DNA from: an uncultured virus (IMG/VR IMGVR_UViG_3300035520_000308)
Lineage: Duplodnaviria; Heunggongvirae; Uroviricota; Caudoviricetes
Strand: one strand, 5' to 3'
Length of the DNA stretch: 20,000 nucleotides
IMG/VR virus record: IMGVR_UViG_3300035520_000308
Shown: one piece after another, positions 1-20,000 of the stretch
Layout: every line of letters begins with the position of its first letter
Position numbering within the stretch: the stretch's first letter is position 1
Position numbers and translations under genes: made by a program
Notes under the pieces: model-generated
The model's database searches: none
What the model was told of the DNA's origin: nothing
The model's input: only the letters and a program-made list of their open reading frames with translations

Positions 1-315
1 ATTCTCGGACAAATCACACGCATCTACTATTTTACTTTCTATTTTTTCTTTTTCTTTAGGTTTCATACTTACGATAAGTGCTTTCAACTTATCATTTTCC
101 TCTTCCAGTTCCATGATTCTGTCCATGAGCATTTGGTCGTGTTCTTCAAAGCTATAATTTTTCACCTCGTACCCATATACGCATCTCAATATCTTTATTC
201 CATCTTCATTTGTGAATTTATTTTCTGCTGTTCTTACAATCTCTAGTTCCACTCCATGATTTTTCATTAAGTTTATAAGACTTTTTAATTCTTCCGGATT
301 TGGAAATTTTTCCAT
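1..315 (-). CDS. Hypothetical phage protein, 3'-truncated by window edge (MEKFPNPEELKSL...)
   Basis: ATG at 315 with GGAGG SD upstream; frame stays open to position 1; not in ORF track. Confidence 0.75.
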   Translation of the reverse strand, partial: MEKFPNPEELKSLINLMKNHGVELEIVRTAENKFTNEDGIKILRCVYGYEVKNYSFEEHDQMLMDRIMELEEENDKLKALIVSMKPKEKEKIESKIVDACDLSEN

Positions 316-337
316 CTTTTCGCCTCCACTAATACAA

Positions 338-706
338 TTATTCAATTTCCTCTATCTTTATAATATTCTGATACATACTAAAAATTGGAACTCTATAACC
401 GATAACTGTAATTTTATAAATATGTCCTTCTTTTAGTTCCCCTTGCATATTGGAACTATTCCATTTTCCTCTAATGAAACAATCCGTATTTTCAAAAACC
501 AAAGAATTTCCATTTTCATCATCAGCAAATACCAGATATTTTGAATACGAATTTTTACCATTCTTTGAATAAATTCTATCTTTGTCTGTAATTGTAACTG
601 TATAATCAGTATCGTTAAAATTAAATATCGCATTATCCGTAATTAAAATGGCTATAACCAGAATGAATAATCCTATCAGTTTTAATTTCCCAATGTTTAA
701 TTTCAT
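338..706 (-). CDS. N-terminally membrane-anchored phage protein (DUF1523-like)
   Basis: GGAGGTGG SD before ATG 706; hydrophobic LIGLFILVIAILI segment; VFENTD...KWNSS...VIGYRVP...YQNII pattern recalled from this family. Confidence 0.6.
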   Translation of the reverse strand: MKLNIGKLKLIGLFILVIAILITDNAIFNFNDTDYTVTITDKDRIYSKNGKNSYSKYLVFADDENGNSLVFENTDCFIRGKWNSSNMQGELKEGHIYKITVIGYRVPIFSMYQNIIKIEEIE

Positions 707-882
707 TCTTTCCACCTCCCAATTAGATTCGCATATTTGCTATGCCATAATGCATAAGACAATCTCGGTAACTTCTTCATTTTCCATGTATTGCAGAATC
801 CCATGCCTTTTTCTTCTAAGTATTTTTCCATAATTGGATAATACCGGTATGATTTTATGAAATCTGTGATTCTTATCAGCAT
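703..882 (-). CDS. Small hypothetical protein (59 aa)
   Basis: AAGGAG SD before ATG 882; stop overlaps next start (ATGA). Confidence 0.65.
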   Translation of the reverse strand: MLIRITDFIKSYRYYPIMEKYLEEKGMGFCNTWKMKKLPRLSYALWHSKYANLIGRWKE

Positions 883-892
883 ATAAAACTCC

Positions 893-1069
893 TTAATATA
901 GCTTTCTTCCACATTTTGGACAGAATTTCACGATAAAACTCTCATCACTGTAATAGCTTGGTCTGTCTACGTCATGAACGCATAGAAGATACATTCCTAC
1001 TCCACGTTGCAAATATATTTCCGTGTCAACATCTCTGTCTCTTTTTCCTTTTTCGCAAAACTCACACAT
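893..1069 (-). CDS. Small Zn-ribbon-like protein (58 aa; MCEFCEK...KFCPKCGRKLY)
   Basis: Manually translated; GAGGGA SD; two CxxC pairs; fills the gap between neighbours. Confidence 0.8.
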   Translation of the reverse strand: MCEFCEKGKRDRDVDTEIYLQRGVGMYLLCVHDVDRPSYYSDESFIVKFCPKCGRKLY

Positions 1070-1070
1070 A

Positions 1071-1400
1071 TCATTCCCTCAATCTTCTCCCACACATAGG
1101 ACAAAATTCAATTTCTAAAAATGCACCACATCCAAATCTGTCAAATATCATCAATGCTGGACTTTCTTTTTCGTGTAAGAATATCTGACAGTCTTTCATA
1201 TCTGTTTCACTTGCTGTCTTTTTAAGTTTCATTATCTTGCAACATTCAACAGTTTTATTTTTCTGTCCATGGCAAAACTCACATTCATTTTCTTTTATCC
1301 CAAGCACAGCATTTGCAACTCTTTTGCACTCCGCTCCGTTATCCTCATGCGTACATTTATCATTTTCATTAAATCGGCAAGTTGTGAAATGGCAGTCCAT
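1071..1400 (-). CDS. Cys-rich Zn-ribbon-like phage protein
   Basis: CEFC...FCPMCGRRL motifs; tight operon packing. Confidence 0.75.
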   Translation of the reverse strand: MDCHFTTCRFNENDKCTHEDNGAECKRVANAVLGIKENECEFCHGQKNKTVECCKIMKLKKTASETDMKDCQIFLHEKESPALMIFDRFGCGAFLEIEFCPMCGRRLRE

Positions 1401-1401
1401 A

Positions 1402-2136
1402 TTATCCTATCTCCCCGGTTATCAATTCTGAATATGGTAAATTCTCTATCCACTCACAAAATGTCTGCCATTCCGTTAATTTGTGGTTTTTCCTGCTGTG
1501 ATAGATGCTCGCCAATACCTCATAATTCAACATGAAAGTTGATTTCTGATTGTAGCTTGACGGTAGAATCTGTATAATTTCATGCCAGTATTTTTTATTT
1601 TGAGTTTCAGCATACATCTCTCTAAGGATATTCAAACTTCCAATAATGGATTTCAACATATTACGAGTAGAGAATGTCGTAGTTGGAATTGGTTCATCAC
1701 CAATTAAATTTTCACAACTAAAATCATCAAGTGTAAATTCCTTGTTTGTTATGGTGTGCATAGTCGAACAACTGTTTCTAACAGTTCCAACCTTGTAAGC
1801 ATCAAGTTGTTTATAGAAATATATCGGTGCTGTGATATCCATATAAACTACAATCATCCGCATAAATTTTCTGTGGTCTGCACCAGATTTGCACAGCTTT
1901 TTCATGAGTTTTAAGTCATTCTTTCCAACTATGAAGTTTGACATATGTAAATCATACTTATTGCATTCCGCATATTCTCCATTTTCTCCATCCACTGTAA
2001 AATAAGGACATAAACCCTTTTGGCAATCATCATCACACTCAAAACTGTCCGATTTATCCCAACTGTTATACGGATTTCTCATGCCACGAATAGCAGCCTC
2101 CCAACCGACAACCTCGACATTTTCAATCTTAATCAT
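1402..2136 (-). CDS. Divergent ThyX-like (flavin-dependent thymidylate synthase fold) phage protein
   Basis: HRKFMRMIVVYMDITAP...STMH...QILPSSY...HKLTEW pattern; next to dUTPase; canonical RHRx7SxR motif absent. Confidence 0.65.
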   Translation of the reverse strand: MIKIENVEVVGWEAAIRGMRNPYNSWDKSDSFECDDDCQKGLCPYFTVDGENGEYAECNKYDLHMSNFIVGKNDLKLMKKLCKSGADHRKFMRMIVVYMDITAPIYFYKQLDAYKVGTVRNSCSTMHTITNKEFTLDDFSCENLIGDEPIPTTTFSTRNMLKSIIGSLNILREMYAETQNKKYWHEIIQILPSSYNQKSTFMLNYEVLASIYHSRKNHKLTEWQTFCEWIENLPYSELITGEIG

Positions 2137-2139
2137 TCC

Positions 2140-2556
2140 TTACCTCCCTGTACTTCCAAATCCATTGTTTCCACGTTCTGTGTCAGACAAATCATCAACA
2201 ACTTTCATTTCCGCTTTCAGAATCGGCAAAATCACAAGTTGGATAATCTTGTCACCCTTTTCAAAAATGTAATTCATATTGCTATTGTTATACAGTTTCA
2301 CTTTGATACTTCCAGTGTAACCACAATCAATCACTCCCTCGCCTGTGATATCATGATTCACATTAAGTCCACTCTTGCTTTTCAGAAATCCAACATACCC
2401 GTCTGGAATTTCTACATGAACGCCTGTGTCAATGACTTCGCTTTGTCCTCCCTCAAGAAGAAAATCATGTGGTGTACGCAAATCATATCCCGCATCTTCC
2501 TCATGTGCCTTTTCTGGCATATACGCTCCATCATCAAGTTTTACGTTAATCGTCAT
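2140..2556 (-). CDS. dut: Trimeric dUTPase
   Basis: All five motifs: AGYDL, KSKSG, GVIDCGYTG, DKIIQLV, RGNNGFGSTG. Confidence 0.96.
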   Translation of the reverse strand: MTINVKLDDGAYMPEKAHEEDAGYDLRTPHDFLLEGGQSEVIDTGVHVEIPDGYVGFLKSKSGLNVNHDITGEGVIDCGYTGSIKVKLYNNSNMNYIFEKGDKIIQLVILPILKAEMKVVDDLSDTERGNNGFGSTGR

Positions 2557-2576
2557 TTTTTAAACTCCTTTTAGTT

Positions 2577-3461
2577 TTATGCAATGTCATTCTCAAATTC
2601 AATGCCATATTCTCTGCACTTTTCGACTAACTCATCAAGGCTCTTTCTTCCAAGATTTCTAATTTGCATAAGTTGGCTTAAACTGTAATCTTCAAGTTGG
2701 CGCGATTGAGTAATTCCTGCGCGCTTAAGGCAATTATATGCTCTTACGGATAAATTCATCTCCTCGATATATACGTTAGGGATAGGTACATCAAAACCGT
2801 CTTTGTTTAATTTTGCTATTTCTGCAAGTTTTTCTGTGCGTTCTTTTATGTCTTTTAATCTATTTGCGCTTTTTACCGTTTCTGCACACCTTTTCCGATA
2901 TTCTTCCTCGGCTCTTTTAATCTTTTCTTGATAAGCCTTTTGCTCATCAATGATTTGTTGATACTTTTCAAGATATTCCTTGCCGATTGTAAATATTTTC
3001 ACTCTGTTTGGGTGACGCAATTTTCTATGTGCCTTATGTTCAACTTGTCGTATTCTCTCTCTTGTGACATTAAAAATCTTTCCAATTTCCTCATACGTCA
3101 TACCGTCTTCAAATCGGTAGCGGACTATCTTTGATTCTCTGTCCGTAAGAGTTTGCAATGCAAATTCATAGCACTCGTCAAAATCAGATGCATATGCAAC
3201 TTTGCCATCAAATACAGTATTTAAAAACTTCTCTTTCCAGTCGTATTCGATTTCAACATCTGCAACTGGAATATCCTCTTTGTACGCCCATTCTCTACGC
3301 ACAAACTCTCTAAACTTGTCTGAGTTAATATTTTCCAATCTACAAGCTGATTGTTCACTTTCTCCACTCTCAACATGTTCAACGATATTCAACATACGAG
3401 TAAGGATATCTTTTGCGTTTGCATAAATCTCTTTCTTTTGCACTTTTTGCTTTCCTGCCAT
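2577..3461 (-). CDS. Fusion of sigma70 region 4 HTH, coiled coil and RNA polymerase alpha C-terminal domain
   Basis: [30 protein letters not shown] (SigA r4.2-like) and [19 protein letters not shown]...[12 protein letters not shown] (RpoA CTD-like). Confidence 0.9.
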
Positions 3462-3492
3462 ATATCTCTATCCCCTTTCGGCAACCAAAAAT

Positions 3493-4545
3493 TCAATCAT
3501 CATCCTTTTCGTCTATTCCTCCATAACAAGTCCTGTAAAACAGATTCTCAATTATGGTATCATTCCAGAAATAGCACAATGTCTTGTCTATTTCTCCGTC
3601 AAATCCACCTCGCTTGTTATATTCCGTGTTAAAGAATTTGTCTATCATCATGCGATAGCTTTCAATTATCTCGTCCTCTTCCATCGTTGCCAATAGTTCT
3701 GTTGGCTCTATATACTTCCTGACTAACTTCTCTATCGTTTCCGGTTTCAGAAATTTATGCGGTTTTCCAAGCCTTAATTTATATTGTTCGCAAAAATATG
3801 AGACTATATTGACAAATTCTTCTGTCTTAGATTTGCTATCTTCCACACATTCAGATTCTATGTACTGCTCTGCTATGTTCTTCACATACTTCATGTCTAG
3901 TCCTTTGTTCGGTTTGGTTTCAGAATCAGAAAAAGCATAAGATTCTTTCTTTTTCTCTTTGGAAAAAGCATTATTATATTTATTTTCCTTTGGAAAATCA
4001 TTATAGGTATTCTCTGTATTGTAATCTCTGTTATTGTTATATATATTATATATATTATTATAAGGCTCTGTCACATTGTCTGATTCCATTCCGTCATTTT
4101 GTCTGTATCTGGAATTTTCATTGTCTTTTGTCTCTTCTTTTTCTTCTCGATTTTGTGATTCTTCTGTATCTTCTCCTGCAAGTTTTTTCAGTAATTTTTT
4201 CAGTTCGTCTTTATTTATCGTATACCAGTTTGGTCTTTTAGTCCTGTCTTCGCTATAATCTCCTACGATGATAAGATTCTTTTCTCGCAAAGATTTAAAT
4301 GCTCTCTCAATTGTCTTTTCAGAAAAAAACGGAAAGTTATCTTCTTTCCATTGTTTCATGGAATTATATACCCAGTATTTTCCATCTCGGAAATTTCTGT
4401 TTTCAGATTCATTATGTTCTACCCAGTAATAAACTTGCCTTAAAACGATTGTCTCATTTAGACCAATTTCTGTTGCTAATTCCGTGTTTACTGGGATGTT
4501 GTTTTTACTCGACAAGAGCAATTTTATGTAGTCACTCATTTTCAT
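3493..4545 (-). CDS. Phage replication initiator / replisome organiser-like protein (N-terminal wHTH); true start may be ATG 4539
   Basis: IGLNETIVLRQVYYW...WVYNSMKQW...FPFFSEKTIERAF...WYTIN N-domain, low-complexity Asn-rich linker, AGGAGG SD. Confidence 0.75.
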   Translation of the reverse strand: MKMSDYIKLLLSSKNNIPVNTELATEIGLNETIVLRQVYYWVEHNESENRNFRDGKYWVYNSMKQWKEDNFPFFSEKTIERAFKSLREKNLIIVGDYSEDRTKRPNWYTINKDELKKLLKKLAGEDTEESQNREEKEETKDNENSRYRQNDGMESDNVTEPYNNIYNIYNNNRDYNTENTYNDFPKENKYNNAFSKEKKKESYAFSDSETKPNKGLDMKYVKNIAEQYIESECVEDSKSKTEEFVNIVSYFCEQYKLRLGKPHKFLKPETIEKLVRKYIEPTELLATMEEDEIIESYRMMIDKFFNTEYNKRGGFDGEIDKTLCYFWNDTIIENLFYRTCYGGIDEKDDD

Positions 4546-4598
4546 ACCTCCTGTGTTGATATTAAATGCCCACGCATATTTCCTGTGAATTATAAAAA

Positions 4599-4652
4599 CA
4601 ACGGACAGGCAATCACAGGTTTTGCTTTTCGCCCCGTCGGGCTATTCCGTTG
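4599..4652 (-). ncRNA. 3-way-junction leader RNA A (c4-like architecture) upstream of replication initiator
   Basis: CAACGGA/TCCGTTG closing stem, GCCC-GACG-GGGC hairpin, GAAAA, GCAA-AACCTGTGA-TTGC hairpin; loop complementary to downstream sites including the SD. Confidence 0.6.
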
Positions 4653-4664
4653 GTTTTACCAATT

Positions 4665-4886
4665 TTACAGATAACCGAGATTTTTTAGTCCTTGCATAGC
4701 TGAAGTCAACCCATTCTTGCTTATGCCATGAAATTTTGCTTTCTCATCGTCATTTGCAAACTGAATGTCGTTGTATTTTTCAACTCCAAGTATAAATCTC
4801 TGTTCTGGTGTAAGTTTCGTGTCGTAAAACACGCTTTCTGGAATAAATATTCCTTTACCCTGTTTCTTAAACTCTGTTACTGTCAT
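4665..4886 (-). CDS. Small winged-HTH-like protein (73 aa)
   Basis: AAGGCGG SD; IFIPESVFYDTKLT...SAMQGLKNLGYL resembles N-termini of phage replication HTH proteins. Confidence 0.6.
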   Translation of the reverse strand: MTVTEFKKQGKGIFIPESVFYDTKLTPEQRFILGVEKYNDIQFANDDEKAKFHGISKNGLTSAMQGLKNLGYL

Positions 4887-4926
4887 AGCATTACCGCCTT
4901 TCTTGTAATCTGCCTTATCAACATTA

Positions 4927-4983
4927 TGGCAAGGAAGCGACTAAGGCTTGTCGCTTATCGTGTTGCAATCACTATCCCTGCCA
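4927..4983 (-). ncRNA. 3-way-junction leader RNA B (same architecture as A)
   Basis: TGGCAGGGA/TCCTTGCCA stem (G-U on minus strand), GTG/CAC hairpin, AGCGAC-AAGCCTTA-GTCGCT hairpin. Confidence 0.6.
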
Positions 4984-4986
4984 GAA

Positions 4987-5045
4987 AGGAGATGCGGGAT
5001 TTGCACCCACGCATTTTATGTTCTGGCTAACTGAACTAATCTCCT
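4987..5045 (-). ncRNA. tRNA-like element 1 with no anticodon arm
   Basis: AGGAGAT/ATCTCCT 7-bp acceptor, TA, GTTC-AGTTAGCCA-GAAC D-arm, 9-nt linker, GTGGG-TGCAAAT-CCCGC T-arm. Confidence 0.75.
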
Positions 5046-5271
5046 GAAATGCCTCTATGGCTTTGTATTTTCAATTTTTAGACCTGCTTTCACTATTGGT
5101 CGATAATTTACCATCCGCAATAAAAACGTGCCTTAAAATCGAAATTTGAGTGGTTTCAGACAGATGTAGTAGGCGAAGAAAAGAAAATGGGACTACACCT
5201 GTCAGCATTATTTTGTTTTCGACAGCCTGTAACCGCAAAGTCACTGTCTAGTCGGTAATGAGCCGACAGAT

Positions 5272-5421
5272 TGCTATGGTTGGGACTTGCACCCAACAAT
5301 GTAGTTTTGATACGCAAGAAAAGTTTTGTGTGTTTCCTCCTACTCACTGGCTCATCAATATTGCACTACTTCAATTCTCTGTAACAACGTATCAAATAGC
5401 GTCTTATTCCGCCACATAGCA
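5272..5421 (-). ncRNA. tRNA-like element 2 with long insertion in place of the anticodon loop
   Basis: TGCTATG/CATAGCA, TG, GCG-GAATAAGA-CGC D-arm, TTTGATACG/CGTATCAAA stem around a ~70-nt insert, GTTGGG-TGCAAGT-CCCAAC T-arm. Confidence 0.75.
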
Positions 5422-5552
5422 ATTTGATGAATGAGGTTTCCAACTGGAAAGTTTTTTAAATAGCACTTATTACCCGTGACCATCTCGACCTCGCGCAACC
5501 AGTTGACATTATTTTTGGTTTTAGCAGCCTTAACCTCAAAAGTACGCTGCCA

Positions 5553-5662
5553 TTTGATGAAATTTTTGATTATCTGGACTATCAGATAATCATTTCCGAA
5601 CTCTCACCCAGCAAACTTTATAGTCAAAGAGTAATGCTAGTTACGTGAGATTATTCATCAAA
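5553..5662 (-). ncRNA. Structured RNA: 3-way junction with complementary hexaloops
   Basis: 9-bp closing stem; 10-bp perfect hairpin with loop ATAGTC; second arm with loop GACTAT (exact reverse complement). Confidence 0.65.
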
Positions 5663-5812
5663 ATCATGGTATGTTTCTTATACAACCCATGCATTAATTC
5701 TGTCTACCACATACCAGCCAAACAAAATCTTTTACGGAGCTGAAAAGAATAAAAAACAAATTTCTGTAATGCAGAAATTAGATTCCTTTTCTACACTTGG
5801 TAGATAGGGAAT

Positions 5813-5886
5813 GCGCATAATGAGAATCGAACTCATGCTTCCAAACGCTGCCTCATAGAGGCGGACAGAATTACTGCCGTATGCGC
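5813..5886 (-). ncRNA. tRNA-like element 3 (74 nt; aberrant D and anticodon arms)
   Basis: GCGCATA/TATGCGC, GCAG-TAATT-CTGT, GCCTC-TAT-GAGGC, ATGAG-TTCGATT-CTCAT canonical T-arm, discriminator A. Confidence 0.75.
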
Positions 5887-5964
5887 GCCAATCAATTTTG
5901 AAAGGAATTTAAATGAAAAAATGTTTGCCCTCTGACACTGCGCGGGGTTTTGACAGTATCAGAT

Positions 5965-6059
5965 AGTTGCGGTTTGGATTTGCACCAAACAATTTGAGGA
6001 TGTGAATCACTTTCTCAAGGCTCTTCAACATTTGTGTTTACCTTTTCCACCACGCAACT
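5965..6059 (-). ncRNA. tRNA-like element 4 (Leu-like D-arm, no recognisable anticodon arm)
   Basis: AGTTGCG/CGCAACT, TG, GTG-GAAAAGGTAAA-CAC, GTTTGG-TGCAAAT-CCAAAC. Confidence 0.75.
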
Positions 6060-6457
6060 ATTTTGTCCATTTTATGACTATGTGGATGCATAGGATTTAA
6101 CTGTCTCAGAGGAGTATCCGCCGGTGCTACCGACTTGCAGGAATCAAACCGCCCGCCCAAGCTATAAGGACTAGACCACTATGTTTGCTCTTGCCAGTTT
6201 TACAGTTTACTCTGTTTGACAGCTATGCGCTCTGCCAAAGCGTGATAATCCATTCTGATTATACAATCTGTCTGTGATATCACTCACCGACTTTGAAATG
6301 GATTACTTCTTAGGTGATTATACGTTTGTCATACGGATTTTAACGTCTTTTTCTGACGGTTTGTGGTATATTATTCCGTGACGTCTTTGGATAACATCCT
6401 CTTCCGACGGACAACTAGCACTCATCCCCATTAATATACAGGAATGACCGTCAGAAA

Positions 6458-6521
6458 TGGCAATCCGGAGAATTGAACTCCGGTCCTATGAGTTATCATC
6501 GCGCCCATACACCAATTGCCA
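6458..6521 (-). ncRNA. tRNA-like element 5 (64 nt; shrunken D and anticodon arms)
   Basis: TGGCAAT/ATTGCCA, TG, GTGT-ATGG-GCGC, ATGA-TAAC-TCAT, CCGGAG-TTCAATT-CTCCGG. Confidence 0.72.
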
Positions 6522-6612
6522 CTAAAAATGATTAAAAAGGAGGTCCGCCAAATAATAAAATTTATCTGAACGAATAGTCATTATGGAGCTTGAATCCATC
6601 ATGACCTTTTGG

Positions 6613-6741
6613 CTATTTCTTCTTCTCCTTGTACCCGCTTGCGTATATTGCCCTTGCCTGTTTCTCGGCTTGACTTTTTGTCTTATATGTCTTTCCGGTA
6701 TTTCCAAACTTGTAACCGGATTTTGTTTTATGTACTGGCAT
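6613..6741 (-). CDS. Small basic phage protein, 42 aa (MPVHKTKSGYKFGNTGKTYKTKSQAEKQARAIYASGYKEKKK)
   Basis: GGAGGTG SD 7 nt before ATG 6741; below ORF-track cutoff. Confidence 0.8.
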   Translation of the reverse strand: MPVHKTKSGYKFGNTGKTYKTKSQAEKQARAIYASGYKEKKK

Positions 6742-7133
6742 TTCTCATCACCTCCGTGTAGTTATCATGTAAGGCTTATTTATATTGTTCCAATATAGAA
6801 ATATTATAGTTTATATGAGTTATGTATTAATATTGGATGTGTTAATGGAGTATTTATATATTATAATAAGCCTCTTTTTGTTTTTGAGAAAATTTAAGGC
6901 ACTAACTAGGCGCGATTTTCGGCACTCGGAAAACCCCTGTACCGGTCATCTGCGCCGGCATCTGTCCCCATGCTCCGTTCCATTGTTGAATTGTGTGAAT
7001 TTTAATTCAATTCACCTCATATGCCGCCTATATAGCGGTTAAACAATAATTTATCTGCTAAAACCATGATGTGAAATCACTACAACCCTTGATTTTGCTG
7101 GGGTTTGAATTGTGTCTAAATTGTACATGGCAT

Positions 7134-7778
7134 TTAACTGCTGTTCGTATCGGTTTGCTCGATGAATTGTGTCTGTTTTTCGCTCAAATTTGGCAATTCT
7201 GCGGCGCTTAAAACCTCTGTTTTTTTCGGAGCGTTTGACACATACGGACTATTCCAACCATGCCTGCGGTTGAGGATGGCAATCACACCAACAGGATTCT
7301 TGTTGCCGGTCGCTAATTTTGCCTCCAGACTATCTTCGTTACCTTTGGAAAGTTTTTTGTAAATTTCAGAAGTCGATACACTTAGCTCTCTGCTTCCATT
7401 ACCCCAACCATACAATGTATCTTGTGATATACCTGTAAGATATCCAAATCCACTAAATGTTATTTCTTTATCATTTACTAAACAGAGATATATATAATAG
7501 TCAAGTACATCATTAACATTATTTACATCATAAGCATTACAAGTACATTTATTTAAGTTACTATTGCTATTATTAACATATCCATTTAAAGGCTTATTGG
7601 ATTTTAATTTATTTGTACCCTTGAATACATGTTTATTTATATATATAAGGGCGGCTGTCCATCTGCTCTGTGGCTCTTTGGTCATATCCTCGATTCTGTT
7701 CTCTTTGCAGAACTGGGATAAATATAAATCTATGTCATTTTCAAAGACTTCAACGTCCTGCTCTTGTATCTTCTCCAT
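7134..7778 (-). CDS. Putative terminase small subunit (P22 gp3-like DNA packaging protein)
   Basis: ITFSGFGYLTGISQDTLYGW HTH and C-terminal NPVGVIAILNRRHGW pattern; GAGGTGA SD. Confidence 0.6.
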   Translation of the reverse strand: MEKIQEQDVEVFENDIDLYLSQFCKENRIEDMTKEPQSRWTAALIYINKHVFKGTNKLKSNKPLNGYVNNSNSNLNKCTCNAYDVNNVNDVLDYYIYLCLVNDKEITFSGFGYLTGISQDTLYGWGNGSRELSVSTSEIYKKLSKGNEDSLEAKLATGNKNPVGVIAILNRRHGWNSPYVSNAPKKTEVLSAAELPNLSEKQTQFIEQTDTNSS

Positions 7779-7812
7779 CTCTCATCACCTCTTTTCTGGA
7801 GCTTAAAAAAAT

Positions 7813-7874
7813 AAAAAAATCCGCAGAAACTAAAGTGAAAAAAAATAAAATATACTTTTAGTTTCTACGGATTT
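7813..7874 (-). terminator. Long hairpin plus U-tract in leader of putative terS (attenuator-like)
   Basis: AAATCCG(C/T)AGAAACTAAA inverted repeat followed on minus strand by TTTTTTTATTTTTT. Confidence 0.55.
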
Positions 7875-7917
7875 AAAAAATCGTAGTGTCATTTGATTAA
7901 TGTTTTAAATTGCTTGT

Positions 7918-7945
7918 ATTATACCACACTGAAATAAAATGTCAA
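7918..7945 (-). promoter_or_regulatory. SigA-type promoter
   Basis: TTGACA-16-TATAAT with extended TG. Confidence 0.65.
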
Positions 7946-7967
7946 CATCAAATTTTATAAAATATAT

Positions 7968-8222
7968 TCACGAGAAAGGCAGATCAGGCAAATCGTCATT
8001 GCTGCTGTAAAAATCCGGATGCCTGATATCGCGCTCCTGAATCTTCTGTCTTTCCAGTCTTTCCAATTCTGCCAAAACAAGCCGATTCACAAATGAATTT
8101 ATGCTTTCTCCTTGCGCTTTTATGCGCTCCTTTGTTCCCTTTGGAAATGCCACGTTTACAATATCTTTCTTTTCCTGATATGCCCTTATTGCATTTCTTG
8201 TATATTCCGGAGTTTTTCCCAT
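7968..8222 (-). CDS. Arc/RHH-type DNA-binding protein 1
   Basis: AIRAYQEKKDIVNVAFPKGTKERIKAQGESINSFVNRLVLAELE ribbon-helix-helix pattern. Confidence 0.75.
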   Translation of the reverse strand: MGKTPEYTRNAIRAYQEKKDIVNVAFPKGTKERIKAQGESINSFVNRLVLAELERLERQKIQERDIRHPDFYSSNDDLPDLPFS

Positions 8223-8245
8223 GTTTTTCCTCGCTTTCCATATTG

Positions 8246-8428
8246 TTATATAACGGCATTATATAACAACGTTATATAAAAGTCAATATAACATTTTATA
8301 TAAAATTATATATAACAATGTTATATAAATGGTTATATAAAAAGATATATGATGTTGTTATATAAAATGATATATAAAAAGTTATATGACAATATTATAT
8401 AAAATGCTTATATAAACACGTTATATAA
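8246..8428. repeat. Array of 15 palindromic TTATATAA units at 12-13 bp spacing
   Basis: Exact at 8246, 8259, 8272, 8296, 8321, 8333, 8358, 8395, 8408, 8421; variants at 8284, 8308, 8345, 8370, 8382. Confidence 0.9.
8258..8286 (-). promoter_or_regulatory. SigA-type promoter of RHH gene 1, embedded in the repeat array
   Basis: TTGACT-17-TATAAT. Confidence 0.7.
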
Positions 8429-8434
8429 ATACGT

Positions 8435-8460
8435 AAAAAAGAAAACCGCCCGGAGGCGGT
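8435..8460 (-). terminator. Intrinsic terminator
   Basis: ACCGCC-TCCG-GGCGGT then TTTCTTTTTT, just after stop at 8468. Confidence 0.85.
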
Positions 8461-8467
8461 CATCTTT

Positions 8468-8918
8468 TTACCGGATATCTGTAATTTCAACTAATGTTTT
8501 CGCTGCATCCTCATTTTGTTCAATTACCATAAACTCTAAAATGTTTTCATTGTCCGTGCTAATCGTTCTGCTCTCTAAAAGCTCGTCAGCATCACCGGAG
8601 CCGTTCCAAAGTTCATCGAAATAAAATTCATCCCCGATTTCATTTTTTTTCACCGGATGCTGCAAAAACTTCTCTTTCATCTGGAATTTCAATCTTATCA
8701 ATGTTCAACCCTGTTTCGTATTTCAAACATCTCTTTACTTCTTCCTCGGAAAGGTATAATTCTTCACCGGTCAGCCTAAAACAATCGTTTCTGTCAAATT
8801 CTCCGACTTTCACGGTGCAAAATGCTCCGTCTCCAAAACCTACGATTTTGTAAAATCCTTCTGTGTCCTGTAAAATCTGTCCTAACTCAACTCTTCTTGT
8901 TCTCATAATCTTCACCAT
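8468..8918 (-). pseudogene. Acidic hypothetical protein split into two frames at an A8 tract (8643-8650)
   Basis: ORF 8640-8918 stops right after G-A8-TGA; removing one A fuses it to 8468-8701, which lacks its own SD. Confidence 0.55.
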
Positions 8919-8954
8919 TTCAGCCTTGCCGACTGCCTTTCTTTTGATAGCTTA

Positions 8955-8983
8955 ATTATATCATAAGTGCATTATAATGTCAA
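8955..8983 (-). promoter_or_regulatory. Consensus SigA promoter with operator in spacer
   Basis: TTGACA-17-TATAAT, extended TG; ATAAGTGCATTAT at 8963 and 8988. Confidence 0.85.
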
Positions 8984-8996
8984 TACTATAAGTGCA

Positions 8997-9197
8997 TTAT
9001 TTTTTATATTTTTTCATTCTTTCTAATTCAGCGGCAACAACTTCTTTTATAAAAGCATTAGGCTTTTCAATTCCTAATGCTTTCATAGTGTTCTTTGTTC
9101 CAGCTGGAAAGATAACGTTAATTCTATCATTCTTCTTTTCGTACTCTCTTACTGCTTTTCTCTGCGCTTCTGTTGTTTTTAATTTAGTTTGTTCCAT
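8997..9197 (-). CDS. Arc/RHH-type DNA-binding protein 2 (66 aa), likely early-region repressor
   Basis: AQRKAVREYEKKNDRINVIFPAGTK...NAFIKEVVAAELE; AAGGGAG SD before ATG 9197; similar to 7968-8222. Confidence 0.78.
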   Translation of the reverse strand: MEQTKLKTTEAQRKAVREYEKKNDRINVIFPAGTKNTMKALGIEKPNAFIKEVVAAELERMKKYKK

Positions 9198-9233
9198 TTG
9201 TTTTCTCTCCCTTCTTTTTGTGATATTTATATC

Positions 9234-9352
9234 ATTATACAATAAGTGCGTTATATTGTCAATAGATAAGTGCATTATACAAAATGTACAAAATATAAGT
9301 GCATTATTTGTTTATTTTGCCTATTGTATAAGTGCATTATATATGCTATTAT
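9234..9352. promoter_or_regulatory. Divergent promoter pair with four operator repeats
   Basis: Minus TTGACA(9257-62)-17-TATAAT(9234-39); plus TTGTAT(9324-29)-17-TATTAT(9347-52); ATAAGTGCRTTAT at 9242, 9266, 9295, 9328. Confidence 0.8.
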
Positions 9353-9403
9353 ATATACAGAAACAAAGAACAGCAGAACACATAGAAAGGAATGGTGGTT
9401 ATC

Positions 9404-9658
9404 ATGAAAGAAAACGCAAAAGTAAAAGTACATTTATTTGACACAGTTGGAAAGGAAATCAAAACCAGAAATTTTGATAAGGTTTTTACAGTCTATAAGA
9501 AAAATGGAAGATATGGGATTGATTGGGTTGTTGATAATGCTGACGGTGACGCTTTTGTTCCATTCTATCATTTCACAAGCGCAACAATTTTTGAAGATGT
9601 AAGCACTGGGAAGAAATATTATTTCGACAATATAAAAAGATACATGGCAGAAATTTAG
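9404..9658 (+). CDS. Early hypothetical protein
   Basis: GAAAGGA/TGGTGG SD, ATG 9404, first gene after plus-strand promoter. Confidence 0.8.
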   Translation: MKENAKVKVHLFDTVGKEIKTRNFDKVFTVYKKNGRYGIDWVVDNADGDAFVPFYHFTSATIFEDVSTGKKYYFDNIKRYMAEI

Positions 9659-9718
9659 TCGAAACGCCTTCGGGCGTCTGGGGTAGGGCGGCAACCTTCC
9701 CACTGATGAGACAAGCCG
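9658..9718 (+). ncRNA. Hammerhead ribozyme, type II
   Basis: GTC-GAAAC-GCC-TTCG-GGC-GTC^-TGGG...CCCA-CTGATGA-GAC: intact core, stems I-III, cleavage after C9678; loop CGGC can pair with 3' GCCG. Confidence 0.92.
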
Positions 9719-9739
9719 AAAAGAAAGAGAGGTTAACAG

Positions 9740-9910
9740 GTGAGAAAATACAGTTTAGATGAAATCAAGAAAGAATTTACAAGCGACACTGATTTAATAG
9801 CATTTGGAGACGACGGCAAGGAATATAGTGCAAGCTATGACGCAGAATTTAAAATGGTGTTCTTCTGCATCCCGTCAAGCGTCAATGTTTTATACTACAA
9901 AATTGTATAG
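9740..9910 (+). CDS. Early hypothetical protein, 56 aa (MRKYSLDEIKKEF...)
   Basis: GAGGT SD, GTG start; below ORF-track cutoff. Confidence 0.75.
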   Translation: MRKYSLDEIKKEFTSDTDLIAFGDDGKEYSASYDAEFKMVFFCIPSSVNVLYYKIV

Positions 9911-9925
9911 AAAGGTGGGTTTATT

Positions 9926-10153
9926 ATGATTATAAAAGCAAGCGATTTAAAAGTTGGCACACAGTTAGCAGAGGCAGACGGATTTTTATTTGATGTGGTA
10001 GAAATTTTAAATGAGACAGAAAAATCTATAACTGTTAGATTGTGTAGTGATTTTTCCAGTTTTGAAAGCCATTGGAGAATTAAAAAAGACGGAACGCAAG
10101 GTGGCGTTGTAAAGACATTTAGAAAGTCAACAAGGCTTTATGGAATGAATTAG
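9926..10153 (+). CDS. Early hypothetical protein (possible SH3/KOW-like barrel)
   Basis: AAAGGTGG SD; IKASDLKVG N-terminus. Confidence 0.8.
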   Translation: MIIKASDLKVGTQLAEADGFLFDVVEILNETEKSITVRLCSDFSSFESHWRIKKDGTQGGVVKTFRKSTRLYGMN

Positions 10154-10201
10154 GCAAGGTCAGGCGGTGGCGGCTCCGGGGTTCGACTCCCCGGCTTGCT
10201 T
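10152..10201 (+). ncRNA. tRNA-like mini-element (acceptor, small D-like hairpin, T-arm)
   Basis: AGGCAAG/CTTGCTT, GTC-AGGCGGT-GGC, CCGGGG-TTCGACT-CCCCGG. Confidence 0.7.
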
Positions 10202-10320
10202 TTCCAAAAAATCAATAAGCTGATATCGCTAAGATGTGATAGAAATCTGTTGCAGCCGGTGCGATGGGATGAGATTTTTGAAGATGAAAACAAAACAGAA
10301 AGGTTAAAAAGGTGGATTTT

Positions 10321-10614
10321 ATGAAATTACACAAAATAAGAAATGTTGAAAAGGAAGTATGTACTTGCGAACAAAAAATTGCATACAATTACGCAGTTTC
10401 AAATTACGACAACATATATCAGGACAAAGAAAGAATTGCAGAATGTGTAAAACGCGATTTAGAAAGACGTAGCAATGGGGACATGAAAAAATATGATTGT
10501 AATGCAATTTTCCAAATTTTTGTATCAAATTTTGAGAATTACAAAAAAGCAAAATATCACATACTTACAAGTTATGATGAAATAGGGAACGCTTTTCCAA
10601 TCCATGAAATGTAA
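10321..10614 (+). CDS. Early hypothetical protein
   Basis: AGAAAGGTTAAAAAGGTG leader, ATG 10321. Confidence 0.8.
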   Translation: MKLHKIRNVEKEVCTCEQKIAYNYAVSNYDNIYQDKERIAECVKRDLERRSNGDMKKYDCNAIFQIFVSNFENYKKAKYHILTSYDEIGNAFPIHEM

Positions 10615-10710
10615 AATCTTTTCCCTCTATCCGTTTTTCAGGCGGCACTGGCTCATGACCGATAGAGGGATTGCAAAATAAACGAAAGAAAGGTTAAAAA
10701 GGTGAAGATT

Positions 10711-10905
10711 ATGTTTTTTAAGAAAGTAAAAGAAAGAAAACCAATCACAATTGAACAGATGAAGAAAATAGACTGCTATTCATTGTTAAAAAGAATGCAG
10801 TCAGGGCAAATCTATTATTTCGATTCAAACTGGAACATTACAGATTCCAACAATACAATCGTTCTGTTCAACGTTGGCGGAATGATTTCAAGGACTGTGA
10901 GATAA
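10711..10905 (+). CDS. Early hypothetical protein
   Basis: Same AGAAAGGTTAAAAAGGTG leader, ATG 10711. Confidence 0.75.
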   Translation: MFFKKVKERKPITIEQMKKIDCYSLLKRMQSGQIYYFDSNWNITDSNNTIVLFNVGGMISRTVR

Positions 10906-10919
10906 TCACAGCTCATTTG

Positions 10920-10948
10920 TTGCGTTTGCTTGCAATTTGTGGTATAAT
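10920..10948 (+). promoter_or_regulatory. SigA-type promoter with no downstream gene
   Basis: TTGCGT-17-TATAAT with extended TG. Confidence 0.6.
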
Positions 10949-11317
10949 AATCTATGTACATATGCGCTCATGTCATGTCATGTCAATTTAGTGTGCCAAT
11001 GCGCGCTCTCCGATGACAGCCGGATGTTATTATGCCCGAAAGCTAAATGTGAACTTTTTGTAAATATCGGCTAGAATATGCTCAAAATTGAGCCGAAATC
11101 TGCGATATTTCTCCGATTGATTTTTTGGCTTTGCAGGCGGCACCCGGGGGGGGTACTTTTCGCTGTACCCGGGAAATTTTTTGAGAAAAGTTTTTGGCAG
11201 AAAACCGCTGAAATCGTGATGAAATTTCAAAAATTACTCTGATTGAAATTCCGGTTTTGCAGACATACCCCGGGGGGGATTGTTTTTCTAACACCGGGAA
11301 TTTTTTTAGGAAATTGT

Positions 11318-11360
11318 TTTACACAGATTTTACATTCGACTTTACACAGATTTTACATTC
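11318..11360. repeat. 20-bp direct repeat TTTACACAGATTTTACATTC x2
   Basis: Exact copies at 11318 and 11341. Confidence 0.85.
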
Positions 11361-11493
11361 CATCGGAATCTTTCCCATTAGTAGAGATAACAAGTCCGAT
11401 AGCGGCATATCTGCTTTTCTTTAATTCTTCCAGTAATTTATCTATTGTCATATCCGGATTTGTCTTTTGAACATATTCCAGTAATCTATCCAT
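11353..11493 (-). CDS. Small hypothetical protein, 46 aa (MDRLLEYVQKTNPDMT...)
   Basis: GGGTGA SD right after the peptidase stop; manually translated. Confidence 0.65.
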   Translation of the reverse strand: MDRLLEYVQKTNPDMTIDKLLEELKKSRYAAIGLVISTNGKDSDGM

Positions 11494-11501
11494 ATCACCC
11501 A

Positions 11502-11816
11502 TTATGCATATCTCCTAACTTGTTTCAAAATTCTATCCACAACAGATATCACATCTCTGCCATATGTAGCCATAAAATCGCATAAAATCTCTTCCGTATC
11601 AATGTCTAGGTTTAACTGGTACTCAAAGCAAAAAATGTGTGTAATTTCGTGCAGTAACACTCTTTCTTTCATGGAATCCGATAGTCTATCGTTTATATAT
11701 ATGGTCTTTACATTGTTATCACATACTCCAAGAACTGAAACATTGTCAGAGCGTTTCAATCTATCGTCAGAAGCCTTTAAAGGTATCAAATTCCATTCAT
11801 TATTATTTATTAGCAT
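11502..11816 (-). CDS. HExxH zinc metallopeptidase-like (ImmA/IrrE-like) protein
   Basis: LGVCD...IYIN...VLLHEITH...EE; GAGGTG SD before ATG 11816. Confidence 0.8.
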   Translation of the reverse strand: MLINNNEWNLIPLKASDDRLKRSDNVSVLGVCDNNVKTIYINDRLSDSMKERVLLHEITHIFCFEYQLNLDIDTEEILCDFMATYGRDVISVVDRILKQVRRYA

Positions 11817-11896
11817 ATTTCTACACCTCACATATAAAACATCCTTAAAAAGAAAAATAAAAGGCTGTCAGCTTTATATTGCCAACAGCCAATAAA

Positions 11897-12679
11897 TTAT
11901 TCTTCTTTGAATAGATTTAATATAAATCGTCTTCCTGTCTGCGTTATCCTCCTGTAATAGATAACACATCCATTATCTAAAACTTCCTGTTTGATATCTT
12001 CATATCCTAAATTACTGTAATCGGAATATAATACCCATGTTCCATTTACTTTGTACTGGAATTTCTTTTCAGAAAGTAATCTGTTTAATTCTTTTGCAGA
12101 TTTAAGATTCAGTTCCTTTGCGATTTCTGTCATTGTGTATGTTTTATTTACATGGGTTAGTATTGCATTCTTCTTTTCTGCCTCTACCCTTGCTTCTCTT
12201 TCTTCCTTTAACTTTGTCAGAAGTTCTATTCCAAAATCCGGATTGTTAAGTATGTTGTCAATTACGTTATCCGTGGCATAAATACCATGCTTTCTAATGC
12301 TAGGGATAATTTCGTCTGCCACAAGTGCTTGAAACTTCTCCGCTGTTTCATTTTTAGCTTTCATGGCTAGGCGGTAGAATACGTTTTCTGGTATGTAATC
12401 CGGTCTTTTCCCATCTTGTCGGGAATTTTCCCCCACTTGTGGGGGAAAGCCTATTTCTCCAAGATAATCGTCCACTCTCTCCCAACGAATAGAAACATAT
12501 TCAGTTCCGTTTTTGTTTTGCGTTTGTGTAAATCCCAACCCTCTAGCTACATTTTCAAGTTTTAAATAAGCAACTCCGTCTTTCTCGTAGCAATCCACAC
12601 CGTTAATTGTAAAAAATTCTTTTTGCGCTTTGCCCGCACAAGAGGTTTTATCCTTAGTCGTAAGAGCAGTGTTTCCCAT
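11897..12679 (-). CDS. Phage antirepressor (Bro-N-like plus KilA-C-like)
   Basis: YIPENVFYRLAMKA...FQALVADEIIPSIRKHGIY, NPDFGIELLTKLKEER, TEIAKEL...ITQTGRRFI. Confidence 0.88.
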   Translation of the reverse strand: MGNTALTTKDKTSCAGKAQKEFFTINGVDCYEKDGVAYLKLENVARGLGFTQTQNKNGTEYVSIRWERVDDYLGEIGFPPQVGENSRQDGKRPDYIPENVFYRLAMKAKNETAEKFQALVADEIIPSIRKHGIYATDNVIDNILNNPDFGIELLTKLKEEREARVEAEKKNAILTHVNKTYTMTEIAKELNLKSAKELNRLLSEKKFQYKVNGTWVLYSDYSNLGYEDIKQEVLDNGCVIYYRRITQTGRRFILNLFKEE

Positions 12680-12991
12680 TCTGTCTATACCTCCTAAAAA
12701 TAATAAATGGTAAAGTTTAGTAGGCTACACAAATATATGTAGCCTACTCCGTCCAATTAGTAACCAGTATCTTCACTGGTGTAAGGAAAATTATTATCCT
12801 TTAGCAACTATCCTCAAATCGGATAGCAGGAGGTGATTCCGTCCAAATGGTAACCGACTTCTTTATCGGAACATTTTTAAAGGGGAAAATGTGATAATAA
12901 TAAAAGAAAAAACGTACACAAAGAATTATGCCTAACTATGGCTTTATCTTTTGTATACGTTTCTTTATCAACATTTTTCGACTTGCTCATA

Positions 12992-13020
12992 ATGATATCA
13001 CTAAAATTCTGCAAAGTCAA
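12992..13020 (-). promoter_or_regulatory. Promoter of antirepressor with ~300-nt structured leader
   Basis: TTGACT-17-TATCAT, extended TG. Confidence 0.6.
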
Positions 13021-13070
13021 TAAGTTTTTTTCTGTCAGCAATATAAAATTATCAATGTTCAATACATACT

Positions 13071-13544
13071 CTATCCCATTTTAGCAAGAAGAGCCTGAAT
13101 CCGAGATTTCATAATGGTACGGCTTGCATTGTCAAGTGTTCCCCAAATTTCCACCAAATCATTCACCAACTCTTTCGTGAAATGGTCAAAATTCTCCTGT
13201 GTTGTTTCTTCATGATATTTCTGACGTGCTTTTTCAGATTTACTCACGTTCCTTTCTTCCAAAGGCTCGGAATAGTATCTTTTCCCACTTTTTAAATCCA
13301 TGTCCCTGTAGTACTCTGCGGAATGTTCCTTGAACATCTCCGGTGTCATGCGATATTCTCCATCTTTCATTTCTTTTGCGATGAGGCTATGATATTCAGC
13401 TTCAGCCAAGTCTTTAATCATGTCGATAACCTCACCCATCTCTTCTGTGTTTACGCATTTGATGTCCTGCGACAATTCATTGCAAGCCACTTCCGCAAGA
13501 GTTTCAATCATTTTGTGTATTCTTTCGATATGCATACCAATCAC
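13071..13544 (-). CDS. Helical hypothetical protein of the Gln/Cys-rich cluster
   Basis: EMGEVIDMIKDLAEAEY and YRDMD motifs; AGGAGGTG SD (start may be ATG 13535). Confidence 0.8.
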   Translation of the reverse strand: MIGMHIERIHKMIETLAEVACNELSQDIKCVNTEEMGEVIDMIKDLAEAEYHSLIAKEMKDGEYRMTPEMFKEHSAEYYRDMDLKSGKRYYSEPLEERNVSKSEKARQKYHEETTQENFDHFTKELVNDLVEIWGTLDNASRTIMKSRIQALLAKMG

Positions 13545-13547
13545 CTC

Positions 13548-13964
13548 CTACATTCCGGCAACTCTTGTCACTGTCAGATTTGCGTTCTGCAAGTCGATAG
13601 ACTGCGTTGATACATTTACCACACTAACAACTGCGCAGCATGGAGGAGATACCTTCGCAAAATGTGTTTTTGAAATATTATTATAATCTGCTGTTGCTCC
13701 CGGAGTCGAAGTCATAACAGCACCCGGAATAGGCTCTCCATCTAGCGCGAGTGCCATGCTGATGCTATCCACTGTACCGCCTGTCGGCACTGCAATATCT
13801 CCACTGAACGAAATGCTGTAGATACCCGGTTTTGCAAGGGTAATCTGTGAACTACCCTCTCTATGTCTCTCTGCTCCACATCCGCTTTTTAATGATGTTG
13901 TGGAAAATAATGCCGCTCCATTTGCAATGATTTCCTGTTCAGCTATATTTGTAATCTCAATCAT
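13548..13964 (-). CDS. Beta-sandwich protein (BclA C-terminal/C1q-like)
   Basis: HREGSSQITLAKPGIYSISFSG...ALDGEPIPG...NANLTVTRVA all-beta pattern. Confidence 0.6.
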   Translation of the reverse strand: MIEITNIAEQEIIANGAALFSTTSLKSGCGAERHREGSSQITLAKPGIYSISFSGDIAVPTGGTVDSISMALALDGEPIPGAVMTSTPGATADYNNISKTHFAKVSPPCCAVVSVVNVSTQSIDLQNANLTVTRVAGM

Positions 13965-14086
13965 GTTCTATACCTCTCTTTCTTTTGAGTTTTTCGAGTT
14001 CAACTCGTTCTTAACTCGGCATGACAAGTTAAAAAGGGCAAACCAAAATTTAATTTAAAGTCTGCCCTAATTTATGGTAATACTGC

Positions 14087-14332
14087 CTATTTGACAGACA
14101 TATCCTTTTGTATTTCGGATAAGATACTTAATATTTTGTTTTGATTTTCGATTATCTTATCGAGATAAACTTTATCCTGTCTTTGCAATTCTCGTAATAT
14201 AACATCATTATCTAACTGTTTAGCAGTTTTATTATGGTCAATAATCTGCAAAATCAGACTTGATATCGTAATTAGGTCAAGAATTTCAAATGAGCTTTCT
14301 TCTCCTGTTGTAAGATTATCTTGCGTAACCAT
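14087..14332 (-). CDS. Small hypothetical protein (hydrophobic segment plus coiled coil)
   Basis: TAATG coupling with the upstream gene. Confidence 0.7.
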   Translation of the reverse strand: MVTQDNLTTGEESSFEILDLITISSLILQIIDHNKTAKQLDNDVILRELQRQDKVYLDKIIENQNKILSILSEIQKDMSVK

Positions 14333-15042
14333 TAGCCACAATTACATCCGTTTCCAAAGGCATTAAGTGCTAATACCTGTGACTGGTAAGGTGAGCAAGT
14401 TAGATATGAAGGGCGAGGAACAGGCTGCAACTGATTGATTAAGTATGCATTCTGATTCTGCTGACTAATCTGGAAATTAGCCATCTGTAACTGCTCTCTA
14501 AGGCTGTTGACTTCTGTCTCACACATCTTATCAAGGATTTTCTGCACTCCGGCATTCTGCGCCTGAATAATGTTGCAAGTATTCTGTGCGTTTTCGTAAC
14601 GAACGCTATCAATGTTTCTATTGGTATCGCAGCAACAACTCTGCATCTGATAACCAAGATTTGCGATACCGCTCTGCGTGTTAAAACCCTGCTGCATAAC
14701 GTTCTGATTTACACTGTTTACCTGCGCTAAATTATCATAGCCAAGCTGACAGATTCCGCTTGTGATTCCGTCTAACTTTCCAAGGATAGCAGATGTATCA
14801 AATCCTCTCTGCACTGCATTGTCTGTGTAGTCGGATGAAATAGAACGTCCATTGTTGTTCGATGCTACCATAGATGCAATAGCAGCCATTTCAGCACCAT
14901 TACTTCCACCGCCATTTCCTCTATTGCCAAATACGCCGCCGCCTCCAAAGACAAGTAATCCAAAGAACAAAAGGATTGCCCACAACCATTGGTTATTGTT
15001 GTTATCGGTCTGTACTGGCACAAATTCTGTGTTACTAAACAT
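14332..15042 (-). CDS. Membrane-anchored Gly/Gln/Asn/Cys-rich coiled-coil protein of unknown function
   Basis: WLWAILLFFGLLVF TM segment, Gly-rich linker, VQRGFD...KLDGITSGIC, QSCCCDT, C-terminal GNGCNCG; GAGGT SD. Confidence 0.85.
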   Translation of the reverse strand: MFSNTEFVPVQTDNNNNQWLWAILLFFGLLVFGGGGVFGNRGNGGGSNGAEMAAIASMVASNNNGRSISSDYTDNAVQRGFDTSAILGKLDGITSGICQLGYDNLAQVNSVNQNVMQQGFNTQSGIANLGYQMQSCCCDTNRNIDSVRYENAQNTCNIIQAQNAGVQKILDKMCETEVNSLREQLQMANFQISQQNQNAYLINQLQPVPRPSYLTCSPYQSQVLALNAFGNGCNCG

Positions 15043-15100
15043 AACTTTTTACCTCGTTTCTTTAAAATTTATATACATAACCTTGCAAGTATTAGTATCG

Positions 15101-15388
15101 TTATTTAATTTCTTTCATAACTCCATCGACAACATTCTCAATGTCAACACCACGTTCCGCAAACATATTTGTTGCTTTTTCTTTTGCATTTCCACTATTT
15201 GCCATCTCCTGCGCTTGTTTCCAAAGTGGCGCATATTGTGGATTCTTGTTCACATACGCATTTACTATTCCAAATGCAACTTGTCCAGGATTAGCACTGC
15301 TTAAAACATTTTTTGCGATTTGTTTAAAACCGCTACCCATCAATTTCTGCACTATCTGGTTTACTATTTGATTTCCTTGCATTGCCAT
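15101..15388 (-). CDS. Small helical hypothetical protein
   Basis: AAAGGTGG SD before ATG 15388; overlaps the upstream gene end. Confidence 0.75.
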   Translation of the reverse strand: MAMQGNQIVNQIVQKLMGSGFKQIAKNVLSSANPGQVAFGIVNAYVNKNPQYAPLWKQAQEMANSGNAKEKATNMFAERGVDIENVVDGVMKEIK

Positions 15389-15857
15389 TCTTAGCACCAC
15401 CTTTCAATTCCTGTTTGAGATTTTCAAATTTTTCATCAAAGTATGCCTTTATGTCAAATTCCTCTTTCTGTTCGTCCTGTTGTTCTTCAGAAACTTTCTT
15501 GTAGACTGCGTAATCGCTACATCCTGTATTCATATTCAGAAATTTTGTGTAGATATATTCTCCGTTCACAAGTGGAAAATAGGTTATACTTCCGTCAAGA
15601 GGTGTCTCTGTTGCTTTCACAGTCTCAAAATCACTTACCATTTTCCCTTGTATTCCGATTGGCTGCTGATTTGGTAACTGCATTTGTGTTCCTACTTGAC
15701 TTCCAGACATTTGTGCCGGATACATATTATTCTGCTGCTGATACTGCGGATATTGCTGTTCCAACTGTTGCAATCTCTGCTGTGCATTCATCATGGGGTT
15801 ATATCCGTTGTTCTGATACATCCCCTGTTGTGGATAATAAGGATTGTACATCTGCAT
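15333..15857 (-). CDS. Protein with Gln/Tyr/Pro-rich low-complexity N-terminus and globular core
   Basis: AAGGAG SD; YNPYYPQQ...QQLEQQYPQYQQQ; TPLDGSITYFP...IYTK core. Confidence 0.85.
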   Translation of the reverse strand: MQMYNPYYPQQGMYQNNGYNPMMNAQQRLQQLEQQYPQYQQQNNMYPAQMSGSQVGTQMQLPNQQPIGIQGKMVSDFETVKATETPLDGSITYFPLVNGEYIYTKFLNMNTGCSDYAVYKKVSEEQQDEQKEEFDIKAYFDEKFENLKQELKGGAKNGNARKSNSKPDSAEIDG

Positions 15858-15987
15858 ATGGATTCTCCTTTACAATTTGTTCTATCACATCATCAAAAAC
15901 ATGGACTGCTGTTGCCTGTGTTCCTATCGGGATTTTTTGAATATCGGGATGCATGAATATTTTTTCTAAAACGTCATCGTTTAACAT
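15799..15987 (-). CDS. Small hypothetical protein (MLNDDVLEKIF...)
   Basis: AAGGAAGTG SD before ATG 15987. Confidence 0.7.
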   Translation of the reverse strand: MLNDDVLEKIFMHPDIQKIPIGTQATAVHVFDDVIEQIVKENPYADVQSLLSTTGDVSEQRI

Positions 15988-16033
15988 TCGTCTCACTTCC
16001 TTATGCCTAAATTCTGCCATAAACGCATAACTC

Positions 16034-16075
16034 AAAACAGTAAATTAAACGTACAAAAACAGTACCAAAACAGTA
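16034..16075. repeat. AAAACAGTA direct repeats at 11-bp phase
   Basis: Exact at 16034, 16056, 16067; degenerate at 16045. Confidence 0.75.
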
Positions 16076-16118
16076 AAAATTATAGTATAATAAGTGCAAT
16101 ATTTATAACACGCGGAGG

Positions 16119-16811
16119 ATGGATGATATGAATGGAAAAGATTTGGTCGGAACAGTTTACAAAGGATTTAAGGTCTTAGATTACAAAAGAGAAAATGATA
16201 GAAGTTATATTTTTGTCACTTGCCCGATCTGTGGAAAAAATTCTTGGAGAAGAAAAGACCTTATAGACTCCAATCCCTATTCTTGCGGATGCAAAAAGAA
16301 ACCGCAGTATGATGATTTGACAGGGCAAATTTTCGGCAGACTGAAAGCCATAGAGAAAACAGACAGATACACAAAAAGTGGACACGTGATATGGAAATGC
16401 AAGTGTAAATGCGGGAATATCGTGTATGAGCCATCAAATGTTTTAAAAAAAGGCGCAGCAAAAAGTTGCGAATGTCTCGCAAAAGAATGCCAATCGCAGA
16501 ATGGTAAAAATGTAGGAAAATTAATCAAAGATAAATATTGCATAGACGGAACAAATGTTCTGAATCTTACGTCAAAGATTCCAAAGAATAATACTTCAGG
16601 GATAAAAGGAGTCACGTATGATAAACAAAGATGCAAATGGCGCGCACAAATAGTGTTTAAAGGAAAGAATTATAACTTGGGAAGATATGCCTTGAAACAG
16701 GATGCCATAGAGGCTAGAAAGACTGCAGAAAGGGAATTTTATGGGAAATTTTTGGATTCTATGACGTATGTTGAAAAAGAATCGAATGGCGAAAACGCCG
16801 AGCAAACCTAG
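16119..16811 (+). CDS. AP2-domain DNA-binding protein with Cys-rich repeats (homing-endonuclease-associated type)
   Basis: DLTGQIFGRL...WKCKCKCG...SCEC repeats; NNTSGIKGVTYDKQRCKWRAQI...LGRY...AIEARKTAE AP2 motif; GGAGG SD. Confidence 0.85.
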   Translation: MDDMNGKDLVGTVYKGFKVLDYKRENDRSYIFVTCPICGKNSWRRKDLIDSNPYSCGCKKKPQYDDLTGQIFGRLKAIEKTDRYTKSGHVIWKCKCKCGNIVYEPSNVLKKGAAKSCECLAKECQSQNGKNVGKLIKDKYCIDGTNVLNLTSKIPKNNTSGIKGVTYDKQRCKWRAQIVFKGKNYNLGRYALKQDAIEARKTAEREFYGKFLDSMTYVEKESNGENAEQT

Positions 16812-16825
16812 CTTTTTGTCTTATC

Positions 16826-16871
16826 TTTTCAACTATCTTACGCAGTGGGCACGTTTAACGTTTGTTGAAAA
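16826..16871. other. Candidate attP of the serine recombinase
   Basis: 46-bp imperfect dyad TTTTCAAC...GTG-GG-CAC...GTTGAAAA, 10 bp from the recombinase stop. Confidence 0.55.
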
Positions 16872-16881
16872 AAATTGTTGA

Positions 16882-18222
16882 TTAAAAAGTGACAAAACGA
16901 ATCTCAATTTCATCGCCATTTATCACTATTTTTTCGATGCATTCTTTTAGAATTTTGTTCCTTTCTTGAATGCTTAGAATATCAAATGCATCAGAAATTC
17001 TCTTGATTTCATCAATGCTTTTCTTGTCACATTTCATGTCCCTTGATTTTTCTTTTTCAAGTTCCTCTTCCAGATTCTTCAATCTCAATTCTTCCTCTTG
17101 GATTAAGCTAAAGAGATTTTGGCTGTCGTTTTCTGCGTACAAGTTATAGAATTTCTTGATTTTTGCATTGGCTTTCTTGATTGCTTTTTCTATTTCATCT
17201 GCGTTGCTTTCTCTTTTCTTTGTATCATTTAGATTTATCAGAAAATCACCATAATTGGAAATTACTTCTCTTTCGACAGCATCCGCACGGACACAGTTAT
17301 CACAATCTCTGCTACGTTTCATGTATTCCTTTGTGGAATTGTAATGGGAATAGCATACCAGTTTGTGGTAATTCCCCCATTTCTGATACCGCATCCTCGC
17401 GCCACATTTTCCGCAAAAACATAATCCACTAAGCAGATGATTGTTTGTAATGTATGCATTTGTTGTCCTTTTCTTCATCTGCTCTTGCGTTTTTTCAAAG
17501 GTCTTCTTGTCGATGATAGGCTCATGCTTTCCCTTGTACATTCTTCCCTTATATTCGATATAGCCAATATTTGTTTTGCGTATCAGAATTTGATGTACAA
17601 TTCTTTCTCCCTTGAATCCCAACAAATCAGATATCTTATCGCAAGAATATCCCTCCAAATACATATGGTATGCTTGCCTCACATTTTCTGCCTCTTCCGG
17701 TACGATATGCAATATTCCATCGTTTCTGTCGTATCTATATCCGTATGGTGTTCTGCCACCACCCATCCAGTAACCTTTTTTAACGCGCTCAACCATTCCT
17801 GCTCTTGTCCGCAGATAAATAATTTCGCGCTCATACTGGTTTACAGCGGCATTCATAGTAATCATGACTTTATCCATCGGCGTGTCAGTTCTGATTTCTT
17901 CCGTCATGGATATAATCTTAACTCCGTACATCGGAAGAATTTCATACAGTAAATCCAATGTATCTTTCGTATCACGGCTAACTCTGTCTAGCTTATACAC
18001 ATAAACCCTATTGATTATTCCTCTTTTTGCATCGCTTAATAGTTCCTGCACTGCCGGTCTTTCCAACTTTGCACCACTATATCCACCATCTACATACCAC
18101 CTGCTGATAGTGATATCGTTTTTTTCGCAATATTCAGTTATTTCCTCTCTTTGCAAATCAAGTCCATACTTCTCAACCTGTGCGTCCGTTGACACTCTTA
18201 AATATGCAACATCTTTTTTCAT
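16882..18222 (-). CDS. Large serine recombinase/integrase
   Basis: YLRVSTDAQ catalytic Ser, DGGYSG, VYKLDRVSR, PYGY, HEPII, LSGLCFCGKCG Zn ribbon, coiled coil. Confidence 0.96.
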   Translation of the reverse strand: MKKDVAYLRVSTDAQVEKYGLDLQREEITEYCEKNDITISRWYVDGGYSGAKLERPAVQELLSDAKRGIINRVYVYKLDRVSRDTKDTLDLLYEILPMYGVKIISMTEEIRTDTPMDKVMITMNAAVNQYEREIIYLRTRAGMVERVKKGYWMGGGRTPYGYRYDRNDGILHIVPEEAENVRQAYHMYLEGYSCDKISDLLGFKGERIVHQILIRKTNIGYIEYKGRMYKGKHEPIIDKKTFEKTQEQMKKRTTNAYITNNHLLSGLCFCGKCGARMRYQKWGNYHKLVCYSHYNSTKEYMKRSRDCDNCVRADAVEREVISNYGDFLINLNDTKKRESNADEIEKAIKKANAKIKKFYNLYAENDSQNLFSLIQEEELRLKNLEEELEKEKSRDMKCDKKSIDEIKRISDAFDILSIQERNKILKECIEKIVINGDEIEIRFVTF

Positions 18223-18244
18223 TCCTAACCTCCTTTGTTAAATA

Positions 18245-18300
18245 AAAAGGCTAGGTTTGCTCTAGCCTTTTATTCTAAACTATTTGCTCTTTTTTGTCAA
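18245..18300 (-). promoter_or_regulatory. Recombinase promoter overlapping a bidirectional terminator hairpin
   Basis: TTGACA(18295-300)-17-TAGAAT(18272-77); AAAAGGCTAG/CTAGCCTTTT hairpin. Confidence 0.65.
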
Positions 18301-18618
18301 TTTCTCGGACAGTATTTCTTTCACTTTTTCGATTTCTATCTCGTAGTTCTTGATTTCATCCTTTGTTACACGTTTTCCGTTAATGTAAATCGTTGTTATC
18401 AATGTCAATCCCTCCACAAAATTTATTATTTTTACGGATATTTTTTTCTTTCTCTTTGTCACTGTCGATAGAGATACTCCCAATCTATCGGCTATCTGTA
18501 CATCACTACATCTTCTGCTTGCCATTTTTAACAACGTGTCTTCATCTTCGGTTAAGTTACAGTTTTCTTCTAAAAATTCGATTTCCGGCTTACTCAACCT
18601 GTAAAAATATGTTTGCAT
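18280..18618 (-). CDS. LuxR/GerE- or sigma-r4-like HTH regulator with C-terminal extension
   Basis: NLTEDEDTLLKM...SDVQIADRLGVSLSTVTKRKKKI. Confidence 0.8.
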   Translation of the reverse strand: MQTYFYRLSKPEIEFLEENCNLTEDEDTLLKMASRRCSDVQIADRLGVSLSTVTKRKKKISVKIINFVEGLTLITTIYINGKRVTKDEIKNYEIEIEKVKEILSEKLTKKSK

Positions 18619-18633
18619 AAGCCGTGTTCCTTT

Positions 18634-19074
18634 CTACTTGTTCTTTTTCGAGATTTTCTCCTGTCTCATTTTTACGTTTTCGAAAGACAGCTCTCTAAGC
18701 TCATCCGGGATTGTATAGTCGATATCACATTCATCTCTCATAATTTCCACCACATCATCCCAAGACATTACTCCCTCTGATAGCATATGCGCTGTCTCTT
18801 CAAAATATTCCAGTAATTTTACCAAACTTTTATTTCCAAATCCAAACTTTTCATGAATCACGAAAGACATCATGAGCAATATGGTTTTGTAACAGCTATC
18901 TTGCATTTCCATAACTGTTTCATTCAAATCTTTCTTGGAAACTCCAATCGGTAAATTTGTCGCAAATCTCATTTTGCACTCTTTTTCAAGTCCCTCGACT
19001 CCGCTTTTCCTAGCTACATCGAGTGCATGAGACATCCCCTGTCTTCTTAAATATTCCTCCTTAGATTGTCCCAT
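18634..19074 (-). CDS. Hypothetical phage protein
   Basis: GGAGG SD; IHEKFGFG motif; operon packing. Confidence 0.8.
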   Translation of the reverse strand: MGQSKEEYLRRQGMSHALDVARKSGVEGLEKECKMRFATNLPIGVSKKDLNETVMEMQDSCYKTILLMMSFVIHEKFGFGNKSLVKLLEYFEETAHMLSEGVMSWDDVVEIMRDECDIDYTIPDELRELSFENVKMRQEKISKKNK

Positions 19075-19615
19075 TTCTCTTTTCCCTCCTCTTGTTCAAA
19101 ATTTCTTCTCTATGCCTTAAATAGTAATTTCTGCAGCATTCTGCATTCTTACCACTTGTTATCCTGTTTGTTTGTTTTATTTTCTGCATTTCCATGCCTT
19201 TTTGCGATTGCAAATATTTTCTTTGCGTTTCCTTAAATTTTTCTGATTGTGCGTATCTTTTTCTAGCAAGTTTCCCTTTCTCGGATTGTGCGTATTTTTT
19301 TCTGCGTTCTTTCCCTTTTTCGCTTTCGTCATACTTTTTCTTTGTTGCTTTTCCTTTTTCGGATTCTGCGTATCTCTTGCTTGCGCATTTGCCTTTTGGA
19401 CTTCTTGCGTATCTTCTTTGAGATTCCCTTTTTCTAATAATCTCAGGTTCTAATATTTCTCTTGCTTTTGTTATTTTCTCGTCAATTTTATCCTGCTCTA
19501 GTATGTCTGCATACTCCAAATCATCATAGTAGCAATCATCATACGGACATTGCAAACAATTTGGATATATGCACAATCTTGGTTTCTTAGTCCCTAATCC
19601 ACCAATGCTTGCCAT
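19061..19615 (-). CDS. Basic protein with Cys4 N-terminus and 13-aa tandem repeats
   Basis: AAGGAG SD before ATG 19615; CIYPNCLQCPYDDC; (K/R)(K/R)YxxSxKGK x6. Confidence 0.8.
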   Translation of the reverse strand: MASIGGLGTKKPRLCIYPNCLQCPYDDCYYDDLEYADILEQDKIDEKITKAREILEPEIIRKRESQRRYARSPKGKCASKRYAESEKGKATKKKYDESEKGKERRKKYAQSEKGKLARKRYAQSEKFKETQRKYLQSQKGMEMQKIKQTNRITSGKNAECCRNYYLRHREEILNKRREKRNGTI

Positions 19616-19841
19616 ACTTTTTCTCACACTCCTTCCCTTGCCATTCCATGTAGTCAACTGCTAACATGGTGGCAAATTCGCTAAATTCTGTAGATTTGAA
19701 TTTTTCCGTAAATGAATCAAAATCAGAACACATCTCGGAAAACCATTCATCTTCATCCCTCGGATTTGCAAATTTCTTACACAGCTTAAAGTAAAGATTG
19801 AACAACTCCCACCCATCCGAGCCTTTTGAAAAATCAGCCAA
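19587..19841 (-). CDS. Hypothetical phage protein
   Basis: GAGGAAG SD, TTG start. Confidence 0.7.
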   Translation of the reverse strand: MADFSKGSDGWELFNLYFKLCKKFANPRDEDEWFSEMCSDFDSFTEKFKSTEFSEFATMLAVDYMEWQGKECEKKYGKHWWIRD

Positions 19842-19857
19842 ATAAAATCACTTCCTC

Positions 19858-20000
19858 TCAATCGTCAAATGGCGTTTCATCTCCATCGTTTGTAAATCCA
19901 TCATTTATACTCCATCCATAATCCACATATAAATCATCTCCCTGACCGTATATTCTCTTGGATTTTTGGTCATATTCCAGTAGATAACCTTTTGTCTCTG
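19858..20000 (-). CDS. C-terminal fragment, probably a replicative helicase or primase-helicase
   Basis: ...LEYDQKSKRIYG...YGW...DGDETPFDD* acidic tail; only 46 codons visible. Confidence 0.45.
   Translation of the reverse strand, partial: ETKGYLLEYDQKSKRIYGQGDDLYVDYGWSINDGFTNDGDETPFDD

Follow-up and report, generated by a model that had tools for sequence, protein, structure and literature searches.

The helices of the acceptor and T arm are the part of a tRNA on which RNase P, RNase Z and the CCA-adding enzyme act. mascRNA and the plant mitochondrial t-elements are tRNA-like tags that do not decode; the cuts that they direct, by RNase P and RNase Z, fix where the RNAs beside them begin or end. 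Species I and II of phage T4, small stable RNAs co-transcribed with the tRNA genes among which they lie, resemble tRNAs at their ends and are matured by the tRNA machinery. The corresponding 'RNA species I and II' are drawn on the tRNA-region maps of T4, T2L, RB1 and RB3 (PMC2330249). In M. smegmatis the Y RNA YrlA is a substrate of RNase P and acquires CCA (PMC4201824). The engineered tRNA scaffold has, in place of the anticodon arm, an RNA chosen by the experimenter, and the whole is processed and stabilised as a tRNA (PMC3753655). Finally, ROOL, GOLLD and skipping-rope RNAs are non-coding RNAs of unknown function that lie near tRNAs in phages and prophages (PMC5737381); they are not tRNA-shaped and, being absent from the DNA considered here, differ on both counts from the modules described below.

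An array of tRNA-like modules

The locus lies in 20,000 nucleotides of DNA (the window) from an uncultured virus of the Caudoviricetes, described as a temperate phage. Its minus strand carries five co-oriented tRNA-like modules between 4987 and 6520:

5045-4987, minus strand (59 nt): M1, found by the scanner, the Rfam tRNA model and folding
5421-5272, minus strand (150 nt): M2, mimic of the beta family, 72.4 bits with model R1
5886-5813, minus strand (74 nt): M3 (gamma), found by the scanner; its minimum-energy fold is a cloverleaf
6059-5965, minus strand (95 nt): M4, mimic of the beta family, 69.0 bits with model R1
6520-6459, minus strand (62 nt): M5, mimic of the alpha family, 58.8 bits with model R2

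A custom scanner recovers all five, with their acceptor, D and T arms, where a preliminary description of the sequence had placed them. Every module combines a 7-bp acceptor (7/7 pairs, G-U allowed) with a D arm and a T arm, in which a 5- or 6-bp stem carries a 7-nt loop matching T[TG][CT][AG]ANN. Closable T arms are found by the same scanner five times on the minus strand of the 20 kb, every one inside 4987-6520, and once on the plus strand, at 10177. Shuffling the 20 kb 200 times with dinucleotides preserved gave a mean of 1.48 modules over the two strands (sd 1.26, maximum 7); the expectation for 1.6 kb of one strand is about 0.06. A stricter version of the scanner recovered three of the five modules; 100 plain shuffles gave it 0.44 on average. 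Minimum-energy folds reproduce the module frames. Taken alone, the fold z-scores are modest (M1 -3.07, M2 -1.36, M3 -2.93, M4 -1.03, M5 -1.76), and the weak values of M2 and M4 count against the explanation favoured below.

None of the modules can be read as an ordinary tRNA. An anticodon arm with a 5-bp stem, a 7-nt loop, U33 and a purine at 37 is found in none of M1-M5: the anticodon domain is deleted in M1, reduced to a small hairpin in M3 and M5 and replaced by a variable insert in M2 and M4. The alanine identity G3:U70 is absent, acceptor position 3 never being a G paired with U. An encoded CCA follows none of the five, as had been reported; this is not discriminating, because the real tRNAs of the nearest relative, L001, also lack it.

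Standard detectors agree. ARAGORN, one of the checks that had been proposed, finds 0 tRNAs and no tmRNA in the whole 20-kb window. Rfam at gathering thresholds finds no tRNA there, its sole match being int-alpA at 4582-4652. With relaxed filters M1 alone passes as a tRNA; at E<=10 there is no tRNA match for M2-M5, and no match of any kind for M2, M3 and M4. No single family spans the region, and ROOL, GOLLD, tmRNA and YrlA, which had been named as candidates for the Infernal/Rfam search, have no family match in the window (for tmRNA, RF00023, 12.1 bits against a gathering score of 47). The whole cassette has no match among GenBank phages by blastn in distant mode. The statement that the region holds no credible reading frame also stands: there is no ORF of at least 50 aa within 5420-6521, and none of the four ORFs (53-100 aa) in 4728-5419 matches a PHROG at better than E 0.0075.

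The beta family

M2 and M4 are paralogues of one family, here called beta, so that the earlier statement that the modules differ in sequence needs correction. The beta layout consists of a leucine-tRNA-like D arm and an insert that replaces both the anticodon and the variable arm. In its consensus a 7-bp acceptor is followed by UG, a 3-bp D stem with the loop GAAWARG(UA)RA, the variable insert, a 6-bp T stem with the loop UGYAAAU and the 3' acceptor strand; M2 and M4 both fit this definition. The insert of M2 measures about 100 nt and is closed by a 9-bp stem, that of M4 43 nt. A related contig, L015, is 88.7% identical to the window across 5203-5422, a span that includes M2.

Covariation across related phages, which had been called for, was assessed on these sequences by counts of pairing and of compensatory change. 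In the beta seed (16 sequences) 99.6% of 256 cells pair and 13 of 16 pairs show compensatory change, a combination equalled in 0 of 500 shuffles. With 35 sequences in the model alignment, pairing again holds in 99.6% of the cells (558 in all) and the compensatory pairs rise to 14 of 16, while slid controls of the alignment pair at 35-47%. The changes span the acceptor, D and T stems, and all seven acceptor pairs vary on both sides. The best score of model R1 among 78 unrelated phage loci (212 kb) is 23.6 bits, and it has no match at E<=1 to the ordinary tRNAs of the searched loci.

The beta elbow differs from that of a canonical tRNA in having G at T-loop position 2 and in the loss of one D-loop G. 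Two subtypes can be distinguished: in one an AAG D loop accompanies a UGU T loop (11 of 14 sequences), in the other an AGG D loop accompanies a T loop whose third base is C (17 of 17). Of the 35 rows, four in which the D loop or the row cutting did not fit were left out. As two exact patterns served to collect the subtypes, this correlation may go back to a small number of evolutionary events. The inserts range from about 35 to 150 nt and share neither a fold nor conserved boundaries; the shortest members measure 86-95 nt. On contig L259 four beta copies stand in tandem, three of them with one common acceptor stem and with inserts that differ. The inserts could be tolerated filler and not payload, which counts against a view of the module as a frame.

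Viral contigs of gut-type and environmental origin contain beta, as do complete genomes and phages of B. subtilis and Brochothrix, the cultured examples being Bacillus phage Goe24, where it occupies 31368-31493 of OM728302.1, and Brochothrix phage A9; a 19-mer from the D arm of M4 pulls further members out of metagenomes. In relatives of the window and in the complete genomes of cultured phages the family sits within co-oriented tRNA arrays. In A9 a ROOL RNA (192.8 bits) precedes beta by about 630 nt, and the tRNA array of Goe24 contains a skipping-rope RNA (50.9 bits). No Rfam family matches beta. The literature found on anticodon-less phage tRNA-like RNAs consists of general statements in the part of PMC10690425 covered, and beta is not described in it; the supplements of PMC5737381 and PMC10690425 could hold an unnamed equivalent. 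On sequence evidence, then, beta is a widespread and as yet unnamed family of predicted tRNA-like phage RNAs that lacks an Rfam entry.

M1, M3 and the alpha family

M5 belongs to a second family, alpha. Its consensus is an acceptor ending in AUU, then GG, a D arm UGUAWGGNGCA, a variable hairpin, AGGA and a T arm with the loop UUCRANU. M5 fits this definition: it has the canonical T loop UUCAAUU and a D loop with GG, and its anticodon arm has shrunk to a 4-bp hairpin with a 4-nt loop. Among six alpha sequences 96.6% of 89 cells pair and 9 of 15 pairs are compensatory, and the replaced arm is a hairpin with its own sequence and length in each member. With model R2 the five seed sequences other than M5 score 64.6-82.1 bits; matches outside the seed all score 31.6 bits or less, and those checked with ARAGORN or Rfam are ordinary tRNAs. 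A first pattern scan for alpha (at least 118 matches) yielded two new true members among 80 loci fetched, and its chance matches were reused as the background of unrelated loci. In the alpha member of contig L066 ARAGORN reads a tRNA-Gly(CCC), and the alpha loop of L015 contains UCCCA; for these reasons alpha may have retained a decoding role in some phages and be in decay in the window.

M3 has four arms, with a 5-nt D loop that lacks GG and a short extra arm before the T arm. Its 'anticodon' stem closes down to a 3-nt loop and, when opened to 7 nt, has C33. The orthologue in L001 (3561-3633) shares the leader and the four-arm shape and differs by compensatory changes; the support for M3 is this single orthologue. 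M1 consists of an acceptor stem, a D arm GUUC/GAAC, a linker of 7-9 nt in the place of the anticodon arm and a T arm with the loop UGCAAAU. Against the Rfam tRNA model RF00005 it scores 39.6 bits (gathering score 29), 2 nt replacing the 15-nt anticodon arm. A scan of metagenomes with a D-arm 19-mer gave 0 matches, and a 17-mer scan of viral DNA gave nine, all protein-coding and none tRNA-like. As M1 is without a relative, selection on it cannot be judged; it may have arisen by a recent deletion.

The acceptor, D and T stems are thus selected for pairing in M2, M3, M4 and M5, where compensatory change is seen, and to that extent the proposal that the modules are selected mimics and not decayed tRNAs is supported; for M1 it cannot be judged. 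Intact tRNAs at homologous loci had been named as evidence against it. The orthologues of the modules turn out to be mimics themselves, and the intact tRNA-Ser (Ser-GCU) and tRNA-Gln (Gln-UUG) of the relatives stand beside them.

Putative structured RNAs between the modules

The preliminary description had the modules alternating with structured RNAs, which is borne out in part, by the stability of the spacers and by a putative pseudoknot that flanks M2 on either side. The features read between the modules are:

5150..5271, minus strand: pseudoknot motif copy B, aligned with L015 and L017 and read by eye
5433..5590, minus strand: pseudoknot motif copy A, read by eye, 5' limit approximate
5751..5779, minus strand: terminator-like hairpin and U run after motif A, read directly
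5785..5808, minus strand (24 nt): motif A, directly 3' of M3
6060..6458, minus strand (399 nt): spacer separating M5 from M4, possibly a structured RNA (fold z -3.22)

Both spacers are more stable than their shuffles (z -3.2 and -4.2). For 6060-6458, 0 of 100 shuffles are as stable; it has 0 viral matches by 20-mer and no homologue by blastn against the fetched loci. Copy B of the pseudoknot motif runs from hairpin P1 through UAG, hairpin P2 with the loop UUGCGGUU and an A-rich stretch ending in AAUGC to hairpin P3, after which the tail GAAACCAC is able to pair with the P2 loop. In copy A the P2 loop is UUGAGGUU and the tail GAAACCUC, changes that are compensatory relative to copy B and L015. 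These pairs are an unscored reading by eye, and MAFFT set one helix of L017 out of register. Copy B has no Rfam match.

Motif A is a small hairpin, CUAC-CAAGU-GUAG, followed by AAAAGG. Its exact 23-mer occurs at 10 viral loci (9 contigs) otherwise without DNA similarity to the window, and only once in genome contigs, with no host assignable. In relatives the place next to motif A, which M3 holds in the window, is occupied by the intact tRNA-Ser. A hairpin and U run comparable to that at 5751..5779 lie behind motif A in L003, L007, L008 and L011. The hairpin of the window is not listed by a consensus terminator scan, and promoter-like and terminator-like sites are no commoner here than in shuffles.

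Two sequencing runs contain small shares of the stretch, both as strandless contigs. RNA-library contigs cover 5986-6350, one of them without a mismatch, and one from a relative covers 5205-5267, within pseudoknot copy B. They may be DNA carry-over. Their ends do not coincide with acceptor boundaries, which counts against the processing of the array described next.

A proposed frame for processing and stability

The explanation that accounts best for these observations, with about an even chance of being right, is that the cassette is a co-oriented RNA operon derived from a phage tRNA gene array, in which the tRNA bodies were kept for their shape as a frame for processing and stability. A long transcript would probably be cut at the acceptor boundaries to release each unit, and the released units would probably be stabilised in the manner of tRNAs, since a 7-bp acceptor stacked on a T arm is a substrate for RNase P, RNase Z and the CCA-adding enzyme. 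The tRNA body would then act as a frame presenting the variable insert, and the same cuts would also free the pseudoknotted RNAs between the units. In some related phages a likely partner would be a Ro60-fold protein encoded just downstream.

Like species I and II of T4, the modules would be small stable RNAs among co-transcribed phage tRNA genes; the likeness is one of description only, and beta differs in its defined leucine-tRNA-like frame and in its occurrence in Firmicutes phages and metagenomes. Beta has the same layout as the engineered tRNA scaffold and would be its natural counterpart, the scaffold being a laboratory design to which the natural modules are likened by predicted layout. 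mascRNA and the t-elements are eukaryotic or organellar. M5 matches the mascRNA model weakly, at 20.5 bits, which is so far below the gathering score of 42.5 that the likeness is not one of homology.

A Ro60-fold protein in related phages

An unlikely alternative is that the modules are Y-RNA-like partners of a Ro60-type protein, the body or the insert tethering either the ring or some effector. Together they would then survey RNA or counter host RNA damage, on the model of YrlA and Rsr. YrlA and other bacterial Y RNAs (RF02553) resemble beta in having tRNA-like D, T and acceptor elements without decoding, and tRNA-mimicking Y RNAs are known from bacteria and phages (PMC4201824). The gene for YrlA adjoins that for Ro60 (Rsr), in phages as well, and beta adjoins a Ro60-fold gene in relatives of the window. 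Judged by its replication protein (61% identity), L001 is the closest relative. There the gene for a 486-aa DUF2828/DUF7788/vWA protein (phrog_850, 'RNA-binding protein') begins 290 nt beyond beta, and the same order is seen in L145 and the contig of L139. Among 79 loci that encode relatives of this protein 50 have R1 matches at E<=0.01; the 77 matches all lie on the strand of the gene and, apart from that of L200, upstream of it. Two such loci contain weak YrlA matches (28-29.5 bits, gathering score 69).

The protein itself is linked to Ro60 by its modelled structure. Its AlphaFold model (pLDDT 83.3, pTM 0.82) has Ro60/TROVE proteins, including the Ro60 of a Thermus phage, as its 11 best full-length PDB matches (E 7e-7 to 5e-5, TM 0.40-0.56), and in a protein-language-model search 26 of 30 named matches are TROVE plus vWA_Ro60 (score 0.93). 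A sequence profile against the PDB recovers the vWA domain only, so that the link to Ro60 comes from the fold search; Pfam does not score the protein as TROVE, and no literature on phages or RNA was found for DUF2828. As modelled, the hitherto uncharacterised DUF2828/DUF7788 family folds like Ro60.

Other observations count against this alternative. The Ro60-fold gene is absent from the 20-kb window (tblastn, nothing below E 5), and RF02553 has no match at E<=10 in 4400-7000. Among ten further viral records carrying beta one has the gene, as does none of the four rated complete, and there is none within 2.5 kb in 24 metagenome beta loci. Most of the 50 positive loci form one clade with proteins about 86% identical, so that independent lineages are few, about five, and shared residence in tRNA arrays could by itself bring gene and beta together. 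The topology is opposite as well: in YrlA a loop closes the acceptor, and the ends of the RNA lie in the stem that binds Ro (PMC4201824), whereas the modules end at the acceptor and have a closed insert. No conserved Ro-binding helix was found flanking beta.

Less likely readings: decoys, a modular library or decay

Phage tRNAs are thought to compensate for or to evade tRNA-cleaving defences. The modules sit in phage tRNA arrays, and it is conceivable, though improbable, that they are decoys or competitive inhibitors, offering the surface of acceptor and elbow without a cleavable anticodon loop and so absorbing tRNA-targeting nucleases, sensors or modification enzymes. The shape is indeed kept and the anticodon loop removed in every mimic family, and several different tRNA bodies stand within one array both in the window and in L160. 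A pure decoy would not need a long variable insert, however, the non-canonical beta elbow would weaken the mimicry of a normal tRNA, and the analysis found no link between the modules and any defence system.

The frame for processing and stability could be taken further. Beta would then be a modular system of a constant frame and interchangeable inserts that lend specificity as guides, aptamers or baits, and arrays such as this cassette or the tandem of four on L259 would be a small programmable library of effectors against RNAs and proteins of the host or of rivals. The frame itself would be produced and kept stable by the tRNA machinery of the host and read in some phages by a divergent Ro60 ring. 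This extension is speculative, and we think it probably wrong.

That the modules are decaying tRNA genes, or intron-interrupted tRNAs spliced to a working form, is very unlikely: M1 scores as a tRNA and has no relative, the alpha member of L066 can be read as tRNA-Gly(CCC) and an intact tRNA-Ser takes M3's place in relatives, but the orthologues of M2, M3, M4 and M5 are also mimics, neutral decay would not preserve stems whose compensatory change persists in all three over large divergence, an anticodon stem-loop cannot be reconstructed from the shortest beta members, Rfam finds no group I or other intron family, and the inserts, of 35-150 nt, lack conserved boundaries.

Implications for phage tRNA arrays

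The tRNA arrays of phages are usually read as a supply for decoding; here the whole array is non-decoding, although its stems and elbow show clear selection. B. subtilis with phage Goe24 offers a tractable model for the roles of stable RNAs other than tRNAs in such arrays. A Ro60 fold in the DUF2828/DUF7788 family would, in turn, widen the theme of Ro proteins and Y RNAs in phages.

The tRNA-like modules and their setting

The analysis shows that the cassette consists of selected, non-decoding, tRNA-derived RNAs in an operon-like arrangement with other structured RNAs. A scanner that required all seven acceptor pairs (counting G-U as a pair), a 5- or 6-bp T stem and the loop T[TG][CT][AG]ANN recovered all five co-oriented modules of the preliminary description, each on the minus strand:

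5045-4987, minus strand, module M1
5421-5272, minus strand, module M2
5886-5813, minus strand, module M3
6059-5965, minus strand, module M4
6520-6459, minus strand, module M5

The minus strand of the 20 kb holds no further site and the plus strand holds one. Since dinucleotide-preserving shuffles (200) give a mean of 1.48 sites (sd 1.26) per 20 kb with both strands summed, five sites within 1.6 kb on a single strand are far above chance. ARAGORN, expected to return pseudo or undetermined tRNAs at most, makes zero tRNA calls in the window. Rfam at gathering thresholds has no match to the cassette, int-alpA (4582-4652) being the sole match in the window. With relaxed filters M1 scores 39.6 bits against the Rfam tRNA model, its anticodon arm reduced to 2 nt, and M5 gives a weak mascRNA-type match (20.5 bits); M2, M3 and M4 have no Rfam match even then. 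CCA was not found directly after any module. The region had also been described as free of credible ORFs, and indeed none of at least 50 aa lies within 5420-6521, while the short ORFs at 4728-5419 could not be assigned convincingly to any family.

The window appears to come from a temperate phage, with the following features:

16882-18222, minus strand, serine recombinase
11897-12679, minus strand, ANT/Bro antirepressor
4582-4652, minus strand, int-alpA RNA (52.5 bits)
3493-4545, minus strand, DnaD-like replication initiator
2577-3461, minus strand, protein with sigma-70 region 4 and an RNA polymerase alpha C-terminal domain
2140-2556, minus strand, dUTPase

The 294-aa product of 2577-3461 fuses its two domains in a combination unusual among phage transcription factors. 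The int-alpA RNA sits immediately upstream of the replication-initiator gene here and in two compared loci, L001 (5908-5976) and L017 (2676-2743); in these three phages the gene after it is thus a replication gene rather than an integrase or alpA gene. A 75-aa ORF is followed, immediately past its stop codon, by a T-arm-like hairpin (CCGGGG UUCGACU CCCCGG) at 10152-10201 on the plus strand, with GCAAG/CUUGC closing pairs and then a U run. A near-identical hairpin occupies the syntenic place in L001 (137-238, minus strand), where it lies on the strand opposite the RNA cassette. The element could be a terminator with the shape of a tRNA 3′ half, or an attachment-site core.

GenBank phages contain nothing similar to the 1.7 kb around the cassette. 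L001, a viral contig found through the replication protein (61% identity), carries at the corresponding place tRNA-Gln(UUG), modules resembling M5 and M3, tRNA-Ser(GCU), motif A (23 nt) and a module resembling M2, followed by a 486-aa gene. Further loci were gathered by pattern scans. One of them, L015, is 88.7% identical to window 5203-5422 and has a module of the M5 family, motif A, tRNA-Ser and the M2 orthologue.

The beta family

M2 and M4 belong to an RNA family, beta, laid out as a 7-bp acceptor, UG, a 3-bp D stem with a loop of 8-12 nt, an insert, a 6-bp T stem with the loop UGYAAAU, and the 3′ acceptor strand. A D-arm 19-mer scan of viral sequences gave 16 matches. A script could close 14 of these into the full frame, each having an acceptor of its own with perfect complementarity; of the two not closed (L143 and L144), L144 later scored 42.2 bits, as a short form, with the beta covariance model R1. 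A metagenome scan with the M4-type D arm yielded 24 loci, with 12 R1 matches above 40 bits among them. In the seed of 16 sequences pairing holds in 99.6% of cells, with compensatory change at 13 of 16 pairs. For 35 sequences these values are 99.6% and 14 of 16, in a model-based alignment that leans towards the model; with slid partners the same sequences pair in only 35-47% of cells. R1 is specific for beta, the background reaching at most 23.6 bits in 212 kb of unrelated phage DNA.

The beta D arm is similar to the D arm of genuine tRNA-Leu, such as tRNA-Leu(UAA) of locus L259, and an annotated tRNA-Leu of a Synechococcus phage matches beta positions 4-27. Unlike such tRNAs, beta lacks one D-loop G and has G rather than U at the second T-loop position. 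With 4 of the 35 rows omitted, D-loop AAG goes with U as the third T-loop base in 11 of 14 sequences and AGG with C in 17 of 17, although the two subtypes were collected with two exact patterns and so represent few independent changes. The sequences thereby suggest an elbow that is altered but genuine. The inserts, about 35 to 150 nt long, have no common fold, and three tandem copies in L259 combine a common frame with differing inserts.

Two cultured phages carry beta: Bacillus phage Goe24 (73.3 bits), inside an unannotated gap of its tRNA array, and Brochothrix phage A9 (76 bits), beneath a small annotated ORF (gp56). A9 also has a ROOL RNA (locus L268, 1305-1868, 192.8 bits) about 630 nt upstream of beta, with tRNAs intervening. 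The Goe24 array (locus L267) includes a skipping-rope RNA (L267 3670-3740, 50.9 bits) and, in its gap at about L267 2810-2885, two tandem T arms. Another RNA built of successive T-arm hairpins is found in L017 (2326-2447), where a single closing stem encloses three T arms. Two beta-type matches lie in L138 1-4019, a 4-kb part of a complete phage genome (45.7 kb). This part lacks ORFs of at least 110 aa and ARAGORN tRNAs, and may be a long non-coding RNA region.

The alpha family and the remaining modules

M5 belongs to a second family, alpha, whose six members differ in acceptors and T stems, with pairing in 96.6% of cells and compensatory change in 9 of 15 pairs. Alpha keeps GG in the D loop and has a canonical T loop; the hairpin that forms its anticodon arm varies in length and sequence from member to member. 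The alpha model, R2, gives the six 58.8-82.1 bits and all other sequences at most 31.6. Because the member in L066 has a 7-nt loop and is called tRNA-Gly(CCC) by ARAGORN, a decoding tRNA may be among the members of alpha or its ancestor. M3 matches L001 3561-3633 in its leader, its CG linker and a conserved stretch ahead of the T arm. The two differ in a compensatory manner in acceptor and T stems, and in neither are the D and anticodon loops canonical. For M1 no relative was found in metagenome and viral pattern scans.

Structured RNAs between the modules

The spacers 6060-6458 (z -3.22) and 5423-5812 (z -4.21) each fold more stably than any of 100 shuffles. M2 is flanked by a motif (5433 to about 5590 and 5150-5271), also present in L015 and L017, that runs hairpin P1, hairpin P2 with the loop UUG(C/A)GGU, an A-rich stretch ending AAUG, hairpin P3 and a GAAACC(G/U/A)C tail. 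Read by eye rather than scored by a tool, the P2 loop could pair with the tail, and the change from GCGG/CCGC to GAGG/CCUC is compensatory. Directly 3′ of M3 lies a further element:

5785-5808, minus strand, motif A (exact 23-nt match in viral contigs)

It consists of a small hairpin with AAAAGG, is followed by a hairpin and U run, and matches no Rfam family. The combination is common to nine viral contigs otherwise without DNA similarity (L003-L011, about 3001-3023) and often adjoins terminase genes, as in L003 and L007. RNA-library contigs, which carry neither ends nor strand, cover window 5986-6350 and, from a relative, the stretch corresponding to 5205-5267.

A Ro60-like neighbour

The L001 gene after beta encodes a DUF2828/DUF7788/vWA protein (phrog_850, 'RNA-binding protein'). 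The eleven top full-length PDB matches of its AlphaFold model (pLDDT 83.3, pTM 0.82) are all Ro60/TROVE structures, and a protein-language-model search agrees; sequence-profile search finds the vWA domain only, and Pfam gives the family no TROVE score. The family is thus predicted to fold like Ro60 (TROVE plus vWA). Its genes (L001 4317-5777; L145 2411-3961; 79 loci among L154-L233) usually end a phage tRNA array.

A Ro60-type RNP role in some phages is a main rival reading, and besides the predicted fold it can draw on beta-type matches on the gene's strand in 50 of the 79 viral loci encoding relatives of the protein, mostly of one clade. A strict partnership, however, fits poorly with the window, which has no DUF2828 gene, and with the gene's presence in only 1 of 10 further beta-carrying records and 0 of 4 complete ones. 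YrlA has a topology opposite to that of the window modules and no Rfam match in the window.

Other elements accompany these genes. L160 1667-2464 and its ~86% clade have four to five more tRNA-like modules upstream of the Ro60-fold gene, with differing tRNA bodies; in several, a hairpin (stem ending CA, loop, UG) and then ACAGCAAU replace the anticodon loop. Here one insert recurs in different frames, the converse of the beta pattern. In two lineages a conserved element of 53 nt (L200 2410-2462, L204 2532-2584), which has a closing stem and a hairpin resembling a T loop, lies ~450-600 nt upstream of the gene.

Possible roles

The other main rival is that the mimics, tRNA-shaped RNAs without a decoding anticodon arm, serve as decoys. 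Neither simple decay nor introns are a likely explanation for four of the five modules: intact tRNAs, proposed as what homologous loci might carry instead, are present there, yet alongside mimics, and the mimics' orthologues are mimics too.

Some kinds of such RNA are already known, namely stable tRNA-like RNAs of phage tRNA clusters and Y RNAs that resemble tRNAs. As far as we searched, the literature and Rfam 15 contain no description of beta, alpha, the altered elbow, the pattern of one frame with a variable insert or the DUF2828 Ro60-fold neighbour of beta. Most likely, the tRNA body would serve these phages both as a handle on which RNase P, RNase Z and CCA addition act and as a stable frame carrying a variable insert.

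Follow-up and report, generated by a model that had tools for sequence, protein, structure and literature searches.

A predicted three-way junction with complementary loops in a gene-free, partly tRNA-like stretch of an uncultured phage genome

Positions 5553-5662 of the 20,000-nt window analysed here (the whole stretch presented above, from IMG/VR record IMGVR_UViG_3300035520_000308) are predicted to fold as a stable three-way junction, and they lie within a gene-free string of stem-closed domains, several of which resemble tRNAs. Taking the fold models together with the genomic surroundings, we tentatively read this 110-nt element as a structured domain, not itself a tRNA, within the non-coding transcript of a tRNA-like cluster.

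Sequence features and predicted fold

The individual sequence features given in a preliminary description of this DNA stand. TTTGATGAA (5553-5561) is the exact complement of TTCATCAAA (5654-5662), which gives a closing stem of 9 bp; TGATTATCTG (5567-5576) and CAGATAATCA (5583-5592) make a perfect 10-bp hairpin around the 6-nt loop GACTAT (5577-5582); and ATAGTC (5620-5625) is the exact 6-nt Watson-Crick complement of that loop. The three-way junction proposed from these pieces is also the minimum-energy fold of both strands in ViennaRNA. The picture of two paired hexaloops holds in part. Arm 1 does end in a hexaloop, whereas the second hexaloop needs a 4-bp stem, CUUU/AAAG, and the minimum-energy loops differ from it: on the plus strand arm 2 is predicted to end in an 8-nt loop, AUAGUCAA, closed by a 5-bp stem that includes one G-U pair, and on the minus strand it ends in a tetraloop in the minimum-energy fold and in a hexaloop in the centroid. 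The parts of the element, together with a repeat that bears on its closure, are as follows.

5423..5431, no strand assigned: second copy of TTTGATGAA, found by repeat search, which competes for the closing strand on the minus strand
5553..5561, no strand assigned: 5' strand of the closing stem, TTTGATGAA in plus-strand sense (sequence, folds and pairing probability)
5567..5592, no strand assigned: arm 1, the 10-bp hairpin with loop GACTAT (sequence and folds; robust in every context)
5602..5650, no strand assigned: arm 2, an interrupted helix whose terminal loop contains ATAGTC at 5620-5625 (folds and pairing probability)
5654..5662, no strand assigned: 3' strand of the closing stem, TTCATCAAA (sequence, folds and pairing probability)

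Folded alone in ViennaRNA, the 110 nt reach -29.8 kcal/mol on the plus strand (z -4.60) and -32.3 kcal/mol on the minus strand (z -4.31), and on neither strand did any of 200 shuffles fold as well. In a sliding z-score scan of 4700-6800 the element is the strongest local fold, with z -4.4 and -4.8 at 5550-5659, and the minus strand has a second peak at 6350-6459 (z -4.6). The junction strands measure 5, 9 and 3 nt and the arms are unequal and interrupted; in the plus-strand fold arm 1 has 10 bp and the part of arm 2 above its internal loop about 10 bp. Each strand gains one G-U pair, and for this reason the fold itself does not decide between them.

Closure of the junction is complicated by repetition, as the closing strand is present three times, in a 13-nt direct repeat (5419-5431 and 5549-5561, identical at 12 of 13 positions) and in an inverted copy. 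The direct repeat brackets the conserved 93-nt module listed below, and because of it the minus-strand closing strand, UUUGAUGAA (5662-5654), has two possible partners. We followed the competition between them through 12 partition-function folds covering both strands and ranging from the isolated element up to 5000-6100. In isolation or within 5500-5720 the closing stem has a probability of 0.82-0.91 on either strand (0.82-0.87 on the minus strand), and the plus-strand junction survives every context tried, with a closing-stem probability of 0.58-0.92. On the minus strand, by contrast, the closing stem drops to 0.01-0.27 within 5400-5720, 5400-5800, 5250-5900 and 5000-6100; in these wide contexts the base of arm 2 has a probability of 0.14-0.41, and the junction is lost because 5662-5654 pairs instead with the second copy at 5431-5423 (probability 0.63-0.90). 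Arm 1 is the sole part that is robust throughout, with a pairing probability of 0.98 in 12 of 12 folds. By these models the junction is a minority fold in wide contexts on the strand that is likely transcribed. Co-transcriptional folding could nonetheless favour it, since the minus strand would make the junction before its competitor.

The surrounding stretch and its relatives

The element lies in an ORF-free stretch of 1.7 kb (approximately 4890-6610), which holds no ORF of at least 70 aa with family support under the standard code and no long ORF when TGA, TAG or TAA is read as sense. An open frame of 82 codons at 5355-5603 on the minus strand was considered as a gene and rejected; it has no family match, and its similarity to a frame in the related contig L001 reflects DNA conservation across a tRNA gene. 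Between 338 and 9275 every supported gene lies on the minus strand, as do the int-alpA RNA motif and the tRNA-like matches, and with every neighbouring gene and RNA motif in this orientation the minus strand is the likelier transcript of the element. The features recognised in the window are listed here.

1402-2136, minus: ThyX (name read from the translation)
2140-2556, minus: dUTPase (name read from the translation)
2577-3461, minus: sigma-like factor
3493-4545, minus: DnaD-like replication initiator (family match)
4582-4652, minus: int-alpA RNA motif, preceding the replication initiator (Rfam)
4665-4886, minus: small putative DNA-binding gene (HTH reading by eye; no family match)
4986..5045, minus: tRNA-like domain without an anticodon arm (Rfam tRNA, 39.6 bits, E 3.1e-06)
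5206..5267, minus: conserved double hairpin (84% identity to L001; covered by a gut RNA-library contig)
5431..5522, minus: conserved 93-nt module, outside the junction (90% identity to L001)
5812..5886, minus: degenerate tRNA-like domain, upstream of the element on the minus strand (relaxed ARAGORN; Rfam tRNA, 24.4 bits, which falls below the gathering score of 29)
6457..6521, minus: tRNA-like domain with acceptor and T arm (relaxed ARAGORN; mascRNA at E 0.66 and tmRNA at E 0.043, both weak)
6613-6741, minus: small phrog_31267 protein
7134-7778, minus: weakly terS-like protein (GP3_package, phrog_606)
16882-18222: serine recombinase (named from the translation only)

The window also contains an operator-like, multi-copy array of TTATATAA repeats at 8246-8428.

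Within the stretch the element is placed between the tRNA-like domain at 5812-5886 and the 93-nt module at 5431-5522. The neighbouring domains are closed by terminal stems of 7-12 bp; two of them, 5267-5426 and 5963-6061, have closing stems of 12 and 9 bp respectively and carry a T-arm-like hairpin that a repeat search found three times. None of the tRNA-like domains is called by ARAGORN at default settings. A promoter-like site with 10 of 12 matches faces the stretch from the minus strand at 6830-6803, within a set of such sites that is not enriched overall (10 against a shuffle mean of 8.2). The sole minus-strand terminator-like site, 5010-4994, coincides with the T arm of a tRNA-like domain, and the stretch thus offers no convincing terminator. 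The scan reports no intrinsic terminator at 5567-5592 either; there the stem of arm 1 has G-C pairs at 3 of 10 positions and is followed by UUUCCGAA on the plus strand and AAAAAUUU on the minus strand, as against the G+C-rich stem and U run of the terminator criterion. No supported gene start lies within 600 nt downstream of the element on either strand.

Two public runs contain small shares of 4600-7100. Their contigs cover 4600-4660, 5205-5267 and 5986-6350 only, and are uninformative on 5553-5662 either way. Contigs from a gut RNA library cover 5205-5267 and, in several variants, 5986-6350, with strand and ends not readable from the contigs, and one of them runs past 5267 into a T-arm-like hairpin in which compensating changes are seen. 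Some modules of the stretch thus appear to be present in other elements as well, and to turn up in RNA preparations.

A single related contig was found in IMG/VR (L001, the same contig as L005 and G001), a complete genome of 73.9 kb whose terS-like protein is 55% identical to that of the window. Its equivalent place holds a tRNA-Tyr, an odd tRNA and conserved hairpins. Positions 8126-8188 of L001, directly after the tRNA-Tyr, are 84% identical to 5206-5267, and positions 8175-8265 are 90% identical to 5431-5522, with the module there ending at the ThyX ribosome-binding site. Across the whole L001 contig blastn gives no match to 5553-5662. A covariance-model match in L001 (22.3 bits) was set aside as a plain intergenic hairpin, as it comes without the closing stem and arm 1. 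Dulem virus 39 (GenBank, lemur faeces) is a more distant relative, with a terS-like protein 34.6% identical, and it likewise has no DNA or covariance-model match to the element. On the sequences at hand the element therefore appears to be an orphan: the nearest available relatives do without it, and L001 does so while keeping its neighbour modules. With these adjacent modules retained at 84-90% identity in a genome that lacks the element, it is either dispensable or recent.

Wider searches did not change this picture. No match to 4900-7100 was found by blastn in GenBank phages and plasmids, and 80 ThyX-anchored loci gave 0 blastn matches at E up to 1e-3. The terS-like protein retrieved one locus from IMG/VR (L001) and 139 pattern matches from JGI metagenomes, with 0 relatives among the latter; the small 73-aa neighbour protein gave no relative. 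An exact 24-mer of the conserved module was met 0 times in metagenomes, an exact 24-mer of arm 1 0 times in 185,579 species genomes, and a loop-anchored gapped pattern gave 0 matches. The pattern GAGGTCGAGATGGTNACGG matched 8 IMG/VR loci, the sole related one being L005, and of two further IMG/VR patterns taken from neighbouring conserved pieces one had 0 matches and the other returned only the L001 contig. Two sets of hits were discarded: a hairpin pattern with free loop gave 10 IMG/VR loci, all of them one unrelated coding sequence on inspection by eye, and a 19-mer found in the species genomes only a 25-nt repeat in a flavobacterium, judged irrelevant. A covariance model built from the single sequence and run over 84 sources (1.19 Mb) recovered only the window itself, the next best matches having E 4.2 and 9.7. 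Since no collection searched yielded a homologue, there is no evidence of selection on the fold.

What the element may be

The reading that we tentatively favour would work as follows. The 1.7-kb stretch would be a string of self-contained, stem-closed domains in a temperate-type phage, several of them degenerate tRNA-like, and the whole would be transcribed from the minus strand with the flanking genes, much like a phage tRNA-gene cluster. The element would form a non-tRNA insert or spacer domain of that transcript, and its 10-bp hairpin would help the RNA to fold and stay stable, or would mark a processing boundary. Around this hairpin the junction would form locally, probably co-transcriptionally, and would compete with pairing to the duplicated strand 130 nt downstream. 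The 6-nt complementarity of the loops may add a tertiary contact, and the reading holds without it. Transcription of the element, its strand and any function it has are what we infer from this setting.

It also should be considered that the tRNA-like neighbours are degenerate. They may be decaying remnants, in which case the accidental folding of junk DNA could account for the whole stretch. On such an account, which we regard as unlikely but well worth weighing, the element is a chance fold in decaying non-coding DNA made of former tRNA genes and short duplications; its hairpin and matching loops have no function, and its closing stem is a by-product of the 13-nt duplication and the inverted copy. 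The absence of the element from both relatives, and hence of any conservation, is in keeping with this, as is the threefold occurrence of the closing strand (5419-5431 and 5549-5561 direct, one inverted). By a rough estimate, AT-rich DNA should offer several 9-bp complements spaced within about 100 nt in every 20 kb, and the tRNA-like neighbours fail default ARAGORN, some also falling below the Rfam gathering score.

Two tests of chance bear on this account and point in different directions. A test based on minimum-energy folds took every 110-nt segment at a step of 10 on both strands and counted pairs of hairpin loops, each no longer than 10 nt, that are Watson-Crick complementary over 6 or more contiguous nt. 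The real window gave 1 case, the element itself, and three block-wise dinucleotide shuffles gave 4, 1 and 0, so loop complementarity alone is at chance level. A combinatorial test considered perfect stems only, counting pairs of hairpins with complementary loops within 120 nt against 300 shuffles. Two perfect hairpins with complementary loops occur 3 times in the real sequence, where the shuffles average 0.31; if one of the stems must reach 8 bp, the real count is 1 and no shuffle of the 300 has a case, and the same result (1 against 0/300) is obtained when an 8-bp closing stem is added. The rarity is driven mostly by the perfect 10-bp hairpin and the full architecture, not by the loops. That the combination is missing from all 300 shuffles speaks against a chance fold, as does the z-score of the element, the strongest in the region for each strand. 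Such shuffles are, it must be said, lenient as a null where genomes contain duplications and palindromes, and odds of a few in a thousand for one window carry little weight when very many windows are scanned. The region also does not drift freely, which counts further against decay: its adjacent modules are 84-90% kept while the terS-like proteins are only 55% identical.

A signal equally strong on both strands is what a DNA palindrome would give, and arm 1 can be viewed as a perfect 26-bp palindrome at 5567-5592 (a 10+10 inverted repeat with a 6-bp spacer) that would serve a dimeric DNA-binding protein, or as a cruciform or origin-type element, with the junction incidental. The element folds as single-stranded DNA as well (z -3.89), and it lies about 1 kb upstream of the small putative DNA-binding gene at 4665-4886 and the DnaD-like replication initiator. 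However, the half-site is not repeated above chance in the window, with 5 matches against 2.33 expected and 12 of 200 shuffles reaching 5, whereas the clear operator-like array of the window (TTATATAA, 8246-8428) is multi-copy. Beside the palindrome there is neither an AT-rich unwinding region nor iterons, and it is far from any promoter-like hexamers. A role at the DNA level is, on balance, improbable.

The proposal of the preliminary description is a kissing-loop RNA, in which the loops pair either intramolecularly, with the arms side by side, or intermolecularly, producing closed dimers or rings; the element would then join the small phage RNAs that associate with themselves. Several observations suit it. 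The 6-nt Watson-Crick complementarity between the terminal loops is exact, both hexamers are mostly unpaired in the isolated fold (unpaired probability 0.82-1.00), the similar length of arm 1 and upper arm 2 would allow side-by-side packing, and the combined architecture was again seen in 0/300 shuffles. In the HIV TAR-TAR* and ColE1 RNA I-RNA II kissing complexes, hexaloops or heptaloops are paired over their whole length, and as loops of 6-7 nt can thus pair fully, a 6-bp kiss is sterically possible. These are pairs of separate RNAs, engineered or sense-antisense, and not the arms of one junction. As for precedents, short natural oligomerising RNAs are documented: the pRNA family (PMC4201828), the self-assembling ROOL, GOLLD and OLE (PMC12286853), and self-assembling RNAs under 200 nt such as manA (10.64898/2026.07.01.735769).

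Against this, the loop-loop helix would be weak: its length is exactly 6 bp, two of the pairs are G-C, and its energy is -4.5 kcal/mol for the bare duplex and -6.4 kcal/mol when flanks are included. Complementarity of the same length between loops turned up in shuffled windows too (the 4, 1 and 0 cases above). On the minus strand an extra G-U pair partly closes the second loop, which has an unpaired probability of 0.46-0.58 in context, and for this strand, the one likely to be transcribed, folding in context predicts a structure other than the junction. The element is missing altogether from the related phages. A cofold of two copies returned only the trivial swapped closing stem and is uninformative on oligomers. 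We consider a kissing-loop RNA quite improbable. The boldest version of the idea is a long shot of its own: a small RNA placed like a tRNA in the array, its complementary hexaloops either locking the molecule on itself or joining copies head to tail into closed dimers or rings, would be an orphan member of an uncatalogued phage habit of seeding tRNA clusters with kissing-loop junction RNAs, and the duplicated strand 130 nt downstream would be a switch to an open form that engulfs the 93-nt module.

Known RNAs and significance

The Rfam search put forward in the preliminary description as a check returned no family match to the element. At gathering thresholds int-alpA is the sole match. With E up to 10, the 2.75 kb of 4550-7300 gave 6 matches, none overlapping the element, and a 161-nt search of 5530-5690 gave only snoRNA and lncRNA noise (E 4.9-8.5); at this same cut-off there was no Rfam match to pRNA, the SRP Alu domain, riboswitches, ROOL, GOLLD, OLE, manA or HDV-type ribozymes. 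In PMC10879173, theta (minimal HDV-like) ribozymes adjoin tRNAs of gut phages, the shared trait being a small structured RNA next to tRNA genes. From the sequences listed in part 1 of its supplementary file 6 we derived the core RCY-U-NC-NCGY-RGY, and a regular expression for this conserved core found it absent from the window, L001 and L109, which sets the element apart from these ribozymes.

The phi29 group consists of small, protein-primed phages, and the kiss of pRNA is made between a hairpin loop and an internal loop and spans about 4 bp. A role as a phi29-type packaging RNA working with the nearby terS-like gene had been floated for the element and can be rejected as close to refuted: the resemblance is a general one (a length of about 110-120 nt, a three-way junction, complementary loops) and the location 1.47 kb downstream of the putative terS is correct, yet the terS identity is itself weak (GP3_package at 23 bits against a Pfam cut-off of 29.4; phrog_606 at E 0.018), no large-terminase-sized ORF adjoins that gene in the 20-kb window, neither RF00044 nor any other family matches at E up to 10, two relatives keep the terS-like gene without the element, and a 20-kb window with a DnaD-like initiator, serine recombinase, ThyX, dUTPase and sigma-like factor, from a phage whose relative has a genome of 73.9 kb, is not of phi29-type make-up.

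Among known systems the closest in setting may be sought in phage T4, whose RNA C and RNA D ("species 1 and 2") are small stable non-tRNA RNAs in the phage tRNA cluster and have been shown to be expressed and processed. Like them, the element falls in the range of about 110-140 nt, is stem-closed and non-tRNA, and is not known to have a function; its neighbours are tRNA-like, and it would share their strand if it is transcribed from the minus strand. The T4 RNAs, however, are processed RNAs among tRNAs, whereas the element is predicted only and its neighbours are degenerate tRNA-like domains, and in Rfam there is no sequence or model similarity between them. The purine riboswitch is a three-way junction with a loop-loop contact. 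With this family (RF00167) the element shares a closing helix and two arms whose terminal loops can pair intramolecularly; it differs in having no model match, unequal and interrupted arms, long junction strands (5, 9 and 3 nt) and no gene start following it. With pRNA (RF00044; PMC4201828) it has in common a length of about 110-120 nt, an end helix, a three-way junction and two complementary loops. In contrast to the element, which has no model match and is lacking in two relatives, pRNA is kept by all its relatives, and its kiss is intermolecular. ROOL, GOLLD, OLE and manA are, in the sources given above, phage- or prophage-associated non-coding RNAs in which kissing loops build homo-oligomers; those families are widespread and conserved, whereas the element is an orphan with no Rfam match.

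At present the element is a prediction from a single sequence. It serves mainly as a cautionary case, in that a very stable and attractive fold with matching loops can turn out to be an orphan, missing from the nearest relatives. The context is the more solid observation: a gene-free string of stem-closed, partly tRNA-like domains extends over 1.7 kb, some of its modules are strongly conserved between distant phages, and this stretch is a better target for follow-up than the element itself. Were the fold and its loop-loop contact to prove real, the element would add to the few natural small RNAs that are built around such a contact, and it would strengthen the view that phage tRNA clusters harbour an overlooked set of structured RNAs that are not tRNAs.

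An ORF-free stretch with some tRNA-like domains

On the minus strand, 4890-6610 forms a 1.7-kb stretch that lacks ORFs and is composed of stem-closed domains. The tRNA-like domains have in common a T-arm-like hairpin, GGGUGCAAAUCCC, repeated three times, and default ARAGORN called none of the tRNA-like elements in this stretch.

Degenerate tRNA-like elements within 4890-6610
4986-5045, minus: degenerate tRNA-like element without an anticodon arm
5267-5426, minus: degenerate tRNA-like element
5812-5886, minus: degenerate tRNA-like element
5963-6061, minus: degenerate tRNA-like element
6457-6521, minus: degenerate tRNA-like element

Arm 1 of the candidate three-way junction, 5567-5592, was not among the matches listed when the entire window was scanned for inverted repeats with seed 8 and maximum distance 12; despite this absence, its perfect 10-bp repeat is evident in the sequence and folds.

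Modules conserved in a relative or covered by gut RNA contigs

A 93-nt module at 5431-5522 (minus) is 90% identical to 8175-8265 of L001, a related complete phage genome, whereas the terS-like proteins of the two phages are just 55% identical. One stem of the module (CAACUGG/CCAGUUG versus CAACAUGG/CCUGUUG) carries a compensatory change, noted by eye. The L001 copy extends as far as the ThyX ribosome-binding site; the window copy is distant from ThyX, and a 13-nt direct repeat flanks it, once at 5419-5431 and again at 5549-5561. An Rfam search with 5431-5522 gave no family match.

Also conserved is a hairpin pair at 5206-5267 (minus), 84% identical to 8126-8188 of L001, which follows a tRNA in L001 and a tRNA-like T arm in the window. 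A gut RNA-library contig carries this pair as well, adjoining a T-arm-like hairpin with compensating changes. The core-motif test does not class the pair as a theta ribozyme.

Four short gut metatranscriptome contigs, representing more than one sequence variant, cover 5986-6350. This pattern suggests that a conserved RNA, or else a shared module, lies there; an Rfam search of this region returned no family match.

Neighbouring genes and a palindrome array

An int-alpA RNA motif (4582-4652, minus, 52.5 bits) lies immediately upstream of a gene for a DnaD-like replication initiator, not an integrase or alpA. In the 294-aa protein encoded at 2577-3461 (minus), sigma-70 region 4 (E 1.5e-19) occurs together with an RNA polymerase alpha C-terminal domain (E 7.1e-21); among phage transcription factors such a fusion is unusual.

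A dense array of TTATATAA-N5-TTATATAA palindromes occupies 8246-8428, within the gap next to two small paralogues, one of which weakly matches the ParB C-terminal centromere-binding domain. The array has the appearance of a set of operator or partition sites.

Small paralogous genes beside the palindrome array
7968-8222: phrog_31631
8997-9275: phrog_31631

tRNA-related features of relatives

L001 has what looks by eye like a tRNA-like element without an anticodon arm at about 7405-7470, and it carries at about 7499-7576 an odd tRNA for which ARAGORN reports a 2-nt anticodon. Mini tRNA-likes may be a trait common to this phage group. In Dulem virus 39, which is distantly related, a gene for an RtcB tRNA-splicing ligase (10772-11977) lies near the terS-like gene; its presence is of interest in light of the window's tRNA-like content.
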